A stretch of 64,000 nt of DNA from Candidatus Nanoarchaeia archaeon (GTDB lineage: Archaea; Nanobdellota; Nanobdellia; CSSed11-243R1), in the NCBI GenBank assembly GCA_028713895.1, contig JAQTNH010000001.1, forward strand, positions 661,376 to 725,375, in the 5' to 3' direction. Of the stretch, positions 1 to 64,000 are shown one piece after another. The position numbers and the translations under genes were made by a program. The notes under the pieces are model-generated. The model was not told the origin of the DNA. It saw nothing but the letters and a program-made list of their open reading frames with translations, and did no database searches. Position 1 is the stretch's first letter. Each line of letters opens with the position of its first letter.

Positions 1-91
1 TGATTGACGGATTTTTCCATATTCATGAGTGGGAGCGCGATTCGATGAATAACCAGAATCCAGTTACAATAAATTTATATAAGGACTGGCG

Positions 92-502
92 ATGAAAATG
101 GTTATGATGGGAACTCAAAAACCAGAAGACAGAAATTATGTGCCTATAGCAGGCAGGGCATACCTGGATTTAGGCAGTTTCTCCATTTCTCCAACCCCTT
201 ATAATACAGATAACGGCAAAATGATTAGCCCTGTCGGCTTAGAAGTTTTGTCTAGTATTGAGGAATTGGCAAAAAAAACAAGGGAAGACACTCCTGCTGT
301 CGAAGAAGTTATTGTTAATTACCAAGACAAGGAAGGGAATCATCATCGCGGCACCCAAAAAGCCATAGACGCCTTAAGACAGAACGATACAATTACCCCG
401 CAAGCTGCAGGCACTCTGAAGCAATTTGTGGAAGCATTTAAGGGGAAAATTAGCCCTGACGTTGAAGAGAAACTTAAACAAAAAGGCATAAGACGCGTTT
501 AA
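92..502 (+). CDS. hypothetical protein
   Basis: 136-aa ORF with no motif I recognise. It is the first of three tightly packed same-strand ORFs upstream of gatD. Confidence 0.35.
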   Translation: MKMVMMGTQKPEDRNYVPIAGRAYLDLGSFSISPTPYNTDNGKMISPVGLEVLSSIEELAKKTREDTPAVEEVIVNYQDKEGNHHRGTQKAIDALRQNDTITPQAAGTLKQFVEAFKGKISPDVEEKLKQKGIRRV

Positions 503-595
503 TCCCAGATCTCTTGAGTTTTAACCCCCACCATAAAGTATATAAACAATAAACTACTACTAAACAGTAGTTACAAATGGTGGGGTGTGTTAAAT

Positions 596-1144
596 ATGAC
601 AGCTATTCCAATGAATTACATGCGTGGACGAGAATCCCTTAAAGCAATTGTTCTTTTTAATGAGAATAAATTACTCTCAAAGGTGATTCTTACTATCCAA
701 AACACCATGGCGCCTAAAAAATGCGGGGGCGGGCCCTATCTCGGAAACTTTGAGGATGTATTAAACAGACAACCTGACGGTTCTCTTGCCATCGCAGGAG
801 GTTCCTACACAGGCAAGCCTGAAGACAAATTCAAAATTAAAGCTGGTGGAACCTACGACGGAAGTTTTACTGCAAAAGCTAATGTTATCACAGAGGATTC
901 AAAACAAGTTTATGAGGCTGTAAAAGAAAAAGGCATGTTGCCTATAGAGACTACAGTATTCAATGAAAACGGGCTTACTGAAATCTGTAAGGCTTACACC
1001 GATGGAACTGATAATTTCTTGCCTGTTAAATCAACTAACATTGATTATGAACTAGGAACCATTGAAGAAAAAGTAGAGCTTATCAAGATGGACATGCAGT
1101 ATGGAGCCGTTAAAAGAAAACTCAATAAGCTAGGGGTGAACTAA
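596..1144 (+). CDS. hypothetical protein (Gly-rich)
   Basis: The track ORF starts at GTG 587. I prefer the in-frame ATG at 596, which has a GGTGGGG SD-like element about 10 nt upstream. No recognisable domain. Confidence 0.4.
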   Translation: MTAIPMNYMRGRESLKAIVLFNENKLLSKVILTIQNTMAPKKCGGGPYLGNFEDVLNRQPDGSLAIAGGSYTGKPEDKFKIKAGGTYDGSFTAKANVITEDSKQVYEAVKEKGMLPIETTVFNENGLTEICKAYTDGTDNFLPVKSTNIDYELGTIEEKVELIKMDMQYGAVKRKLNKLGVN

Positions 1145-1145
1145 A

Positions 1146-1571
1146 ATGCCAGTTGAAGATTTGTGGGACCCTGTATTAGCAAAAAATAACAGGGCTCCAA
1201 AAGGATCAAGCACTGTTTACATAGGAGAGCCTAACGAAGGAGAAAGCGCAGCAGATATGTATGAATTGTTTGGATGCGAGCAGATGGTTTTTGACGGCAA
1301 ACCAAAGCTTCCTTCTGAAGAAGAAACTCCTGAGCCTGTTTATGAAAAGCCCAAATTTACACAGACGAATCTTAATAACATAGAGTGCATGGCAGAAATA
1401 CTAGACCAAAACAATGAGCTTGCGGCAATATTTGAAGAAAACAGAAAAAACCTCCGTATATACCCAGGAGTCCAAAAGACTAATTCGCTAAGTCTTAGTA
1501 CTGAAAATGTAGTCAGAGCACACAGACAGGCACAGATCGACGAAGATTACAGCAGAATTGCTTATCAGTAA
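1146..1571 (+). CDS. hypothetical acidic protein
   Basis: 141-aa ORF starting 2 nt after the previous stop, which suggests an operon. No recognisable domain. Confidence 0.4.
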   Translation: MPVEDLWDPVLAKNNRAPKGSSTVYIGEPNEGESAADMYELFGCEQMVFDGKPKLPSEEETPEPVYEKPKFTQTNLNNIECMAEILDQNNELAAIFEENRKNLRIYPGVQKTNSLSLSTENVVRAHRQAQIDEDYSRIAYQ

Positions 1572-1654
1572 TTTTTATTTTTTGTTTAACATCATTTCTA
1601 AATCTTTATACATGTGATAAATAGTTTATAAATAATGAGGTTTTTAGGAGAACT

Positions 1655-2926
1655 ATGGCAAAGCCTGGGGACACAATAAAAGTAGTTACAAAGGATGCTG
1701 AATACACAGGGATACTCATCCAGAGACCTGAAATGGTTCCTGGGAATTCTATCATTCTAAAGCTTGACAACGGCTATAATATTGGGATTGAAAAGAACAA
1801 AATCCAAAAACTCACTGTAATCAAGGCAGGAAAAGAAACAAAACATGAAGCTGGAAAGCCCGCAAAGAACAAGAGCCTGCCAAATGTCGCGATTCTTTCA
1901 ACTGGCGGAACAATCTCCTCAAAAGTGGATTATAAAACAGGAGGAGTTTCGCCAAACCTCACTGCAAACGATTTTATCAGGGCAGAGCCAAAGCTCGCAG
2001 AATATGCAAATTATGATTTCAAGCAGGTTGCGCAGGTGCTGAGCGAGGATATGGATTCAAAAATCTGGACTGCGCTTGCAAAGGAAATTTACGCAGAAAT
2101 CAAAAAAGGAAAGCAGGGAATCATTGTTACGCATGGAACCGACACGATGCACTACACTTCTGCAGCAATTTCATTCATGGTGCAGAACCTTCCAGTGCCA
2201 GTAGTTTTTGTAGGAGCGCAGCGGAGCGTTGACAGGGGCAGTTCAGATGCATTCCCGAATCTTCTTACGGCTGCGATTGCGGCGACAAAGTGGGAAGGCG
2301 CAGAAGCTGTAATCTGCATGCATGAATCAACAAATGACAATGCGAACATCCTGATTCGCGGGACAAAAGCGCGAAAGATGCACACTGAAAGAAGGGATGC
2401 GTTCCGTCCGATAAATGATCTGCCCTTAGCACGAGTTGATTACAAGGGAAATATCCTGAATGTTTCTGAGCACAAAAAGCGCGAGGAGCGCGAGCCTATC
2501 CTTAACACAAGGCTTGATACAAAAGTCGGACTTATCTGGAGCTATCCAGAGATGGAGCCTGAAATCATTGATTATTACATTAAAAACAAATACCACGGCA
2601 TTGTTATCGCAGGAACTGGGTTAGGGCATGTGCAGCACTCGCTGATTAAAAAACTGAAAGAGTGCAGCAAAGCAGGGATTCCTGTTGTAATGACGTCGCA
2701 GTGCATCTATGGCAGAACAAACATGCGGGTTTATGAGACAGGACGCAGATTAATTTTTGAAGCGAATGTGATTGACGGCGCAGACATGACACCAGAGACT
2801 GCATTTGTAAAGCTCATGCATGTGCTCGGGCAGACAAAGGACATCGCGAAAGTAAAAACAATGATGGAGAAGAACCTTGTCGGAGAAATAAGCGACTGCA
2901 CAGGCGCAAACACTTTTCTGATTTAA
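1655..2926 (+). CDS. gatD: Glu-tRNA(Gln) amidotransferase subunit D
   Basis: 423 aa with an asparaginase-type fold (motifs LSTGGTISS and THGTDTM) preceded by the GatD-specific N-terminal domain. Confidence 0.9.
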   Translation: MAKPGDTIKVVTKDAEYTGILIQRPEMVPGNSIILKLDNGYNIGIEKNKIQKLTVIKAGKETKHEAGKPAKNKSLPNVAILSTGGTISSKVDYKTGGVSPNLTANDFIRAEPKLAEYANYDFKQVAQVLSEDMDSKIWTALAKEIYAEIKKGKQGIIVTHGTDTMHYTSAAISFMVQNLPVPVVFVGAQRSVDRGSSDAFPNLLTAAIAATKWEGAEAVICMHESTNDNANILIRGTKARKMHTERRDAFRPINDLPLARVDYKGNILNVSEHKKREEREPILNTRLDTKVGLIWSYPEMEPEIIDYYIKNKYHGIVIAGTGLGHVQHSLIKKLKECSKAGIPVVMTSQCIYGRTNMRVYETGRRLIFEANVIDGADMTPETAFVKLMHVLGQTKDIAKVKTMMEKNLVGEISDCTGANTFLI

Positions 2927-2936
2927 GTGAGGGTTG

Positions 2937-3266
2937 ATGGAACGAATCGAGAGAATCAAGCGGGTACTGGATGCATTGGGATACAAAGAAACTTCAACTG
3001 TGCAGTTCACCCTGCGAAGATTTGAAAAGGTTGACAGGATTCATGCAAATATCAAAGGGAAGACTGACGAGCAGCTGCACGAGATATTTAAGATGTTCAA
3101 CAAGCGCTATGAGATGAAACTTGTGGGTGAATCATTCCCCTCAACAGCAGGAGCGCTGACAGTCAAGGAAATGCTGGATTATCTTGAAGAATATGACAAC
3201 AAGTTCTCCCTTGACTGGTGCGAGCTTGATTTCAAAGAAGTCATAATAAAGTTATCTTATTTGTGA
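2937..3266 (+). CDS. hypothetical protein
   Basis: The track ORF starts at TTG 2934, with an ATG at 2937. It overlaps the next gene by 4 nt. No motif recognised. Confidence 0.4.
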   Translation: MERIERIKRVLDALGYKETSTVQFTLRRFEKVDRIHANIKGKTDEQLHEIFKMFNKRYEMKLVGESFPSTAGALTVKEMLDYLEEYDNKFSLDWCELDFKEVIIKLSYL

Positions 3267-3796
3267 TAAAAATGGATGTTGAACTGGCAATCAAGAAGAG
3301 AAAATCAATACGAAGATTTGAGAACGAAGAAGTTTCAGATATATTGGTAGAAGAAGTTATCAAAGCGGCTAAGCAGGCTCCTTCAAGTCACAATCTGCAG
3401 AACTGGCATTTTGTTGTTGTTAAGGACAAAAAGACAAAAGAAAAATTCATGGAACAAAATGTTTTTGTGCAGAAAGAAATATGCGATGCGCCGGTGATAA
3501 TTGTTTGCTGTGCAGATAAGGAAGCATACTCAAAACATTCGATAAGAGAACATGAGACTAACATGCAATTAGTCAATCTTTCGCTGGCAAGCGCGTTTTT
3601 AGTATTAAGAGCAACAGAACTTGAGCTTGGGACTTGTTTTGTTGCGTGGTGTAATAAAGAAAAGATTAAGAAACTTCTTGGAATCCCGAGAAGCAAAGTA
3701 ATCCCCTTTGTAATTGTTATGGGCCATCCAGCTGAGAACCCCGAACCGAGGAGCAGAAAAAGCCTAGGAAAGATATTGCACAAAGAAAAGTGGTAA
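3263..3796 (+). CDS. nitroreductase family protein
   Basis: 177 aa with the motifs RKSIRRF and SSHNLQNWHF, typical of FMN nitroreductases. Confidence 0.8.
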   Translation: MIKMDVELAIKKRKSIRRFENEEVSDILVEEVIKAAKQAPSSHNLQNWHFVVVKDKKTKEKFMEQNVFVQKEICDAPVIIVCCADKEAYSKHSIREHETNMQLVNLSLASAFLVLRATELELGTCFVAWCNKEKIKKLLGIPRSKVIPFVIVMGHPAENPEPRSRKSLGKILHKEKW

Positions 3797-3855
3797 ATCA
3801 AAGTGTTTCTTTAGTTCATTTTTAGACGTGTTTTTAAAATCGTAACATTTATATA

Positions 3856-3867
3856 AGACATATGTCT
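3856..3867. promoter_or_regulatory. 12-bp perfect palindrome AGACATATGTCT between a TATA-like box and the wHTH gene start
   Basis: Read directly: tttatataAGACATATGTCTcataataggtATG. This is an operator-like position. Confidence 0.45.
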
Positions 3868-3877
3868 CATAATAGGT

Positions 3878-4087
3878 ATGCCAAAAAAAGGACCAGACAC
3901 ACAAAAAATAAAAAAAATTCTTGAAACTTTAAAGAAAAACCCTAATGGAATTTGGGTACGTGAACTTGCTCGTAAATCAGATTTAGACAAATCAACTGTT
4001 TCGCGTTATATAACAGAGTATCTTAATAAAGAAGTTGAAGAAATTTATGATGTTGGTGGTTTGATAAAGTTGGTGAAGCTAAAATGA
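3878..4087 (+). CDS. small winged-helix DNA-binding protein
   Basis: 69 aa with an HTH-like segment (WVRELARKSDLDKSTVSRYI). Its stop overlaps the next start (ATGA). Confidence 0.5.
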   Translation: MPKKGPDTQKIKKILETLKKNPNGIWVRELARKSDLDKSTVSRYITEYLNKEVEEIYDVGGLIKLVKLK

Positions 4088-5241
4088 TTAAAAACGTATT
4101 AGACTCAGAATTTGCATATTTGTGTGGTGTTTTTGCTGGGGATGGTTGTTTATACAAGGATAAAACATATAGAATCGAGATATGTGATGGAACCAGCGTA
4201 CCTGATGATACAGAATATTCAAAGGAATTTATCGAACATCTCGCATCAGATATTAAATCTAACTTTGACATTAAAAATATTCCTATCCGAAGAAGAGGAA
4301 ATCAATTTATTTTGAATACACGAAATAAGATATTGATAAATGCTTTAATGTTTATTGGATTTAAACCCGGGAACAAGTCTCATATTGTTTCGGTCCCAAA
4401 ACTGTTTCTTGGAAAAGAAGTATTAGAACTAAATTTTTGGCGTGGTGTGATGGATACGGATGGCATGGTGGCAAGGAACTCAAGAAAAATAGCATTAGAA
4501 TCTGCTAGCAAAAAACTAATAGTTCAGTATTCCGACTTTTTAAAAAAACATAAAATCCCCCATGTGGCATATAGCAGACGATTGATTGATGGTATCTACT
4601 TTGGAGTTAGACTTAGAAGTCCATTTTTAGAGATGTATGCTAAACTGATAGGATTCAAACATCCAAGAAAGAAAAATTGGTTAGAACAACATATTAAACA
4701 CAGATTTTATATTGAGAATGAACTACGAATAAATGATTTTCTTCTAGACAGAGGAGTGATTGATTATGAAACTATTTTTAATGATAGTAACACCTTCGTA
4801 GTTAATGGGAAGGAATTGCTTAACAGATTAGGCTCAAATTATTATCAGTATAGACCAAATATTTTACTGAGTACGATTCTATCCGAAGCTAAAAAGTTAG
4901 GTTTTGATAAACTCAAAATTTTAAAGTTGCTGTCTAAATATCGATGGAAATCTTCGAAAGGTTCAAATATATCAGTTAAGTTGCCGTTAAAATACAATAA
5001 AAATATGGATAAATTATTACAATTAGTTAGATTAGGTACGAGTGGAAACATAAAAATATCGCGTAGATATGCTAACGCTTATGAAGTTAATCCTGACCTT
5101 GCGATTAGAGAAATAACTGAGCTATTTGATTTAAAACCAAAATACACTTCAAAACAAGAAACTTTATTTTGTAGCACAGTTTTAAATATCCTATTCTCTA
5201 GAATATTAAGGAGAACAACATGTCAGAATATGAAAAAGTAG
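4084..5241 (+). CDS. free-standing double-motif LAGLIDADG endonuclease-like protein
   Basis: Two LAGLIDADG-type motifs, YLCGVFAGDGCL (about residues 12-23) and FWRGVMDTDGMV (about residues 118-129). The codon usage is AT-rich and TTA-rich. The 3' end overlaps the gatE start by 22 nt. Confidence 0.7.
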   Translation: MIKNVLDSEFAYLCGVFAGDGCLYKDKTYRIEICDGTSVPDDTEYSKEFIEHLASDIKSNFDIKNIPIRRRGNQFILNTRNKILINALMFIGFKPGNKSHIVSVPKLFLGKEVLELNFWRGVMDTDGMVARNSRKIALESASKKLIVQYSDFLKKHKIPHVAYSRRLIDGIYFGVRLRSPFLEMYAKLIGFKHPRKKNWLEQHIKHRFYIENELRINDFLLDRGVIDYETIFNDSNTFVVNGKELLNRLGSNYYQYRPNILLSTILSEAKKLGFDKLKILKLLSKYRWKSSKGSNISVKLPLKYNKNMDKLLQLVRLGTSGNIKISRRYANAYEVNPDLAIREITELFDLKPKYTSKQETLFCSTVLNILFSRILRRTTCQNMKK

Positions 5242-7085
5242 GTTTGAAGGTTGGACTGGAAGTCCATCAACAGTTAGATAGTCATAAACTATTTTGTAAC
5301 TGCCCCTCTGTGATGCGGGACAAAGAACCAGATTTTACTGTAATCAGAAAACAGAAAGCAGTAGCTGGAGAGATGGGGCTCAAGGATATTGCCGCAGAAG
5401 CAGAAGAATTCAAGGACAAAACTTTCGTGTATGAAGGTTATAATGACACCACATGTTTAGTAGAACTTGACGAGGAGCCTGTTCATCCTATAAACAAAGA
5501 AGCACTGGAAATCGCGTTGATAATTGCAAAATCGCTTAACATGAGAATATTTGACGAGATAGAAGTGATGCGAAAGACTGTAATCAATGGCTCGAACACG
5601 TCAGGATTCCAGAGAACTGCCTTAGTCGGCGAGAATGGTTTTATTGAAACAAGCAGAGGAAAAGTACGCGTCAACATGCTTGCAATTGAAGAAGATGCTG
5701 CACGAGAAATGCGAAGGGAAGAAGGTGTTGTTAATTTCAGGCTGGACAGATTGGGAATTCCGCTTGTTGAACTGCGGACTGAGCCTGACATCACTTCGCC
5801 AGAGCAGGCAAAAGAAACTGCAGAGAAACTCGGGCTTTTAATGAGGATGACTGGACGCGTTAAGCGAGGGATAGGAACAATCCGCCAGGATGTCAATGTC
5901 TCAATCAAGGGCGGAAGCAGGATTGAGATAAAAGGATTCCAGGAACTCAATGACATACCTGCTGTGATTAAAGGAGAGATTGACAGACAGAAAAACGTTC
6001 TTGAGATACGAAACAAGCTCAACTCGCGCAAGGCAAAGGCTGTGCGGGATTTCAAAGAAGTCTCGCGAATACTTTCAGAATCAGAATCAAAACTTGTCAA
6101 GGAAGCGCTGGAGCGCGGAGAAAAAATAATCGGGATGAAGCTCAAGGGATTTGACGGAATGTTCAAGCGCGTAATCTGCGGGGAAAGAACCTATGCAAAA
6201 GAATTTGTTGATTATCTCAAACATTTCACAGACATGAAAGGATTCATGCACACTGACGAGCTGCCAAAATACGGAATAATTGACAAGCAGGTGTTTGAGC
6301 TGAAGCAGCTGTTCACAGCAGGAAATGAGGACTTGGTATTGTTCCTGTTCGGCTCGGAAAAAGAATGCCACAGAGCGCTGCATGTTCTTGCAGACAGGGC
6401 AGAGCAACTAATTGCAGGAGTCCCAAGCGAAGTTAGGAATTCAATGGAAGACATGTCAACAAAGTTCCTGCGCCCGATGCCTGGGGCATCGCGCATGTAT
6501 CCGGAGACAGACGAGCTTCCAGTAAAAATCACAAAGGAAATGCTCAAACAAATCAAGCTGCCTGACACTCCTGACCAGAAAATGAAAAAATATGTGAAGC
6601 TCGGGCTCGGTGAAGAGCTCTCAAAGCAGATGATTCACAGCGAATACTTCCCAGTATTTGAGGAACTTACAGACAGGTTCAGGAAACTCAATCCAATACT
6701 TATCGCGTCCAATCTTCTTTCTGCGCGGGATGAAATCAGGAAACGCTTTGATGCGAATACAGACAGCCTGAACAAGAAACATTTTATCGGAACATTTGAG
6801 CTGCTTGAGAACGGAAACATTGCAAAGGAAGCTGTGATTGAGCTTCTTGCATGGCTTGCAGTCAACCCGCAGGCCGGAGCAGAAGAAGCAATGCGTAAGC
6901 TGAAGCTGCAGAGAATCAGCAAGAAAGAGCTTGAGAAATTCACAGACAAGATTCTTGAGGAAAACAAAGAACTGGTTGAAAAGAAGCAGTTCGGCGTGCT
7001 GATGGGCTTCCTCATGCGCAAAGTCCGCGGAAGAATAGACGGAGAGCTTGTTTCTGAAGTTTTGAAAAAGAAAATGGGATTATAA
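5220..7085 (+). CDS. gatE: Glu-tRNA(Gln) amidotransferase subunit E
   Basis: 621 aa with a GatB/GatE core (GLEVHQQL, NGSNTSGFQRT) and a C-terminal GatB/YqeY-like tail. Confidence 0.9.
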   Translation: MSEYEKVGLKVGLEVHQQLDSHKLFCNCPSVMRDKEPDFTVIRKQKAVAGEMGLKDIAAEAEEFKDKTFVYEGYNDTTCLVELDEEPVHPINKEALEIALIIAKSLNMRIFDEIEVMRKTVINGSNTSGFQRTALVGENGFIETSRGKVRVNMLAIEEDAAREMRREEGVVNFRLDRLGIPLVELRTEPDITSPEQAKETAEKLGLLMRMTGRVKRGIGTIRQDVNVSIKGGSRIEIKGFQELNDIPAVIKGEIDRQKNVLEIRNKLNSRKAKAVRDFKEVSRILSESESKLVKEALERGEKIIGMKLKGFDGMFKRVICGERTYAKEFVDYLKHFTDMKGFMHTDELPKYGIIDKQVFELKQLFTAGNEDLVLFLFGSEKECHRALHVLADRAEQLIAGVPSEVRNSMEDMSTKFLRPMPGASRMYPETDELPVKITKEMLKQIKLPDTPDQKMKKYVKLGLGEELSKQMIHSEYFPVFEELTDRFRKLNPILIASNLLSARDEIRKRFDANTDSLNKKHFIGTFELLENGNIAKEAVIELLAWLAVNPQAGAEEAMRKLKLQRISKKELEKFTDKILEENKELVEKKQFGVLMGFLMRKVRGRIDGELVSEVLKKKMGL

Positions 7086-7086
7086 A

Positions 7087-7887
7087 ATGAAAATATTTGC
7101 GTGCGGGGATTTCCACGGAACTGTGCCTGAAAAGTTCAGGAAGATTGCACGCAGCTGCGACTTTGTGCTGTGCATAGGAGACTTGGCAAACCGCGACAAA
7201 GAAAGAGCTATTTATTTCAAGCACTGGAAAGCACTTGGCGAAGGGCATGATTTGTTTGAATTTGTTGACAAGAAAAAATTCAGAAAAATACTCATAAGCA
7301 ATGTTAAGAGCCTGGTTCCTGTAATAAAAAAAATGGATAGTTGGGGCATGCCTGTTGTTACTACGCATGGAAACGGGGACTTTACAAAAGAACGGCTGAA
7401 ACGTTACTTCAAAGGACTTGACATGCCAAGAAACCTTCCGCGGTTTGAGCAGCTTGTTAAGAAAACGAAGAACATCAACTATTTTCCAAATTCAGTTGTA
7501 GACTTTGACGAAACGTATCAGATAATAACATTTGGTTGCCCTACTGATGATGTTCCGGATGAAATCGAAATTATGATGCTTAGGGATTTGTTCAAGCAGA
7601 AACTGAAAAACAAGAAAGTGATATTCCTGACGCACGAGCCGCCATACGGAACAAAGATTGATTTGACAAAATACGGGCCTGCAAAAGGGCATCATATCGG
7701 AAGCAAATCAGTAGCGTGGGCAATCAAAAAGTACAAACCTGCGCTGAACATCTGCGGGCATGTGCATGAAACCCAAGGAGTATCCTGTGTTGGCAAGACT
7801 ATTTGCGTTAATGCTGGCTATGGCAGGAAAGGGCAGGCTGCGATAATTGAGCTTGGAAAGAAAATAAGCATAAAATTAGTGAAGTGA
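7087..7887 (+). CDS. calcineurin-like metallophosphoesterase
   Basis: Motifs ACGDFHG, GDL, GNGD and GHVH appear in the canonical order. Confidence 0.7.
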   Translation: MKIFACGDFHGTVPEKFRKIARSCDFVLCIGDLANRDKERAIYFKHWKALGEGHDLFEFVDKKKFRKILISNVKSLVPVIKKMDSWGMPVVTTHGNGDFTKERLKRYFKGLDMPRNLPRFEQLVKKTKNINYFPNSVVDFDETYQIITFGCPTDDVPDEIEIMMLRDLFKQKLKNKKVIFLTHEPPYGTKIDLTKYGPAKGHHIGSKSVAWAIKKYKPALNICGHVHETQGVSCVGKTICVNAGYGRKGQAAIIELGKKISIKLVK

Positions 7888-8493
7888 CATCACTACATCA
7901 GCAATCGCTTTTGCAGGGCCAAAGATTGTTCCGCCGGATTTCTTTATTACTTCTGTTGCAAAATTCTTCAGCTTGGATTCCATGCCTTTTGCCTTGCAGT
8001 GAAGCTTCATGTCCTCATTGTGTCCGCCAGTAACATAAGCATCATGCTCCTGGGTGAGATATTTCAGACGGTTGGAATCAAGCTGGTTGCCAAATTCAAT
8101 GACATTCTCTTTTGGAAGCTTTGTGAGTTCAGCAACATATTTTGTGAGTTTGTCTGCAGGGTTCGTGACCATTACTATTTTTGTTTTGCGGGTGAATTCT
8201 TTCCCAGAGAAAACATCCATTATAACATGTTTGTTTTTATCAAACAGCTCGTCCCTTGATTTTATGTCAGGGGTTCGCGGGAATCCTGCCGTCATTACGA
8301 TAACATTGGAATCCTCAAGCATGCCTTCTGTTTTAATCCGAGCAAAAGGAAATGCGCTCTGCAAATCCATGCGCACACCGTCAAGATAATCTGTACGTAC
8401 ATCCAGTAACGTTATTTCATTCAATCCGCGCTCAAGCAAAGTGTATGCAAGAGTGCTTCCGACCTTTCCTGCCCCGATTATTGTGATTTTCAT
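7876..8493 (-). CDS. short lactate/malate dehydrogenase-like protein
   Basis: Rossmann motif IIGAGKVG, then MTAG..R, TNPAD and GGHNED (the catalytic-His context). It is only 205 aa. Confidence 0.6.
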   Translation of the reverse strand: MKITIIGAGKVGSTLAYTLLERGLNEITLLDVRTDYLDGVRMDLQSAFPFARIKTEGMLEDSNVIVMTAGFPRTPDIKSRDELFDKNKHVIMDVFSGKEFTRKTKIVMVTNPADKLTKYVAELTKLPKENVIEFGNQLDSNRLKYLTQEHDAYVTGGHNEDMKLHCKAKGMESKLKNFATEVIKKSGGTIFGPAKAIADVVMSLH

Positions 8494-8527
8494 AAAACAA
8501 TTAAATAAGACGTTTCTTTAAAATGTT

Positions 8528-9163
8528 ATGATTCCGAACAAGAAAGCGCTTGAAATCATTCTCTCTGCAGTAAGAGGATTTGAAAAGCCAATCCCTGAGC
8601 TGGAGCAATATGTTACGCCTTCTGATATAGCCGCAGAACTGCTTTGGACAGCTTTTATGGACGGCAATATCGAGAAAAAGAAAGTTTTTGATTTGGGCTG
8701 CGGAACAGGAATCCTTACAATCGGAGCTGCGCTGCTTGGGGCAAAAAGCGTAACAGGGTTTGATATTGACAGGACAGCATTCAAGAATGCATTTGAACTT
8801 GCAGAAAAAAATGCCAGGATTCTAAGAGAAACAAATATTCTTGCTGAAAACATAAAATTTGTCGAAATTGATGTCAAGCATGTCGAGGAAAAGTGCGACA
8901 CTGTTGTGATGAACCCGCCTTTTGGTGTGCAGACAGAACACGCGGACAGATTATTTCTTGAAAAGGCATTTGGAATCGCGAATGTGATTTATTCGATACA
9001 CAAAGGCGGTTCTGACAAATTCCTTTTGAGTTTTGCAAAAGACAAAAACTGGAGCGCTGTAAAGCTCGGTGAGTTCAGGTTTGTCATAAAGAAAAGCATG
9101 GACTTTCATGAAAAAGCAAAATATCCTGTTGAGGTTGAGCTTTGGAAGTTCCTCAAATCTTAG
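8528..9163 (+). CDS. SAM-dependent N6-adenine RNA methyltransferase (METTL5-like)
   Basis: SAM-binding motif DLGCGTGIL and catalytic motif NPPFG, with a size and layout like archaeal METTL5-type methylases. Confidence 0.65.
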   Translation: MIPNKKALEIILSAVRGFEKPIPELEQYVTPSDIAAELLWTAFMDGNIEKKKVFDLGCGTGILTIGAALLGAKSVTGFDIDRTAFKNAFELAEKNARILRETNILAENIKFVEIDVKHVEEKCDTVVMNPPFGVQTEHADRLFLEKAFGIANVIYSIHKGGSDKFLLSFAKDKNWSAVKLGEFRFVIKKSMDFHEKAKYPVEVELWKFLKS

Positions 9164-9245
9164 AATTCTAATAGAATTCTGGCGATGTTCAAGAACATCC
9201 TGTTCTTGACAAAGTAATATAAATAGTCTCATTTTTAATGTTCGT

Positions 9246-9458
9246 ATGGAAGGTGACAAGATGACTGTAATGAAAAAGGAAGAACAGATAGGTTTCCATA
9301 AAGGCGCGATTAATACGCTTCTAAAAGAAAGACAGGAAATGGTTAGGATAATAACTGTTATTGACCAGCTTCTTAAAGCACATGCATCTGGATTGCAGCA
9401 GCTTGGAATCAAAATAGGCAAGACAGAAGAAAAAAAGCTTGAGAAAGCGCTGGATTAG
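9246..9458 (+). CDS. hypothetical small coiled-coil protein
   Basis: 70-aa ORF with no motif recognised. Confidence 0.3.
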   Translation: MEGDKMTVMKKEEQIGFHKGAINTLLKERQEMVRIITVIDQLLKAHASGLQQLGIKIGKTEEKKLEKALD

Positions 9459-9737
9459 AAATATTTAAATACTTCAAAATATATAGTATTTATGGGTTAA
9501 AATGAAATACACAAGTGATTTACGGAACTGAAAGTTTTAGAGTAGATTTATTTAGCCCACATTCTTTTCATTCATTTTCTCAAACTGCCTTCTTTTCTAA
9601 AGAAGGTAAGCTGCCAAGAAAGCTTAGCGGTGAGAGAGGGGTTTTAAAAATGAAAAAGTTAAGTGAAACAGGTGATTTACGGAATATTGGATTCTGCTGA
9701 AGAAAAGCATTTTAAAGGAGAGCGCATAGATAAGAGT

Positions 9738-11006
9738 ATGAAATTTGTTCCAATCGGAGAAATCCTGAAAGGCGAGCATACTGGCAAAAAAGTCGCAATA
9801 CGCGGCTGGGTTCACAGGGAAAGAAAACAAAAAGCAGTTTCTTTCTTCCTGTTAAGAGATGATTCTGGGATAGTGCAGACTGCAATAAAACCCGAAAGCA
9901 AGTACTGGGATGAATCTCAGAAATTGACAATCGAGTCCTCAGCAGCAATAGAAGGGACTGTTAAGGAAGACAAGCGAGCTCCTGGAGGCTATGAAATCAG
10001 CGTTGACAAGCTTGAGGTTGTCGGAGTTGCAGAAAGATACCCGATTACAAAAGACCAGAGCGAAGAATTCCTTAGGGATGTGCGCCATCTTTGGATACGC
10101 AGCAGAAAAATGACTTTAGTCCTTAAAATAAGGGCGGCTGTGTTCGAGGCTGTGCATGAGTTCTACAAACAGAAAGGATATTTTGAGATACAGTCACCGA
10201 GCTTTACAGGAAGCGCGTGTGAAGGCGGCTCAACACTGTTCGAAGTGAAATACTTTGACCAGAAAGCATATCTTACGCAGAGCTGGCAGCTGTATGCAGA
10301 AGCAATGATTTTCTCACTGCAGAAAATTTACTGCATTGCACCAAGCTACAGGGCGGAAAAATCAAGGACACGAAGGCACCTTGCAGAGTACTGGCACCAT
10401 GAGATGGAAACAGCATGGATGGGATTCGAGGAACTGATGGGGTTCGAGGAAGAAATGATTACATTTATTGCGCATTATGTTGCAGAGAAATGCGAGACTG
10501 ACCTGAAAGAGCTTGGCAGAGATGTTGAGGCACTGAAGAAGTTCAAAGGGCCTTTCATACGGATGAGGTACGAGGAAGCAATAAAAATACTCGGGCAAAA
10601 GTGGGGCTATGACCTGACTGACGAGGACGAGCGAAAGCTTGTTGCAGACGCTGGCAAGCCAATATTTTTGACGCACTTTCCGCGCGAGATGAAAGCGTTC
10701 TACATGAAGGTTGACCAAAAAGACAGGAGAGTTGTGCTTGGCGCTGATTTGCTCATGCCTGGAGTCGGCGAAACAATAGGCGGAAGCGAGAGAATTTCAG
10801 ACTCCAAAGAGCTTGAGGATTCGCTGAAACTATTTAAACTCAAGAAAGAGGACTACAGCTGGTACATGGATTTGAGAAAATACGGCACTGTCCCGCACTC
10901 CGGGTTCGGGCTGGGCATGGAGCGACTTGTAATGTGGCTTGCATCTGCAGAACACATAATGGACACAATCCCGTTCCCAAGGACAATGACGCGATTGTAT
11001 CCGTGA
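9738..11006 (+). CDS. asnS: asparaginyl-tRNA synthetase
   Basis: Class IIb core with archaeal AsnRS signatures: YRAEKSRTRRHLAEYWHHE, GGSERI and WYMDLRKYGTVPHSGFGLGMERLV...FPRT..RLYP. I prefer the ATG at 9738 over the track's GTG at 9663. Confidence 0.85.
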   Translation: MKFVPIGEILKGEHTGKKVAIRGWVHRERKQKAVSFFLLRDDSGIVQTAIKPESKYWDESQKLTIESSAAIEGTVKEDKRAPGGYEISVDKLEVVGVAERYPITKDQSEEFLRDVRHLWIRSRKMTLVLKIRAAVFEAVHEFYKQKGYFEIQSPSFTGSACEGGSTLFEVKYFDQKAYLTQSWQLYAEAMIFSLQKIYCIAPSYRAEKSRTRRHLAEYWHHEMETAWMGFEELMGFEEEMITFIAHYVAEKCETDLKELGRDVEALKKFKGPFIRMRYEEAIKILGQKWGYDLTDEDERKLVADAGKPIFLTHFPREMKAFYMKVDQKDRRVVLGADLLMPGVGETIGGSERISDSKELEDSLKLFKLKKEDYSWYMDLRKYGTVPHSGFGLGMERLVMWLASAEHIMDTIPFPRTMTRLYP

Positions 11007-11014
11007 GGGTGTAA

Positions 11015-11491
11015 ATGATAATACGCAAGGCAACGCAAAAGGATGCAAAGGCAATCGTGAACCTGATGAATGACCTAGTTAAGCACCACAGTTCTTTTAA
11101 TGACGTTTATTACGATACAAATGAACTTGCAAAAAACTGGAAAACCATTTATCTTAAAAAAGTAAAGACAAAAATAAGATCCAAAAAGACTATAGTTCTT
11201 GTTGCTGAAGAAAACGGAAAAGTTGTAGGTTATGTGGATGGTTCGCTTAAGCCAAGATTCCTGTTTAACAAAAATCTGACACTGGACATAGACAACATCA
11301 GTATTGCAGAAGGATACCGCGGAAAAGGCATCGGAACAAAGCTGATGAAAGCAATTTTTAAGATAGGCAAAAAGCGAAAGGCATTTTGCGCATGGCTTGG
11401 AGTCAGGGCCCAGAACAAAAAGGGGAGAAAGTTCTATAAAAAGCTGGGGTTTAAAGATTCAATGATAAATGTTGTCAAAAAACTGAGGTGA
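11015..11491 (+). CDS. GNAT family N-acetyltransferase
   Basis: Acetyl-CoA motif RGKGIGTKLM within a 158-aa protein. Confidence 0.8.
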   Translation: MIIRKATQKDAKAIVNLMNDLVKHHSSFNDVYYDTNELAKNWKTIYLKKVKTKIRSKKTIVLVAEENGKVVGYVDGSLKPRFLFNKNLTLDIDNISIAEGYRGKGIGTKLMKAIFKIGKKRKAFCAWLGVRAQNKKGRKFYKKLGFKDSMINVVKKLR

Positions 11492-11497
11492 ACAATA

Positions 11498-12115
11498 ATG
11501 GATATCATTTCAAATGTTACGGCAAATCTTGACCAGCTTACGCTGTCAAGCCTTTCATTTACAGACGCATTTACATTTTTGCCGCCTTTGGCAATCTTCA
11601 TAGGCGCAATCCTTGTTTACGCTGTTTTCGTTTTTAATTTTTACAATTTCATGTCAAAGAAGGAAATATTCAAATTTGAAATGACGCAGGCAGGCAGCCA
11701 TTTGCGCAAAGGATTTGACGTGTTTAGCTATATATTAAAACACATTGTAATATTCCCTGTCATAGTTTCGTTCTGCTTTCTTGTGCTGGTGGTATTCTTT
11801 TCTTTCCTGTCTAAGAACCAGAGCGTTGAAACAATACTTCTTATTGCAATGACTCTTGTGGCAACAATAAGAATAACTTCATATTTCAACGAGGCGCTTT
11901 CAAAAGAACTGGCAAAGATGATTCCAATCGCCTTGCTTGGCGTTTTCCTTGTGGACATGGGATATTTTTCCCTTGAGAGCTCGCTTGCAACGCTGGCTGC
12001 AGTCCCGACTTTTGTACGCACAATAGTGTATTATATTGGCTTTGTAGTTGGCATTGAAATACTGCTCAGATGCATTTCGCTCATACCTTTCGGCAAGAAA
12101 CATAACAAAAGCTAA
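11498..12115 (+). CDS. integral membrane protein
   Basis: 205 aa with several hydrophobic helices. No family recognised. Confidence 0.5.
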   Translation: MDIISNVTANLDQLTLSSLSFTDAFTFLPPLAIFIGAILVYAVFVFNFYNFMSKKEIFKFEMTQAGSHLRKGFDVFSYILKHIVIFPVIVSFCFLVLVVFFSFLSKNQSVETILLIAMTLVATIRITSYFNEALSKELAKMIPIALLGVFLVDMGYFSLESSLATLAAVPTFVRTIVYYIGFVVGIEILLRCISLIPFGKKHNKS

Positions 12116-12147
12116 ATTTTTTATAATACCCTGCCCTTATTGTTTGC

Positions 12148-12396
12148 ATGGCAAAAACAAGAGTAGGCAAAATAAGCCACTATTTTTCTAAAATCGGCGT
12201 TGCTGTTGTCGAGGTAGAAGCGCCACTTAAAGTAGGAGATAAAATCTCAATCGAGGGCGGAACAACAAAGTTTGAGCAGACAGTCTCCTCGATGCAGGTT
12301 GACAGGGAAGCAATCAAGTCAGCAAAAAAAGGCGACTCAGTCGGAATGAAGGTTGACAGCGAAGTAAAGCCGGGCGACGTGGTTTACAAGCTCTGA
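12148..12396 (+). CDS. small EF-Tu domain-2-like beta-barrel protein
   Basis: 82 aa. The pattern KISHYFSKIGVAVVE...GD.I...G resembles the translation-factor domain II fold. Confidence 0.4.
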   Translation: MAKTRVGKISHYFSKIGVAVVEVEAPLKVGDKISIEGGTTKFEQTVSSMQVDREAIKSAKKGDSVGMKVDSEVKPGDVVYKL

Positions 12397-12442
12397 TAGT
12401 GGCTGATTTTTGGAAGCATTAATATATAGTGTGAACAAGAAG

Positions 12443-12606
12443 TGCTCCGACCGGGACATTCACAACTTTCCGCCAACGCTTTTAGCGAAGCGCGAAAGGG
12501 TTGATTTGAACCCGGGTCTTCGGATGTCTTCAGCCTTTCCGCAAGCGCTTTGCCTGCAAAGGGCTTCGAGAGTCCGAAATCCTTGACCGGACTAGACAAT
12601 CGGAGC
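12443..12606 (-). tRNA. tRNA-Glu(CUC) with two introns
   Basis: I folded it manually. Acceptor GCTCCGA/TCGGAGC, anticodon stem TCGGA/TCCGA and loop CTCTCG-A. The T arm CCGGG-TTCAAAT-CCCGG is interrupted. Intron 1 is 12526-12566 (41 nt, canonical 37/38 position). Intron 2 is 12456-12503 (48 nt, T-loop/T-stem junction). The mature length is 75 nt. Confidence 0.8.
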
Positions 12607-12652
12607 ACTAATAAGAAAAAGGTTAAATATTGGTTAAAAACTTTACTATAGC

Positions 12653-13807
12653 ATGGTTAAGGTGACTAAATCTAAGGAAAGTCTTTTTCCGAAGCTTACA
12701 GCATTGGCGCTGATAATCGGAACTTCAATCGGAGCCGGAATTCTCGGGCTCCCGTATCTATTCGCAAAATCAGGGTTCTTGGGCGGAGCAATAACACTTG
12801 TTGTTGTCGGGATAGCCATGACCCTTGTAACTCTTTATTTTGGAGAGATTTCATTGCGTACAAAAGAGAATTATCACCTTTCAGGGTTCGCAAAAAAATA
12901 CCTGGGCAACAAATGGAAATATATTGTTCTTGCAGTTGAGACAATCGGAATCTATGCAATCCTTATCGCATACCTGATTGGAATCGGGATGGTTGCATCA
13001 CAGATTTTTGGCATAAATGCAACCATTGCGTCAACAATATTTTTTGTGCTCGTTGCTTTGGCAGTGTTCTTTGGCTATGAACGCACAAGCAGGACAGAAT
13101 TCCTGTTTACATTTTTGAAAATTGCACTGCTTGTGGCTATAATCGCATTTATACTGCCTGGGGCAAAGACAGCAAATCTTGGAACTGGCTTTGACTGGAC
13201 AACAGCGCTCATCCCGATAGGAGTGGCGATTTTCGCATTCAACTGCTATACTGTACTCCCTGAGATAGAGACAAAAATTCTGCATAAAGACAAAAAGTCA
13301 ATCTGGTACATTGTTATTGCAGGAATGGCAATAGTCCTGCTGTTTTATCTCGTATTCAGCTATGTTTTCCTGGGAAACTTTGGAACCGGCGTTTCAGAGG
13401 TTGCAACAAATTCGCTGATTGGAAAACTTGCCTGGGCAGGAGCGCTGTTTGTGCTCATCACGCTCGTGACTCCATTTATAGCATTGACATCAGTAATCAA
13501 GGATATTTACACGCATGACCTGAATATTGACAGAAGATTCTCGTGGTTCCTTGCATGCTTTGTCCCGTACATGATTTTCCTTTATGGAGGATTCTCATTT
13601 GTGAGCCTGATAAGCTATGCAGGAGTGTTCGCATTCGGACTTCTTGGAGTAATAACAGTATACACGCTTTACAAGGCAAGGCAGAACAAGCCTGAAGTTG
13701 TGCCAGGATACGTAGTTCCGGGAGGAGTCGCACTAATGGCCCTAACTGCCCTGGTCTTTGTCGCGGCAATTGTTTACCAGTTGCTGCTTTTTGTAGGAAT
13801 TGTGTAG
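12653..13807 (+). CDS. amino acid permease (aromatic amino acid/AAAP-type transporter)
   Basis: 384 aa with about 11 TM helices and the N-terminal motif IGAGILGLPY. It is a paralog of 15696-16829. Confidence 0.75.
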   Translation: MVKVTKSKESLFPKLTALALIIGTSIGAGILGLPYLFAKSGFLGGAITLVVVGIAMTLVTLYFGEISLRTKENYHLSGFAKKYLGNKWKYIVLAVETIGIYAILIAYLIGIGMVASQIFGINATIASTIFFVLVALAVFFGYERTSRTEFLFTFLKIALLVAIIAFILPGAKTANLGTGFDWTTALIPIGVAIFAFNCYTVLPEIETKILHKDKKSIWYIVIAGMAIVLLFYLVFSYVFLGNFGTGVSEVATNSLIGKLAWAGALFVLITLVTPFIALTSVIKDIYTHDLNIDRRFSWFLACFVPYMIFLYGGFSFVSLISYAGVFAFGLLGVITVYTLYKARQNKPEVVPGYVVPGGVALMALTALVFVAAIVYQLLLFVGIV

Positions 13808-13948
13808 TCATTGCAAGAAGAGCTCTTCAACATTTCCGCATTTTTTGCAGAACATCTCTTCTTCGCGTCCTTCTGTCTTTGCCAGCTTATTTGAGCCGCA
13901 TGCCGAACAGTACAACTTTTTCAAAATCTCTAAATTGATTTTCGACAT
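13808..13948 (-). CDS. small zinc-ribbon protein (46 aa)
   Basis: Not in the track. My translation is MSKINLEILKKLYCSACGSNKLAKTEGREEEMFCKKCGNVEELFLQ, with two CxxC pairs. It sits between the permease and pelota. Confidence 0.4.
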   Translation of the reverse strand: MSKINLEILKKLYCSACGSNKLAKTEGREEEMFCKKCGNVEELFLQ

Positions 13949-14031
13949 AGTTACACCCGTAATTTCACTTAATACAATAAGTGGTTATAAAGTTTTTGTC
14001 ACCAATTTTAAACATCATACTTTTAGAAATT

Positions 14032-15102
14032 TTATCCAATCGGGAACCTGAGCATTGCTGCGACTTCAATCTTGCTGAAACGCTCGCCAGATTCGTGCTC
14101 GTCAGAAATTATCATTATGCGGGCGCCGCCGGACTCTGCATTCCGCATCAGCTGGTCAATAACCTCAAATGTCCCTGCTTCGCGGTGCTTTGAAATCGCG
14201 TAATCAGAAACCAGCAGGAGGTCAACTGCGCCAAATTCAACAGCTTTTTGGACGTCTTCAACCCCATAAACTGCAAACTGGCTGCTTTTTGAGACTTCTC
14301 CAAAGAAACGCTCAATTATCTGTGTTTCTTCCTGCACGCGGCTGCCTTTTACAACTTTGTCAACCTCGCCGCGTTTTATTATCTCATTAATTCCCGGCTT
14401 TCCTGCGCTGGATATTTTGACAAAAACAATCCTTTTTTTAAGCTCAGGCATGCGTTCAAGGGATTTTTCAAAATTTTCTGCAAAAAATCCAGGGCCTCCC
14501 AGAATTATTTTTCCAATGCCCTGCGACTTTGAGATTTCATCAAGCATTTTTGCGAGCTCTTCCATGAATGCGGAGCGGGACTTGTCATACTCCTTCATTG
14601 TTTCTTTTTTCTTGCCTGGCAGGGATTTGCTTAGTTCGCTTATGTGTTCAATTCCAAACTCGCGGAGCACTGCGATGTCTGCCTCGCCGTAATCAGCTGC
14701 GCAAAGAAGAAGCCGCGGCTGTTTTGACGCTGCTTCTGCGTCTTTCAAGCGTTCCAAATGCCATTTCTGGAAAACTTTAAAAATTTCAAGAGTGCGCCCA
14801 GGGCCTATGCTAAGAGCGTGATACTCTCCGTGCGGAACATCCTCATTTGAGGACTCAGATATTGTGCCAAGAATCCTGAGAGTGTCGCCGTGTTTTTTGA
14901 ACTCAACCTTCTCGACGCCAAGCCTGACATAAATCTTTTTGCGGATTCCTTCCTGCCCCTCTTCTTTTTTAGTGATGCGGGTTGTTTCTCCTGCAACAGC
15001 ATCAAGAGGCTCGATTATGCGCGACAGTATCCACAAGTCATCAAGATTATCAACCCTGACTTTGATTGAATTGTTCTTCAGGTCCTGGCTTAAAATCTTC
15101 AT
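14032..15102 (-). CDS. pelA: Pelota (mRNA surveillance / ribosome rescue factor)
   Basis: 356 aa with a typical Pelota N-terminus (DDLWILSRII) and an eRF1-like domain layout. Confidence 0.9.
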   Translation of the reverse strand: MKILSQDLKNNSIKVRVDNLDDLWILSRIIEPLDAVAGETTRITKKEEGQEGIRKKIYVRLGVEKVEFKKHGDTLRILGTISESSNEDVPHGEYHALSIGPGRTLEIFKVFQKWHLERLKDAEAASKQPRLLLCAADYGEADIAVLREFGIEHISELSKSLPGKKKETMKEYDKSRSAFMEELAKMLDEISKSQGIGKIILGGPGFFAENFEKSLERMPELKKRIVFVKISSAGKPGINEIIKRGEVDKVVKGSRVQEETQIIERFFGEVSKSSQFAVYGVEDVQKAVEFGAVDLLLVSDYAISKHREAGTFEVIDQLMRNAESGGARIMIISDEHESGERFSKIEVAAMLRFPIG

Positions 15103-15168
15103 AAATATAACAAACAGCCTGTCCTTTTTAAAGCAAACTTTTTATAATCATGTGTCCTAAGGCAAGAC

Positions 15169-15660
15169 ATGACAAAAAGTGAAATAGGGGTCGGCGATGC
15201 AATAAAACTTATCATAAGCCTGTTCTTCCCTATTTATGCAGGAGTTTTTGGGGCGATAATAACAAGTTTTACTGTAACAACATGGTATGCTGCCCTGAAC
15301 AAACCTTTTTTCAGCCCTCCAGGCTGGATTTTCGGGCCTGTGTGGACAATACTTTACATTTTGATGGGCGTTTCATTGTTCTTGGTATGGCGAAAAGGAA
15401 TCAACAGCGAAGCAGCACGGATGGCAATCGCAATCTTTGCATGCCAGCTTGCAGTGAACATGTTTTGGTCATTTGCATTCTTCGGGTTCATGGCGCCATT
15501 AGTGGCTTTGGTTACAATACTCCTTTTGTGGGGGCTTATACTGCTGATGATAGTCAACTTTTATCACATATCAAAAGCAGCAGCGATAATGAACATTCCA
15601 TACTTATTGTGGGTTTCATTCGCGACAATACTAAACATCGCGATTGTTGTGCTTAACTAG
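15169..15660 (+). CDS. tspO: TspO/MBR tryptophan-rich sensory protein
   Basis: 163 aa with 5 TM helices and the motif WYAALNKPFFSPPGWIFGPVWTILY. Confidence 0.85.
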   Translation: MTKSEIGVGDAIKLIISLFFPIYAGVFGAIITSFTVTTWYAALNKPFFSPPGWIFGPVWTILYILMGVSLFLVWRKGINSEAARMAIAIFACQLAVNMFWSFAFFGFMAPLVALVTILLLWGLILLMIVNFYHISKAAAIMNIPYLLWVSFATILNIAIVVLN

Positions 15661-15695
15661 AAGACTTTTAATATCAGCAAATTCTGATTTTAATT

Positions 15696-16829
15696 ATGGT
15701 GAAAAAGTCAAATCTGAATTTTTTTATTGCGACAGCACTAATAATAGGCACAATCTTTGGCGCTGGAGTCTTCGGGATACCTTACGCAGTATCAAAAGCA
15801 GGATTCCCGCTCGGGCTCATACTTATTGTTGTGCTTGGGATTGCGGTAACCCTGATGACGCTTTATATGGCTGAAGTCGTGCTGCGGACAAATAAAACAA
15901 AGCAGTTCGTGGGTTTGGCTGAAAAATATCTTGGAAAACCCGGCAAGTCCCTTATGTTTTTGAGCACAGTAATTGGGATGATTGGAGTCCTTACCGCATA
16001 TCTTGTCGGAATAGGAAACACAGCCCACACGCTGTTCGGGTTCGGCTCACCGCTGATTTTCACATTTGCGTTCTTCGCAATAGCATCGTTCCTTATTTAT
16101 TTTGGATTGAAAAGCATTGGAAAAGCCATGCTGGTTCTTACCTCAGTTCTCATTGCGGTAATTTTGATTGTATGTTTCATAATGTTCCCGAACATAAACG
16201 CCCAGAATGTGGGCTATATTGATACAAACAACTTCTTTTTTCCGTTCGGTATAATACTTCTTGCGCTGCTCGGGTACTCGATTATCCCTGAAGTTGAGAT
16301 TGTCCTTAAGAATGAAAAGAAGAAAATGCTTGGCGCAATAATACTTGCATCTGCGGCTTGTATCACAATCTATGTCCTTTTCACGCTGGCTGTGCTGGGA
16401 GCTTATGGCAGCAGTGTTGCAGAGATTGCAACGATGTCTTTTACAGGGCTTCCGAAGATACTCGGGAACCTTGTTGCACTGGCTGCAATGTCAGCCGCAT
16501 TCCTTTCGCTCGGCACCGTAATGACAGATGTTTTTGTTTATGATTTGAAACTCAAACGCTGGCTTGCATGGCTTATTGCATGTTTTGTGCCGCTCGGACT
16601 GCTTGTTGTTTTTTCACCGAGCTTTATCACAATGCTGGATATTGTCGGAATCTATTCAGGCGGGCTAACCGGGGTGCTTGCTGCGCTTATGGTGCTTAAG
16701 GCGCGAAAAAAAGGGGATGTCAAGCCTGCATTTGTCGTGCCTGGAGGAAAACCCCTGATATATGCGGTGCTTTTGCTTTTCCTGTTTGGGATGGTTTACC
16801 AGACACTTGTTTTTGCAGGCGTGATTTAA
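15696..16829 (+). CDS. amino acid permease (paralog of 12653-13807)
   Basis: 377 aa with the same N-terminal motif (GAGVFGIPY) and the same C-terminal PGG motif as its paralog. Confidence 0.75.
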   Translation: MVKKSNLNFFIATALIIGTIFGAGVFGIPYAVSKAGFPLGLILIVVLGIAVTLMTLYMAEVVLRTNKTKQFVGLAEKYLGKPGKSLMFLSTVIGMIGVLTAYLVGIGNTAHTLFGFGSPLIFTFAFFAIASFLIYFGLKSIGKAMLVLTSVLIAVILIVCFIMFPNINAQNVGYIDTNNFFFPFGIILLALLGYSIIPEVEIVLKNEKKKMLGAIILASAACITIYVLFTLAVLGAYGSSVAEIATMSFTGLPKILGNLVALAAMSAAFLSLGTVMTDVFVYDLKLKRWLAWLIACFVPLGLLVVFSPSFITMLDIVGIYSGGLTGVLAALMVLKARKKGDVKPAFVVPGGKPLIYAVLLLFLFGMVYQTLVFAGVI

Positions 16830-16875
16830 AAACATATAAAAATGCCCATCTTTTAGGATAGGTTGGTGAGATGAC

Positions 16876-17493
16876 ATGGTAGACTATAGTAATGCGCTTA
16901 AACGGCCGTTCAGTGACATAAAAAAACTCCTTATAGCAATACTCCTCAGCGTCATCCCAATTATTAGCTTCATGTTTACAGGATACATCCTGGATGTTGC
17001 CAAGACTGCGATGAAAAAGAAGTACAAACTTCCAGAATGGAGATACGGAACTAACTTTGTTCATGGGCTTATTTCATTCGTTATCAGTCTTATTTACATG
17101 CTTCCGTTCCTGATAATTACGATGCTGTTCATTGTCCTTATTACTATTTTTGAGAATAACACAGCTGGAACACTGATAACAATCCTTGTTTTTGTTGTGA
17201 TTGCAACATTATACAGCATTTTAATCATCGGAGCAACCATGCGATATGCGGAGACAAGAAAGTTTGGCGCTGCATTCGAGTTTGGGGCTATAATCAAAAA
17301 AACATTCAGCCAAAAATTCATTGTAGCCCTTTGTGTTGCAGGACTCATCTCATTTTTAGTTGCACTGGCTGTTGCAATGTTGCTGCTTTTGGTGCCCATA
17401 CCATTCGTACCGCTTTTGGTTTCAGTTTCAATGGGAACTGCGCTTTCAATATTCATGTACACTGTCTTGGGACAGGCGTACGCTGAAAAATAA
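16876..17493 (+). CDS. membrane protein (DUF4013-like)
   Basis: The N-terminus LKRPFSD.KKLLI and the KLPEW motif resemble DUF4013. It has multiple TM helices. Confidence 0.5.
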   Translation: MVDYSNALKRPFSDIKKLLIAILLSVIPIISFMFTGYILDVAKTAMKKKYKLPEWRYGTNFVHGLISFVISLIYMLPFLIITMLFIVLITIFENNTAGTLITILVFVVIATLYSILIIGATMRYAETRKFGAAFEFGAIIKKTFSQKFIVALCVAGLISFLVALAVAMLLLLVPIPFVPLLVSVSMGTALSIFMYTVLGQAYAEK

Positions 17494-17518
17494 TCTTTAA
17501 ATTCAAGGAGGAAACAAC

Positions 17519-17839
17519 ATGGCGAAAGGAAAAGTAGGAGAGTCCCAGATTTGGGCATTTTTGGCAGTATTTTTAGGCATCATTGGATTTATCCTGGTAT
17601 TGCTGACACAGAAAAAAGACAAGTATGCAATGTTTTATGCAAAACAAAGCCTTGTATTGATGATAGCATGGGTTATTTCATTTGTAATTGCAATAATCCC
17701 GGTACTAGGCTGGATAGTGTCCCCAATTATAGCGTTGGTAATATTCGTGCTGTGGATAATAGCAATAATAAACACATTCTCAGGCACAGAGAAACTGACA
17801 CCAATAATCGGGAAATTTGCAGAGAAGTTTAACTTTTAA
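17519..17839 (+). CDS. small membrane protein (DUF4870-like)
   Basis: 106 aa with 3 TM helices and a YAKQSL motif. Confidence 0.4.
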   Translation: MAKGKVGESQIWAFLAVFLGIIGFILVLLTQKKDKYAMFYAKQSLVLMIAWVISFVIAIIPVLGWIVSPIIALVIFVLWIIAIINTFSGTEKLTPIIGKFAEKFNF

Positions 17840-17845
17840 ACTGCC

Positions 17846-18021
17846 CTTTCTTTTTTTCAAAAAGAAAGCGTAAGTTGCGGAAAGAAAAATTTGTTTTCTT
17901 CCGTTATTTTTTCTTTTTTATTTTTTCCGTCTTTTTCTCTTTAATAAAGAGAAAAATATAGGCTGTCAAAAAGAGAAATGCGTGCTTTTCTTCCATTAAT
18001 GCTTCTTTTCTGGAAAAGAAG
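17846..18021. repeat. array of polypyrimidine-polypurine hairpins (CTTTCTTTT..AAAAGAAAG type)
   Basis: Stems read directly: 17846-17868 (10 bp), 17878-17903 (10 bp with a bulge), 17932-17956 (11 bp) and 18002-18021 (9 bp). A weaker one lies near 17971-17996. Confidence 0.6.
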
Positions 18022-18026
18022 GATTA

Positions 18027-18110
18027 TGCGGGGGAAGGGATTCGAACCCTCGAACTCACTAAGAGACTAGGCCCTGAACCTAGCACCTTTGACCGCTTGG
18101 CTACCCCCGC
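18027..18110 (-). tRNA. tRNA-Leu(CAG)
   Basis: Acceptor GCGGGGG/CCCCCGC, anticodon arm CTAGG-TTCAGGG-CCTAG, a long variable arm and T loop TTCGAAT. It is 84 nt with no intron. Confidence 0.9.
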
Positions 18111-18158
18111 AGCCACTATAATTTTTTGAACAGCATGTATAATTAAGCTTTTCTTTTA

Positions 18159-18374
18159 TTAGGACCTGCCAATGAATTCGAATCGTGGTTTTTTGATTCC
18201 GTCAACAATCACAGCCCCTTTAAACATTTTTAGCGGCCTCACCCAAATCTGATGTTCGCCATACAATGCCTGATAAACAACCAATTCTTCCTGCGTTTCA
18301 CTGTGTTTTGCTACGCCTAAGACTTCGTATTCATCGCCTTTGTAATGCCTGTACTTACCGCGTTTAATCTCCAT
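18159..18374 (-). CDS. DUF1653 family protein
   Basis: 71 aa with the pattern YRHYKG..YEV.GVAKHSET.EELVVYQALYG....WVRPL.MF. Confidence 0.7.
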   Translation of the reverse strand: MEIKRGKYRHYKGDEYEVLGVAKHSETQEELVVYQALYGEHQIWVRPLKMFKGAVIVDGIKKPRFEFIGRS

Positions 18375-18398
18375 AATTGCTCACATTACCCGATAGAT

Positions 18399-18529
18399 TG
18401 CGGGGGAAGAGATTCGAACTCTCGAAGGGACTAACCCACAGGGTGTCTTAGAGTTCTTTCCACGAGTGCTTTCTTCGCAAGAAAGGACTCTCCTAAACCC
18501 TGCCCGTTTGACCGCTCCGGCACCCCCGC
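18399..18529 (-). tRNA. tRNA-Leu(UAG) with a canonical-position intron
   Basis: The architecture matches tRNA-Leu(CAG). Anticodon stem CAGGG/CCCTG and loop TTTAGG-A. The intron is 18445-18491 (47 nt) and the mature length is 84 nt. Confidence 0.85.
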
Positions 18530-18537
18530 TTGAATCA

Positions 18538-18822
18538 TTAACTCTTTTTATTCCTTTTTTTGCTTTTCGGCTCGACAACATATTCATAGTAAAGAGCAAT
18601 GCAGAGCTGGGCAAAAATGAATCCGTTTACTGCAATAAAAACGAAATCTGCCTTTATTATGCTGTAAGCCAAAAGAAGTGTTGTGCCTAACAGCGCGATT
18701 TTTGCAAAGTTCGGGTTGAGCTTTGATTCACGTATCCTGATTATTTCAATTATCTCTGGAATCCATGCGGCTGCCAAAACCACAGCGCCCGCAATTCCAA
18801 TGATTTGCATCAATTCAACCAT
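18538..18822 (-). CDS. small 3-TM membrane protein
   Basis: 94 aa with three hydrophobic helices, a size like PQ-loop/SemiSWEET proteins. No family assignment is possible from the sequence alone. Confidence 0.4.
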   Translation of the reverse strand: MVELMQIIGIAGAVVLAAAWIPEIIEIIRIRESKLNPNFAKIALLGTTLLLAYSIIKADFVFIAVNGFIFAQLCIALYYEYVVEPKSKKRNKKS

Positions 18823-18858
18823 AACTGTTCAAGACACTAAATCTTTAAATTTGTTTCA

Positions 18859-19470
18859 TTGCTATCAGATACCATGGGAACGTGCATAAAAGCGCTGAAA
18901 AGCTATGAAGCTAAGCTAAAGATAAAAAAGAAAGGAGTTACCATAACTATTTCAGGGCAGTCTGGCTCAGGAAAATCAACAATAGCAGACGCAATTGCAA
19001 AAGCATTCCATCTGAAGCATGTCAATGTCGGAGACATATTCAGAAGCATCGCAAAAAAGAAAAAGGTCAAGCTTGAGACACTTTCTGAAACTGTGGGCAG
19101 GAAAATTGATTTTGAAGCAGACAAAAAGACACTTGAGCTTGCTAAAAAAGGAAAAGTCCTGCTCAATGGGAGGCTTACTGCGTGGGTTGCGGGAGACAAT
19201 GCTGATGTGAGGATATTTGTTGACTGTGACATAAATGTGCGCGCAAAAAGGGTTGCTCTGCGGGACAATAAAACAGTTGCACAGGCAAAAAAAGACCTTA
19301 TCAAGCGGGACAAAAATGATGCAAGACGCTACAAACATGTATACGGCTTCAACATTGCAGACAAACGGATTTATGACTTAATAATCGACAACACCAAAAT
19401 GAAGTTTAGCGAAGCGAAAAAGAAACCAGTACAGATGGTAAAACAGCTGCTGGCAGGGATGACTTGTTAG
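18859..19470 (+). CDS. cmk: cytidylate kinase (archaeal type)
   Basis: P-loop ISGQSGSGKSTIA and overall archaeal CMP kinase length. There is a short N-terminal extension, so the start is uncertain. Confidence 0.8.
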   Translation: MLSDTMGTCIKALKSYEAKLKIKKKGVTITISGQSGSGKSTIADAIAKAFHLKHVNVGDIFRSIAKKKKVKLETLSETVGRKIDFEADKKTLELAKKGKVLLNGRLTAWVAGDNADVRIFVDCDINVRAKRVALRDNKTVAQAKKDLIKRDKNDARRYKHVYGFNIADKRIYDLIIDNTKMKFSEAKKKPVQMVKQLLAGMTC

Positions 19471-19471
19471 A

Positions 19472-20233
19472 ATGGGAAAATATTTTTTGGATACTGTAAA
19501 AAAAGTAATCAAGACTGTAGACCTGATAATTGAGGTAGTTGATGCGAGATTCCCGATGGATTCGCGCAACTTTGAACTGGAAAGGATGATAACCCAGCTC
19601 AATAAAAAGTTCATTGTAGTGATAAACAAAGCAGATTTGGTGCCGGAAGAATTCGCACGATTTGCAGCCAAAAGGATATCCGAAGAGGTTTCATGCACGT
19701 ACATTTCTTCAACAGAACGCCATGGCACCCGGAAATTGTTTGATGCGATAAACCAGCTGAAGCGCGGTGACAGAGTCAAGATTGGCGTAATCGGCTATCC
19801 AAATGTCGGCAAGTCAATGATAATCAACGTCCTGAGAGGAAAGCACTCTGCACCAACAGGGTCAAAACCCGGAATAACCAAAAGTGTGCAGTGGATACGC
19901 ATCTCTCCGGACATAATGCTTTATGATACGCCAGGAGTGGTTCCGCTGAAAGGAAAGAAAGGCGCGTTCCTCAGAGGGGCTATTGATGTGATAAAAGTGC
20001 AGGATATTGAACAGTCTGTTGAGGAAATGCTCGGAGAATTCATCAAAAAAGGCGTTGCAGACAAAGTCGAAGCAAAATATGGCATGCCTCTTACGACTCC
20101 GGATGGATTTCTTGAAGCTTTTGCAAAAAAGTACAATCTCCTGCGGAAAGGCGGAGTTGCTGACACTGAACGCGCTGCAAGGCGAATCTATCATGACTGG
20201 ATTACAGGCAAAATAAAGCTTTGGTGGCTATAA
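19472..20233 (+). CDS. circularly permuted GTPase (YlqF/RbgA/Nog2-like ribosome biogenesis GTPase)
   Basis: G4 (NKADL) precedes G1 (GYPNVGKS) and G3 (DTPG), which is the permuted order. Confidence 0.7.
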   Translation: MGKYFLDTVKKVIKTVDLIIEVVDARFPMDSRNFELERMITQLNKKFIVVINKADLVPEEFARFAAKRISEEVSCTYISSTERHGTRKLFDAINQLKRGDRVKIGVIGYPNVGKSMIINVLRGKHSAPTGSKPGITKSVQWIRISPDIMLYDTPGVVPLKGKKGAFLRGAIDVIKVQDIEQSVEEMLGEFIKKGVADKVEAKYGMPLTTPDGFLEAFAKKYNLLRKGGVADTERAARRIYHDWITGKIKLWWL

Positions 20234-20314
20234 TCACTGGTATTTTTGTCCCTTTTTAGTTATATTTATAAACCACTATTACATTTGCCCTGTCTGACAA
20301 AAAGGTGCTTAACA

Positions 20315-21103
20315 ATGTCAAAAAATCTTGAATCGCTACTAAAAGGAATTGATTTAACAAATACAGATGATGTACTAAATGCTTTTGGAATAATCGACAA
20401 AAAGAGAGAATACATAGACAAAAGAATTGAGAAATTTAAAAAAGAAACTGAAAAAAGAATTGAGAAATTTAAAAAAGAAGCTGAACATATTGAAAAAATC
20501 GACAAAAAAATTCAGGAAGCGGCTTATAAGTTAACTGAAATAACCCCTTTGCATAATTCTAAAAAAATGAATAGCAGGGCAATCCTTTACGTGCTCGGCA
20601 ATGATAATGTTGTATATACGGGAGAGCTGGACCTTGAGAAAGGCAAGTATTTGGTACAAAACGAAAGCACACCCTTGCACTGGGAGTATATTGACTCACC
20701 TAAAATAATAGAAGAACTAGTAAAACAACATAACAAAAGGCTTGGTGGCAAAACCAGTTTTGATATATACTCTGTAAGAAATCCTCTGAACAAGTTGATT
20801 GCACCTGAGCTTGAAAGGTATGCAGCAGCTCAACTTTTAGTGAAGTACTTAAACGAAAATCCCGGACTAAAAGCAAAGCAAGATTTGCAAATGCAGAAGT
20901 ATTTGGAAAACAGATTCCGTTTGCTGAATACACCTTTTAATCCTTTCGGTGATTTGTTTGGTATTGCTGGCGTTGAATTACATGTTGTTGAAGAAGGTCC
21001 AATGACTAAAGAAAAGTACAAACTATGCACTAAACTATGCCCTAAAGAAGAAAAATGCGAATCCTATGTGGCTGCAAAGAAACAATTCGGCGGCAAAAGC
21101 TAA
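20315..21103 (+). CDS. hypothetical protein with an internal 11-aa tandem repeat
   Basis: I prefer the ATG at 20315, with an AAAGGTG SD upstream, over the track start at 20246. It contains KRIEKFKKETE/KRIEKFKKEAE. No family recognised. Confidence 0.4.
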   Translation: MSKNLESLLKGIDLTNTDDVLNAFGIIDKKREYIDKRIEKFKKETEKRIEKFKKEAEHIEKIDKKIQEAAYKLTEITPLHNSKKMNSRAILYVLGNDNVVYTGELDLEKGKYLVQNESTPLHWEYIDSPKIIEELVKQHNKRLGGKTSFDIYSVRNPLNKLIAPELERYAAAQLLVKYLNENPGLKAKQDLQMQKYLENRFRLLNTPFNPFGDLFGIAGVELHVVEEGPMTKEKYKLCTKLCPKEEKCESYVAAKKQFGGKS

Positions 21104-21132
21104 TTATTTCGATTTTTAATAATAAAATGGAT

Positions 21133-21169
21133 TACTGGACATACTGGACAACACCCTAAATTTGATAAA
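21133..21169 (+). promoter_or_regulatory. promoter module copy A: ACTGGACATACTGGACAACACCCTAAATTTGATAAAG
   Basis: Tandem TACTGGACA units abut a TATA-like box, 24 nt before the ATG of the PIN gene. Confidence 0.7.
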
Positions 21170-21193
21170 GCCCGACCACATTATTCTGCATTT

Positions 21194-21601
21194 ATGGTGA
21201 AGCAAGTTCTAGTTGACACGAATGTTTTTATCCATTACAGCGAAGGACAAAAGTATGCATTGACATTCTTTAGCAAAGCAAGATACAGCTCAGAAGTCCA
21301 GATTCATGTCCTGAAAGATGTTTATGCTGAGGCAAGAGTAATGTCCCTTGATTTCCAGAAAATTTACAACCTGATAACTGAACTGCAAAAATGCCAGATT
21401 TACCACAAAGTCGAGCTGGAGGACAGCGAACGCGAATATGCAGAGGAACTAACCCAGAAATGTTTTGAAGAGTTGGGGCACGCTATAGACAGGACAGATA
21501 GACGGATAATTGCTGTTGCCAAGATGAGGAAACTCGAGATATTTTCAAAAGACAAAGATTTGATTAGGATTGCCAGGCTTGAAGGAATCAAAACACTTTA
21601 A
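21194..21601 (+). CDS. PIN-domain nuclease (VapC-like)
   Basis: 135 aa with the N-terminal VLVDTNVFI acidic motif and later conserved Asp/Glu positions. Confidence 0.7.
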   Translation: MVKQVLVDTNVFIHYSEGQKYALTFFSKARYSSEVQIHVLKDVYAEARVMSLDFQKIYNLITELQKCQIYHKVELEDSEREYAEELTQKCFEELGHAIDRTDRRIIAVAKMRKLEIFSKDKDLIRIARLEGIKTL

Positions 21602-21870
21602 GGCATATTTTTTGCATTCTCAAAAATCCATTTTTCATACTCAGCATCGCTCAAACTGCTTGTAATCTTACGCAGCTTTCGCACTGCAGCAACTGCATTC
21701 CTTTCTTTTTTGTAATCTGTCCTGATTTGTGCAATTTTGTACTTGAGCAGAGCATCCCGTATCGCAGCCCTGAAAAAATCAGCCTCATTCAGGAAAGCCC
21801 CCTTTATGCAGCCGCGAACTTCAGTTGCCATGTTCTTTGGCAGCCGCGTGCTTATAATAACCTGTTCCAT
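21598..21870 (-). CDS. ribbon-helix-helix (CopG/Arc-like) DNA-binding protein
   Basis: The beta-strand IISTRLPK followed by helices (ADFFRAAIRDAL) is typical of RHH proteins. I prefer the start at 21870 over 21888 because of the TATA position. Confidence 0.55.
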   Translation of the reverse strand: MEQVIISTRLPKNMATEVRGCIKGAFLNEADFFRAAIRDALLKYKIAQIRTDYKKERNAVAAVRKLRKITSSLSDAEYEKWIFENAKNMP

Positions 21871-21888
21871 GTTTACAATTGTAAACAT
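21869..21888. promoter_or_regulatory. 20-bp perfect palindrome ATGTTTACAATTGTAAACAT at the RHH gene start
   Basis: Read directly. It lies between the TATA-like tatttataaa (21893-21902, minus-strand sense) and the ATG at 21870. Confidence 0.55.
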
Positions 21889-21914
21889 TGTTATTTATAA
21901 ACTTTATTGCGAAT

Positions 21915-21951
21915 ACTGGACATACTGGACAGCACCCTAAATTTGATAAAG
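21915..21951 (+). promoter_or_regulatory. promoter module copy B: ACTGGACATACTGGACAGCACCCTAAATTTGATAAAG
   Basis: 36 of 37 nt are identical to copy A. It sits 21 nt before the alkA ATG, in the divergent spacer shared with the RHH gene. Confidence 0.7.
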
Positions 21952-21972
21952 GCAAATCAATTTTAAAGTTTT

Positions 21973-22575
21973 ATGAAACGTGCTCTTAATCATTTTAAAA
22001 AAGTGGACAAGAAACTGTTTGATGCTGCTAAAAGTATAGCTCTAGAACCTCTTAAGCCACGTAAGCCCAGAGATTACTTCAAAAGCATATGCAGGGAAAT
22101 CATAGGGCAGCAGCTTGCAGGCAAAGTGGCGCGCGTGATTTTTGAAAGGTTTACAGAGCTTTTTCCAGGAAAAAAGATTACAGCGCAAAGAATCCTTGAA
22201 TTCCCTGAGCAGAAGCTGCGAGATGTGGGAATGGCATGGTCAAAAGTCAGGGCAATAAAAGACCTAGCCCAGAAAACAGAAGACAAGACTTTACAATTCA
22301 GAAAAATGGAATCCATGACTAATGGGCAGGTTGTTGAGATGCTGACAAAAGTAAAAGGCATCGGGCCGTGGACTGCAGACATGTTTTTGATGTTCACTCT
22401 CGGCAGAGAGGATGTTTTTTCAGATAAGGACTTGGGGCTCAGGAAAGCAATAATAAAACTTTATGGGTTGGACGAAAAGGTTACAGACAAAGAACTAAAT
22501 GAAATCAGCATGAAATGGTCGCCTTATCGCACTTATGCATGTTTGACATTATGGAAACTAAAGGATGGTGATTGA
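21973..22575 (+). CDS. alkA: HhH-GPD DNA glycosylase (3-methyladenine DNA glycosylase II-like)
   Basis: Helix-hairpin-helix motif VKGIGPWTADMFLMF followed by an Asp-containing loop (FSDKDLGLRKA). Confidence 0.75.
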   Translation: MKRALNHFKKVDKKLFDAAKSIALEPLKPRKPRDYFKSICREIIGQQLAGKVARVIFERFTELFPGKKITAQRILEFPEQKLRDVGMAWSKVRAIKDLAQKTEDKTLQFRKMESMTNGQVVEMLTKVKGIGPWTADMFLMFTLGREDVFSDKDLGLRKAIIKLYGLDEKVTDKELNEISMKWSPYRTYACLTLWKLKDGD

Positions 22576-22939
22576 TGTGTGGATGGGAATGATAATTGAA
22601 GAAAGCCTTGAGGACAAAGCAGTCCTAAAACAAGTAAAAATAGTAAAGACAAAAGAATCCTTTGACGATATAACACAGATGGACTGGCATTTGCACAGTG
22701 TTGAAGTTGAAGACAAGAACATAGACGCTGTTGTCAAGCTTGGAAGCAAATGCATAAAGGAAGGATGGTGGATGGATTTCAGGAAAGGAGATGAAGCCTT
22801 TATTATACTCAAGAACAAAATTTTTAGGATTACTCAAGGCGAGTTAACCAATTCAAAGAAAGCGGAAAAATATGCCATATCTCATGGTGTTGACCCGCGA
22901 CAGGCGGACTTTACAAAATATTTTAGTGGGGAACTATGA
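22565..22939 (+). CDS. hypothetical protein
   Basis: 124 aa. It overlaps alkA by 11 nt and nre by 4 nt, so it is translationally coupled within the operon. Confidence 0.4.
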   Translation: MVIDVWMGMIIEESLEDKAVLKQVKIVKTKESFDDITQMDWHLHSVEVEDKNIDAVVKLGSKCIKEGWWMDFRKGDEAFIILKNKIFRITQGELTNSKKAEKYAISHGVDPRQADFTKYFSGEL

Positions 22940-24144
22940 AGTCTCCAAACATGTGCCTGATGTGCAAAGGTGGAAGGGCGCTGTGCGGAAACCAGAGATG
23001 CCCGCTGCTTAGCAGGGTAGAAGCGCTTCCAAAGATTGCAAGCCAGATGAAAACAAAGGAATTCTTCGGGCCAAGCACATCAATATTTGTCGGGCATGTG
23101 GGATATCCGAGCGTGAATGTCGGGCCAGTCGGGGCGCTGGGATTCAAGGAAAAGATTGATGCGCCAGAGCAATGGTTCGGCATGGAGTACAATGACGTGA
23201 TTGAAATGCGCTCGCTCACTCTTCGCTCAAAAATGTCACAGCATGTCAAGTCAAAATCAAGAATCGTGGAAGACAGCCAGCTCCTTGCAATGGCTGAGAC
23301 TCCAACTGATGTTGAGATGAACTTCAAGAAAGAGCCTAGCTACAAATTCTCGTTCTCTGATATTGTGCAGCCAATGGGGCCGAGCGCGCCGCTTGACAGG
23401 CTGAAAATAATTGACAATGTCCACATCTCCAGAAAAGTGGATTACATTGTGCATGATGACTTGAAATCAGCTGAGCAATGCTATTCAATGTACCAAGTTG
23501 GTGTGGACATCCATAAGGTCATGAACATACTCAGCTCAGGAGCGCTTGGCGTTGAAGAGAACCAGAAAATGGTTCCGACAAAATGGTCAATTACAGCATT
23601 TGACGATATGGTCACTAAAAATTTGTTAGAAGACTTAAGAACCTCATCTGAAATTAAAGAAATTCAGACATTTGAAAGCGAGTATCTTGGGAATCACTTC
23701 ATTATTTTGTTGATTCCTGGTAAATGGGAATTTGAGAATTTCGAGGCTTGGTCTCCAGGTTCAACATGGGCAATGGATGCAAAAGAAACACAAGTAGTTG
23801 GAGAATACGAACCTTTTGAAGGAAGAACGACTTATGCGCAAGGACAGAGCGGTGGTTATTACGCAAGTAGATTTTCAATAGTCGAGTATTTACATAATAT
23901 TAAACGACAAGCTAGAGTTGTTGCATTTAGAGAAATTTCAGAAAAATACGTTGTACCCTTAGGAGTTTGGTTGGTTCGTAGCACTGTTAAACATGCGTTT
24001 GACAGCCATCCAACTAAATTTAATTCTTTGAAAGAGGCATTAAATTTTATTAGTTCTAAACTTAAGTTACCTATGCACAATTATCTGAGAGACAGTAAAA
24101 TTTTACGTCAAACTAGATTACTTGACTTTAACAATTTAGTTTAG
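22936..24144 (+). CDS. nreA: archaeal Nre-family DNA repair protein
   Basis: 402 aa with an N-terminal Cys cluster (CLMCKGGRALCGNQRCP) and later GGYYA and VPLGVW motifs, as I recall them for the Nre family (DUF650/DUF651). This needs a profile search. Confidence 0.55.
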   Translation: MKSPNMCLMCKGGRALCGNQRCPLLSRVEALPKIASQMKTKEFFGPSTSIFVGHVGYPSVNVGPVGALGFKEKIDAPEQWFGMEYNDVIEMRSLTLRSKMSQHVKSKSRIVEDSQLLAMAETPTDVEMNFKKEPSYKFSFSDIVQPMGPSAPLDRLKIIDNVHISRKVDYIVHDDLKSAEQCYSMYQVGVDIHKVMNILSSGALGVEENQKMVPTKWSITAFDDMVTKNLLEDLRTSSEIKEIQTFESEYLGNHFIILLIPGKWEFENFEAWSPGSTWAMDAKETQVVGEYEPFEGRTTYAQGQSGGYYASRFSIVEYLHNIKRQARVVAFREISEKYVVPLGVWLVRSTVKHAFDSHPTKFNSLKEALNFISSKLKLPMHNYLRDSKILRQTRLLDFNNLV

Positions 24145-25413
24145 ATTTGGTCTATACGGTAATTTCCAATCGCTTATGTTCGGATTGAATGTGTATACTT
24201 GGCGTATTATGCTCCCAAACGATTTCTTTTTTCCGAACTTTCCTTTTGTAACTATTATTATATTTGCTTGCTCAAAAATTTTAAGATAATGCGCAATTGA
24301 ATGCGCCCACTTTCCGCCATAGCTTTTAAGATTTTTTGATGTTATGATGCGATTAACTAGTTCATATCTACAACACTCTTTAAGTTCCTTTATTGCATTG
24401 AATACATCTTCAATACAAATTTTGTTACCTGAACCATTTTTAAAAATATTATTTAGTATACATATTGCATCTTTTTCATTGTTTATGCAAGTTTGGAAAC
24501 CATAGACATAGTCATAAAGTTTATACCACTTTTCAGTTTTGGGCTCAAAAAAGTTTAACCAGATTTTTGCTTCGTCTTTTGATAATTTATTGCTCCAGAA
24601 TCTCCAATAGCTCCCGCTTGGCTTGTTCATTAGCGTTATCTTTAGTCCACATAAGTTTAAAATTTCAAAAAGGTCATCTCTAAACTGTTTGCTTACGACA
24701 CATAACTCAACCTGATTTTTTATTCCTACACCTGCCTCAAAACTTAACGCCCCTATTGCGAATGCGTTTCTAAATCTTGATTTTTTAATTATTTCTGGTT
24801 CTCTAACAGTATACACTTTTTCTCCATTAGGAAAATTAAATATTTGAGTTATGTATCTTGTTATTACTTTGTTATGAAATGATATTGCCCATTCATTTTC
24901 ACTTATTTGTTTTATTGAGCCCACTCTTGTTTCAAATATGTTTTCTATCCAAGATTTAAATGCGATTAAATTTGATTTATATCCATCTGAAATACGGAAA
25001 AAATTATCATGTACAGTTCCATCTGCAGCATGGGCTCCCATAACTTTACATAGTTCTGTGTTCAATCCTTTAACTGCCTTAACTGGTTTTGCTACAGAAT
25101 TGTTAATCTTTAAGAATTCAATATTTTCTTGAAACTTGTTTTTGGAGCCATTTGTTAACTTTATCAGGTATTCTATGAAAATCAAAGGAAACCATTCTTT
25201 TTTAAGATAAGCCATTCGTTGAGCATTTGAATTAGACACATGAAGCTCTTTTTCTATTAGTCTAAACAGTTTATATTGTGAGATCCCCTTTTCCTTAAGC
25301 GACTTAATCATAATGTTTAGTTCTGTTTTAACATTTTTACCTTTGCAAACTATCCAACCTCTTGCTTTGATATCCCTTGAGTAATCCTGTAATTTGAACA
25401 AGTCAATTTCCAT
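24136..25413 (-). CDS. LAGLIDADG-like protein with N- and C-terminal HTH-like extensions
   Basis: Motifs LCKVMGAHAADGTV and FAIGALSFEAGVGI lie about 100 aa apart, and the second is degenerate. The gene is AT-rich and overlaps the nre stop by 9 nt, convergently. Confidence 0.6.
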   Translation of the reverse strand: MEIDLFKLQDYSRDIKARGWIVCKGKNVKTELNIMIKSLKEKGISQYKLFRLIEKELHVSNSNAQRMAYLKKEWFPLIFIEYLIKLTNGSKNKFQENIEFLKINNSVAKPVKAVKGLNTELCKVMGAHAADGTVHDNFFRISDGYKSNLIAFKSWIENIFETRVGSIKQISENEWAISFHNKVITRYITQIFNFPNGEKVYTVREPEIIKKSRFRNAFAIGALSFEAGVGIKNQVELCVVSKQFRDDLFEILNLCGLKITLMNKPSGSYWRFWSNKLSKDEAKIWLNFFEPKTEKWYKLYDYVYGFQTCINNEKDAICILNNIFKNGSGNKICIEDVFNAIKELKECCRYELVNRIITSKNLKSYGGKWAHSIAHYLKIFEQANIIIVTKGKFGKKKSFGSIIRQVYTFNPNISDWKLPYRPNLN

Positions 25414-25523
25414 TTTAAATCACCGAGCCGACTTGGGCGAAGATTGTTTATGAAGTTTTAGCGAAGCGACACGAAGTGGAAAACTCAATAAACAAGCTGA
25501 GCCAGGCTCACAGGTGATTTAAA
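25414..25523 (-). repeat. 110-nt imperfect inverted repeat (long hairpin or MITE-like element) abutting the start codon
   Basis: 11-bp terminal stem TTTAAATCACC/GGTGATTTAAA, then a 3-nt bulge, then further stems of 5, 8 and 6 bp. It is flanked by TTTAAA at both ends. Confidence 0.6.
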
Positions 25524-25549
25524 AGGAATAATACTATATGGGTTTGTCG

Positions 25550-25583
25550 GGGTGCTGTCCAGTTTGTCCACTATGTCCAGTAA
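25550..25583 (-). promoter_or_regulatory. promoter module copy D (three units: ACTGGACA TAGTGGACA AACTGGACA GCACCC)
   Basis: The reverse complement of 25550-25583 matches the repeat core of copies A-C. It lies upstream of the LAGLIDADG-like gene. Confidence 0.55.
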
Positions 25584-25639
25584 TCGACACTAAATTGTGC
25601 TTCTAAAAGCTTAAATTTAAGAGCATATTTCTTTAATCT

Positions 25640-25861
25640 ATGAAACTAAATGTGAGGGCAATTCCGAATGCATCAATGAATCTTGTTGAGACACAGCTCA
25701 ACGGCTCGCTCAAGGTCAAGCTCACTGCAGTTCCGCAGAAAGGAAAGGCAAATGCCATGCTGACTGAAGTCCTTGCAAAGCATTACAATGTCAAAAAATC
25801 AAAAGTGCATGTTCTTAAGGGAGCCACTTCAAAGGACAAGCTTGTTGAGGTTGAACTATGA
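25640..25861 (+). CDS. DUF167 (YggU-like) protein
   Basis: 73 aa with the pattern LKVKLTAVPQKGKAN..L...LAK......S.V.VLKGATSKDK. Confidence 0.8.
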   Translation: MKLNVRAIPNASMNLVETQLNGSLKVKLTAVPQKGKANAMLTEVLAKHYNVKKSKVHVLKGATSKDKLVEVEL

Positions 25862-26841
25862 ATTCTATTTTTAGTCTGATAATCCTTTTTGCAGCACTTT
25901 TGTTCATGCTGTTCATCGTAGTCAAATCGTCAGGATATGTCGTGAAATATGGTATCAGACTGGCGAAAAACTTCAATATCAGTGAAGCAATACTGGGTGT
26001 TGTCATAATCTCTGTTGCAACATCACTCCCTGAGTTTGGACTCGCGGTGAATGCAATGATATCCGGAGGGGAATTAATCAATGTATCAATTGGAGACATT
26101 TTTGGCGCGAATATAGCAGACTTGACACTTGTTTTAGGAATAGCTGCAATAGCCACCCCAATAATCATACGCAAAAAATTATTTCAGGACCTGTCTGGGA
26201 TACTCTTTTTGACAGCGCTTTTTCCAATCTTGATTATAGCAATCCCTCATAGCAGATTTGTAGGCTTTTTGCTCTTGGCAGCATATATTATCTTTACCGT
26301 TAATATGTTCAGACGAAGAAAAGAAATCGAACATCCTGCCGAAATTGTGACTGATATGCCTAACAAACAGTTTAAAACAAATTTTTATAATATTTTAGGT
26401 TTTGTTTTGGCTATTGCTACCTTACTAGTTGCTGCACATTTTGCGCTTCTTTCAGCATCAAGCATAGCAGAACATCTTGGCCTTGCGAAATCATTCATCG
26501 GCGCAACAATAGTTGCTTTTGGGACAACCCTCCCAGAACTTTCTGTTTCGGTGCAGGCCGCAATAAAACGCAAGTTTGATATCGCACTTGGAAACGCCAT
26601 AGGTAGTGCGATAGCTAATCTGGGTCTAATACTTGGGTTAATCCTGATTATACGACCTGTCATAGTAAATGTACCAATCTTTTCTGTTTTATCCACTGCG
26701 CTTATTGCTGCAGTAATCTTTGTCTGGTATTTTATATCAGACGGAAAACTTGCCAGACGAGAAGGCGGCATACTGCTGGCAGGTTACGCATTGTTCATGA
26801 TAATTATGACAATAACTGCTTTAATTGCAGGAAAGGTATAG
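25858..26841 (+). CDS. Na+/Ca2+ exchanger family (CaCA, YrbG-like) antiporter
   Basis: 327 aa with two alpha-repeat motifs (ATSLPE and GTTLPELSVS) and about 10 TM helices. Confidence 0.8.
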   Translation: MNSIFSLIILFAALLFMLFIVVKSSGYVVKYGIRLAKNFNISEAILGVVIISVATSLPEFGLAVNAMISGGELINVSIGDIFGANIADLTLVLGIAAIATPIIIRKKLFQDLSGILFLTALFPILIIAIPHSRFVGFLLLAAYIIFTVNMFRRRKEIEHPAEIVTDMPNKQFKTNFYNILGFVLAIATLLVAAHFALLSASSIAEHLGLAKSFIGATIVAFGTTLPELSVSVQAAIKRKFDIALGNAIGSAIANLGLILGLILIIRPVIVNVPIFSVLSTALIAAVIFVWYFISDGKLARREGGILLAGYALFMIIMTITALIAGKV

Positions 26842-26845
26842 CTCA

Positions 26846-27421
26846 ATGAAACGAAAAGGTTTGAAGCTTGTTGAATACGAGATGTGGCGCTACCGCTATC
26901 TCGTGTTCTTTACGATAAGCATTATTGCAGCGATATTTGTACTGTCAAGCAGCCAGATAAGAGCTCTTATCTCAAGCGCTGGCACCTGGGGCTATGTCGG
27001 AGCATTTATTGTTGGGTCTTTTTACACATACAGCATAACATCTCCGCCTGCAGCAGCAGTATTCTTTGTGCTGGCACAGAGCATCAATCCATTTGTTGCA
27101 GCTGCGCTCGGAGGACTGGGCGCGATGTGCGGGGACCTAATCATCTTTAAGTTTATCAAAACGGACATCTTACCTGAAGCAAAGCTTCTTGCACATGATT
27201 TGAAAATTCCAAAAATAAAAAACCATAAACTCATACATTACATAAATGAAGCTGCGCCATTCATTGCAGGGTTCTTCTTTGCCATGCCGTTTCTTCCAGA
27301 CGAGATGGGCGCGACAATACTTGGAGCGATCAAATACAATACAAGAAAGTTCCTGCTTATCTCGTGGTTATCCAATTCTGCTGGACTTTTGTTAATTGCT
27401 TTGTTAGGGCAACTTTTTTAA
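26846..27421 (+). CDS. integral membrane protein
   Basis: Hydrophobic ORF with an uncertain start (the track gives 26825). No family recognised. Confidence 0.4.
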   Translation: MKRKGLKLVEYEMWRYRYLVFFTISIIAAIFVLSSSQIRALISSAGTWGYVGAFIVGSFYTYSITSPPAAAVFFVLAQSINPFVAAALGGLGAMCGDLIIFKFIKTDILPEAKLLAHDLKIPKIKNHKLIHYINEAAPFIAGFFFAMPFLPDEMGATILGAIKYNTRKFLLISWLSNSAGLLLIALLGQLF

Positions 27422-27446
27422 ACCAATTTGACATTGTTCTTTTTGT

Positions 27447-27572
27447 GCTCCTGTAGCTCAGTCAGAAGAGCGCGTGCTTGGTAAAGCCTTTCTTTTGCGA
27501 AAGAAAACCTTGGGAAAGAAAACCCAAAATCCGAAGAGCACGAGGTCGTGGGTGCAATTCCCACCGGGGGCT
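27447..27572 (+). tRNA. tRNA-Thr(GGU) with a canonical-position intron and atypical D and T loops
   Basis: Acceptor GCTCCTG/CGGGGGC (two G-U pairs), anticodon stem CGTGC/GCACG and loop TTGGTA-A. The intron is 27484-27536 (53 nt). The D loop AGTCAGAA lacks GG and the T loop is TGCAATT. Confidence 0.75.
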
Positions 27573-27594
27573 TTCAATAGATATAGGCTAAACA

Positions 27595-28104
27595 ATGAAA
27601 ATCAGACAAGCAACAGTTAGCGACTTGGACGGAATGGTAGAAGTTGATAGAAAAGCGTTTGGAGAGTATGGCTCTGAGAAAAAATATTTCATTAAAAAAT
27701 TGAGTTCTTTTCCTGGAGGCGTTTTAGTTTTTGAGGATGAAGGAAAGATAACAGGGTTCTTTGTTTTTGAGATACTGGCTAAAAATGATGTGCCTGAAGA
27801 TTTTTGTGATATAAAACTGAATGAGCCGATCAAGGGTAAATGGATGCATGCAGTTGCGTTTACAGGTCCAACTAACTACAAAGACAAGATATCTGAATCA
27901 AAGCTTCTTTTGGCTGGTGAAAAGATTGCAAAAGGGTTAGGTTGTGTTGAATCGTACGTTCCTTTGAGCAAAAATCATCCATTCAAAAAGAACGGTGTGT
28001 TCAAATTTTGGGAACTGAATAGCTACAAAAAAGTTGGGGAGATTAAGTGGAAATGCAGTGCAACCGAATTCATTGAATGCTTTTTGTACAAAAAAAGTTT
28101 TTAG
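27595..28104 (+). CDS. GNAT family acetyltransferase
   Basis: 169 aa with a GNAT-like layout. The acetyl-CoA motif is weaker than in 11015-11491. Confidence 0.6.
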   Translation: MKIRQATVSDLDGMVEVDRKAFGEYGSEKKYFIKKLSSFPGGVLVFEDEGKITGFFVFEILAKNDVPEDFCDIKLNEPIKGKWMHAVAFTGPTNYKDKISESKLLLAGEKIAKGLGCVESYVPLSKNHPFKKNGVFKFWELNSYKKVGEIKWKCSATEFIECFLYKKSF

Positions 28105-28114
28105 TAACCTCAGC

Positions 28115-28687
28115 TTATTTCTTAGCATCGTATTCCTTCGCTTTTTTGTGCAGTTCTTTACTTTGATAGAAAATGTTTTCGTCTTTGTCATAAACAAGGC
28201 CTGTCATCTTTGCAACTTTTTCAGGGTCTGTTCTATCCGATTCAAGTAGTGGTGTCGAATCCGTAATTTCTTTTAACGTAAGCATTCCCCATGTAACTGG
28301 CTGTTTCTTGAATCTGTGCGCAAGCTCAAGCGATTTTCTTTTTACTTCGTCAACTGTTGTTTCTTGGTTCACAGGAATGTATACATCAATAGTTTCTTTG
28401 TCCCTAAACCCGCCTAAACCTTTAGCAACCAAATCGTCAGCAATCTTTTTGTTTTCAGAGGAAAGACCTTGATAATCTATTTCGATAAATGCTCTGCCAT
28501 AAAGCCCGATATCTTTTTGGTTTGCTGAAGACTGGGTTGTTCGGATATTCTTGTCATAAAGCTCTTCGCAGGCAGGCAAAAGAGGTTTTTCTACGACCTT
28601 TTTGAGCTCACTTCGGTTATAGATAGTCGAGCCTGGCTGTGTTAGGGATCCAACTTCTGAAATCGTTTGGGGCTTCTTTTTTGCCAT
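28115..28687 (-). CDS. hypothetical protein
   Basis: I prefer the start at MAKKKPQ (28687). The track ORF extends to 28810. No motif recognised. Confidence 0.4.
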   Translation of the reverse strand: MAKKKPQTISEVGSLTQPGSTIYNRSELKKVVEKPLLPACEELYDKNIRTTQSSANQKDIGLYGRAFIEIDYQGLSSENKKIADDLVAKGLGGFRDKETIDVYIPVNQETTVDEVKRKSLELAHRFKKQPVTWGMLTLKEITDSTPLLESDRTDPEKVAKMTGLVYDKDENIFYQSKELHKKAKEYDAKK

Positions 28688-28828
28688 ACCTAGAACCAAG
28701 CAGGGTGGCTTATTAAAATTTTGGCAGGCTGGATTCACTTTCTTTTTGTGAAACATGGCATAAAAAACTTTTAAAATAGGAAGTTTCTTGGAAAAGGCAT
28801 TGTAAATCAAATGTCTGGAGGTATCAAT

Positions 28829-28918
28829 ATGTCAGACGATGAAGATTTTGGAGACGATGACACAGACGAAAACCCTGATGACGACAGCGGAGACGATAGT
28901 GGAGACGAGGGAGACTAA
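28829..28918 (+). CDS. 29-aa highly acidic peptide (putative)
   Basis: Not in the track. The sequence is MSDDEDFGDDDTDENPDDDSGDDSGDEGD, with a GGAGGT SD 7 nt upstream of the ATG. Confidence 0.3.
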   Translation: MSDDEDFGDDDTDENPDDDSGDDSGDEGD

Positions 28919-28966
28919 GCTCCAATGCAATGTTTTTTATTTTTTTCGTAATTCTAGTTCTTTAGC

Positions 28967-29971
28967 ATGGCAATGTTTTTTATAACCTGCGCTTCAGGAT
29001 TTGAGAAAGAGGCAAAAAGAGAGATTTTGGGTTTGCTGGATAGCAATGCAAAGGTTTCGATTCTTTTCATGAAAGGGCTTCTTCTGCTGGAAAGCGAGCA
29101 CGAAGATGCGCTGCAAATACTCGAAGCCGCGAATACTGTTTATCTTTCGCACATTTATCCTGTGCAGCAAAGACTTGAAATAACAAAAAGCAAGGATAAT
29201 GCCGAGAAAATAGCAGAAGCTGTTGAAAAGCTGAACGACATTTCTGAAAGCGAGACTTTTGCAATAGACTGCGAGCGAAGGGGGATGCACGACTTTTCAA
29301 GCAGGGATGTCATCTCAGCAGTTGCAGACAGGATAGACTCAAAAGTTGACTTGGACAAGCCAGCCACGACTGTTGTAATCCAAATTGTGCAGGATGTTTG
29401 CTTTGTAGGGATATGCAAATCAAAGGACATTATCATCAAAGTCATAACTGCAGGCAACAAGTACGAAGAACGCCCGCTTAACAGGGCAGAATTCAAGCTC
29501 AGGGAAGCGCTGGAAGAGTTTGGTGTCGAGCTCAAACCAGAGTGGAGAGCGCTAGATATAGGCGCAGCGCCAGGTGGCTGGACCAAGGTGCTGGCTGAAC
29601 AGGTGAAAGAGGTTGTTGCGGTAGACCCTGGAGAGCTTGCAGACGAAGTAAAAATCCTGAAGAATGTAAAACACATCAAAAAGCGCATTGAAAATGCAGG
29701 CAGAATCGGAAAGTTCGACATAATTGTGGATGACATGAACCTTGAGCCTGCAGAATCAGCCCATATAATGTGCGATTTAGCTAAACTTTTAAAAGGGCAT
29801 AGTTTTGCTATAATGACAATAAAGTTTGTTACGCGGAACCGAAACAAGCATATTGAGGGTGCAACAGGCATTCTTTCAAAATGCTATGAAATAAAGGCAA
29901 TCCAAAGGATGCGGCATAACAAATTTGAGACAACAATGTTCATGGTAAAAAGAGGTAATGAAGATGATTGA
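28967..29971 (+). CDS. THUMP-domain RNA methyltransferase with an FtsJ/RlmM-like SAM domain
   Basis: An N-terminal THUMP-like region is followed by the SAM motif LDIGAAPGGWT and a DPG motif. Confidence 0.55.
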   Translation: MAMFFITCASGFEKEAKREILGLLDSNAKVSILFMKGLLLLESEHEDALQILEAANTVYLSHIYPVQQRLEITKSKDNAEKIAEAVEKLNDISESETFAIDCERRGMHDFSSRDVISAVADRIDSKVDLDKPATTVVIQIVQDVCFVGICKSKDIIIKVITAGNKYEERPLNRAEFKLREALEEFGVELKPEWRALDIGAAPGGWTKVLAEQVKEVVAVDPGELADEVKILKNVKHIKKRIENAGRIGKFDIIVDDMNLEPAESAHIMCDLAKLLKGHSFAIMTIKFVTRNRNKHIEGATGILSKCYEIKAIQRMRHNKFETTMFMVKRGNEDD

Positions 29972-30245
29972 AGAAAAAGTGTTTTTCAGCGAGAAAAAAG
30001 CGTTTGCAGACAATGAGGTCCTTAAAATGAATGGATTTGAATACGAAGGAAATGCAGCGCTTGGCATGGAAAAAGACGGATTTTACGTCTTGATCAAGGC
30101 AGAAGACAAATGGTTCAAGCAGAAGGATGTAGTTGAAGCGCTTAAGGACTTAAAAGAAGTCACAGGCAAGGAAAAGGAAAAGGTCATCAAGAAATTCGCT
30201 GAGCTTACAGAAAATGCAGGCGCAGGAATCGCTTTGTTTGACTGA
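29958..30245 (+). CDS. hypothetical protein
   Basis: 95-aa ORF overlapping the preceding gene by 14 nt. Confidence 0.35.
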   Translation: MKMIEEKVFFSEKKAFADNEVLKMNGFEYEGNAALGMEKDGFYVLIKAEDKWFKQKDVVEALKDLKEVTGKEKEKVIKKFAELTENAGAGIALFD

Positions 30246-30282
30246 AACCTTTTTAAAAACAGTTTTATTTATTTTAATGTAT

Positions 30283-30442
30283 GCGCTGGTCGTACAGAAG
30301 TCGTTTTCGCTGAAAGAATGGCGGATAAGACTGTATTTTGGCAAGTATGAAAGCCTTCCAAGAGCTTTTCTTTCCGAAAGAAAACCTCGGAAAAGAAAGC
30401 CGACGATAGCTTTTGACCCGGGTTCAAATCCCGGCCGGCGCA
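30283..30442 (+). tRNA. tRNA-Gly(UCC) with two introns (D-loop and canonical)
   Basis: The exons align with the neighbouring intronless tRNA-Gly(CCC). Intron 1 is 30298-30338 (41 nt, in the D loop). Intron 2 is 30361-30407 (47 nt, at 37/38). The mature length of 72 nt matches the sibling. Confidence 0.8.
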
Positions 30443-30507
30443 TTTTTTATTTTTTTAACATGAACCGAAAAGGTTTTCTATATGTAATTTTTAGAAGAAT
30501 TTGTTAT

Positions 30508-30579
30508 GCGCTAATCGTATAGTGGTTAGTATGCGGCCTTCCCAAGGCTGTGACCCGGGTTCGAATCCCGGTTGGCGCA
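30508..30579 (+). tRNA. tRNA-Gly(CCC)
   Basis: Canonical 72-nt cloverleaf: GCGCTAA..TTGGCGC, anticodon loop TTCCCAA and T loop TTCGAAT. Confidence 0.95.
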
Positions 30580-30632
30580 TTATATTGGAAAACAATATTA
30601 ATGACTAAATTGTTTGATAATGAGGTGATATA

Positions 30633-30755
30633 ATGGCAGATTTGGTTTGCAAGAAATGCGGTAAATCCATAGATGTATTCGAACGGGAAAAAAATGAGGG
30701 AATGTGTAAAGACTGCTTTATGGCTGTAATCAACAAAAGAGTGCACCCTTTTTAA
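30633..30755 (+). CDS. small zinc-ribbon protein (40 aa)
   Basis: Not in the track. The sequence is MADLVCKKCGKSIDVFEREKNEGMCKDCFMAVINKRVHPF, with two CxxC pairs and a GAGGTGA SD upstream. Confidence 0.4.
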   Translation: MADLVCKKCGKSIDVFEREKNEGMCKDCFMAVINKRVHPF

Positions 30756-30794
30756 TAGAAAGTTTTATTATAGCCTAAAACGGTTGATTTCTTA

Positions 30795-31607
30795 ATGGAC
30801 GAAGTAGAATTAAAAAAGCCCGTGCTAGACGATAAATTTGCCGAGCTTAAAAAAATGTTTGATGAACACAAAAGAATCAGGAATTCTCTTATCGAAATTT
30901 TTGACAAGATCAGGGGCTATAAAGACGAAAAGAAGAAACTGGTTGAATTCATCAAAAAAACAAAGGAAGAACGAAACAAAGCCCAAAGCGTGGTGAAAGA
31001 GAAATTAGGGCAATTGAGAAATGTTTCGGAAAAAAAGAAGGAACTGAGCGAAATTGACGATTTTGCGCGTTTGTGCAAGCAGATAGACCAGATTGAGTGG
31101 AAAATCTGGACTGAATCCATGCCTTACAAGAAAGAAGAGGAGCTTGTCAAGATGCGCAAGGAGCTTGAAGCAAAGCTTGACAAAGCAAAAGAGAAAGAGA
31201 GCGTTTTCAGGAGCGAAAACGAAGCCCGAAACGAACTCGGCACGTTCATGCAGGAACAGAAGCTTCTGCACAGCTGCGTAATGAGATATGCCAAAGACTG
31301 GGAAGTTATTGATTCTGAGATGAAAAAGCTTTCATCCGGCATAGACGAAAAGAAAAAGAAGCTGTCTGAGCTGGATGCCAAAATAACAGCATTGAAGACA
31401 GAGATAGGGGCTGTAAAAGGCGATATGAAAAAGAGACATGCTGATGAGCGTGCGGAAAAAGACAAAGAATCCAAGGCATTTGCAACTTTTGCCGAGAAAA
31501 GATTAAGCCAAAAGATACAGGAAGTTAAAGAAAAGTTCAAGAAAAACAAAAAACTTACAACTGAGGACCTTATTGTTCTGAGCAAATCCGATGAAAACTT
31601 ATTTTAA
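30795..31607 (+). CDS. archaeal coiled-coil protein (COG1340-like)
   Basis: 270 aa, almost entirely K/E-rich heptad-like sequence. Confidence 0.45.
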   Translation: MDEVELKKPVLDDKFAELKKMFDEHKRIRNSLIEIFDKIRGYKDEKKKLVEFIKKTKEERNKAQSVVKEKLGQLRNVSEKKKELSEIDDFARLCKQIDQIEWKIWTESMPYKKEEELVKMRKELEAKLDKAKEKESVFRSENEARNELGTFMQEQKLLHSCVMRYAKDWEVIDSEMKKLSSGIDEKKKKLSELDAKITALKTEIGAVKGDMKKRHADERAEKDKESKAFATFAEKRLSQKIQEVKEKFKKNKKLTTEDLIVLSKSDENLF

Positions 31608-31716
31608 TAGTTTTGTTTCTTGGGTTTGGGTGTAATACCTGCATGTTTAGTTACAGAATCTTTATAAGACACGGTTGCATATACTACTGTGCAGGACAAA
31701 AAGGTGAAGTGTAAAC

Positions 31717-32457
31717 ATGGCAGACAAAATTGAAATAAAAATGAATGGTGCTATTCCTAAAAATGCAATAATCTTTGAAGGATTCCAGGGCATCGGGCTT
31801 GTTGCAACCCTTGCAGCGCAGTACATAGCTGACAGCACCAACGCAAGAGTAATAGGGCACATTTCATCATCTTCTTTTCCACCGATGGCGCTTCTTGTAA
31901 AAGGCGAAATCAAAAATCCGATGGTAGTATACCACTTTAAAAGAAACGGGCAAAATTATCTGATATTTGAATCAGAACTTCCGATACCGCACAAACTTAT
32001 TAATGACCTTGCAGAATCAATTGCTGAATTTGCAAAGAAAAACAAGGCGAAACAGATTGTATGCCTTGAGGGCATTGCAACAGCGCATCCCCCAAGCGAG
32101 TCAAATGTATTCGCATTTGCAACATCAAGGGTTCTCGACAAGAAGATAGGCACTAAAATCCCGATTTTGCAGAGCGGCATAATCGTGGGCATTTCAGCGG
32201 CACTGATGACACACGCGAAAGTTCTTAATGTGCCCTCAATATGCCTCATAGCGGAAGCCCATGCAGAGTTCCCAGACGGACTTGCTGCAGCGTCAATTGT
32301 AAAAAAAGTTAACATGCTTTACGGCCTTGATATTGATGTCGGTGACCTTGAGAAGGAATCAAAAAAACTTGAAGACCAGCTGATGTCAGTTATCGAAAAG
32401 GCAAAACAGGTGACAGAGTCCGAAACAAAGTCTCCTGGAAAAGTTTACATAGGATAG
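31717..32457 (+). CDS. PAC2-family proteasome assembly chaperone-like protein
   Basis: 246 aa with the motif FEGFQGIGLVATLAAQYI, typical of the archaeal PAC2/PbaA-like family. Confidence 0.55.
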   Translation: MADKIEIKMNGAIPKNAIIFEGFQGIGLVATLAAQYIADSTNARVIGHISSSSFPPMALLVKGEIKNPMVVYHFKRNGQNYLIFESELPIPHKLINDLAESIAEFAKKNKAKQIVCLEGIATAHPPSESNVFAFATSRVLDKKIGTKIPILQSGIIVGISAALMTHAKVLNVPSICLIAEAHAEFPDGLAAASIVKKVNMLYGLDIDVGDLEKESKKLEDQLMSVIEKAKQVTESETKSPGKVYIG

Positions 32458-32736
32458 GTGTCCAAAGTGGCTGCCAAAAAAATTAAAAAGAAACATTTGA
32501 AAAAGAAGACAACCACAAAGAAAGCAAAGAAAAAAGTAGTGAAAAAAGTCGTTAAAAAAACAGCAAAAAAAGAGAAAGCTGCTGAAAAGAAAGCCGGCGT
32601 TGCTGAGCCAGCAGAAGAGGTCAAAGACGAAGAGCTAAACGACTTTTTTGACGACGAATATCCAGAAGAAAGCGACTACGATTCGTTCCCAAAGGAAGAA
32701 AACAAACCCTTCCAGAAAGGATTCGAGGAAGAGTAA
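32458..32736 (+). CDS. bipolar Lys-rich / acidic small protein
   Basis: GTG start directly after the PAC2 stop. The N-terminal half is about 50% Lys and the C-terminal half is strongly acidic. Confidence 0.4.
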   Translation: MSKVAAKKIKKKHLKKKTTTKKAKKKVVKKVVKKTAKKEKAAEKKAGVAEPAEEVKDEELNDFFDDEYPEESDYDSFPKEENKPFQKGFEEE

Positions 32737-32774
32737 AATCTGGACTTGCAAACTTTGTTTTTAGGGGTTCGTAT

Positions 32775-33584
32775 CTAGAACCCGTAACCAATTTCTCTAA
32801 AAATTCGTTTCATGGCAAGCGAGTCCCTGTCCAGCAATGGAGATTCGCAGATAATTGCGCTGTCTATCTTTTCTTTTAGAATCTTTTCAGCCAAGGGTTT
32901 GAAGGGGGGCTTATTGACTGAAATGGGCTCATGATTGCGTTCATTTCCAAGTCCATCCTCCCTGACGCTGAAATTTATCCCAGAGAAATGAAAATGGTGC
33001 TCTTTCAGCTTCAGAGTGTTAAGTTTTTTGAAAATTGAATCATAATCAATATGCCCTGCATTGCGCGCATAATCGTGCGCGAAGTCAACAACAGGAACGC
33101 AGCCTTTTACCGCCTTGCACACAGCAACTATCTCGTCTATGTTCCCGAACTGCCCCTGCTTTCCTGTAAGTTCAAGCCCGAGCGGAACAGAAACATTTTT
33201 TGACGCCTCCTCGCACACAGAAATCATCTGCTCCATTGCAGCACCCTTTTGCATCTTCATATAAGCGCCCGGATGGAAAACAACAACCTTTGCGCCAAGC
33301 AGGTCTGCGCGCTTTGCTGATTCATAAATATTTGAAAGCGAGCGGTTCAGCTTTGCCTTGTCCTGCTGGAGAAGGTTTATGTAATACGGCGCATGTATGC
33401 TCAAGCGGATGCCGCCCTGTTTTGCCAGCTCGCCAATTCTCCTTGCGGTTTCAATGCCCATCTTTACGCCGTAAGTGAACTGAAGCTCCATTGCATTGAG
33501 CCCAAGCCCGGCAAGGTCTGTAATTGCGCTTAATGAACTTTTAGAATCAATAGGGGTTCCTGCAGGGCCCAGCCATAATTTCAT
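32775..33584 (-). CDS. nfo: endonuclease IV-like AP endonuclease (xylose-isomerase TIM barrel)
   Basis: Metal-ligand contexts HAPYYINL, FHPG, LE, DFAH and HFHFS follow the Nfo order. Confidence 0.7.
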   Translation of the reverse strand: MKLWLGPAGTPIDSKSSLSAITDLAGLGLNAMELQFTYGVKMGIETARRIGELAKQGGIRLSIHAPYYINLLQQDKAKLNRSLSNIYESAKRADLLGAKVVVFHPGAYMKMQKGAAMEQMISVCEEASKNVSVPLGLELTGKQGQFGNIDEIVAVCKAVKGCVPVVDFAHDYARNAGHIDYDSIFKKLNTLKLKEHHFHFSGINFSVREDGLGNERNHEPISVNKPPFKPLAEKILKEKIDSAIICESPLLDRDSLAMKRIFREIGYGF

Positions 33585-33994
33585 TCGATTACTACACCCT
33601 TACCTGTTTCTTCAAGGCTGCGCAGATAATCCATTATTTCTGTATTTATTGTTGTTGTGAAATACTTTAGAATCTGAGTCGGAAGCACCCATGCAAACTG
33701 GGAATACACCTTTGAGTTGGTTACGAACCCCCTTTGATATTTTGATTCGTAATAATACTCCTCTATCTTGAAGTTCTCAGAAGGCACGCATTTCAGGAAA
33801 AATTTTCCAGGGTCAACCTGCAGTCCGAATTCACTGAATACGTTTTTAACGAGTACGCGCGGAGATTCGTTCTCCTTTAGCATAACATATGGAAAAGTCC
33901 ATTCCATCTTCGGGACAAGCGCGTCAGTATACCTTAATTTTGCAATGAGAACACGCGCATCTTTGTACACGATTGCCTTTGCTATTTTTATCAT
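33581..33994 (-). CDS. Nudix-fold-like protein with a degenerate Nudix box
   Basis: 137 aa. The segment FPYVMLKENESPRVLVKNVFSEFGL only loosely fits Gx5Ex7REUxEExGU. It overlaps nfo by 4 nt. Confidence 0.35.
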   Translation of the reverse strand: MIKIAKAIVYKDARVLIAKLRYTDALVPKMEWTFPYVMLKENESPRVLVKNVFSEFGLQVDPGKFFLKCVPSENFKIEEYYYESKYQRGFVTNSKVYSQFAWVLPTQILKYFTTTINTEIMDYLRSLEETGKGVVIE

Positions 33995-34046
33995 AATCCT
34001 AATTTAATCAGCAAGACTTAATAAGCTTTTACGCTTTCGTTTAGCC

Positions 34047-34652
34047 ATGATTAAAGGACTTATATTTGATATCGGAGATATCCTTTATGACATCCCCCTA
34101 AAGTACAAATATATCTCGCCGTTTATGATTAAAATAGGGGTAGAACAAATCCTGTTCAAGATAACTTCTTTCATGGTAAAACTGGGTTTTTACAAAAAAC
34201 AATACACTGAGAATGACATTGAAAAGCTCAGAAAAAAAATCAAGCCCAGAGAGGGCGTTATTGACACATTAAAAGCGCTTAAAAAACGAAAAATCAAAAT
34301 TGTGCTTCTTACAGACACAATCCAGTCCCCTGAAAAAGTGAACAGCAGGCTTGAGGCTCTTGGCGTGCTGGGCTATATAGATTGTGTTGTGTGCTCAAGC
34401 CAGATAGGCACTTACAAACCGCACAAAGAAGCGTATGATGCTGCTGTTAAGGCGACAAAAGCAAAACAAAACGAGGTTATGTTTGTAGGGCACGCAAAAG
34501 ATGAGCTTGAAGGAGCCTCCAAAGCAGGGCTGCGGACAATCGGATACAACATGGACAGGGGAGCCACATCAGACTGCTATGCTGAACGTTTTTCAGATAT
34601 AATTTCGGTGATAGGTGAGTTGAATGCTAAAAGGCGTCATAACAGACATTGA
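34047..34652 (+). CDS. HAD-superfamily hydrolase
   Basis: Motif I FDIGD, motif II TD, and the C-terminal GHAKDELEGA. Confidence 0.65.
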   Translation: MIKGLIFDIGDILYDIPLKYKYISPFMIKIGVEQILFKITSFMVKLGFYKKQYTENDIEKLRKKIKPREGVIDTLKALKKRKIKIVLLTDTIQSPEKVNSRLEALGVLGYIDCVVCSSQIGTYKPHKEAYDAAVKATKAKQNEVMFVGHAKDELEGASKAGLRTIGYNMDRGATSDCYAERFSDIISVIGELNAKRRHNRH

Positions 34653-35256
34653 CCAGACACTAATAAATTCACGGCAAATGCACGAGGCTTCGCTTAATCA
34701 TGCGCTTGAGATGAACGGCTTCCCAAAAATAAGGGAATGGGTTTACGGGATAACCTCGGAAGATTTGTTGCGGCTGAATTTTCCAAGGATGAATGAAGAA
34801 ACCGTTGCAAAAGTCGCTTACCTCAAAAAGATGAAGCTCCAAAATTATTTCAGGCTGATGAAAAAGGTAAATGGCGCGAATGAGCTTCTGAGATTCATAA
34901 GAGATAACAACCTAAAGCTATGCCTTGTAACAAACAATTCACAAAACGAAATAACCCACCTGCTGAAACACCTGAAATGGGAAAAAATGTTTAATGCAAC
35001 TGTCGGAAAGGAGGATGGAAAACCCAAACCAAGCCCTGAGCCCACCATAACCGGGCTAAAGAAACTGCAGCTGCATAAAAACGAGGTTGTCTATCTGGGC
35101 GATGCAAATGTTGACATTGAATCCGCACATGGCGCAGGCGTAAAAGTAATAATATCCCAGGCTGTTCATAATACTGCAGATGCTGACAAGGCAGACTATG
35201 TTGTAGCATCACTTAAGGCGGCAAAAAAATTAATTGGTGAGCTGATGAAGATATGA
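34624..35256 (+). CDS. HAD-superfamily phosphatase (phosphoglycolate phosphatase-like)
   Basis: Motifs ITDIDQTL, VTNN and GKPKP...YLGDANVDIESA. Confidence 0.7.
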   Translation: MLKGVITDIDQTLINSRQMHEASLNHALEMNGFPKIREWVYGITSEDLLRLNFPRMNEETVAKVAYLKKMKLQNYFRLMKKVNGANELLRFIRDNNLKLCLVTNNSQNEITHLLKHLKWEKMFNATVGKEDGKPKPSPEPTITGLKKLQLHKNEVVYLGDANVDIESAHGAGVKVIISQAVHNTADADKADYVVASLKAAKKLIGELMKI

Positions 35257-35936
35257 AAGTAGCGGCACTGGTTTCAGGCGGAAAAGACTCGATTTATGCG
35301 CTATACAAAGCGCAGCAGGAAGGGCACGAAGTTGTTGCCATGATTTCCTTTGTTGCAAAAAACCAGGAGAGCTATATGTTCCATATCCCCAATATCGAGA
35401 AGGTTGAATTGTTTGAAAAAGCGCTGGGAATCCCAATACATATATTCCAGGTAAGCGGAGACAAGGAGTTTGAAGTCGGCGAGATGAAAACGGGGGTGTT
35501 CTGGCTGCAGCAGGAATACAAAATTGAGGGGCTTGTGTCAGGCGCAATAGAAAGCAACTACCAGAAAGAGCGCGTGGACAAGATGTGCGAAGAGCTCGGC
35601 TTGAAGAGCATTGCACCGCTGTGGCACACCAATAACGAAGAATACCTGCATAATTTTGTCAAGGAAGGTTTCAAGGCAAAGATTGTCGGAGTGTTTGCAG
35701 AAGGCTTGGACAAGAGCTGGCTTGGAAAGGATATTGACGAGAATTCCATAAAAGAGCTTAAAAAATTGCATGAAAAATATCAGGTTTCAATGGTCGGCGA
35801 GGGAGGGGAGTACGAATCCTTTGCGACTGACGGCCCGATATTCAAGAAAAGAATAAACATCCTTGATTCGGAAATTATCTGGGAACATAACTCAGGGATA
35901 CTTAAAATAAAGAAGGCTAAATTAGACGCCAAGTAA
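35253..35936 (+). CDS. dph6: diphthine-ammonia ligase (Dph6-like PP-loop ATPase)
   Basis: N-terminal PP-loop LVSGGKDS and an MJ0570-family layout. Confidence 0.7.
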   Translation: MKVAALVSGGKDSIYALYKAQQEGHEVVAMISFVAKNQESYMFHIPNIEKVELFEKALGIPIHIFQVSGDKEFEVGEMKTGVFWLQQEYKIEGLVSGAIESNYQKERVDKMCEELGLKSIAPLWHTNNEEYLHNFVKEGFKAKIVGVFAEGLDKSWLGKDIDENSIKELKKLHEKYQVSMVGEGGEYESFATDGPIFKKRINILDSEIIWEHNSGILKIKKAKLDAK

Positions 35937-35995
35937 CTTTGTTTTAGTTACAAAATATTTTTATATGGATTCTGAATCTAAACTCCGGTGATAAC

Positions 35996-37417
35996 ATGGG
36001 TACAAAGTCTGATGTTTACGTAATCCTGGGCTCACAATTTGGTGATGAGTCAAAAGGAGGAATAAGTTATCATCTTGTTCCAGATACAGACTGGAGCGTA
36101 AGGTTCAATGGCGGAAACAACGCCGGGCATGAAGTCGAAGGCAAGAAACTGCATTACCTTCCAGCAGGGATTCTTAGGGGGACAAAAGTTGGCCTTGGCA
36201 ATGGCATGGTAATATACCCTCCCGCGATTTTTGAGGAAATGGCTGAAAACGGCATTCCTTCCGAGCTTATAGAAAAGGTTCACATCAGCGAGAGGGCACA
36301 TGTAACACTCCCTTCGCACATCGTAATGGACGGATTGCTGGGGATTATACAAGGGAGCATGAGCGCAAAGTCAACATTCAGGGGGATTGCCCCGACTTAC
36401 GGGGACAAGGCGTACAGGTTAGGCATCACATTCTCAGACCTTCTGGAACAGGATACCCTGGAAAACAAGATGGAACATATAATGGGTTACCACAGGAACA
36501 TATTTGAGAGCTATAAACAGCATCTTCCTGCAATCGAAGCCAGCATGAAAGAAAAGTTCAAGGGCAAAGGGGAAGAAATGTTCCAGGATGCGGTTTCTCT
36601 GGGCCCAACTGAGCTGACAAAAAAATATTGCGAGATAGGCAAAACTCTCAGCGACAACATAGTGGACCTTTCCATCATTTTGACAAATGCATACTTTGAA
36701 AAAAATGAGAAAATTGTCTTTGAAGGCGCGCAGGGATTCCTCCTTGATGTCGACCTCGGAATTTATCCTTATGGCACATCCTCAAACATGTTTTCCATAG
36801 AATCAGACGCGGGTTTCCCTTTGGGCAACGTGCCCGCCAAACACAAAAAAGTCGTCGGGGTTGTCAAGCTTCCCATGTCCAGAGTAGGCGGGGGCTGCAA
36901 GCCAACAAAGATAGGCGGGGAGCTGGAAGACAGGCTAAGAGAAAAAGGAAAGGAGTATGGAACTACTACAGGCAGGCCAAGGGATGTCTGCTGGCCATGC
37001 GAGGTTATGGTTAGAAATGCTGTACGCAACTGCGGCATAAACAACCTTGCAATTGTCAAGACAGATGTTTTCGGCGGGATGAAAGAGCCCATCAAAGTCA
37101 ATACATATTATAGCCATGAAAACATGTTGTTTAATGATTCCCTGCCTGCATCAATGAAAATATTTGAAAGCATGGTTCCGCATTACAGGGAAGAAGAACC
37201 CTGGCCAGACAGGACAAAAGAGCAGTGGATAGATGATGCACAGGAAGGCTTATCTGCCCTTCATGAGAGCCACAGGGAATTCCTGGCGAACTTTGCAAAA
37301 AGAGTGAACGCCTACAACTTTTTGTCTGGCGGCAATGTCACGATATCCCTTGGGCCTTCGGACAAGGCAAAATTTACAGTCAAACTCAATTATCTGGCAG
37401 AAGATGCGACACTTTGA
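35996..37417 (+). CDS. purA: adenylosuccinate synthetase (divergent, long form)
   Basis: Motifs GSQFGDESKG (P-loop), GGNNAGHEV and TTTGRPR. It is 473 aa with a C-terminal extension. Confidence 0.8.
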   Translation: MGTKSDVYVILGSQFGDESKGGISYHLVPDTDWSVRFNGGNNAGHEVEGKKLHYLPAGILRGTKVGLGNGMVIYPPAIFEEMAENGIPSELIEKVHISERAHVTLPSHIVMDGLLGIIQGSMSAKSTFRGIAPTYGDKAYRLGITFSDLLEQDTLENKMEHIMGYHRNIFESYKQHLPAIEASMKEKFKGKGEEMFQDAVSLGPTELTKKYCEIGKTLSDNIVDLSIILTNAYFEKNEKIVFEGAQGFLLDVDLGIYPYGTSSNMFSIESDAGFPLGNVPAKHKKVVGVVKLPMSRVGGGCKPTKIGGELEDRLREKGKEYGTTTGRPRDVCWPCEVMVRNAVRNCGINNLAIVKTDVFGGMKEPIKVNTYYSHENMLFNDSLPASMKIFESMVPHYREEEPWPDRTKEQWIDDAQEGLSALHESHREFLANFAKRVNAYNFLSGGNVTISLGPSDKAKFTVKLNYLAEDATL

Positions 37418-37436
37418 CAAGAAATCAAAAATTGAG

Positions 37437-37781
37437 CTAATTTTTCTTTTCAAACCTGCCTTCGTTCTTTCCCTGCTTTTTGAGGAACTCTGATTCCAAG
37501 TCCATATTCAAAAGCTGTGAAACTATCAGTGTGTAAATAAAGACATCAGCGACTTTCTCTTTCATGTGAGCCAGCATTTCATCGTTTAATCTTTCCTTGT
37601 TCCGCAGCACCTTCTTGACAAGATTTGCGAACTCCCCGACCTCTCCGGAAATCGCGACTGCATTGTAGCCCAGCTTGCTTATCATGTCATCCGTATTGCT
37701 TGCCTTGTGATAAAACCATCCGCGGCTTTCAGAGAACTTTGCATTTATGTCCTGCATAGATTTAATGTCCATTAGCACCAC
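37437..37781 (-). CDS. MazG-like nucleotide pyrophosphohydrolase
   Basis: 114 aa. The EVGEF...E..D pattern fits the all-alpha NTP-PPase fold. Confidence 0.5.
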   Translation of the reverse strand: MVLMDIKSMQDINAKFSESRGWFYHKASNTDDMISKLGYNAVAISGEVGEFANLVKKVLRNKERLNDEMLAHMKEKVADVFIYTLIVSQLLNMDLESEFLKKQGKNEGRFEKKN

Positions 37782-37811
37782 CTAAAATTCCAAATTTCTC
37801 AAACTTTATAA

Positions 37812-38759
37812 ATGGCTGTTTTTTCTTTGTTTTTTATGGAACCTGTCAAGGACATTCTCATAAAGGAAAACCAAAGCGTCAAGGACTTGGTTAGCCAGTT
37901 CTCGCATTCAGGCGGCTTCACTGCAAAGATGTTTGCAGACGGGGTGGAGATATTCAGGAATATGGTTAAGGACAAGGACTGCACAAAGTTCTTTTCATTT
38001 CCAGCATGCATCTGCGCAACAGGAACGCGCGGTGTTATACGCGACATGGTGAAGAACAAGATGGTTGATGTGATAATAACAACCTGCGGAACAATGGACC
38101 ATGACATGGCGCGATTGTGGAAAAGCTATTATGAAGGAAGTTTTGATGTTGATGACAGAGAACTGCACAAGAAAGGAATCAACCGCCTTGGAAATGTTTT
38201 TGTGCCGAATGATTCATACGGGATAATTCTTGAAACGAAATGCAAAGAAGTCCTTGAGAAACTCTATGCCAAGCGCAAGGAATGGAACACGCGCGATTTG
38301 GTGTGGGCATTTGGCGAGGCAATAAAGGACGAGAAAGGAGCGCAGGACACAATCTGCTACTGGGCATGGAAGAACCAGATACCCGTGTTCATCCCCGGGC
38401 CGACTGACGGAAGCTGGGGCTCGCAGATGTGGATGTTCTGGCAGAACCACAAGGACTTCAAGATTAATCTTTTTGAGGACGAGCACGCTCTAAGTGATAT
38501 TGTTTATGATGCAAAGAAAACAGGCGCACTGATGCTTGGCGGAGGAATCTCAAAGCACCACGTGATTTGGTGGAACCAGTTCCGTGATGGCTTGAATTAT
38601 GCTATACAAATTTCAACAGCACCAGAGTGGGACGGCTCATTATCAGGCGCAAAAGTTCACGAAGCAATAAGCTGGGGAAAAGTTCGCGAAGATGCGAAGC
38701 ACGTAACCATACCTGGCGATGCAACAATCCTTCTGCCGCTTTTGTACGCAAGCGTTTAG
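37812..38759 (+). CDS. dys: deoxyhypusine synthase
   Basis: Motifs GGGISKHH, WDGSLSGA and EAISWGK. The start may instead be the ATG at 37836. Confidence 0.85.
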   Translation: MAVFSLFFMEPVKDILIKENQSVKDLVSQFSHSGGFTAKMFADGVEIFRNMVKDKDCTKFFSFPACICATGTRGVIRDMVKNKMVDVIITTCGTMDHDMARLWKSYYEGSFDVDDRELHKKGINRLGNVFVPNDSYGIILETKCKEVLEKLYAKRKEWNTRDLVWAFGEAIKDEKGAQDTICYWAWKNQIPVFIPGPTDGSWGSQMWMFWQNHKDFKINLFEDEHALSDIVYDAKKTGALMLGGGISKHHVIWWNQFRDGLNYAIQISTAPEWDGSLSGAKVHEAISWGKVREDAKHVTIPGDATILLPLLYASV

Positions 38760-39295
38760 AGAACCTGCGGCTTGACTGCACCGAGCGCTCTTGCGATTTC
38801 TGCACCGAATTCTTCTGCAGCCTGCGGGCCTTTTGCTGTAATAAGCCTGCCGTCAACAACAACGTCCTCGTTCATGTATTCAACGCCTTTTGAACGCATA
38901 TTGTATGACTCAGATGCATGGCATGCTGCCTGCCTGCCTTTCAAAAGCCCTGCATTTGCGAGGATTGAAGGAGCAATACAGATTGCTGCGACAACTCTTC
39001 CGCGATTGAAGAAGTCTGTTGCGAGCTTTTTAGCATGCTCGTCATTGAAATACTCGGTTGCACCCTGCCCGCCTATGAAAACAATCGCGTCAAAATTATT
39101 CACGCTGATGTCCTTGTAGTTCATTGTGACTGTGACAGTGCCGCCAAGCGCCCCGCTTATGATTCCTGTCTTTTTTGAAGCAACAGTAACATTGATTCCG
39201 CTGGCTTCAAGCACTTCCATTGTCTTGAACAGCTCTTCATCCCTGAACCTGCTAGAAGCAATTAACATAACGACTTTTTTTATCACTTTAGCCAC
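38756..39295 (-). CDS. DJ-1/PfpI family protein
   Basis: 179 aa with the nucleophile-elbow context AAICIAP and overall PfpI length. Confidence 0.75.
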   Translation of the reverse strand: MAKVIKKVVMLIASSRFRDEELFKTMEVLEASGINVTVASKKTGIISGALGGTVTVTMNYKDISVNNFDAIVFIGGQGATEYFNDEHAKKLATDFFNRGRVVAAICIAPSILANAGLLKGRQAACHASESYNMRSKGVEYMNEDVVVDGRLITAKGPQAAEEFGAEIARALGAVKPQVL

Positions 39296-39340
39296 CTCGA
39301 ATATAGTTAACTTTATAAATCAGGATTTTAAATAATATTC

Positions 39341-39457
39341 TGTTCGCGGTCATAGGGTAGGGGCAAAACCTGTTCCCATTTCGAACACAGAAGTTAATCC
39401 CTGCCGCGGTGCCTCTTGTACTCTGTTCACAGGGGAATCTGGCATAGCTGCGAACAC
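39341..39457 (+). rRNA. 5S rRNA (stand-alone)
   Basis: Terminal helix TGTTCGCGG/CTGCGAACA and a conserved core (CCCATTTCGAACACAGAAGTTAA). A TATA-like ctttataaatc lies about 25 nt upstream. Confidence 0.85.
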
Positions 39458-39521
39458 TCTAATCTTTTTCTTTAGAAAAGAAAAATATTAATGAAAAAGA
39501 AAACTTGTAACAGAAACATTA

Positions 39522-39872
39522 ATGAAAGAAAAAGCTTTACTCTATCTTATGAAAAGAGCAAATGACAAGGACATTGCAAAAGACAGGATAATCTACCTTT
39601 TCAGGCAGGCAGAGCAGGCAATGGAGAAAGGGGAAAAGTCCCTTGCAAAGAAATACGTTGGGCTTGCACTGCGCATAGGCATGAAATTCCAGCTCTCAAT
39701 GCCCAGGGAATGGAAGAGGAGATACTGCAAAAAATGCGGGGTTTTCTGGGTTCCCGGCAAAACAGTAAGAGTGCGCTCTAAAAAGAAAGAAAAACACATT
39801 GTGTTTACCTGCCTTGATTGCGGGGCAATCCGAAGGTATCCCTACATTAAAGAAAGTTTTAAAAATGCCTAA
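39522..39872 (+). CDS. rnp4: RNase P protein component 4 (Rpr2/RPP21)
   Basis: Zinc-ribbon pattern RYCKKCG...FTCLDCG following a helical N-terminus. Confidence 0.75.
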   Translation: MKEKALLYLMKRANDKDIAKDRIIYLFRQAEQAMEKGEKSLAKKYVGLALRIGMKFQLSMPREWKRRYCKKCGVFWVPGKTVRVRSKKKEKHIVFTCLDCGAIRRYPYIKESFKNA

Positions 39873-39916
39873 TTTCAGGGTTCTTATGAGTTACCGGCGT
39901 TGAAAGGAGAGTTAGA

Positions 39917-40348
39917 ATGGTAAATATATTTGATGTGGAAGCGGGAAAATTAATCCCTAAACTGAAGGACGAGCTCAAGAAAGTTGAGCAGATTAAGCCA
40001 CCGGCATGGTCAAAATTCGTAAAAACAGCTGTGGTAAAGTCACGCCCTCCCCAAGAGGATGATTTTTGGTACACAAGAGCTGCAGCAATGCTCAGACAGA
40101 TGTACAAAACAGACAGGCCTCTGGGTGTACAGCGATTGCGAACAAAATACGGCGGTAAGGAACAGAACAGGTCAAAACCAGCGCACTACAAAAAGGGCTC
40201 TGGAAGCATAATCAGGAAGCTCATGCAGCAGCTTGAGAGCGCAGGGTTTGTTAAAAAGACAACAGTCAACAAACATGCAGGACGAGTGCTGACTCCAAAG
40301 GGAAAAAGCTTCATTGACAAAGTTGCAAGGACTGTTTTGAAAGGTTAA
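39917..40348 (+). CDS. rps19e: ribosomal protein eS19
   Basis: Motif PPAWSKFVKTAV.K.RPPQ..DFWYTRAAAMLR. Confidence 0.9.
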   Translation: MVNIFDVEAGKLIPKLKDELKKVEQIKPPAWSKFVKTAVVKSRPPQEDDFWYTRAAAMLRQMYKTDRPLGVQRLRTKYGGKEQNRSKPAHYKKGSGSIIRKLMQQLESAGFVKKTTVNKHAGRVLTPKGKSFIDKVARTVLKG

Positions 40349-40349
40349 G

Positions 40350-40631
40350 ATGGCAGACGAGCTTGAAGAAATAAAAGCGCGCAAGCTTCAGGAAGCAATG
40401 CAGAAACAACAGATGCAGGTTGTAAGGAAAGTTGCAGCCCTGAAATACATGACAAAGGAAGCAAGGGAGCGCCTAAGCCGCGTGAAACTTGTGAAGCCAG
40501 AACTTGCAGAGCAGGTTGAGTTTGCGCTCATACAGGCAATACAGCTCGGCCAGATTAAAGAAAGCATAACTGACACGCAGTTGAAAAAAATATTGGAAGA
40601 AATCACACAATCCAGACAAAAACATGTTTAA
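40350..40631 (+). CDS. PDCD5/TFAR19-like DNA-binding protein
   Basis: 93 aa with the N-terminus ELEEIKARKLQE and conserved synteny after eS19. Confidence 0.7.
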   Translation: MADELEEIKARKLQEAMQKQQMQVVRKVAALKYMTKEARERLSRVKLVKPELAEQVEFALIQAIQLGQIKESITDTQLKKILEEITQSRQKHV

Positions 40632-40642
40632 GAGGTTTTAAA

Positions 40643-40816
40643 ATGGCACGAAACAAACACGTTTCACGGAAAAAGAGGCTCATAAAAGCGGCAAAGAGGG
40701 CAGTAGCTGCTCCGTTCTGGGCGCTTTTGAGAGTTTTCGGAAAACGAAGGGTATACAGATGGAGACTTAACCAGCAGGAAAGAAGATCCTGGAGAAGAAC
40801 AAAATTGAAGTTATAA
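40643..40816 (+). CDS. rpl39e: ribosomal protein eL39
   Basis: Not in the track (57 aa). The sequence is MARNKHVSRKKRLIKAAKRAVAAPFWALLRVFGKRRVYRWRLNQQERRSWRRTKLKL. Confidence 0.85.
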   Translation: MARNKHVSRKKRLIKAAKRAVAAPFWALLRVFGKRRVYRWRLNQQERRSWRRTKLKL

Positions 40817-40827
40817 TGGTGATATAA

Positions 40828-41307
40828 ATGGCAGATAAAAAAACAACTGAAAAATTAGAAAGGACTTATATTATTCCTATAAGGAAAGACAGTGTTAAAG
40901 TCGAGAGATGGCGCAGGGCAAAACGCGCAATGAACTTTATCAGGGCATTTATGAAACGCCACATGAAATGTGACAATGTCAAAATGGGGCAGGAATTAAA
41001 TGAACTGGTTTGGGCGCGCGGCGGAAAATATGTGCCGAACAAAGTCGAGATTTACGCTGTTAAAGAAGATGATATTGTGCGAATGAACCTTAAAGGAGCT
41101 CCGCTTCCAAAGATAGAAGAGAAAGAAGAGGAAAAGAAGGAAGAGAAGAAGGAAGAAAAGAAAACCGAAGAGCAGAAAAAAACAGAAATAAAAGAAGAGA
41201 AAAAAGAAGTGGAACGAAAAGAAGAGCTCAAGGTAGAAAAAAAAGAGTTCAGGAAAGAGCACAAGCCAGACTTCAAAGCCGAGTATTCACATGAGGCGAA
41301 ATCCTGA
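40828..41307 (+). CDS. rpl31e: ribosomal protein eL31 with a K/E-rich C-terminal extension
   Basis: The core TYIIPIRK...RAKRAMNFIRAFMKRHMK...NELVWARG is followed by a tail of about 70 aa of KE repeats. Confidence 0.85.
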   Translation: MADKKTTEKLERTYIIPIRKDSVKVERWRRAKRAMNFIRAFMKRHMKCDNVKMGQELNELVWARGGKYVPNKVEIYAVKEDDIVRMNLKGAPLPKIEEKEEEKKEEKKEEKKTEEQKKTEIKEEKKEVERKEELKVEKKEFRKEHKPDFKAEYSHEAKS

Positions 41308-41729
41308 TGGCCAAGAAAGAACACGAGCACAAATGCGAATGCGGACATGAGCACGGGCACGAAGAAGACAACAACATGGAAGAGCAGCGCAGGATGCTTG
41401 AGCAGCAGATTCTCCAGCAGAAACTCATGGAAATAGAATCGCAGCTTAACCAGGTTGAGCAGAAAAAACAGGAGCTTGAAATGGTTTCAGAAAGCATAAG
41501 CTCGCTGGACGGCAAAACAAACGCAGAAATCATGGTTCCGATAGGCATGGGTGTTCTTGGCAAGGCTAAACTTCTGGATTCAAACGAATTTCTTGTCAAC
41601 ATAGGTTCAAATATCGTTGTAACAAAGAGCGCAGAAGAGACAAAAAAACTCATTGAGGCGCAGATATCTGAACTCGACAGGGCAAGAGAACTTTTTGAAC
41701 AAGAACTGCAGCGAATCCTTACAGTATAA
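41307..41729 (+). CDS. pfdA: prefoldin alpha subunit with a His/Cys-rich N-terminal tag
   Basis: Coiled coil, then the beta-hairpin region (MVPIGMGVLGKAKL...LVNIGSNIVV), then another coiled coil. The gene keeps the conserved L31e..pfdA-ftsY order. The N-terminus is HEHKCECGHEHGHE. Confidence 0.65.
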   Translation: MAKKEHEHKCECGHEHGHEEDNNMEEQRRMLEQQILQQKLMEIESQLNQVEQKKQELEMVSESISSLDGKTNAEIMVPIGMGVLGKAKLLDSNEFLVNIGSNIVVTKSAEETKKLIEAQISELDRARELFEQELQRILTV

Positions 41730-41747
41730 TCCCACAGAGGCTAGAAT

Positions 41748-43241
41748 ATGTTCGATTTTTTGAAGAAAAAGTTAAAGGAATCTGTAAACAGCCTGAAAAA
41801 CATATTCAAAACAAGCCTTTCTTCCGAAGAAAGCCTTGAGGGAAAGAAGCCTGCAAAAGAGATAGAACCTATTTCTGAACCTGAAAAAGAAGCAATGCAG
41901 GAAGTAAAAGAAGAGGTTAACGAGGAGATTAAAGAGGAGAAGAAAGAAGAGGCTGTAAAAGAGGAAGAACAAAAGCATGTTGCCGAGGAAGTAAAAGAGC
42001 TGCAAAAAGAAGTCGAGAAAACAGAAAAAGTCATAGAAAAGGCAGTTGAAGAGGAAGACTTTGTAGCAGCAAAAAAACTCAAGGAGCTGGCTGCAAAGGC
42101 AAAAGAAGCGCTGAAAGGGCTTGGCGCAGAAACAAAAAAAGAAGAAGCAGTTGAGGAAAAGAAAGAAGAACCCACACCTGAAAAACCAAAAGAGGAAAAG
42201 AAAGGATTCTTCGGGAAACTTTTTGGCAAACACGGGAAGAAAGAAGTAAGCCTTTCTTCAGAAGACCAAGCGATTGCATCGCAGGGCGTAGCGACAGAGT
42301 CGCTACGAAGCCTTAAGGGAAAGAAGATTGAAGAAGCAAAACCTGCGGAAAAAAAGCCTGAAGAAAAAAAAGGGCTGTTTGCGGGGCTTTTTGAGAAGAC
42401 CCTTAACGAGGAAGAATTTGAAAAATTCTTTGCCAATCTTGAAATATCTCTGCTTGAAAGCAATCTTGCATACGAGGTAACCCAGCTTTTGAAAAAAAGG
42501 CTGAAAGCGGAGCTCGTAGGCAAGAAGATACCGCGAGGAAAAGGTGAGGAAATCCTGTTCAAGACAATCGAGGACACTTTCAGGGGAATACTGTTTGAAA
42601 AACACCCTGACGAGATATTAAAAGTCATAAACGAAAACAAGGCAAAGGGCGTGCCCACAAAATTCCTGTTCCTTGGAGTCAACGGAGTGGGCAAAACAAC
42701 GACACTTGCAAAAATGTGCCAGTGGCTCAAGGACAAAGGCTATTCTGCTGTAATCTCAGCGAGCGACACATTCAGGGCAGCAAGCATTGAACAGCTGGAG
42801 AAGCATGCATCGCGATTGGGCGTGGATGTCATAAAGCACAAATACGGCGGAGACCCTGCAGCAGTTGCATTTGACGCAATCGAGCACGCGAAGTCAAAGA
42901 AGATAGACGTGGTGCTCATTGACTCAGCAGGAAGGCAGCATACAAGCGCCAACCTGATGGATGAGCTGAAAAAGCTGAAGCGGGTTGCAAAGCCGGATTT
43001 CAGCATATTTGTTGCGGATGCAATGACTGGCAATGATGCAGTTGAGCAGGCGCGCGAATTCGGCGAGCAGATAGGATTTGATTTCTCAATACTCGGAAAG
43101 ACAGATGTTGACCAGAAGGGCGGGGCAATACTTTCAGTCAGCTATGTTTCAGGCAAGCCGATAGCATTCCTTGGAACTGGGCAGGAGTATAAGGATATCG
43201 AGCCCTTTGACAGGGAAAAATTGCTTAAAAGAATATTCTAA
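41748..43241 (+). CDS. ftsY: signal recognition particle receptor FtsY
   Basis: NG domain with GVNGVGKTTT, DTFRAA, DSAGR and KTD motifs. The N-terminal region of about 200 aa is K/E-rich. Confidence 0.9.
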   Translation: MFDFLKKKLKESVNSLKNIFKTSLSSEESLEGKKPAKEIEPISEPEKEAMQEVKEEVNEEIKEEKKEEAVKEEEQKHVAEEVKELQKEVEKTEKVIEKAVEEEDFVAAKKLKELAAKAKEALKGLGAETKKEEAVEEKKEEPTPEKPKEEKKGFFGKLFGKHGKKEVSLSSEDQAIASQGVATESLRSLKGKKIEEAKPAEKKPEEKKGLFAGLFEKTLNEEEFEKFFANLEISLLESNLAYEVTQLLKKRLKAELVGKKIPRGKGEEILFKTIEDTFRGILFEKHPDEILKVINENKAKGVPTKFLFLGVNGVGKTTTLAKMCQWLKDKGYSAVISASDTFRAASIEQLEKHASRLGVDVIKHKYGGDPAAVAFDAIEHAKSKKIDVVLIDSAGRQHTSANLMDELKKLKRVAKPDFSIFVADAMTGNDAVEQAREFGEQIGFDFSILGKTDVDQKGGAILSVSYVSGKPIAFLGTGQEYKDIEPFDREKLLKRIF

Positions 43242-44024
43242 TTACTGTTTGTTTAACCAGTCTATAAAAGAATACACTGTTCGCGCCTGAGGACCGAGGA
43301 ACAATCCCGTTACCTCAAGTTCATACGCGATTTCTCCAAGATTCTTAAGGGAAACTGTAAATTTGTTCTTGACTTCACTGTTCTTTTCGGAACGAAGCTT
43401 GATAACTTCTTCAATTTCTCCTACATTTTCCTTATACGGAAGCCCGCTCAGGTCTGTAACTGCGATATAAGTAAAAGCAACATTTGGTTTTTTATGAACA
43501 TTGAATGGAACAGCGTCCAAAAAAGTTCCGTTAGGCAGGACAAGACTGCCAGGTACGCTTAGTTCTTCCCTCAACTCTTTCATGGCAGTTTCCTCGAATT
43601 TTTCGTTGTATTCTCCATGGCCTGCTGCACCGACCTGTATTGTGTTGGCATGGTCAATTGCTTTTCCACGAATCTGCATGGCATACAAACCATGTATAGC
43701 ATCATAACAATGAAGAATTAATCCTGTAGTCGGCCCAAAATCAGGGTCTGTGTCAATATTTTTGTTATATCTTTCAGCTGGGAACAAAACACCGTTTTGA
43801 TTGATGTAAAGAACGCCGTCTTTGTAATCATAACCTGAAATGCCTTTAATGACGCTGTCGCCCTTGAAGCCTTTTCCCTCTTGAAATGTTTTTGTTATCA
43901 AACTCTCCAGCTCATTAATGTGCGCTTTATTGTCAGTATCAATTACTACCAGCCTGGGTCTAGAACGCGGCCTTACACTATCGCAAAGCCTTTCGATGTC
44001 GTCTATTGTTTTGACAAGTTTCAT
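43242..44024 (-). CDS. Nudix-family hydrolase-like protein
   Basis: The segment GHGEYNEKFEETAMKELREELSV fits the Nudix box with R-to-K and G-to-S substitutions. Confidence 0.5.
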   Translation of the reverse strand: MKLVKTIDDIERLCDSVRPRSRPRLVVIDTDNKAHINELESLITKTFQEGKGFKGDSVIKGISGYDYKDGVLYINQNGVLFPAERYNKNIDTDPDFGPTTGLILHCYDAIHGLYAMQIRGKAIDHANTIQVGAAGHGEYNEKFEETAMKELREELSVPGSLVLPNGTFLDAVPFNVHKKPNVAFTYIAVTDLSGLPYKENVGEIEEVIKLRSEKNSEVKNKFTVSLKNLGEIAYELEVTGLFLGPQARTVYSFIDWLNKQ

Positions 44025-44140
44025 GGTATTTTACAGACAAAAGTGCCTTATAAACTTTGTGTTGTTCACTACTTATAAGTGGTTAAAATGATAAGATATA
44101 TAAAGGCAAGCGTACTAACAATCTGTAAGGTGATAGTGTA

Positions 44141-45565
44141 ATGAAGATAATCTATGCAACTGACATCCACGGGGACTACAACGCCCTTAGATTCGTTGCT
44201 GCTCATGCCAAAAAAACAAAACCTGACTTAATGATTGTTTCAGGCGACATTTTGGACACAGCATTTCCTGAGCCTGACGAACATAAAAAATATTATGATT
44301 CTTTTGTAACATTGCACAAACACAGAACTGATAACAAAATCCAAAAAGGACTTGAAGAGATAGCGAATGAGATAATTGCTGATAAGAGTTCTGATAAAAA
44401 GTTAAAATCAGCTGCATCTGATTACGCTGATTCAATTGAACCTGCAAAAAAGGGAATGCTGTCCCAGTACATGATTGTAAAAAAGATTCTTTCAGAAACA
44501 GGAGTTCCGCATGCAGTTTTGCCTGGCAATTATGATGGATTCGGACTTGAAGAGCTTTTCAAGGAAGACAACCTGCATAAAAAGTCAAAAAAAATAAAGA
44601 ATGTCAAAATATCAGGATACGGAAGCTCAAACTATATAGCTTCATTTGCAATTCCCGAACATCTTATTACTGATTACTATGAATTTGATGAAGACGGCAA
44701 AGTTAAGTCCGAACCTTATTCATTTTTTTCAAAAGAAAAACCTCAGATTGCAGTTATACACAATCCTCCACGTGGAGTACTTGATTCTATTACAAAAGGC
44801 GAAAACAAAACAGAGAAAGACAACACTGGAGAACATGTTGGAGACCCAGAACTTGCAAAATACATTCTTGAAAAAAAGCCAAAAATTGTTTTGAGCGGAC
44901 ATATACACGGAGACTATGGCATAATGAGCTCCAAGGATACATACTTTCTTAACCCAGGAAGGCTTGGCAGAGGAAAAGGCGCAACTGGATGCTTCTACGA
45001 AATCGAAGTTGACGATGAGACTGGCGAACTAAAGAATATAGTTGTTAACCAGATAGCTGATTACGACAGAGGGATTATTGTAGAACTTAGAGATTTTAAT
45101 CATGAAAACAAAAAGAAACCTGTTAAAGCTGAAGCAGCAAAACCTGCTGAAACCGAGGCTAGGACAGAAGCGCCTACAGCATCAAAAGTTCCATATTCCC
45201 TTATCGGGCAGCTTGGAGACATAAGCTACTACACCAAGCAAAGCAAGGGCCTTGCAGAAAAATACCAAAAAAGCAAAGAGCCTGGCTGGTCGTTAGGCGG
45301 ATACTTTGACATGGACGAGCTTACCTGCGAGAACATGTACCCCAAGAAAACAAGGGAAATGTTTGCAGAGAATGCTGTCACACATAATAATTACAAAATA
45401 ATCAAAGAGCTGGATAACCTTGACAAGACATTGTATGGAAAGCAGAAAGAGCACCCTGAGCTTGGAGCGTATCACAGCAAAATAATCTCAGCAATGAGAA
45501 ACCCGTCACAGGCACCAGCATTGATTGCCGAACTCAAGACAGCATTTGTAGAGGCATACGCCTAA
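44141..45565 (+). CDS. metallophosphoesterase with a C-terminal extension
   Basis: Motifs ATDIHGD, SGDILD, PGNYDG, HNPP and GHIHG appear in order. Confidence 0.7.
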   Translation: MKIIYATDIHGDYNALRFVAAHAKKTKPDLMIVSGDILDTAFPEPDEHKKYYDSFVTLHKHRTDNKIQKGLEEIANEIIADKSSDKKLKSAASDYADSIEPAKKGMLSQYMIVKKILSETGVPHAVLPGNYDGFGLEELFKEDNLHKKSKKIKNVKISGYGSSNYIASFAIPEHLITDYYEFDEDGKVKSEPYSFFSKEKPQIAVIHNPPRGVLDSITKGENKTEKDNTGEHVGDPELAKYILEKKPKIVLSGHIHGDYGIMSSKDTYFLNPGRLGRGKGATGCFYEIEVDDETGELKNIVVNQIADYDRGIIVELRDFNHENKKKPVKAEAAKPAETEARTEAPTASKVPYSLIGQLGDISYYTKQSKGLAEKYQKSKEPGWSLGGYFDMDELTCENMYPKKTREMFAENAVTHNNYKIIKELDNLDKTLYGKQKEHPELGAYHSKIISAMRNPSQAPALIAELKTAFVEAYA

Positions 45566-45605
45566 AGAGAAAACATTTAAAACCGACGTTTCTTTTTGAT
45601 TTTAT

Positions 45606-46979
45606 ATGTTAGACAAACTTTCTGACGCGCTAAAATCAGGAATGCGCAAATTCATCAGCGCGATTTTCATAGATGAGACTACGCTCAATGCGTTTGTAAA
45701 TGACATGCAGCGGGCGCTGCTGCAGGCAGATGTTGAGGTAAAACTTGTCTTTAAGATAAGCGAGGACATAAAAAAGCGCGCAAAAGAGGAAATCGGCAAG
45801 GGGCAGGTTGCAAAAGAGCACATAATCAAGATTGTTTACGAGGAACTTGTCAAGGTTCTTGGCGAACAGGGCAGCAAAATAGAGCTTAGGGAAAGGCCCT
45901 ACAAGATTCTTCTGCTTGGACTGTTCGGAAACGGAAAAACAACAACAGCCGGGAAGCTTGCAAAATATTATCTGAACCGCGGAAAGAAAGTCTGCCTTCT
46001 TGCGCTGGACACGTTCAGGGCAGCTGCATACGAACAGCTGATGCAGATAGGGGCGCAGATAAAAGTTCCGGTGTTCGGGGACCCTTCGCAGAAAAATCCA
46101 GAAAAAGTCATTGATAAATTCAAGCATGAGTTTGACAAATACGATGTCATAATCGCGGATTCGGCAGGAAGAAACGCCCTCTCAAAAGAAATGATTGACG
46201 AGATAACAGGGATAAACAAAGTGCTGAAGCCGCAGGAAGTTTTGCTTGTGCAGGGGGCTGACATCGGGCAGAATGCGAAAGAGCAGGCAACTGCATTCAG
46301 GCAGGCGCTGAACATCAGCGGAGTAATAATCACTAAACTTGACGGAACTGCAAAAGGCGGAGGCGCAATAACAGCGACAACAATCGCACATGCGCCTGTG
46401 AAATTCCTCACAGTCGGAGAAAAAGTAGATGACCTGGAAGAGTTTGAGCCGAAAAGATTCGTGTCGCGCATCCTTGGGATGGGAGACATTGAAACCCTGC
46501 TTGAGAAAGCGCAGGAGCTCCAGAAAGAGCAGAACATCGAAAAAGACATGGAAGAGCGGCTCAAGAAAGGGGAATTCAATCTTAAAGACTACCGCGCACA
46601 GCTCAATGCAATGAAAAAGATGGGCTCGCTTTCAAAATTAATCAACATGATTCCCGGACTCGGCATGGCAGGCATACCAAAAGACATGCTTGACATGCAG
46701 GAAGGCAGGATGAAAGTATACAATTATGTCCTTGATTCAATGACGCAGTACGAGCTTGAAAACCCTGACAAAATAAACGCATCACGAATCGCGCGCATTG
46801 CAGCAGGAAGCGGAACAAGCGAAGACGACGTCAGGGAATTGCTAAAGCAGTACAAGCAAATCAAGGCAATGATGAAAGGGCTCAAAGGGAAGGATTTAGA
46901 AAAAATGTCAAAGCGCATGGGCAAGGGCGCATTGAAGGGAATGCCCCTCCCTAAGGGATTTAAGTTCCCCGGGATGTAG
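45606..46979 (+). CDS. srp54: signal recognition particle protein SRP54
   Basis: N, G and M domains with GLFGNGKTTT, DTFRAAA, DSAGR and TKLDG, plus a Met-rich C-terminus. Confidence 0.95.
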   Translation: MLDKLSDALKSGMRKFISAIFIDETTLNAFVNDMQRALLQADVEVKLVFKISEDIKKRAKEEIGKGQVAKEHIIKIVYEELVKVLGEQGSKIELRERPYKILLLGLFGNGKTTTAGKLAKYYLNRGKKVCLLALDTFRAAAYEQLMQIGAQIKVPVFGDPSQKNPEKVIDKFKHEFDKYDVIIADSAGRNALSKEMIDEITGINKVLKPQEVLLVQGADIGQNAKEQATAFRQALNISGVIITKLDGTAKGGGAITATTIAHAPVKFLTVGEKVDDLEEFEPKRFVSRILGMGDIETLLEKAQELQKEQNIEKDMEERLKKGEFNLKDYRAQLNAMKKMGSLSKLINMIPGLGMAGIPKDMLDMQEGRMKVYNYVLDSMTQYELENPDKINASRIARIAAGSGTSEDDVRELLKQYKQIKAMMKGLKGKDLEKMSKRMGKGALKGMPLPKGFKFPGM

Positions 46980-47100
46980 ATTTGTTGTCGTATCAGAATG
47001 ATGAAATGCATGCAATAAAGTATATAAGACAGCGATTTCTTAAAATGCTTATAAACGTTGATAAACAGCGTTTAAAACAAAATTTAATGGGGGTAGCTTT

Positions 47101-47292
47101 ATGGGAGATTTATTGATAGTAGCATCAAAAGTAAAAGCATTAGCAAAGAAAAACGGAATGAACACAGCAAGTGACTTCATGCCAGCATTCAACAAATTAA
47201 TCATGGACAAAATAGTTGCAAAATGCAACATAGCAAAGGCATTCGGAAAGAAAACATTGAGTGCACAGACACTTGGACACAAGAAGAAGTAA
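47101..47292 (+). CDS. DUF1931-like histone-fold-type small protein
   Basis: 63 aa with the patterns LIVASKVK and FGKKTL. It is a paralog of the next ORF. Confidence 0.45.
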   Translation: MGDLLIVASKVKALAKKNGMNTASDFMPAFNKLIMDKIVAKCNIAKAFGKKTLSAQTLGHKKK

Positions 47293-47452
47293 TTCAGCCC
47301 TTTTGCTGGCGCAAAAGCGCTGGCGGAATTTTTTATTTTAATTGCAAATTTATCCTTCGGCTATTTATAAACTTTTTTTCGCAAAAATACCATCCAGAAA
47401 GCTTTTTAATGACATTATTTGTTGGCTTTATTACCAAAAAAGAGGTGGAATA

Positions 47453-47629
47453 ATGTCAGAAGTTTTAATTGTACAATCAAAAGTTAAAGAAGAGATAGGA
47501 AAAGCAGATATGAACTGCTCCGGAGACCTTGCAGAAGCACTCAGCGCAGTAGTTGAGCACAAAATAAAGAGGGCAATCGAAAGAGCAAAGGCAAACGGAA
47601 GGAAGACAGTCAGGCCAGAGGACTTATAA
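47453..47629 (+). CDS. DUF1931-like histone-fold-type small protein
   Basis: 58 aa starting at the ATG at 47453 (GAGGTGG SD upstream). It has LIVQSKVK and RAKANGRKTVRPEDL. The track ORF is over-extended at its 5' end. Confidence 0.5.
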   Translation: MSEVLIVQSKVKEEIGKADMNCSGDLAEALSAVVEHKIKRAIERAKANGRKTVRPEDL

Positions 47630-47718
47630 TTCCTCTTTTTTCTTTTATTTTTACTCTTTTTTTGTCATTTTGCACTGATTAAAAACCTTTAAATAGGGTT
47701 TTATTCTTGATTTGAACT

Positions 47719-48009
47719 ATGGTAAAAAGAACGCATGGGCTTAGAGGAGGCACTCGCAGAAAGCTTTCAAAGCCGGTTAGAGAGCGGGGAAAGATAAAGA
47801 TAAGGGCGCATCTCCAGACGTTTAACATCGGAGATAACGTTCATATCAAAGTGGACTCTGCAGTGCAAAAAGGAATGCCTTTCAAAAGATTTTTCGGAAA
47901 ACAGGGAAAAGTCATTGAACAACGCGGAAACGCTTATGTTATCAGCGTTAAAGAAGGCGGAAAAACAAAGAGCGTTATTTGCGCTCCAGTTCATTTGAGA
48001 AAATTATAG
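47719..48009 (+). CDS. rpl21e: ribosomal protein eL21
   Basis: 96 aa with GLRGGTR...F..GD.V.I..D....KGMP...F.GK.G.V. Confidence 0.9.
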   Translation: MVKRTHGLRGGTRRKLSKPVRERGKIKIRAHLQTFNIGDNVHIKVDSAVQKGMPFKRFFGKQGKVIEQRGNAYVISVKEGGKTKSVICAPVHLRKL

Positions 48010-48019
48010 GGGTGTTCAG

Positions 48020-48355
48020 ATGGTAGATATCGAGTACGAAATCATTAAGGAAGAATTTGTTCCAATACAGAAGGCTAAAGACATTCTTGAAAAAGTAGAG
48101 GAAAAAAGCTACGAACAGAAGCTTGCACTGGAACACGTAAAGAAATTCGCCAAAATGAGCACTGCAGATGCAAACAAGCTGATTAAGGAGCTTGAAAGCA
48201 TCAACATGCGCAAACTCAAGCCAGAGCATGTAATCAAAATTGTTGATTTGGCTCCAAAATCTGTGGACGATTTAAAGATAATACTCATGCATGCAGATGT
48301 TCCATTCAAAGATGAGGAACTTCAGCAGATAATTGAGATTGTAAAAAAGTATTAG
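48020..48355 (+). CDS. rpoF: RNA polymerase subunit Rpo4 (RpoF)
   Basis: 111 aa with an Rpb4-like helical pattern and the conserved eL21-rpoF-DUF655 synteny. Confidence 0.75.
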   Translation: MVDIEYEIIKEEFVPIQKAKDILEKVEEKSYEQKLALEHVKKFAKMSTADANKLIKELESINMRKLKPEHVIKIVDLAPKSVDDLKIILMHADVPFKDEELQQIIEIVKKY

Positions 48356-48367
48356 GTGGGGTGTACT

Positions 48368-48937
48368 ATGCTGTCAGACAGGTCTGAGATGAGGCAGAAT
48401 GTCATAAAGGAAGAGTATGGCATAGTGCTTGATTTCTTATCACACGGACATGCAGGCGCAATGAACCGCTCGGCAGTAGCCCAGGTTCTTGGGGAACAGC
48501 ACCTTGTCCTGCTTGAAATCATCCCGCGAAAAGAAGCCACAATCCAGCCTGGCGAAAGAGTCTACATCGGGCCTGCAAAGCGCGACAAAGTGCACCATGT
48601 TGCAGGAAGAATCCCGTACGACAAGCTGACTCCGACTGCAAAAGGCGAGCTGGACAAATTCGTGGAAAAACTTGTAACCGAAAAAGAAGCGGACTATGTA
48701 AAATTCTACAACACCTGCGGTGCAATCTCAACACGGCTTCACACTCTTGAAATACTCCCTGGAATCGGAAAAAAACACATGTGGGACATAATCAACGCGC
48801 GAAAGGAAAAGCAGTTCGAGAGCTTTGCAGAAATCAAGGAGCGCGTAAAGCTGATTCCAGACCCGAAGCAGAGCATAATCAAGAGGATAATTGACGAAAT
48901 AATGCAGGTTGACAAGTATCATCTTTTTGTTGGCTAA
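48368..48937 (+). CDS. DUF655 HhH-containing putative RNA-binding protein
   Basis: OB-like N-terminal half and the HhH motif LPGIGKKHMWDII. I prefer the ATG at 48368 (AGGTGGGGTG SD) over the track's GTG at 48356. Confidence 0.7.
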   Translation: MLSDRSEMRQNVIKEEYGIVLDFLSHGHAGAMNRSAVAQVLGEQHLVLLEIIPRKEATIQPGERVYIGPAKRDKVHHVAGRIPYDKLTPTAKGELDKFVEKLVTEKEADYVKFYNTCGAISTRLHTLEILPGIGKKHMWDIINARKEKQFESFAEIKERVKLIPDPKQSIIKRIIDEIMQVDKYHLFVG

Positions 48938-48968
48938 ATAAACTACGCCAAAGTTCTGGAGTGAGAAT

Positions 48969-49280
48969 ATGGGTATTGAAAAAGTATTTGTTCCAATAGA
49001 AAAAAGCGAAACTGCAGAAAGGTTAAGAGACCCAGAATTACTAAAATTTGTTGGAGAGAGTTTAGGTCCAGACATCAATCCGACAAAGTTCGGCAAAATA
49101 ATTGACTGTGCAATTAAGACATATCCTGCAGAGTATAACAAATTATTCCTCGGGCACACTGACATATGCCCGGTTACCCAAAAGCCATATTCTACAGATG
49201 TTGCAGACGGCAGGCATGTTTACTGCGGACAATGCGGCGGCACAATCGGAGCGATTGTATGCTGTCCGACAAAACACTAA
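48969..49280 (+). CDS. hypothetical Cys-containing protein
   Basis: 103 aa with a C-terminal CGQCGG...CC cluster. No family recognised. Confidence 0.35.
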   Translation: MGIEKVFVPIEKSETAERLRDPELLKFVGESLGPDINPTKFGKIIDCAIKTYPAEYNKLFLGHTDICPVTQKPYSTDVADGRHVYCGQCGGTIGAIVCCPTKH

Positions 49281-49319
49281 TTCAAAAGCTTTAATACACT
49301 CACCCTTGTTCTTTATCTT

Positions 49320-49706
49320 ATGAAAATTTTCTTAGGCGCAAGCGGGCCTTATGACAGGGACAGGATTGAAAACATACGCATTGTCCTTCAGGGGTTTGGA
49401 ACTGTTTTTGTCGGGCCTGCTGATATTGATAATTATGAATGCGGCAAAATGAAAGCAAGCGAGTTCATGAAAGCGATTTTTGAGGAAATCAAAAAATCTG
49501 ATAAATGCGTTTTTTATTACAACAGCAAGAGCACAGGCATGGGAGCCGAGGCAGGCTATGCAAAGGCGCTCGGCAAGAAAATAATTGTCCTGCTGTCAGA
49601 TAAAACAAGCATAAGCAGGTCTCTTGAAGGGATTTCTGATGCGATTGTGACATTTAAGAAAGTCGAAGAACTGAAAGAAAAATTAAAGAAAGAATTAACC
49701 TGTTGA
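49320..49706 (+). CDS. nucleoside 2-deoxyribosyltransferase-like protein
   Basis: 128 aa with the pattern GMGAEAGYAKALGKKIIVL, typical of this fold. Confidence 0.4.
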   Translation: MKIFLGASGPYDRDRIENIRIVLQGFGTVFVGPADIDNYECGKMKASEFMKAIFEEIKKSDKCVFYYNSKSTGMGAEAGYAKALGKKIIVLLSDKTSISRSLEGISDAIVTFKKVEELKEKLKKELTC

Positions 49707-50564
49707 AAGCAGGTCAATCAAAGTCTGAAGCTTGGTTTTCCGCTGGTCCATGTCCTTCTTTACCTGGTTGTATGTGTCTTCCTTGATTTTTCCGGACGCG
49801 AGCTGGTTCGCCAAATCAGCCATCTGCTTGTCAAGCTCAGCCAATGCCTTAAGGATTTTTACGCCAGGGTCGCCTTTGGTGCCGACTTCCTTTCCAATCT
49901 CATGCACCACTGTTGTTCCAATCGACTTCTTTTTGACATATTTCCTGCTCAAGACATTGTAAATCTCTGAAAGGTCCTCTTCAAGCTTGTCAAATGCCTG
50001 CTTGTCTGCCTTTGCCGCATCTGCTGCAAGGACAATCCTGACATCTGCTTCTTCGCTTGATATATCATACACGCCCGAGACTTTTGCCCAGATTGCCATG
50101 CTTACCTTTTCCTTAATCATATAAAAGATTATTGAGCCAAGGAACCAGAACGGCGTTGCTGCAAGTATCAAAGTCTTGTTGAACCGCAGCCCAGCTTCCA
50201 CATTGAAAACTGTGTAGAGGTAGAATGCAAGGAAACCAATCCCGACTGCCAGAAGAATTTTCCATACCCACGGCCATCGCGAACCCTTGACAATCTCCTT
50301 GTGAGACTTGAGTACTGTGCGTATCGGCTTCAGTCTTCCGCCGCGGTAAATATCCTCTGTGTCTTTTTCTTCCCATCTTGTGAGCTCATTAATCGAGGTT
50401 TTCCAGTCCATGTCCTGCATAAGCTGCTGAATATAACTTCGCAATTCTTCAGGGTCGCCTACGCGCGCATATAAATCATAGAACAGATGCTTGTTCTGCA
50501 TCTCTTTGACCTGGAACTGTCCTTCAGCTCTTTCAACTATTGTTTTTTGGGTTAGTATACTCAT
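49695..50564 (-). CDS. membrane protein with a C-terminal helical (SHOCT-like) tail
   Basis: 289 aa with two central TM helices. No firm family. Confidence 0.4.
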   Translation of the reverse strand: MSILTQKTIVERAEGQFQVKEMQNKHLFYDLYARVGDPEELRSYIQQLMQDMDWKTSINELTRWEEKDTEDIYRGGRLKPIRTVLKSHKEIVKGSRWPWVWKILLAVGIGFLAFYLYTVFNVEAGLRFNKTLILAATPFWFLGSIIFYMIKEKVSMAIWAKVSGVYDISSEEADVRIVLAADAAKADKQAFDKLEEDLSEIYNVLSRKYVKKKSIGTTVVHEIGKEVGTKGDPGVKILKALAELDKQMADLANQLASGKIKEDTYNQVKKDMDQRKTKLQTLIDLLSTG

Positions 50565-50625
50565 AGTTTAACACCGTTTAAAACAAGCAAACAGTTATTT
50601 AAAACACTATTGATATTAACTTAAT

Positions 50626-51177
50626 ATGGCAAAAACAGACGAGGCAATGAAAGAAAAGCTGGTTAAGCTGTCTGAAATAAGCCTTTCTTTGGATACGTAC
50701 GACGATATATTTTCTGATTTTGACTCGCGCCAGTATTCTGAGCGCGCTCTTTCAGATGATTTAATCTCAGAAATGAAAAGAGCTATCAGGGACAAGCCTT
50801 CAGGGGATGTTGTATTGAATTTTATCATGCCGATGGACATGAGAAATTCTGAGGATGAACAACTGATTAAGAAGCGGCTGAAAGAACATTTTAAGAGACA
50901 CCATAACTTTTTGCATAAGGAGATAAATCTGAACCGGACAAAGGGCATTGGCATTGTGGGTTTGGGAGTTCTGCTTATGCTTGCGGCAACTTATGTGTAC
51001 AAATTCATCTCACTGCATATTGCCTTAATGACTCTTTTTCTTTTCCTTGAGCCTGCAGGGTGGTTTACTGTATGGACAGGACTGGAAAAAATAATGAATC
51101 CCAGCGGAACAAAGAACGCAGAGTTTGAGTTTTACGAAAAACTTTCAAAAGTAGAAATAAACTTTTTGTCTTACTGA
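50626..51177 (+). CDS. hypothetical membrane protein
   Basis: 183 aa with two C-terminal TM helices. Confidence 0.4.
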   Translation: MAKTDEAMKEKLVKLSEISLSLDTYDDIFSDFDSRQYSERALSDDLISEMKRAIRDKPSGDVVLNFIMPMDMRNSEDEQLIKKRLKEHFKRHHNFLHKEINLNRTKGIGIVGLGVLLMLAATYVYKFISLHIALMTLFLFLEPAGWFTVWTGLEKIMNPSGTKNAEFEFYEKLSKVEINFLSY

Positions 51178-51608
51178 AGAAGTTTCTGGCATACTGCTTT
51201 GAAGTTCTGTGCATTTGCAGGGAACGCCTCAAGCGAAAGCACAATTTGTATGTTGCCCTCTTCCTCCGGAGTGAATTTGATTTTGTTTTTTTCAAATGCA
51301 AACTGCTTGTCAAAGCGGAGGTAAAGACTGCCTTCCTCGTCAAGATGCAGGTCAAGCTTCTTGAGCAGCGCCTCTTTCTCGCCGCTAGTCATGCTCGCAA
51401 GAATCTTTTCTGCGAGCTCTCGCGCTGGCTTCTTCGCAAGCTTTGCGCGGAAAATCACTATTTTTGTGCCGAATGCGCCGTCGGAATTCAGCCTGCTTAT
51501 GGCTTTTTTTGGAAAGAACGTCTCGAATGCCTGCTGGACTTTTTCAGGATACTCGCTCTCGTAGGCAAACACCTCTCCGGATATCTCGCGCACAGGCAGT
51601 TTTTCCAT
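51171..51608 (-). CDS. predicted RNA-binding protein (exosome-associated DUF54/COG1325-like)
   Basis: 145 aa. The LYLRFDKQ pattern and the size resemble this family. This needs a profile search. Confidence 0.4.
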   Translation of the reverse strand: MEKLPVREISGEVFAYESEYPEKVQQAFETFFPKKAISRLNSDGAFGTKIVIFRAKLAKKPARELAEKILASMTSGEKEALLKKLDLHLDEEGSLYLRFDKQFAFEKNKIKFTPEEEGNIQIVLSLEAFPANAQNFKAVCQKLLQ

Positions 51609-51716
51609 AAATTAAAAAGAGATTTCAGGGCTTTTAACTGTTTCCCAGTGGCACAGTTTTATATATTACTAATCTGTCTGCTAAATTGGTGGGGCTGTCT
51701 ATAAATTGTTTCAGGA

Positions 51717-52094
51717 GTGATTAGATTGAATGAAACAGAACCGCGCTATGGGTTATTGTCAGGTAACTGTGATGAATGCTATACATGTTCTAGACTTAAG
51801 AGGAGCGATTTAGAAACTCAGCTGGATGAAGCATTCCCAAAACCAAATTTTTTTGTAAAAAAAATTAGCGCGTATGTCAGGACTGTTAATGACCTGCTTA
51901 TAGAAAAGATTCATTCAGCAGAAACCAAGGCGGAGAGGGCGCCGTACAAAATGCTTGCAAACCTGCATGCAGACGAAATATTAATCAAAGAGCCTGAAAG
52001 CGAACTAAGCAAAACAGTTGGGCACTGGAAAGATTTGTGCAAAATCGGAAACTGCTACAGGGCAAGAATCTGGCTCGCAGAAAAGAAGCAGTAA
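51717..52094 (+). CDS. hypothetical protein
   Basis: 125-aa ORF with a GTG start and a CDECYTC cluster. No family recognised. Confidence 0.3.
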   Translation: MIRLNETEPRYGLLSGNCDECYTCSRLKRSDLETQLDEAFPKPNFFVKKISAYVRTVNDLLIEKIHSAETKAERAPYKMLANLHADEILIKEPESELSKTVGHWKDLCKIGNCYRARIWLAEKKQ

Positions 52095-52164
52095 CTGATT
52101 TTCAGTGGCACGGTTTTATATACCACAAATAGATATTATAATAAAACAAATCAGGGGTGGGACT

Positions 52165-52902
52165 ATGGTGTACAAGGGAAGAATTATAGGGTTGGGTTTG
52201 ACAAAGGAAGGAAACCCAGTTGCTGTTTATGCTATTTCAGGTCGTTCTGATAACAGCAAGAAAAGGGTTGCAAAATATTTTGATGAAGGTTACACCAAAC
52301 GTGTTTTTATAGACTCATGGGGAGAGCCGACAGAAGAACAAAAACGAAAAGCTGATATCTATTTTTATAATGCGATGAAAATGTTTGGAGACTTGGTGGA
52401 TGGTTTGCCGTATCTTGCAATCAGCAATGGCGTGCATACAGATACAATCGCAAATGTGCGCCATGCAACACCTGACAATAACAATACTGTGCTAAAAACA
52501 CTCAAGCTTTTCGGTCCCGAGCCGGACACACTGCATACTGCACGAATCGGAGGCGAGCTGAATATGCATTTGGAATCAAAATATGCCAGTATTGGAATAA
52601 TCCCTTATTCTACGACAGATTTGGTTGCCTGCGACGCTATAAATTTTAGTGAACTAAAAAAAGGCGAGGTGCGAACAATTTCAACATATTCAGGTTTGGA
52701 TGATAGCAATCCTGCTGCACCAGAGTTCAAAAAACTGGAAGATGTTATTGAGCGATGGGAGCTGGACGGAAAAACTGCAGGTGAATTGGCAGGAAACGTT
52801 TACAACAAAATTGACCCGAACCTTGTTGTATGCACGGTAGCTGCGGTATGGAACGGAACGTTCTGGGATGTTGCTGTGAAAAACATGCACGGAGATAAAT
52901 AA
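52165..52902 (+). CDS. purO: archaeal IMP cyclohydrolase
   Basis: MVYKGRIIGLG...SGRS and ISNGVHTDTIA match PurO signatures. I prefer the ATG at 52165 (AGGGGTGG SD) over the track start at 52105. Confidence 0.85.
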   Translation: MVYKGRIIGLGLTKEGNPVAVYAISGRSDNSKKRVAKYFDEGYTKRVFIDSWGEPTEEQKRKADIYFYNAMKMFGDLVDGLPYLAISNGVHTDTIANVRHATPDNNNTVLKTLKLFGPEPDTLHTARIGGELNMHLESKYASIGIIPYSTTDLVACDAINFSELKKGEVRTISTYSGLDDSNPAAPEFKKLEDVIERWELDGKTAGELAGNVYNKIDPNLVVCTVAAVWNGTFWDVAVKNMHGDK

Positions 52903-52915
52903 AAGGAGATTAAAA

Positions 52916-54073
52916 ATGGCATATTCTACCAAGCTAAAATACGGCATAAACCCGCATAATGGAAATGCTAGTATGCGCATGAGCAAGAAAGGGTATCCAA
53001 TAGAAATTTTAAACGGGAACCCCGGAACTGTTAATCTGTTGGAAGCATTACGTGGCATAGGTTTGGTAGCAGAGATTGACAAAACGTTTGACATGCCTGC
53101 GGCAGCAGCATTAAAACACAAGAATGCAGCAGGCGCGGCGATTGGGCTTCCCTTAGATGATGTTTATAAAAACATTTATTTTTGTGCAGACAAAAAATTG
53201 ACGCAGCTGGCGGCTGCGTACCTTCGCGCAGAAGGCACAGACCCTAAATCTGCTTATGGCGGAACTACCTGTCTTAGCAGAACAATTGATGTCCCCACAG
53301 CACTGGAAATGAAAAAGCGTGTTATTGATGTAGTTGTAGCTCCAGGTTATGAGCCTGAAGCGCTGGAAATTCTTAAAAAGAAAAAAGAGAGCAGGATGGT
53401 AATCATACAGTACGATCCTAAATATGAACTCCCCCCACAGCATACTATTAATGAAGGAGATGTCGAATTCACATTTGACAGAGACAATTATAAAGTTACT
53501 AATGAATTGCTTGAGGATGTTGTTGGAGCACCGCTTACTGAAAACGAGACAAGAGACTTGAAACTTGGCGCAGTCATTGCAAAGTACACCAAATCCAACA
53601 AAACAATATACACCATTGACGGACAAACAGCAGGCGTGATGCCCGGCCAGATGTCAAGAGTTGATTCTATCAGATGGGCTGGTGAAAAATCAATTATGTG
53701 GCTACTGAGACAATCAGAAGAAGTACAAAATATCAAGCCGATAGCAGATAAACTGTCCAAATCAATGTATGACAAGATACAGCTGCAAACCCAGATAGTT
53801 GAAACTTTCTTAAACGGAAAAACCAAAACAGAAAAAAGAGTTATGATAAAGGATGTTATGGAAAACAGAAAGTGGGACAGTTTTAGGGCAACGACTTGCG
53901 GTTTTCTTCCGTTTGTAGACAATATAACAGAAGCCTATAACAATTGTGTTGGGAGCATTCTTTATCCAAAAGCGCCATCAAAAGGGATAAGGTTTCCAGA
54001 GATTTCTGAAGAAGCAAAAAAAGTGGGAATCAAACTTTGTTTATTTCCATACCGGCTATTCAGAGAAGACTAA
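52916..54073 (+). CDS. purH: AICAR transformylase-domain protein (PurH C-terminal-type, stand-alone)
   Basis: The N-terminal KLKYGINPHN resembles the AICARFT LRYGENPHQ motif. It has no MGS/cyclohydrolase domain and is adjacent to purO. Confidence 0.65.
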   Translation: MAYSTKLKYGINPHNGNASMRMSKKGYPIEILNGNPGTVNLLEALRGIGLVAEIDKTFDMPAAAALKHKNAAGAAIGLPLDDVYKNIYFCADKKLTQLAAAYLRAEGTDPKSAYGGTTCLSRTIDVPTALEMKKRVIDVVVAPGYEPEALEILKKKKESRMVIIQYDPKYELPPQHTINEGDVEFTFDRDNYKVTNELLEDVVGAPLTENETRDLKLGAVIAKYTKSNKTIYTIDGQTAGVMPGQMSRVDSIRWAGEKSIMWLLRQSEEVQNIKPIADKLSKSMYDKIQLQTQIVETFLNGKTKTEKRVMIKDVMENRKWDSFRATTCGFLPFVDNITEAYNNCVGSILYPKAPSKGIRFPEISEEAKKVGIKLCLFPYRLFRED

Positions 54074-54870
54074 ATTATTTTTTCTTTTTTTAAAATTTCT
54101 AGAAGCTCTTCCATGTCCTTAATCTCCAGATAGAACACTTTGGTTTCGCTGAACTTCTTGATGAGCGCAGGCAGGATTTCTTTCAGCTGTTTCTTGTCTT
54201 TGAGCCTTAACATGTCACGGCTGTCAATGATTGCCTTGATTACGTTCTTGTTCTTGTGCGTAAAAAGAATCTTTGCGAGCCTGAACAAATCAGGGTTGGG
54301 CTCAACATCAAGAGGCGTGAGCTTAACGACTGCAGACTCAATCTTGGGCGCAGGACGGAATGCTGTGCGCGGGACTGACATCATGATTTCCGCTTCAGCA
54401 AAATAATTTACAAGCACCGAGAGCCGCGAGTAGTCGCTGAGCCATGGGAAAGCTGTCATGCGCTCGGCAAACTCCTTCTGGTACATCAATATTGTAAGCA
54501 GGTTCTTCTTGTTTGCGCGCTTCTGCCTGTTGAGAAACAAAAGAATCTTTTCTGTGATTGGCGAGGAGATTTCATAGGGGAGATTTCCGATAATCTTGTT
54601 GACATCGCTTGGAAAATCATATTTGAGGATGTCCATATTGATGCATTCCACATTTTTGTGCTGCTTCATTGCCTCAACAAGCTGCGGGAAGATTTTTTTG
54701 TCAATCTCAACTGCGTAAACCTTTTTTGCCGCTGTAAGATACTTTGTGAGATTGCCGAATGCAGAGCCAACCTCAAGAACCACATCACTGGAGCTAATCT
54801 GTGCGTAATCTGAAATCTGCTTAAGCAGGTGCTCAGACTTCAAAAAGTGCTGCCCTAACCGCGCTCCCAT
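54070..54870 (-). CDS. ksgA: 16S rRNA dimethyladenosine transferase
   Basis: Motifs LGQHFL and EVGSAFGNLT, and IGNLPY. I prefer the start at MGARLGQ (54870). The track ORF extends to 55086. Confidence 0.85.
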   Translation of the reverse strand: MGARLGQHFLKSEHLLKQISDYAQISSSDVVLEVGSAFGNLTKYLTAAKKVYAVEIDKKIFPQLVEAMKQHKNVECINMDILKYDFPSDVNKIIGNLPYEISSPITEKILLFLNRQKRANKKNLLTILMYQKEFAERMTAFPWLSDYSRLSVLVNYFAEAEIMMSVPRTAFRPAPKIESAVVKLTPLDVEPNPDLFRLAKILFTHKNKNVIKAIIDSRDMLRLKDKKQLKEILPALIKKFSETKVFYLEIKDMEELLEILKKEKII

Positions 54871-54928
54871 AATGAATAAAAAGAAAGGATGCCTATTAAA
54901 TATTATGTTTATACTGCGAAGAAACCTT

Positions 54929-55471
54929 ATGCACATCGGGGTAGGCCTGATGCTGTTTTTTACATATCTGCTCCTTGGCAGGGCAATAAGCTTCTGGTTT
55001 ATGCTGGCATTATTTTTGGTTGGCAGCTGGTTCCAGATGCAGCTCAGGCGCGGAAAAAAGTTCCCGATGCTTGAAGAAACCCTCAAATTCTTTGAAACTG
55101 AAGACGAGGCTGAGAACTGGAGAGGGTTTGGGGCGCAGACCCTTGTGCTGGGAATAGCGCTGACAGTTTTCTTTTTCCCTTCATATGCAGCAATGCCTGC
55201 AATTTTGGTGGTGGCATTTGCAGATGCAATATCTGCGATATGCGGAACTTATTTTCCAAGCATACAAATACTTGACAAGAGAACATTATTCGGCAGCCTT
55301 TCCTTTTTTATTACCGCTTTTGTTATTCTGCAGTTTTTTGTAAGCATTCCCCTGGCTTTGTGTGTTGCGCTTGCAGCTGCGTTGATAGAACTTATCCCGC
55401 TGCCAGATGACAACCTTTGGATACCATTGGGAACCGGATTACTGCTTACTATCCTTGTTCCAGTACTCTAA
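54929..55471 (+). CDS. membrane protein, CTP-dependent polyprenol (dolichol) kinase/CdsA-family-like
   Basis: Multi-TM protein with FADAISAICG and DKRTLFGS motifs resembling the cytidylyltransferase/dolichol kinase family. The start is uncertain (the track gives 54872). Confidence 0.4.
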   Translation: MHIGVGLMLFFTYLLLGRAISFWFMLALFLVGSWFQMQLRRGKKFPMLEETLKFFETEDEAENWRGFGAQTLVLGIALTVFFFPSYAAMPAILVVAFADAISAICGTYFPSIQILDKRTLFGSLSFFITAFVILQFFVSIPLALCVALAAALIELIPLPDDNLWIPLGTGLLLTILVPVL

Positions 55472-56152
55472 TAAATCGCTGGCATTTACAAGCGGCTTAG
55501 GATAATTTTCTGCATCATCAAGCCCTATCCTGTAGCAGGCTGTATTAACCCAGACATCTATCTGCGGGAAATTGTATGTCTCGTCCGGGCTTATCGTGTC
55601 AGAAATGAACATGTAAACTGTTTTGCCTTTTGATTCAAGGCGCTTTTTTATTTTTTCTGCGAGCAAAGGATTGTACTGCCCAGGTTTTGCTGAAATAAGG
55701 ATTCCATAGACTTTTCCTGAAACCGCCTTTTTCAAAGTTTCATCCCGCATCTTTTTGAAATGTTCTACCTCAGCCTTGCTTATTGCTGAGACTGTTTCAG
55801 TCAATGGATTTGCCTGTATAATCTGCTTGCCTGTCTGGACTGCCAGATTGAGCTGGTGGAACTTTCCAGAGCCTAGGTAAAGAAAAATATCGCATTTGTC
55901 CTCAATTGATTTTGGAGCGCTTACATCGCAGCCAAGGACCTGCCCCGGCTCAACTGCCTTGTAATCCGGATGCCCGACAAGGATATTTTTCCCGTTCTTC
56001 TCAAGGAACTGCTTCAGCTGCTTCATCTGCCCGATGAACTGGATGGTTGTGAAGAGCCCGATATTCTTTTGCCTGATTTCTGCAGCTATTGCTTTCATAA
56101 ACTCGCTGCCCAGCGGCTTTGTATACTTCGCCGGAATAAAAAGAGTTTTCAT
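55439..56152 (-). CDS. dph2: diphthamide synthesis radical-SAM enzyme Dph2 (short form)
   Basis: Dph2-like repeats with three Cys contexts (VLGCDV, DKCDIF, NTACYRI). It is only 237 aa. Confidence 0.65.
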   Translation of the reverse strand: MKTLFIPAKYTKPLGSEFMKAIAAEIRQKNIGLFTTIQFIGQMKQLKQFLEKNGKNILVGHPDYKAVEPGQVLGCDVSAPKSIEDKCDIFLYLGSGKFHQLNLAVQTGKQIIQANPLTETVSAISKAEVEHFKKMRDETLKKAVSGKVYGILISAKPGQYNPLLAEKIKKRLESKGKTVYMFISDTISPDETYNFPQIDVWVNTACYRIGLDDAENYPKPLVNASDLLEYWNKDSKQ

Positions 56153-56204
56153 ATCTGCAATAATTAAAACAGGATTTATAAACCTTGATTGTTTTTATAT
56201 CCTT

Positions 56205-56942
56205 ATGAGAATGCTTATTGATGAAAAAGGGAAAAAAATATTTGTGCAAAAAAATGCCAAACAGGATGAAATCCACTCACACCTTGGGATGATGAGCAGA
56301 AAAGATGTTTTCAAGGCAAAATCCGGCTCGTACATAAAGAGCCACAAGAACCACAAATTCCTTGTTGTTGACCCCACTATTGTTGATTACTTTGAGAACC
56401 TAAGGCGCGGTCCTGCAATTGTTTTATTGAAAGATGCAGGAATAATCTCTGCGCATACCGGAATTTCTCCTGGAAGCTTTGTTGTCGAAGCAGGTTCAGG
56501 AAGCGGAGCACTGACATGTTATCTGGCGAACCTTGTACGCCCGCTCGGGCACATAGTCAGCTATGAACGCGAAAAAAAGTTCATGGAGATAGCAAAAGAA
56601 AACGTGGAGACTTTTGAGCTTGGAGAATACGTTACTTTCAAAAACAAGGATGCAAAAACCATAAGCGAGAAAGAAGTTGATGCTGTAATCCTTGATTTGG
56701 CTGAGCCGTGGCACATTGTAAAAAAAGCTGAAAAGGCGCTCAAGACAGGCGGATTTTTTGTTTCATATCTGCCGACTGTCAACCAGCTTATGGTGCTGAA
56801 CGATGCGCTGGCAAAAACAAAACTGAAAATAACAAAGGTTGTTGACGTCAACATGCAGGAATGGAAGCTCGGAGATGCAACACGGCCGCAAAGCATGCAG
56901 CTGGCGCACACGGCATTCATTCTTTTTGCGCGGAAACTTTAG
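56205..56942 (+). CDS. trmI: tRNA (adenine-N1)-methyltransferase TrmI/Gcd14
   Basis: SAM motif VVEAGSGSGALT and the ILDLAEPW motif. I prefer the ATG at 56205 over the track start at 56034, which would overlap dph2. Confidence 0.75.
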   Translation: MRMLIDEKGKKIFVQKNAKQDEIHSHLGMMSRKDVFKAKSGSYIKSHKNHKFLVVDPTIVDYFENLRRGPAIVLLKDAGIISAHTGISPGSFVVEAGSGSGALTCYLANLVRPLGHIVSYEREKKFMEIAKENVETFELGEYVTFKNKDAKTISEKEVDAVILDLAEPWHIVKKAEKALKTGGFFVSYLPTVNQLMVLNDALAKTKLKITKVVDVNMQEWKLGDATRPQSMQLAHTAFILFARKL

Positions 56943-57250
56943 GACGAAGAAAATCCGCCAATCATGAAACAGAACACGCCTTTAATCACCATAATGATTC
57001 CTATCACCAGGAACGAGACAGGTATTATCCCGTGATACGCAAGAATGCAGCAGATTCCCCCAAGGAAGTCTATTCCTCCAAGAACCTCGAAGAAAAAACC
57101 CTGCTTGAAACTGGTGTAAAGAGTCCAGCCCCCCTTTACAAAATGGAACAGTCCAAGAGGCAGAAGAAGGAAGCCTATGTTTGCTATGAGGGTGATTCCT
57201 GCCATGACATCAAGCGCATTTAGGATTGCAACAAGTACCATACGAATCAT
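56939..57250 (-). CDS. small membrane protein
   Basis: 103 aa with 3-4 TM helices. Confidence 0.4.
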   Translation of the reverse strand: MIRMVLVAILNALDVMAGITLIANIGFLLLPLGLFHFVKGGWTLYTSFKQGFFFEVLGGIDFLGGICCILAYHGIIPVSFLVIGIIMVIKGVFCFMIGGFSSS

Positions 57251-57286
57251 TTGTTGCGATAACTACATAAATTTTTTGGATTCCTT

Positions 57287-57451
57287 TCAGCGGTTCCTGA
57301 TGTCAAATGAGCTGCCGCAAGTCATGCACTTGTAAATATCCACAGACTCAATCTTTTCCTGAAGAAGCTGCTCGTTTGTGAAGCGGGAACTATTCTGGTT
57401 TAATGTTTTCACATACCTAGTTCTTGGGCTGCCGCAGTTAGAACAAAGCAT
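57287..57451 (-). CDS. small zinc-ribbon protein (54 aa)
   Basis: Not in the track. The sequence is MLCSNCGSPRTRYV...YKCMTCGSSFDIRNR, with two CxxC pairs. Confidence 0.35.
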   Translation of the reverse strand: MLCSNCGSPRTRYVKTLNQNSSRFTNEQLLQEKIESVDIYKCMTCGSSFDIRNR

Positions 57452-57516
57452 AACTATTATATAGTATGTTTTAACTTATATATTTTAGTATAATGGTGGG
57501 GTTCTGGGGCAGGATA

Positions 57517-57846
57517 ATGAAGAAAGAAAGTGAACTGGAAATAATTGTTGGAGCGCCGCCGAAAAGGAACGTTCCCCTGAAAGACATAAATTACCGCATA
57601 GAGACAAAAAGACATGGACTTTCTCCACTGCAGGAATTTCTGTTTGACTGGTTTGATTATATCCCAAAATCACTTAAGGCGTATCTGGAAGAAAGAGCGG
57701 ATGAGCTCGGCATGGGCGCAGTTTATATTGTCAAGTACCAGAAAAAGGACAAGCCCCTGCTGAAATGCTATTTTACAGAAAAAAGAATACCCGAGCCTGT
57801 TTATATCCTGCCATACAATTTTTTCCAAAAGAATGATTCATTTTAG
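57517..57846 (+). CDS. hypothetical protein
   Basis: I prefer the start at MKKESELE over the track start at 57493. No family recognised. Confidence 0.35.
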   Translation: MKKESELEIIVGAPPKRNVPLKDINYRIETKRHGLSPLQEFLFDWFDYIPKSLKAYLEERADELGMGAVYIVKYQKKDKPLLKCYFTEKRIPEPVYILPYNFFQKNDSF

Positions 57847-57850
57847 CGAA

Positions 57851-57870
57851 AAAGGGCGGAATACTGGACA
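57851..57870 (+). promoter_or_regulatory. distal repeat AAAGGGCGGAATACTGGACA upstream of radA
   Basis: 19 of 20 nt are identical to 57919-57938. It contains one TACTGGACA unit. Confidence 0.55.
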
Positions 57871-57930
57871 CATCTTTCTTTTGTGAAAAGAAAGCTGTAC
57901 CAAAGAAAAATTGCAAGAAAAGGGCCGAAT

Positions 57931-57960
57931 ACTGGACATACTGGACAACACCCTAAAATT
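57931..57960 (+). promoter_or_regulatory. promoter module copy C upstream of radA
   Basis: ACTGGACATACTGGACAACACCCTAAA is identical to copy A over 27 nt and is followed by an A/T-rich TATA-like box. Confidence 0.7.
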
Positions 57961-58003
57961 CATATAGTCTTTTTGAGTTATGCTCTGTAAAGGTGTTATG
58001 ATT

Positions 58004-59077
58004 ATGGCAAAAAAACAAGTTGAAACTGAGGAAAATTCTGAAGAAGAGTCTTTTGAAGAGGAATCTGAAAAAGAAACTGAAGAAGAAGAAACTGCAGAGG
58101 CAAAACCCGCTGCAACAAATGGCGTGGACGAGGTATTTGATATTGAGCATATTCCTGGCGTGGGCGCAACAACAGCACGCAAGATGCGCGAGGCAGGATA
58201 CAAGGATGCAATGGGGATTGCAACCGCGTCTCCTGTTGGACTGGCTGAAGTGTGCGAAATAGGCGAGGCAACTGCCAGAAAAATAATCGAAGTGGCGCGC
58301 TCGCATCTTAAAATGAATTTCATCACAGGCACAGAAATGCTTGAGAAGATGAAAAAAGTCAAGCTCATAAAGACGGGCTCGAAAGCCCTGGACGGGCTGA
58401 TTGGCGGAGGTGTGGAAACCCAGTCAATCACAGAAGCATACGGCGCATTCGGCTCGGGAAAATCACAGCTTGCATTCCAGCTTGCAGTGAATGTCCAGCT
58501 TCCTGAAGAGCAGGGAGGGCTGAACGGAGATGTTGTCTGGATTGATACAGAAGGGACATTCCGTCCGAACCGAATCATCCAGCTTGCAAAAGTAAAAGGG
58601 CTTGACCCTGAAAGAGTTCTTGCAAAACTTCATGTTGCGCGCGCATTCTCAGCTGACCACCAGATTTTGCTGGCAGAAAAAGTGCCTGAACTTTTCCAGC
58701 AGCATCCTGAAATTAAGCTGATAATTGTGGACTCAATCTCCTCAATTTTCAGGAGCGAATTCGTCGGAAGGGGGACTCTTGCAGACAGGCAGCAAAAGCT
58801 GAACAAACACATCCATGATTTGCAGAGGCTGGCAGACAGATACAATGCGGCTGTCTATATTACTAACCAGGTTATGGCAAAGCCAGACATGTTTTTCGGA
58901 GACCCGACACAGGCTGTCGGAGGGCATGTGCTCGCACATGCATCAACCTACCGCGTGTACCTCAGGCACTCAAAAGGCGACAAGAGAGTTGCAAAACTTG
59001 TTGACTCGCCATGCCTGCCAGAGGGAGAGTGCGCATTCAAGATTGATGAGAACGGGATAAGCGATATTGAAGGCTGA
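58004..59077 (+). CDS. radA: DNA repair and recombination protein RadA
   Basis: HhH ([12 protein letters not shown]), Walker A (GAFGSGKSQ) and Walker B (LIIVDS). I prefer the ATG at 58004 (GGTG SD 8 nt upstream). The N-terminal tail of about 45 aa is acidic. Confidence 0.95.
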
Positions 59078-59119
59078 GCAATACAAACCTATTTAATTCT
59101 TATCTTCCTTTTTATTTTT

Positions 59120-59506
59120 ATGGTAAACAAATTGCTTTTATTAGGAACTTTATTAGTCGCAGCAATTGTAATTTTAGGATGCACTTCACAAAAAACAACA
59201 GCAGAGACACCAGCACCAATAGAGACAGCAGCGCCAGAAACAAGAGTTGACATCTTAGCGCCTCCGGTTTATGAAGCGCCGTTGGACCAGTCAAAATTCA
59301 CGCTTTCATGCGAAAAAACCAGCGACTGCAAGCTTGTGGACGTTAAAACAGGCTCAGGAAACATAGAACAATGCATGAATGCGGATACAGAATACCAGGG
59401 TGTTGCGTCAGACAAGTGCACATGCAAATATATTGGCACGACAGAACAGTCATTTCCAAATGATACAATAATTTTGCATGATAATTACGAATGCCGACAT
59501 ATCTAA
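59120..59506 (+). CDS. secreted Cys-rich lipoprotein-like protein
   Basis: Signal peptide ending in the lipobox-like ILGC, followed by 7 further Cys residues. Confidence 0.55.
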   Translation: MVNKLLLLGTLLVAAIVILGCTSQKTTAETPAPIETAAPETRVDILAPPVYEAPLDQSKFTLSCEKTSDCKLVDVKTGSGNIEQCMNADTEYQGVASDKCTCKYIGTTEQSFPNDTIILHDNYECRHI

Positions 59507-59609
59507 TTTTTTCTTTTTTTATTACATTCCAGTTAATATCTTAAGGATAATATTTATAAAAACCAAATTCGTTCTAAATCATTAGTATAACCCATAAGGA
59601 GGAGGTCAA

Positions 59610-59822
59610 ATGGACACACAGGATATAGCTTTGATGTTAGTTATCGGCATTCTTGTAATTGCATTGATAGTTGTTAATACAGCACCTGTCGGGCAAATAG
59701 AAGAATCCGTAAGTATAGACAAGCCATTACCAGCCAGGATACCACTGCGAAGTTCGGTAACAACAATGGTCTCGGTATATGACCCAACTATACACGCCAC
59801 TACAAGAGTAGAGGTTATCTGA
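59610..59822 (+). CDS. small N-terminally anchored protein
   Basis: Strong GGAGGAGGT SD. Its TM segment (LMLVIGILVIALIVV) resembles the anchors of the three downstream paralogs. Confidence 0.35.
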   Translation: MDTQDIALMLVIGILVIALIVVNTAPVGQIEESVSIDKPLPARIPLRSSVTTMVSVYDPTIHATTRVEVI

Positions 59823-59850
59823 TGATTATTAAAACAAAGGAGGAAAAATA

Positions 59851-60774
59851 ATGGCAAGTATAACAAAACCAATTTTATTGGCAGTAGTCGGAATTCTTGC
59901 AGTTGTACTGTTCTTACAGACAAGCAGCTTAATTACAGGCTTTACAATAGGGCAAAACATGTCAGCAACGACAAACGTAAGTACTAACAACGCAGAACCA
60001 ACAGTGTTTGACGTAAACTTTTCAATGGTTGTAACACCAACAGGTTGCGCAAACGACTCAGCCACAGTATGGTGCTGGGGAACTGTAAACGACCTTAACG
60101 GAGTAGTTAACATTTCAAGCGTAAACGCAACATTGTGGGCGAATGCACTGGGAGAATCAAGTTGTGACTGGGGCGCTACAGAAGAAAACGCTTCAAAATG
60201 CTATTTTAACACATCATGCAACTCCAATGCTTCGTTGTCAGGAAACGCAACAGCAGCAATCTACAACTGCAGCTTTAAGTCGCTTCCATATTATGCATGG
60301 AACGGCACATGGAACTGCACAATGTGGGCAACTGACGGAATCAATAGCTCTAAAGACAACTCAGCTGATGCAACATTAACAACAAGAGACAGAAGCGAAT
60401 ATTACGCAATAAACATTGACACAGACATTTACTGGGGCGCAGCAACAGTTGGAGAAAAGAAACAGGACACTGACGTAGTAGAGAACTGCGGAAACAGGCC
60501 ACTTGATGTACAGGTAAACGGTACAGACATGGAATGTGACTCCGGAACAAAGATTGGATCTACAAACATTACAGCGAGCGTTGGTTCAGCTGCTAAGAAC
60601 ATTGACCTTTCAGGAACACTACAAACACTTCAGACGAACCATTCAGTAGCTGTAGACGCTTGTGGAGCAACAGGTTGCGCAAATGAAACAACCTTCTGGA
60701 ACATAACAATTCCAAGCGGTGCGACAGGAACCTGTAAAGGCAATGCAACATTCGTTGCAATAGAAGACTCTTAA
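59851..60774 (+). CDS. N-terminally anchored, Cys-rich, sequon-dense surface protein (paralog A)
   Basis: 307 aa with an AAGGAGGA SD and a single N-terminal TM helix. I count 20 N-x-S/T sequons. Ten Cys residues are conserved with paralogs B and C. The C-terminus is GNATFVAIEDS. Confidence 0.7.
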   Translation: MASITKPILLAVVGILAVVLFLQTSSLITGFTIGQNMSATTNVSTNNAEPTVFDVNFSMVVTPTGCANDSATVWCWGTVNDLNGVVNISSVNATLWANALGESSCDWGATEENASKCYFNTSCNSNASLSGNATAAIYNCSFKSLPYYAWNGTWNCTMWATDGINSSKDNSADATLTTRDRSEYYAINIDTDIYWGAATVGEKKQDTDVVENCGNRPLDVQVNGTDMECDSGTKIGSTNITASVGSAAKNIDLSGTLQTLQTNHSVAVDACGATGCANETTFWNITIPSGATGTCKGNATFVAIEDS

Positions 60775-60894
60775 ACGTCTTTTATCTTTTTTTCTTTTTT
60801 TATATTTTCTTTTTTATGCCCTGTGCCAACAGGTTCTATGCGATAATCTTATAAAATAACAGCTCCTGAATACATCCAATGGAGAGGTTATAAA

Positions 60895-61809
60895 ATGGTA
60901 AACGCATTCAAGACATTTTTATGGGTGGTAATAGGATTTCTTGCAGTAGTCATATTCTTGCAGACGACAAACCTGATGACTGGATTTTCAGTCCAGCAAA
61001 ACAGGACATCAACGACAAACGTAAGCACCAACAATTCAGAGCCTGCAGTGTTTGACGTAAACTTCTCAATGGTTGCAACACCGGAGAATGGCTGCGCAAA
61101 CGACACAAGCACAGTATGGTGCTGGGGAACTGTAAACGACCTCAACGGAGCAGTTAACGTTTCAAGCGTAAACGCAACATTGTGGGCGAATGCACTGGGA
61201 GAATCTGGCTGTGACACAGCAGGCGAAGCAAACCTGTCAAAATGCTATGTGAATGCATCATGTTATGTCAATGCTTCGTTTCCAGGAAATGCAACAGCAG
61301 CAACATACAACTGCAGCTTTAAGCCTCTTGCATATTATGCATGGAACGGAGCATGGAACTGCACAATGTGGGCAACTGACGGAATTGGAACTGGAAAAGG
61401 GGACTCAGGAACCGCAACAGGAACTATACGGGACAGAGAAGCATATTACGCAATAAATGTTGAAACAGACATTTACTGGGGCGCTGGAAAAGTCGGGGAC
61501 AAGAAACAAGACACTGACATAGTAGAGAACTGCGGAAACAGGCCGCTGGATATACAGATAAACGGCACAAGCATGGACTGCTATTCAGGAACTTCAATCG
61601 GGGTCTCAAATATTTCAGTAAGCGTGAGTTCAGCAGCAGCAAACTTCAACCTTTCAGGAACACTGCAGACACTCCAGACGAACCATTCAGTAGCAATACC
61701 TGAAGTGCCTGGAGTAAATGTAACAACCTACTGGAACGTAACAATCCCGGCAGGGGCAATAGGCCAGTGCACAGGCAATGCAACATTCGTTGCAATAGAA
61801 GACTCTTAA
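60895..61809 (+). CDS. N-terminally anchored, Cys-rich, sequon-dense surface protein (paralog B)
   Basis: 304 aa with the same architecture. It has its own TATA-like box and SD. Confidence 0.7.
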   Translation: MVNAFKTFLWVVIGFLAVVIFLQTTNLMTGFSVQQNRTSTTNVSTNNSEPAVFDVNFSMVATPENGCANDTSTVWCWGTVNDLNGAVNVSSVNATLWANALGESGCDTAGEANLSKCYVNASCYVNASFPGNATAATYNCSFKPLAYYAWNGAWNCTMWATDGIGTGKGDSGTATGTIRDREAYYAINVETDIYWGAGKVGDKKQDTDIVENCGNRPLDIQINGTSMDCYSGTSIGVSNISVSVSSAAANFNLSGTLQTLQTNHSVAIPEVPGVNVTTYWNVTIPAGAIGQCTGNATFVAIEDS

Positions 61810-61930
61810 ACGCAGTTTCTTTTTTGTTTTTTTATATCTCTACTTTCTGCCAAGGCTGTCTTGCAACTGTTTGGTAACAATATTTATAAACAAACAGCTT
61901 TTTGGATAGATATATCGGAGGCGAGTAAAT

Positions 61931-62839
61931 ATGAGTATATCCAAACCAATTTTACTAATTGTTATAGGCATCTTAGTGGTGGTTTTATTCGTGCAGACAA
62001 CAAACCTTATCACAGGATTCACAATCCAGCAAAACAGGACAGCAACAACAAATGCAAGCGCACCAAATGCCAATCCCGGGCTCACCAATGTAAATTTCTC
62101 AATGGTTGCAACGCCTTCAGCAGGCTGCGCAAACGACACTAGCACAGTATGGTGCTGGGGAATTGCAATTGATGACAACGGATGGAGAAATATAACTTCA
62201 GCAAACGCAACATTATGGGCAAATGAAATCGGCGCAGCAGCCTGCGACACGGCAAGCGAAGCAAACATGTCCAAGTGCTATGTGAACACATCATGCTTTG
62301 TAAATACTTCATCGAATGCCACTGCAACAACAATCAACTGCAGTTTCAAAAATCTGGCAAATTATGCATTGAACGGAACATGGAACTGCACAATGTGGGT
62401 TAATGACAGTATCGGGCCTTCTGCAACAGACAATTCGAACGATGCTACGTTAACAACACGAGCCAGAAGCGCATATTATGCAATAAATATCAATACAGAC
62501 ATCTACTGGGGCGCTGTAACTGTGGGGTCCAAATCACAGATTCAAGACAATGTTACAAACTGCGGAAACAGGCCGATTGACATACAGGTAAACGGCACAA
62601 ACATGGAATGCGACAGCGGCACAACCATTGGCTCCCAAAACATTTCAATAAGCGTGGGTTCAGCAGCAGAAAACTTCAACCTTACAGGAAACCTGCAGAC
62701 ACTCCAGACGAACCATTCAATACCAACACAGGAAACCCCATTGCCAAATGAAACAACATACTGGAACCTGTCAATGCCAAGAGGAACAACAGGCTCATGC
62801 AAAGGCAATGCTACTTTTGTGGCAATAGAAGACAGCTAG
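61931..62839 (+). CDS. N-terminally anchored, Cys-rich, sequon-dense surface protein (paralog C)
   Basis: 302 aa with the same architecture. It is the most divergent of the three. Confidence 0.7.
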   Translation: MSISKPILLIVIGILVVVLFVQTTNLITGFTIQQNRTATTNASAPNANPGLTNVNFSMVATPSAGCANDTSTVWCWGIAIDDNGWRNITSANATLWANEIGAAACDTASEANMSKCYVNTSCFVNTSSNATATTINCSFKNLANYALNGTWNCTMWVNDSIGPSATDNSNDATLTTRARSAYYAININTDIYWGAVTVGSKSQIQDNVTNCGNRPIDIQVNGTNMECDSGTTIGSQNISISVGSAAENFNLTGNLQTLQTNHSIPTQETPLPNETTYWNLSMPRGTTGSCKGNATFVAIEDS

Positions 62840-62866
62840 ACACATTAATATTAACGGTGAGGCAAA

Positions 62867-64000
62867 GTGAAAAAAGTAATCATTTGTGTTTTGTTAATTG
62901 TATCCCTATTATTAGTTATTGCGCCCGCAGCCCAGGCATACGGCTTGGGAGTCGGGGGGCAAGTTGTTCTTAAGGATGTTTTGCGTGGAGGATTTGCAAC
63001 ATCAAGGCTTACAGTTAACAACCCGAATCCATTCCCTGTCGGAGTTGGCGCATGGCTTACAGGAGACATTGCAGACTGGATAACACTTTCTCCTGCGGAC
63101 CTTACACTCCAGCCCAATGAACAGAATTATGTTGATGTTACAATACAGCCGCCGCCATTTGTGCCGAACGGAGTTTATACCGGACAAATAACCTTTGTCA
63201 CAACAACAGTTGCCGGAGGCGAAAGCGGAGGCGGAGCCGGGGTTGTAATAGCAGTCGGCTCTGCAATCAACGCTGTAATCGAGATATCTGACCAGGAGAT
63301 ACACTCAATCTTTGTAAGCTCTGTCACTGCTGAGCGGACTGAAGAGTGCAGGCCCATAAACATTAAGGTTGCGCTTCAGAACAAAGGAAATGTTGATACG
63401 ATACCCTCATATTCAGTTTCATTGTACCACAACGAAAAAGGTTTTGTCAAGATAGAATCAATTACAACAGAGGCTGTCAGGCCGACTATCCAGAGAACAG
63501 ACACGCTGGCATTAGGCTATTCTACAACAGGGCTTGGGGCAAACTGGGAGCAGTTCCTTTGTCTGCCTGCAGGAGACTACACAGCAACCCTGACTGCGAC
63601 TGACCAGTTTGGAAAAGAGTTCTACACAGGCAGCGTTCCAGTTTATATCCTCCAAAAAGGGGCGATTTCATTAAGCGGAAACCTTAAGGATATCAAACAC
63701 AAGGATACTGCAAAGCTTGGAGAGCCTGTAAAGATAACAGGCGCTTTTGAGAACACAGGAGTTTCGACTGAGCAGTCAAAACTTAAGGTCGAGGCATACA
63801 AAGGCGACAGGCTTGTTGAAATAGTGACTGGCGAGGAAACACTTTCAGACCCAGGGCAGATAACAAATGTAACTGCATATTTCACGCCAAAAGAGCTCGG
63901 GGAATTCCAGCTTAAAAGCAGCGTTAACTTCGGCGGAAAATCCACCAACTTTATTGAATCAGAACTTGCTGTTGAGCTTGGGCTGACAATAATAATCATA
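62867..64000 (+). CDS. secreted multi-domain beta-sandwich (CARDB/Ig-like) cell-surface protein, 3' partial
   Basis: Not in the track because there is no stop codon within the window. It has a GTG start after a GGTGAGG SD and the signal peptide MKKVIICVLLIVSLLLVIAPAAQA. The frame is open for 378 codons to the window end. It contains CARDB-like strands (INIKVALQNKGNVD). Confidence 0.65.
   Translation, partial: MKKVIICVLLIVSLLLVIAPAAQAYGLGVGGQVVLKDVLRGGFATSRLTVNNPNPFPVGVGAWLTGDIADWITLSPADLTLQPNEQNYVDVTIQPPPFVPNGVYTGQITFVTTTVAGGESGGGAGVVIAVGSAINAVIEISDQEIHSIFVSSVTAERTEECRPINIKVALQNKGNVDTIPSYSVSLYHNEKGFVKIESITTEAVRPTIQRTDTLALGYSTTGLGANWEQFLCLPAGDYTATLTATDQFGKEFYTGSVPVYILQKGAISLSGNLKDIKHKDTAKLGEPVKITGAFENTGVSTEQSKLKVEAYKGDRLVEIVTGEETLSDPGQITNVTAYFTPKELGEFQLKSSVNFGGKSTNFIESELAVELGLTIIII

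Follow-up and report, generated by a model that had tools for sequence, protein, structure and literature searches.

A putative tandem-repeat promoter module common to recombination, repair and nuclease genes in one DPANN clade, and the candidate regulon it suggests

The window (the whole stretch of 64 000 nucleotides that was analysed) contains four intergenic copies, A to D, of a short element, TACTGGACATACTGGACA-RCACCC, all of them oriented towards the downstream gene; three are exact and the fourth, on the minus strand, is a degenerate copy with three units. Copy A (21133–21170, plus strand; TACTGGACATACTGGACAACACCCTAAATTTGATAAAG) has two tandem 9 bp units, TACTGGACA-TACTGGACA (21133–21150), followed at 21151–21169 by an invariant ACACCC (21151–21156), a BRE-like TAAA and a weak TATA-like box, TTTGATAAA, the putative BRE and TATA assignments being drawn from geometry. 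Copy B (21914–21951, plus strand) repeats this string with G replacing A after the repeats, and comprises two tandem units (21914–21931) and GCACCC, TAAA and the TATA-like box (21932–21950). The two copies are identical at 37 of 38 nt; the sequence-only reading, which had reported their near-identity, placed copy A one base off relative to copy B, a trivial difference. In copy C, the two tandem units (57930–57947, plus strand) precede ACACCC, TAAAA and the TATA-like box TTCATATAG (57948–57967), and the first 27 nt of the module do recur exactly at 57931–57957, as had been noted. Copy D, the degenerate version previously described on the minus strand, runs from 25582 to 25550 with the units TACTGGACA-TAGTGGACA-AACTGGACA and GCACCC, and has the TATA-like box CATATAG at 25534–25540, which is also found in copy C and in relatives.

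The targets of the four copies are a PIN gene, an alkA-like/orf124/nre operon, radA and a LAGLIDADG gene. The PIN-domain nuclease gene behind copy A (21194–21601, plus strand) scored 28 bits in a profile search and has its ATG, at 21194, at +52 from the proximal unit. The operon behind copy B (21973–24144, plus strand) opens with an ATG at 21973, at +50 from the proximal unit, and encodes an HhH-GPD (AlkA-like) glycosylase (21973–22575), orf124 (22565–22939) and Nre (22936–24144; Nre_N, E 4e-86, and Nre_C, E 7e-34). The earlier naming of the glycosylase gene as alkA was borne out as far as the HhH-GPD domain is concerned (E 4e-14), but its best NCBIfam match, 3-methyladenine glycosylase 2, fell under the cut-off of that model. 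Copy C lies upstream of radA (57998–59077, plus strand; Rad51/RadA, E 1e-88), for which ATGs are found at 57998 and 58004; the latter, preceded by AGGTG, is the likely start, giving a leader of about 15 nt. Copy D lies 137 nt before position 25413, where a 425-aa gene begins (24136–25413, minus strand). Two LAGLIDADG-like motifs were seen by eye in its product, which had no significant match in Pfam or NCBIfam; its paralogues behind the same leader in relatives match LAGLIDADG_1/_3. The second LAGLIDADG gene of the window matched LAGLIDADG_3 and a wHTH gene (3878–4087) matched HTH_24. The original calls for nre, radA, PIN, wHTH and the second LAGLIDADG gene thus held in profile searches, as did the distances to start codons given for all four copies.

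The units are direct repeats with a 9 bp period and without dyad symmetry, and no palindromic operator, either of the LexA/SOS type (CTGT-N8-ACAG) or of the 17 bp RDRM type, was present in the module. An additional single unit, TACTGGACA, that the sequence-only reading had missed lies before radA (57862–57870, plus strand), 68 nt upstream of copy C. Between this distal unit and the proximal units there is a T-rich palindromic hairpin, CTTTCTTTT-GTG-AAAAGAAAG (57874–57894), which recurs upstream of modules in relatives. Beyond the module copies A, B and C are not similar to one another, and there are no terminal inverted repeats, target duplications or shared element body, which argues against the end of a multicopy mobile element (MITE or IS), a possibility raised when the module was first described.

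A search with a 17-mer at up to three mismatches gave five matches in the window against 0.08 expected, a number reached in none of 100 shuffles, and copies A to D were confirmed as copies of a real shared module. With the 15-mer core TACTGGACANCACCC, up to three mismatches gave eight matches against 2.1 expected, the four real sites having 0–1 mismatch. It had also been considered that the module might be scattered before many unrelated genes; it was absent upstream of the approximately 90 other genes of the window, the annotated ones being housekeeping genes (tRNA synthetase, GatD/E, SRP54/FtsY, purine synthesis and ribosomal proteins). Some repair genes were likewise module-free, namely endonuclease IV (32775–33584), a HerA-like ATPase and a DNA ligase encoded on another contig of the source genome (L075). 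In relatives, the neighbourhood of radA or xpd contained only one site per ~20 kb. The viral contigs scanned gave no match, and an exact 18-mer scan of a genome-contig collection that did not include the source genome gave only chance or coding matches. That scan also picked up an unrelated family of repeats in one MAG of Clostridia.

Sites in related DPANN contigs (named ‘Nanoarchaeota’) were compiled, giving 30 sites in at least seven genomes. As most of these come from close relatives, they do not amount to 30 independent observations. Their consensus was TAsTnGACA(1–3)-RCACC[CT]-TAAA-weak TATA, with a proximal unit that was nearly always TACTGGACA and a TATA-like box centred at about +25 from it. 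The TATA-like boxes took weak forms (CATATAG, GATAAAG or TATAAAAAG), and the module promoters were without the TTTATATA and TTTAAATA boxes found at other genes. Counted from the proximal unit, the ATG opening the ORF lay at +48 to +52 in 18 of the 30 sites, and the distance from TATA to ATG was that of ordinary leaderless promoters in the window. This spacing fits leaderless promoters with predicted start sites. The repeats would thus form part of a promoter, as had been proposed, with TATA-like box and start codon in a fixed register. Extra distal units were found in some promoters, 70–80 nt upstream.

The region upstream of radA was compared among relatives of increasing distance. Where RadA was 97, 80, 80, 78 and 73 % identical, the proximal unit, RCACCC and TAAA formed the only conserved block; at 70 % the block was degenerate and still recognizable, and at 63 % the module was absent. 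The genes upstream of radA differed among the module-bearing relatives, and in several lineages the proximal unit alone was present. A module was also found upstream of xpd (XPD/Rad3; TIGR00604, above cut-off) on the source genome's other contig, in its closest relative (L054, RadA 97 % identical) and in a genome (L074) whose XPD is 61 % identical to that of L054, used as query. Hence the same motif occupies the same promoter position before several unlinked transcription units and is kept at orthologues (radA at 97–70 % and xpd at 61 % identity) while the flanks diverge. Five units of the source genome carry the module (PIN, alkA-like/nre, LAGLIDADG, radA and xpd), and further targets were a Hel308 N-terminal fragment, a Cas4-like PD-(D/E)XK nuclease, several PIN genes and many free-standing LAGLIDADG genes. 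The functional coherence initially claimed for the targets, as recombination, repair and nuclease genes, was supported, and the claim was extended by the module that further genomes keep before radA and xpd.

Within one genome the copies were more alike than orthologous copies between genomes, the TATA segment included. The PIN orthologue of the closest relative (RadA 97 % identical), taken from the same arrangement of PIN and RHH-like genes, had a promoter whose TATA segment differed from that in the window, indicating that the TATA segment common to copies A and B is a local trait of this one genome. The description of the module as 37 nt long was accordingly too generous, and the conserved core is restricted to the unit or units, RCACCC and TAAA. 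In addition, several LAGLIDADG promoters have about 150 nt in common, covering both module and leader; together with the within-genome likeness, this indicates that part of the spread occurred by promoter-cassette duplication or gene conversion. Two different LAGLIDADG genes occupied the same site beside tRNA-Cys in two strains, and a hairpin insertion flanked by short duplications was found upstream of several modules. The LAGLIDADG paralogues were very divergent and the motif was constant.

The gene behind copy D has a structured leader of about 110 nt (25414–25524, minus strand). Its 5′ arm, UUUUAAAUCACC (25513–25524), pairs with GGUGAUUUAAAA (25414–25425), and the latter arm contains the Shine–Dalgarno sequence just upstream of the AUG. 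The start site predicted from the module lies just past the 5′ arm. No known RNA was found in the leader with Rfam at gathering thresholds. Translation of the phage T4 homing endonuclease I-TevI is reportedly controlled by a hairpin that sequesters the ribosome-binding site. The geometry of the LAGLIDADG leader matches control of that type, in which the site is sequestered in read-through transcripts and would be free in those that a dedicated promoter starts inside the hairpin; unlike I-TevI, the present case concerns an archaeal host, a start site that is predicted and endonucleases encoded by free-standing LAGLIDADG genes.

Candidates for a protein reading the module were sought near the sites. 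A 90-aa gene (21601–21870, minus strand) that converges on the PIN gene and diverges from copy B had been labelled RHH and proposed as regulator. Its product had no match among Pfam or PDB sequences, its AlphaFold model was of low confidence (mean pLDDT 69) and Foldseek of that model against PDB gave no match with E≤0.001, which leaves the RHH fold unconfirmed; the label derives from a sequence pattern, one weak RHH_1 match among the homologues and the JGI name of two homologues. The gene has its own TATA box, TTTATAAATA (approximately 21893–21902, minus strand), and between this and its ATG lies a palindrome, ATGTTTACAATTGTAAACAT (21869–21888), whose core, GTTTAC-N4-GTAAAC, is conserved at the homologues in L061 and L063 and is thus likely to be the operator of the RHH-like gene. 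This gene was always found tail-to-tail with a PIN gene, including in L063–L066, which carry no module, in an arrangement resembling a toxin–antitoxin pair. It was divergent from a module in three genomes (the window, L037 and L061), with different genes opposite. Its homologues formed only six clusters in 5.8 billion proteins and, among the matches listed, none came from the sources of the module-bearing radA and xpd contigs L033, L067, L071 and L072. The RHH-like protein is therefore probably a partner of PIN rather than the reader of the module. The wHTH gene at 3878–4087, the other regulator put forward, lies in an unrelated gatD–gatE insertion without a module and showed no link to it.

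Other genes considered as regulators were set aside. HTH_3 proteins (HVO_2718_N plus HTH_3) encoded a few kilobases from radA in relatives resemble what we take to be the widespread aMBF1 type and were left unlinked. The 128-aa gene after radA appears by eye to encode a secreted lipoprotein (an N-terminal hydrophobic stretch, then Cys). The product of a 200-aa gene that diverges from xpd resembles an HTH antitoxin-like protein paired with a PIN-like gene, the latter having a weak precomputed DUF3368 match, and an ATPase–wHTH fusion near xpd had no link to the motif. L075 carries a DUF87–wHTH fusion at 13183–14745.

Taken from the DNA sequence, the module is probably the upstream half of a specialized archaeal promoter and the site of a candidate transcription factor, marking a regulon in one DPANN clade. 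The units and RCACC(C/T) stand directly against TAAA/TATA, which places the proximal unit at about −50 to −42 of mRNA starts that are mostly leaderless. The units and RCACCC would be the binding site of a sequence-specific factor, and tandem units would permit cooperative binding. A factor positioned beside BRE could recruit TFB/TBP to a poor TATA box, acting as an activator, or could occlude them, acting as a repressor; an activator is slightly favoured. The proposed regulon would contain radA, xpd, hel308, alkA-like/orf124/nre, the Cas4-like nuclease, several PIN genes and many free-standing LAGLIDADG genes. What the sequences show directly is the element, its register, the genes behind it and its conservation between genomes; promoter function, factor binding and the sign of regulation are inferences, and any induction by DNA damage is purely conjectural. 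The signal, shared between a tiny, uncultivated archaeon and related genomes, suggests a jointly regulated set of archaeal repair genes that has not been described before.

A more specific version is tentative, and we regard it as possible rather than probable: a single operator, embedded in the promoters, would govern a true recombination/repair regulon with a core of radA, xpd, hel308, the base-excision glycosylase, nre and the Cas4-like nuclease, into which LAGLIDADG genes and PIN toxins have been plugged. These would then be made only alongside the host recombination machinery. As part of this version the LAGLIDADG leader hairpin might conceivably act as a second lock, hiding the ribosome-binding site in read-through transcripts and leaving it open only in transcripts begun at the module's own start site.

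The regulon interpretation has to be weighed against explanations without a dedicated factor. The module might be a mobile promoter cassette of selfish, multicopy LAGLIDADG and PIN genes that reached radA, xpd and alkA by recombination. This would agree with the share of LAGLIDADG and PIN genes, which account for more than half of the sites, with the ~150 nt of module and leader that LAGLIDADG promoters have in common, with in-genome homogenization (copies A and B being alike and the matching PIN promoter of the closest relative different), with the two different LAGLIDADG genes at one site beside tRNA-Cys and with the hairpin insertions and their flanking duplications. We nevertheless consider it unlikely, as the same register is kept at radA down to 70 % RadA identity and at xpd at 61 % XPD identity, at sites whose flanks are unrelated and free of neighbouring LAGLIDADG or PIN genes, as copies A, B and C are alike only within the module, with neither terminal inverted repeats nor target duplications, and as viral contigs had no match. 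The suggestion that the LAGLIDADG enzymes recognize the module or home to it, hence its constancy and association with them, can be given hardly any weight. LAGLIDADG genes are indeed its commonest neighbours, and a module of ~24–38 bp is within the range of LAGLIDADG targets, but the register to TATA and start codon is fixed even where a LAGLIDADG neighbour is lacking, the number of units varies from one to three, and very divergent paralogues would have to share one constant motif.

Two further alternatives keep a promoter function and change the protein that reads it. Alternative TFBs in haloarchaea and TFB paralogues in Sulfolobales define promoter classes, and RCACCC-TAAA plus a unit could similarly be an extended core promoter that a paralogue of TFB or TBP, as alternative general factor, recognizes in place of a classical regulator. 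The rigid spacing of motif, TATA and start codon, the invariant RCACCC directly against the BRE position and the sufficiency of the proximal unit alone at radA in several lineages all agree with this. It is distinctly unlikely even so: no TFB or TBP paralogue was seen in the contigs examined, archaeal BRE contacts normally cover only ~6–7 bp, and tandem units with distal units 70–80 nt upstream typify regulator sites rather than BRE contacts. The sequence-only reading had instead assigned cooperative binding of the 9 bp repeats, and control of the regulon, to the RHH-like or the wHTH protein. Some RHH proteins, such as MetJ and omega, do bind tandem short direct repeats, and the RHH-like gene stands beside such repeats, divergent from the module, in three genomes. 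Against this stand the pairing with PIN even where the module is absent, the gene's own palindrome, its few homologues and the unconfirmed fold, and with the wHTH gene in a module-free insertion we regard either protein as a very improbable reader. The interpretation as a specialized promoter with its own candidate factor is thus preferred.

A promoter class defined by sequence and linking radA, xpd, hel308, a glycosylase and nre would provide a concrete handle in the search for a regulator and aid the interpretation of metatranscriptomes in uncultivated DPANN archaea. That homing endonuclease and PIN genes belong to this class as well suggests how selfish nucleases may synchronize with host recombination.

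To our knowledge archaea have no LexA, and we know of no co-regulated canonical repair gene set found in archaea so far. Literature on the motif string and on archaeal or DPANN repair regulons contained no matching motif, and that on DPANN archaea no comparable damage regulon. The literature surveyed described a single archaeal damage regulon, that of Orc1-2 and the DDRE in Sulfolobales (PMC6061795). There, 5′-ANTTTC-3′ is bound by Orc1-2, a dedicated regulator acting next to BRE/TATA, and the regulon includes tfb3, ups and ced genes, not the canonical ones of repair (PMC6061795). Both DDRE and module are short archaeal promoter-proximal elements at about −23 to −55 of the ATG, common to a gene set and operating without LexA. 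Their sequences are unrelated, ANTTTC not being conserved in the consensus of the 30 module sites, and the module targets radA, xpd, hel308, alkA-like and nre genes instead.

The published origin recognition box (ORB) bound by Orc1/Cdc6, CCCCCC-AGAGTTTCA-TTTCCACTGGAA (PMC1904270), has the hexamer ACTGGA and a nearby C-run in common with the module, and variant units, TACTGGAAA, were found in L046 and L048 in this comparison. The module differs in having no TTCC...GGAA dyad, in a C-run on the opposite side and at a different distance, and in its location in a promoter rather than an AT-rich origin; a Pfam scan of the window products, several small ORFs excepted, matched no Orc1. Only the hexamer being held in common with published ORBs (PMC1904270), the module was rejected as an origin recognition box, and the resemblance may be due to chance.

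In bacteria, LexA/SOS boxes and the Deinococcus RDRM/DdrO system resemble the module in placing a shared operator before recombinase and excision or helicase genes, and they also wire in selfish elements (prophages and toxins). Their operators are palindromes overlapping sigma-70 promoters, with repressors cleaved after damage, whereas the module consists of direct 9 bp repeats that precede an archaeal BRE/TATA, and homologues of LexA, DdrO or IrrE were not seen. In mycobacteria the RecA-NDp motif, activated by PafBC, marks RecA-independent damage promoters of many repair genes. Like the module it stands at a fixed distance to a core element, replaces a good upstream core element and marks many repair genes, and its promoters form an activator-dependent class, as those of the module may do; unlike the module it belongs to a bacterial sigma-factor promoter and is unrelated in sequence and regulator family. 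In archaea, upstream activating sites beside BRE, e.g. those of Ptr2 and TFB-RF1, share with the module a position immediately upstream of BRE/TATA and weak core elements. Those sites are palindromic or single and serve one or two promoters, whereas the module is built of tandem repeats, serves many genes and is conserved across genomes.

Four copies of a common promoter module lie before genes in the window. Copy A (21133-21170; TACTGGACATACTGGACAACACCCTAAATTTGATAAAG) precedes the PIN gene, and its 38 nt recur in copy B (21914-21951), before the alkA-like/orf124/nre genes, with a single A-to-G change. Copy C (57931-57957), before radA, exactly repeats the first 27 nt of copy A after the leading T, and has an extra single unit upstream of it (57862-57870). 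Copy D, on the minus strand from 25582 to 25550 and before the LAGLIDADG-like gene, reads TACTGGACA-TAGTGGACA-AACTGGACA-GCACCC. The shared strings described in the sequence-only reading were therefore confirmed, and all of its coordinates were correct except those of copy A, which were offset by one base. Allowing up to three mismatches, a 17-mer matched the window five times against an expectation of 0.08, a count not attained in any of 100 shuffles. The 15-nt core TACTGGACANCACCC gave four sites in the window at zero or one mismatch, and nothing else better than three mismatches.

The strongest evidence that the module may be a functional site with a conserved regulon comes from radA and xpd. 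In the radA regions of relatives (L-numbers denote loci outside the window), unit, RCACCC and TAAA form the sole alignable block upstream of the gene, and the upstream neighbours vary among genomes (Zip, PHP, rubrerythrin, HD and ABC transporter). The module was present in L032/L045 and L043 (RadA 97 % identical), in L033 and L057 (80 %), in L067 (80 %), in L072/L073 (78 %) and in L068-L070 (73 %), and in a degenerate form, TACTTGACA-CCCCC-TAAA, in L071 (70 %); at 63 % identity, the Parvarchaeota-named L078 had no module at radA and an ordinary TTTTTAAATA promoter. A module also precedes xpd on a second contig of the source genome (L075, JAQTPB010000009.1; TAGTCGACA-TACTGGACA-GCACCC, ATG at +50), where XPD scores above the TIGR00604 rad3 cut-off, and in the genome of L067 (TAGTAGACA-AACTGGACA-GCACCT, ATG at +51), whose XPD shares just 61 % identity with the query XPD from L054. 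That the element is kept in register at two different genes across diverged genomes argues for a functional regulatory site, and for a conserved regulon and not a single promoter.

Profile searches upheld the earlier annotations of a PIN gene (21194-21601), an HhH-GPD gene (21973-22575; best NCBIfam match 3-methyladenine glycosylase 2, under that model's cut-off), an Nre_N + Nre_C gene (22936-24144), a Rad51/RadA gene (57998-59077), an HTH_24 winged-helix (wHTH) gene (3878-4087) and a LAGLIDADG_3 gene (4084-5241). The LAGLIDADG-like motifs of the 425-aa gene at 24136-25413 were seen by eye only, and the RHH label of the 90-aa protein (21601-21870, minus strand) found no significant match in profile or structural searches. 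Module-led units in the window begin with the PIN gene, the alkA-like gene of alkA-like/orf124/nre, the LAGLIDADG-like gene and radA. In the closest relatives they comprise radA, xpd, a Hel308 N-terminal fragment, a Cas4-like PD-(D/E)XK nuclease, three or four PIN genes and about seven LAGLIDADG genes, and L061 has one module before a PIN gene and one before a region followed by a wHTH/ParE-like gene pair. The functional coherence first noted among the downstream genes was extended by xpd, the Hel308 fragment and the Cas4-like nuclease. The module-driven Hel308-like ORF at L055 933-1229, on a short contig, ends after 98 residues, which could reflect a frameshift, an intein or insertion, or an assembly problem.

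The module is missing from about 90 other window genes which, where annotatable, are housekeeping genes (GatD/E, aspartyl/lysyl-type tRNA synthetase, SRP54/FtsY, ribosomal proteins, purine and diphthamide or hypusine enzymes, 5S rRNA and tRNAs). Repair-type genes lacking a module were, in the window, endonuclease IV (32775-33584) and a metallophosphoesterase (44141-45565) and, in L075, DNA ligase and a HerA-like ATPase. A rough calculation, which takes the 86 kb of source DNA to hold about 115 genes, about 12 of them for repair or nucleases, puts the chance of all five module-led units starting with such a gene at about 5e-6. A promoter module with a coherent, conserved regulon is well supported by the sequence evidence and appears likely.

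Thirty sites from at least seven genomes gave the consensus (A)T-TAsTnGACA-TACTGGACA-RCACC(C/T)-TAAA-N3-4-ATAWAG, with a near-invariant proximal unit, RCACCC and TAAA and a looser distal unit (TAGTGGACA, TACTTGACA, TAGTCGACA, TACTGGAAA). The number of units ranges from one (radA in L033, L057, L071 and L072) to three (copy D and L046). Counted from the first base of the proximal unit, 18 of the 30 sites have an ORF-opening ATG at +48 to +52, and the TATA-like box is centred near +25, at the same distance from the ATG as in ordinary, mostly leaderless window genes, which have better TATA boxes (TTTATATA, TTTAAATA, TTTATAAA). Sites outside this register have leaders with a Shine-Dalgarno sequence, namely radA in the source and its closest relatives (RadA 97 % identical; about 15 nt, AGGTG), the Cas4-like gene and the LAGLIDADG genes (about 100 nt). 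The ATG register, the TATA spacing and these leader exceptions point to an upstream element (about -50 to -33 from predicted start sites) fused to a BRE-like TAAA and a weak TATA box. Between the distal unit (often partial) and the proximal units lies a T-rich perfect palindrome, CTTTCTTTT-GNG-AAAAGAAAG, at 57874-57894 and also upstream of modules in L037, L043, L054 and L055. A short direct duplication, GGCAnnnTTAC, flanks it in L037 and L054. The palindrome may serve as a bidirectional oligo-T terminator or as an insulator, or may itself be a tiny insertion targeting the unit.

The window is archaeal and has an intron-containing tRNA; the 126-nt tRNA gene at 27447-27572, found by Rfam and missed by ARAGORN, presumably holds an intron. 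Relatives of its RadA and XPD carry DPANN names (Nanoarchaeota, Nanoarchaeia, Woesearchaeota or Parvarchaeota). An exact 18-mer gave chance matches only in species-representative genomes and no match in viral contigs. Scanning metagenomes with TACTGGACANCACCCTAAA yielded 24 loci, about 17 of them close relatives from JGI samples Ga0315273, Ga0315287, Ga0315278 and Ga0315297; the remainder look like chance matches in unrelated DNA. Tandem arrays of two to four copies of the TACTGGACA 9-mer in the Clostridia MAG binchicken_co113_160 (seven fetched loci: L002, L008, L011, L012, L015, L023 and L024) were rejected as relatives of the module, being an unrelated repeat family with only the 9-mer in common.

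Of the two regulators initially suggested, the RHH-like protein is unlikely on several grounds. Its homologues form six clusters only, and none of those listed comes from the sources of the module-bearing contigs L033, L067, L071 and L072. Its gene lies tail-to-tail with the PIN gene in every locus, with a few-base overlap (window, L037 and L063-L066, with a second pair in L061; in L063-L066 the partner is an unannotated gene of PIN size), which looks like a toxin-antitoxin pair in an unusual layout. A palindrome, (A)TGTTTACAnnnGTAAACAT (GTTTAC-N4-GTAAAC), kept between its TATA box and ATG in three diverged homologue loci (window 21869-21888, L061 10001-10020, L063 ~1602-1620), is probably its own operator. 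The module divergently adjoins the RHH-like gene in three genomes, and loci of 55 %-identical homologues have no adjoining module. The wHTH protein (3878-4087) is likewise not supported, as its gene belongs with LAGLIDADG_3 to an insertion (3878-5241) that has no module and lies between gatD (1655-2926) and gatE (5220-7085), the LAGLIDADG_3 ORF overlapping the gatE start. No link to the motif emerged for any of the other neighbouring genes examined. As a lead only, one candidate regulator is a DUF87/HerA-like P-loop ATPase that ends in a TrmB/MarR-type winged helix and is conserved in two genomes (L075 13183-14745, L074 13067-14605), about 1.3 kb downstream of xpd; its layout, ATPase first and winged helix second, recalls that of Orc1-2, the Sulfolobus damage regulator (PMC6061795). 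A gene pair on the minus strand (L075 8585-9897, L074 8598-9895) is conserved divergently from xpd; one gene is PIN-like (234 aa, weak precomputed DUF3368 match) and the other encodes 200 aa with a C-terminal HTH. The promoter of this pair and the xpd module stand back-to-back, a layout also shown by the RHH-like gene and copy B.

The module sits immediately upstream of the BRE, in a rigid register and next to weak TATA boxes; its units occur in tandem, and at some sites a distal unit lies 70-80 nt upstream. All this would fit a sequence-specific transcription factor in contact with the units and with the TFB/TBP platform. The weak core promoter and the UAS-like location slightly favour activation over repression through BRE occlusion; a possible induction by DNA damage is an idea drawn solely from gene content. 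Module copies are more alike within one genome than orthologous copies are between genomes: A and B have a TATA segment in common, and the PIN promoter of the closest relative (PIN gene taken as orthologous from the common PIN/RHH-like arrangement) has that relative's typical segment. This likeness, and the sharing of about 150 nt (module plus leader) among LAGLIDADG promoters, indicate that promoter cassettes are being copied or converted, which supports the rival reading of a mobile promoter in part but cannot account for the deep conservation at radA and xpd.

The LAGLIDADG genes have a conserved structured leader of about 110 nt (window 25414-25524, minus strand; L037 2421-2527; L038 1772-1886; L042 3942-4048; L052 3347-3461), without an Rfam family match and in two variants separated by a few compensatory changes. 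Its hairpin has minimum free energies of -35.5 and -36.8 kcal/mol (z-scores -4.4 and -5.0), and its outer stem of 12-13 bp is formed by UUUUAAAUCACC and GGUGAUUUAAAA. The latter contains the Shine-Dalgarno sequence immediately ahead of the AUG, and the stem sequesters that sequence and the bases that directly precede the AUG. The predicted module start site (+49/50) lies just past the 5' arm, and in the centroid structure of RNA folded from that start the Shine-Dalgarno region is unpaired, so from this geometry only module-started transcripts of these genes would be translatable. In two strains, one and the same position holds quite different LAGLIDADG genes, of 248 and 244 aa, each driven by a module and each running into the same tRNA-Cys gene on the opposite strand (L037 1658-1730; L038 1021-1093) with an identical C-terminal ...RDPGVEPGCFALQANT, and at L040 ~1330-1400 a module begins directly after an apparent tRNA 3' end. 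These arrangements suggest that homing endonuclease genes turn over at sites adjacent to tRNA genes.

Nothing matching the motif or archaeal/DPANN repair regulons was found in the literature, and the module is classed here as a putative lineage-specific operator at promoters of DPANN archaea, which would define a recombination/repair-plus-nuclease regulon. The unit resembles the Pyrococcus ORB in having the hexamer ACTGGA and a nearby C-run, but their arrangement is not the same, so the resemblance is probably due to chance (PMC1904270). By analogy, the module may work like a stress-regulon operator, comparable systems being the Sulfolobales DDRE/Orc1-2, LexA boxes, RDRM/DdrO and the mycobacterial PafBC promoter motif. 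It lies outside all four groups, with no ANTTTC, no palindrome and an unrelated sequence, and no regulators homologous to theirs were seen. The closest in architecture is the mycobacterial PafBC motif, which is likewise fused to the core promoter.

Follow-up and report, generated by a model that had tools for sequence, protein, structure and literature searches.

DPANN archaea live attached to other cells, and both the way in which their surface is built and the way in which they recognise a host are largely obscure. The closest described proteins come from the study of a cultivated DPANN archaeon, which predicts Ig-fold N-glycosylated, pectin-lyase-like and lectin-like surface proteins, among them MJ1_0160/0299/0707 of Nanobdella aerobiophila (900-1300 aa, 4-8 predicted Ig folds), and no S-layer protein or adhesin of these archaea is established experimentally (bioRxiv 10.1101/2023.10.27.564410). 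The three tandem genes considered here (paralogs A, B and C) lie near the end of a 64,000-nucleotide stretch of a Candidatus Nanoarchaeia genome, hereafter the window. Their products resemble MJ1_0160/0299/0707 in lineage type, in having a signal or transmembrane (TM) segment, Ig-like folds and many N-x-S/T sites, and in occurring alongside β-helix and ConA/LamG-like giant proteins; neither set is homologous to any characterised S-layer protein, and prediction is the only source for both. As far as the descriptions go, they differ in their compactness, with two Ig domains in about 300 aa, in a cysteine pattern that is fixed and in a partner gene that is conserved. What is new is the family and what is known is the kind of surface protein; no new mechanism is revealed by the present work. 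Three 'hypothetical proteins' nevertheless become a defined family with a two-Ig fold, a cysteine framework, a genetic partner and a recurring gene-cluster architecture, and offer concrete candidates for the study of the envelope as well as a seed alignment for a family model.

Three tandem paralogs and their relatives

59851-60774, + strand: paralog A, 307 aa, 12 Cys, 20 sequons
60895-61809, + strand: paralog B, 304 aa, 10 Cys, 20 sequons; the copy used for the structure model
61931-62839, + strand: paralog C, 302 aa, 10 Cys, 22 sequons; no terminator-like tract downstream

The open reading frames are located exactly where the initial annotation had put three consecutive genes for proteins of 302-307 aa, and its estimate by eye of about two-thirds identity agrees with the pairwise values of 71, 68 and 65% obtained by protein comparison. 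A, B and C are tandem paralogs, the three copies deriving from tandem duplication. Each begins with a hydrophobic helix ending in LQT..L.TGF, shares ten positionally conserved cysteines with the other two and finishes with the identical GNATFVAIEDS, all of which had been read correctly from the sequence, as had the lack of a (K/R)-G cleavage site ([KR][GA], class III) and of any C-terminal sorting signal in the three proteins, which have no C-terminal TM segment either.

Sequence searches with A, B and C against Pfam and NCBIfam (E<=1) and against PDB gave no match, a word-indexed search returned the paralogs themselves only, and two scans of the GTDB species-representative genomes with peptide patterns of the family yielded no confirmed relative. 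An exhaustive profile (HMM) search recovered 464 relatives at E<=1e-3, 145 of them at E<=1e-10, which rules out that A, B and C are orphans. All 464 are unannotated, and the named ones come from DPANN archaea, where they are entered as 'hypothetical protein [Candidatus Woesearchaeota archaeon]'; one member belongs to a bacterial locus (L009). The earlier view that the proteins fit no known domain thus stands as far as named families in Pfam, NCBIfam and PDB are concerned, and neither profile nor fold searches place them in a well-characterised family, but 'unknown' goes too far for proteins with at least 464 related clusters and a clear two-Ig-like fold. They form an unnamed, widespread family of predicted exported two-Ig-domain proteins, found mainly in DPANN archaea plus at least one bacterial locus. 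As for the window itself, its RadA has its closest named relatives in Nanoarchaeota and Parvarchaeota.

Predicted fold, cysteines, sequons and N-terminal segment

60895-60984, + strand: B, aa 1-30, predicted export/anchor helix (AlphaFold2)
60985-61044, + strand: B, aa 31-50, linker (AlphaFold2)
61045-61404, + strand: B, aa 51-170, predicted Ig-like domain 1 (AlphaFold2)
61429-61806, + strand: B, aa 179-304, predicted Ig-like domain 2, ASH/PapD-like (AlphaFold2, weak HYDIN ASH motif match)

An AlphaFold run with the three paralogs alone was useless (pLDDT 38.5) and was superseded by a model of B built from an alignment of 94 sequences (pLDDT 90.9, pTM 0.78), which was read through its secondary-structure map rather than its coordinates. 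The model places a helix at residues 3-30, then a linker of low confidence, then two sandwiches of 7-8 strands each, the last strand being the protein's own C-terminus (residues 296-302); the predicted fold of A, B and C is clearly that of two complete Ig-like β-sandwiches. Foldseek comparison of this model with PDB and BFVD, a check that the initial annotation had proposed, retrieved ASH domains as well as tandem-Ig modules of adhesins or stalks, all generic and at the level of fold class, with no specific homologue. The best matches (E 3.5e-5 to 1e-3) are the C-domain of BspA (AgI/II), MSCRAMM N2-N3, the thigh/calf domains of integrin αV, and CfaE, which have in common with our proteins a pair of successive β-sandwich domains, borne by an exported surface protein; with TM-scores of 0.2-0.34, identities of 8-12%, other taxa as sources and no LPXTG on our side, the likeness is one of fold class only.

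Domain 2 has the strand pattern 'i.fG.v.vG....t..v.N.GN..l.i' in common with ASH/PapD-like domains, matches the HYDIN profile weakly and is paired by Foldseek with HYDIN and CEP192 SPD-2, whereas in those families there is no counterpart of our domain 1, of the cysteine framework or of the W..P.G..G.C.G motif conserved at our C-terminus. The curated thresholds of the corresponding ASH/PapD-like/choice-of-anchor D models (PF15780, PF22544, NF012200) are not reached, each being matched by a single one of the 94 family members at E about 1e-3 to 7e-3. A TasA/camelysin identity (Peptidase_M73, with SipW) was likewise set aside, as the two-Ig proteins have no Pfam or NCBIfam match.

Across the family alignment, cysteine columns 76-156, 110/106-117 and 229-292 co-occur, and Cys 123 and Cys 140 are near-invariant. 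We infer that five disulfides brace the two Ig-like domains, four of the pairs being family-wide and one specific to the sublineage. The sequon density, which had been called extreme on a count of 20 in A, is just that: A, B and C hold 20, 20 and 22, when shuffles of the same composition give 6-9 and never more than 15-17 (2000 shuffles), and their 6.5-7.3 sequons per 100 aa are about tenfold the window-wide mean of 0.68. With 18 of 24 sequon positions common to the three proteins, heavy N-glycosylation is very probable.

Within the sublineage the first 30 residues are 87-93% conserved although third codon positions have diverged, which would be unusual for a disposable signal peptide. This conservation stops at G30, past the hydrophobic stretch, the ectodomain being far less conserved; the N-termini read MASITK-PILL.., MVNAFK-TFLW.. 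and MSISK-PILL.., with no G or A at position -1. The linker that follows the helix is short and Asn/Thr-rich, and its residues 31-40 are polar and carry sequons, unlike an alternating hydrophobic donor strand.

Neighbouring genes and pace of change

59120..59506, + strand: lipoprotein-like gene, 128 aa, 7 Cys, signal peptide with a lipobox-like ILGC at its end
59550-59562, + strand: TATA-like box atatttataaaaa, read from the sequence, putative promoter element
59598-59605, + strand: SD ggaggagg, read from the sequence
59610..59822, + strand: tm71, 70-aa single-TM protein, 28 nt upstream of paralog A
60775..60894, + strand: A-B intergenic region, oligo-T tracts, TATA-like cttataaaat, SD ggagaggt (putative signals)
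61810..61930, + strand: B-C intergenic region, oligo-T tracts, TATA-like atatttataaac, SD ggaggcga (putative signals)
62867..64000, + strand: p400, 401 aa, cut by the end of the window

The lipoprotein-like gene is the first conserved member of a surface cluster and has orthologues in the same place in L004 and L006 (49-52% identity). It is followed by tm71, whose TM segment LMLVIGILVIALIVVNT is similar to that of the paralogs and which directly precedes the first family copy in L003, L004 and L006 (67-77% identity); analogous TM proteins of 75-79 aa adjoin distant family members in L008 and L009. Downstream of C, p400 starts with a signal peptide (..AAQA|Y) and has a C-terminal TM anchor, after which comes RMRRGY; its Ig-like (ASH/CARDB-like) domains number about three and give weak Ig-like Pfam matches. 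Its profile found nothing in PDB, and a TapA match stayed below threshold (19 bits against a cutoff of 80). Homologues of p400 adjoin family members in L004-L007, L009, L014 and L015, and the association holds where the family members are only 25-30% identical to the window copies, namely in L007, L009 (E 5e-26) and L014/L015 (E 5e-40): p400 is a conserved genetic partner of the two-Ig family across deep divergence. The order lipoprotein, tm71, one to three two-Ig genes, p400, p200 and a giant protein is kept in L004, L005 and L006, and small TM proteins and giant β-helix/LamG proteins recur near the family. A recognisable p400 is absent from the Woesearchaeota-type loci L002 and L010-L013, which carry instead two proteins of about 245 aa, without detectable homology to the two-Ig proteins, and a protein of 545-585 aa with a C-terminal anchor. 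Since the family is always accompanied by other cell-surface genes, its members are credible envelope or host-contact candidates.

A putative archaeal secretion complex associated with arCOG01314 has been described as a DUF4350 membrane protein, a MoxR-type AAA+ ATPase, a vWA protein and PF07760 Ig-like membrane proteins encoded in one neighbourhood (Makarova et al. 2015, PMC5898192). Its Pfam families are absent from the gene tables of L001, L006, L010 and L015, and p400 has no PF07760 match, so that this identity of the cluster was rejected.

Each paralog has its own SD, as had been noted, and the TATA-like boxes claimed for all three genes are found in the oligo-T/TATA-like regions upstream of B and C. 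Paralog A, only 28 nt behind tm71, would instead depend on the promoter region of that gene: an oligo-T tract after the lipoprotein-like gene precedes the TATA-like box atatttataaaaa, and the box and SD within 59550..59609 probably serve a tm71-A transcription unit. Nor does C have a T-rich stop of its own; the next gene begins 27 nt further on, and C and p400 are probably co-transcribed.

60043..60168 in A versus 61090-61215 in B, + strand: putative gene-conversion patch, 92% identical versus about 75% elsewhere

RadA of the window is 96.6% identical to a relative and the ectodomains are 43-52% identical, and between the window and L004 the dN is 0.027 for RadA and 0.43-0.48 for the two-Ig proteins, in line with the suspicion of fast-changing surface proteins; the contrast shows, as judged from such sequence distances, that few parts of this otherwise conserved genome evolve as fast as the locus does. 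Among close relatives the family copy number varies from 1 to 3. The further claim of diversification is not supported, the dN/dS among paralogs that had been suggested as a check being 0.19-0.33 and below 1 in every segment of the scan, with positive selection among paralogs not seen at the scale of the whole gene or of 20-30 codons; the three copies are kept under purifying selection. Between genomes dS is saturated (1.4-2.3), so that site tests are not meaningful with the present data. Divergence in discrete loops is moderately borne out, pN varying about twofold with peaks at residues ~161-180 and 256-300. Synonymous differences between A and B are 0.07-0.18 in codons 61-100 against 0.34-0.68 elsewhere, a pattern indicating that the paralogs are partly homogenised by patchy gene conversion. 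A target of a diversity-generating retroelement was rejected, as the L001 gene table has no RT domain and there is no template repeat; between 59000 and 64000 nothing is repeated other than the three gene copies.

Possible roles of the two-Ig proteins

We favour, with moderate confidence, the reading of A, B and C as exported, N-glycosylated envelope proteins acting with p400. The N-terminal hydrophobic segment would direct them to the Sec translocon, either as a retained signal anchor or to be cut after the invariant L-I-T-G, and the translocated ectodomain would be N-glycosylated, oxidised and kept at the cell surface, held by the N-terminal segment and/or by binding to the multi-Ig p400, itself anchored in the membrane at its C-terminus. 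A physical interaction between the two is suggested by the adjacency of their genes. The two-Ig unit might then act as a module for structure or docking in an envelope gene cluster that evolves fast and also codes for a small TM protein, a shorter protein like p400 and a giant adhesin-like protein of the β-helix/LamG type. Elsewhere the module is found as the C-terminal end of lectin-domain proteins, which suggests a common 'foot' on which variable heads are mounted. Of the 150 best matches, 47 exceed 345 aa, and the long matches scanned against Pfam have the two-Ig module at their extreme C-terminus, behind LamG, DUF2341 or He_PIG. In L014 and L015 such fused copies are placed between the stand-alone copy and p400. 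Of what the initial annotation had proposed, glycosylated surface or host-contact proteins, the surface part fares best, in the form of apparently exported, disulfide-rich and very probably heavily N-glycosylated surface proteins; its other proposal, filament subunits, finds no backing, the class III signal being missing, both predicted β-sandwiches complete and pilus machinery absent from the surrounding 20 kb.

It is possible, if rather unlikely, that we are dealing with an S-layer pair like SlaA/SlaB of Sulfolobales, p400 being the membrane-anchored stalk and the heavily glycosylated two-Ig proteins the outer lattice (canopy), into which the bigger proteins that bear a terminal two-Ig module would be woven as well. 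Here too a glycosylated outer Ig-rich protein would be encoded beside a C-terminally TM-anchored β-sandwich protein, a circumstantial likeness in gene arrangement; about 20 sequons in the one are opposed to the 1-2 of p400 (1 in the window copy), the genes are adjacent, with C and p400 probably co-transcribed, quick sequence turnover is typical for S-layer genes, the module is common to the fused proteins, and the current DPANN S-layer candidates are Ig-fold N-glycosylated proteins (bioRxiv 10.1101/2023.10.27.564410). Such an arrangement fits poorly, however, with a mature protein of about 270 aa only, small for an archaeal S-layer protein and some five times smaller than SlaA, to which it has no sequence similarity, with the varying copy number, and with a strongly conserved N-terminal hydrophobic segment that a canopy subunit would not need.

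We consider it improbable that the two-Ig proteins are subunits of a non-type-IV fibre, with their lectin-like fusions as tip adhesins and p400, through its PapD/ASH-like Ig domains, as a membrane-tethered assembly chaperone or platform, as in chaperone-usher or sortase pili. The operon logic is pilus-like (small paralogs, a larger lectin-headed subunit with a C-terminal module, an Ig-domain partner), the Foldseek matches include CfaE, PapD-PapG and the basal pilin EbpB, and a dedicated signal peptidase I lies beside the module in bacterial L009. These matches are nonetheless generic, as their TM-scores indicate, hhalign detects no relation between the two-Ig proteins and p400, and the polar, sequon-bearing residues 31-40 do not resemble a donor strand. 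In the AlphaFold2 map of B each sandwich is complete and complements itself, so that neither lacks its G strand, as is the defining trait of chaperone-usher pilins, and no N-terminal donor-strand extension is seen. Sortase pilins and MSCRAMMs have an LPXTG, a TM segment and a charged tail, whereas our proteins end right after the last β-strand, with no other C-terminal sorting signal; archaeosortase substrates (PGF-CTERM and relatives) were discarded on similar grounds, A, B and C being devoid of a C-terminal hydrophobic segment and tripartite signal.

Type IV pilin- or archaellin-like subunits, with the N-terminal helix as filament core and glycosylated Ig domains at the surface, are very improbable: tandem paralogs with an N-terminal helix, glycosylated β-sandwiches and a far better conserved start do recall archaeal pilins and archaellins, but no prepilin-peptidase site precedes the hydrophobic stretch (M-A-S-I-T-K-P..), conservation stops after it, at G30, the linker to domain 1 is of low confidence, many members either start with an ordinary A-x-A signal peptide or bear the module at the C-terminal end of a large protein, and the T2SSE ATPase (PF00437), the T2SSF platform (PF00482) and the A24 peptidase (Peptidase_A24) are absent from the Pfam table of the 20.9-kb L001.

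Returning to envelope proteins that act with p400, one may speculate further that the two-Ig protein, p400 and the small TM protein make up an undescribed surface-assembly module of DPANN archaea and some ultrasmall bacteria, joined elsewhere by the secreted proteins of about 245 aa. The two-Ig unit would be a universal 'foot' or polymerising subunit for lectin, β-helix or LamG heads, and the unusually conserved N-terminal segment with I-T-G at its end would be a signal dedicated to sorting or processing, as opposed to an ordinary signal peptide. We hold this broader scheme to be rather unlikely; if true, it would describe the attachment apparatus that these episymbionts use on their hosts.

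A tandem triplet and its protein family

Three consecutive genes near the end of the window, hereafter A, B and C, follow a small transmembrane (TM) protein gene, tm71, and precede a multi-Ig gene, p400; their ORFs were found at exactly the positions proposed in the initial annotation.

59610-59822: tm71, 70-aa single-TM protein, directly upstream of A (67-77% in relatives)
59851-60774, + strand: paralog A, 307 aa
60895-61809, + strand: paralog B, 304 aa
61931-62839, + strand: paralog C, 302 aa
62867-64000: p400, 401 aa, Ig-like domains and C-terminal TM anchor, downstream of the triplet

The estimate of roughly two-thirds identity agrees with the alignment (A-B 71%, A-C 68%, B-C 65%), the ten positionally conserved cysteines line up in all three proteins, A carrying two extra, and each has the shared hydrophobic helix at its N-terminus, closing with LQT..L.TGF; all three finish in the same residues, GNATFVAIEDS. 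The extreme density of N-x-S/T sequons also withstood counting: the 20 reported for A, as well as the 20 of B and 22 of C, lie above every composition shuffle (mean 6-9, maximum 15-17 in 2000 shuffles). This corresponds to 6.5-7.3 sequons per 100 aa, versus a mean of 0.68 over 84 non-overlapping ORFs and 1.5 in the next richest ORF, and 18 of the 24 sequon positions are common to A, B and C.

Pfam, NCBIfam and PDB sequence searches with the three paralogs gave no match, and a word-indexed protein search returned nothing beyond the paralogs themselves. Orphan status is nonetheless ruled out by an exhaustive profile search, which gathered 464 cluster representatives at E<=1e-3, 145 of them at E<=1e-10; no further copy was found by the family profile in the window or 9 kb beyond. 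Most relatives stand alone, with a length of about 300 aa and a hydrophobic segment at the N-terminus. Forty-seven of the best 150 exceed 345 aa; in most of these long proteins the family match reaches to within a few residues of the C-terminus, and in 6 of the 10 scanned Pfam recognises further domains ahead of the module or next to it (Laminin_G_3, DUF2341, He_PIG/Big, BNR). Sequon density is bimodal across the family, none of 94 members reaches a curated family threshold, and the few source-named ones are called 'hypothetical protein [Candidatus Woesearchaeota archaeon]'. The family, whose members we call X, is new and unnamed within a known kind, the archaeal Ig-fold surface glycoproteins; the predicted N-glycosylated Ig-fold surface proteins of DPANN archaea are, like X, known only from prediction.

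Fold, cysteines and N-terminal segment

AlphaFold2 run on the three paralogs alone gave a pLDDT of 38.5; with a 94-sequence alignment, the model of B reached pLDDT 90.9 and pTM 0.78. It comprises a helix (residues 3-30), a lower-confidence stretch (~21-40), a first β-sandwich (~51-170) and a second one (~179-304), which the protein completes with its own C-terminal residues (296-302) as the last strand. Foldseek searches of PDB and BFVD matched tandem-Ig modules only (the BspA C-domain, integrin αV thigh/calf, CfaE, transglutaminase C-terminal barrels, HYDIN and CEP192 ASH domains), with E-values of 1e-5 to 1e-3, TM-scores of only 0.2-0.34 and 8-12% identity. Together with a weak HYDIN match in the PDB-sequence profile search, on the strand pair 'idfG..avG....t..v.N.GN' of domain 2, these matches make domain 2 ASH/PapD-like at the fold level. 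Cysteine columns co-occur across the family at 76 with 156 (phi 0.72), 110/106 with 117 (phi 0.71) and 229 with 292 (phi 0.91), suggesting disulfide pairs; Cys 123 and 140 are both near-invariant, and Cys67 and Cys213, confined to the window's sublineage, are a predicted pair by elimination. X is a real and conserved two-Ig family marked by a hydrophobic segment at the N-terminus, a framework of cysteines and an extreme, positionally conserved sequon density.

It seems reasonable to propose that X would be exported by Sec, N-glycosylated and disulfide-bonded, and would reside on the cell surface, acting together with p400. The N-terminal segment might be cleaved after I-T-G, where the -3/-1 rule holds and conservation stops at G30, many homologues having ordinary A-x-A signal peptides; alternatively, it might be retained, its hydrophobic core being strongly conserved and resembling the TM helix of the probably co-transcribed tm71. 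An S-layer role, with X as canopy and p400 as stalk, is possible. The subunit of a glycosylated filament suggested in the initial annotation is disfavoured, since X has neither a class III signal nor a C-terminal sorting signal, its modelled sandwiches appear complete, lacking donor-strand grooves, and no pilus machinery lies nearby.

A fast-evolving locus of predicted envelope proteins

Gene order is conserved in three related loci (L004, L005, L006): RadA, a ~130-aa lipoprotein, a ~71-aa TM protein, one to three X, p400, p200 and a giant protein. The ~400-aa p400 has Ig-like domains between a signal peptide and a C-terminal TM anchor; the p400-like p200 (202 aa) is encoded by a gene overlapping p400. 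In the window's genome the giant protein has 5227 aa; it combines an N-terminal TM segment with Beta_helix and Laminin_G_3 domains, and its first 2353 aa contain 103 sequons. Relatives keep p400, p200 and the giant protein alike (window 62867-64000 and positions 11973-20915 of L001, the locus of the window's own genome). The arCOG01314-associated complex (Makarova et al.) was rejected as an identity for p400, its defining components being absent from the gene tables of L001, L006, L010 and L015.

The linkage to p400 persists even where X shares no more than 25-30% identity with the copies of the window, and distant members are accompanied by analogous 75-79-aa TM proteins. The p400-linked loci come first below, followed by Woesearchaeota-type loci.

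L007: order X-X-p400
L009 (1-2885): p400 (E 5e-26), then X, small TM protein, signal peptidase I
L014/L015: ~245-aa secreted protein (L014 only, 1-357), stand-alone X, fused X, p400 (E 5e-40)
L002 8136-9732, L010 8440-9985, L013 7812-9385: pairs of ~245-aa secreted proteins directly upstream of X

L009 is bacterial, as judged by its peptidase (sigpep_I_bact, 129 bits) and by a neighbouring Fur regulator; since it carries all four genes given above, the module is not restricted to archaea. Just 6 sequons are present in the X encoded there, in line with the bimodal density of the family. In Woesearchaeota-type loci (L002, L010-L013), X is preceded by two secreted, sequon-rich ~245-aa proteins (motif 'WQGYYGN(I/V)TG ... 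YDF(E/Q)MIV ... YYFYVEL'), themselves usually preceded by an HTH regulator; in L010-L012 the protein encoded after X measures 545-585 aa and is anchored C-terminally, and L002 and L013 differ in their neighbours. No Pfam family matches these partners, ~245-aa proteins included, and X shows no detectable relationship with either p400 or those ~245-aa proteins. The fused X of L014/L015, an N-terminal extension followed by a C-terminal X module, sits between stand-alone X and p400; taken together with the module's placement at the very C-terminal end of lectin-type proteins, this suggests a common 'foot' for structure or docking. Of these results, it is the conserved partner module that deserves pursuit.

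The whole surface cluster is a fast-evolving hot spot, and X is genetically tied within it to other predicted envelope proteins. Between the window and L004, RadA is 96.6% identical (dN 0.027, dS 0.57); X ectodomains are 43-52% identical (dN 0.43-0.48), and dN is 0.48 for the lipoprotein and 0.34 for p400, reaching 0.59 for p200 against L006. Over window positions 58004-63999, dS of the surface cluster against L004 (0.8-2.3) exceeds that of adjacent RadA, reflecting either a codon-constrained RadA or a deeper or recombinant history of the cluster. The diversifying selection initially proposed is not borne out: the paralogs show dS of 0.57-1.3 and dN/dS of 0.19-0.33, which indicates old duplications and copies under purifying selection, and pN/pS rises above ~1 in no 20- or 30-codon window among them. 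Neither reverse transcriptase nor template repeat was found near the triplet, hence no sign of DGR-type variation.

The first 30 residues of first-position copies (A, L004a, L006, L003) are 87-93% identical, this conservation ending exactly at G30, while their third codon positions match at only 53-70%, a mark of selection on the peptide and not of recent recombination. Ectodomains are more similar within one genome than between genomes, for which concerted evolution accounts at least in part, as gene-conversion traces link A 60043-60168 with B 61090-61215 (92% nucleotide identity against ~75% elsewhere; pS 0.07-0.18 inside the patch) and B with C (pS 0.10 in codons 241-260).

The statement that each gene has its own T-rich stop, TATA-like box and SD holds for the oligo-T-rich, TATA-like and SD-bearing regions before B and before C. 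It fails upstream of A, which starts 28 nt past tm71 and must use that gene's upstream region, and at the end of C, where no T-rich tract is present and the next gene follows after 27 nt. This layout and the spacing make [tm71-A], [B] and [C-p400-p200...] the likely transcription units.

The archaeal setting

Among named proteins, the best matches of the window RadA are labelled Nanoarchaeota archaeon (78%), followed by Candidatus Parvarchaeota at 63-67%, and archaeal housekeeping genes accompany it (GatD/E, pelota, NreA, diphthamide synthase). Judged by such best named hits, the organism is taken to be a small-genome DPANN archaeon. A 425-aa ORF with 9 cysteines (24136-25413, - strand) had no NCBIfam match at E<=1e-5. 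A lone 5S rRNA gene lies at 39342-39456 (+), with no 16S or 23S within the window, and a 126-nt Rfam tRNA match at 27447-27572 (+; 47.8 bits), for which ARAGORN makes no call, is probably an intron-containing archaeal tRNA. Between gatD and gatE, overlapping the gatE start, a 385-aa ORF (4084-5241, +) has a LAGLIDADG-like N-terminus (YLCGVFAGDGCL) and matches no family model except, weakly, a portion of that for aIF2; it may be a free-standing homing-endonuclease-like gene.
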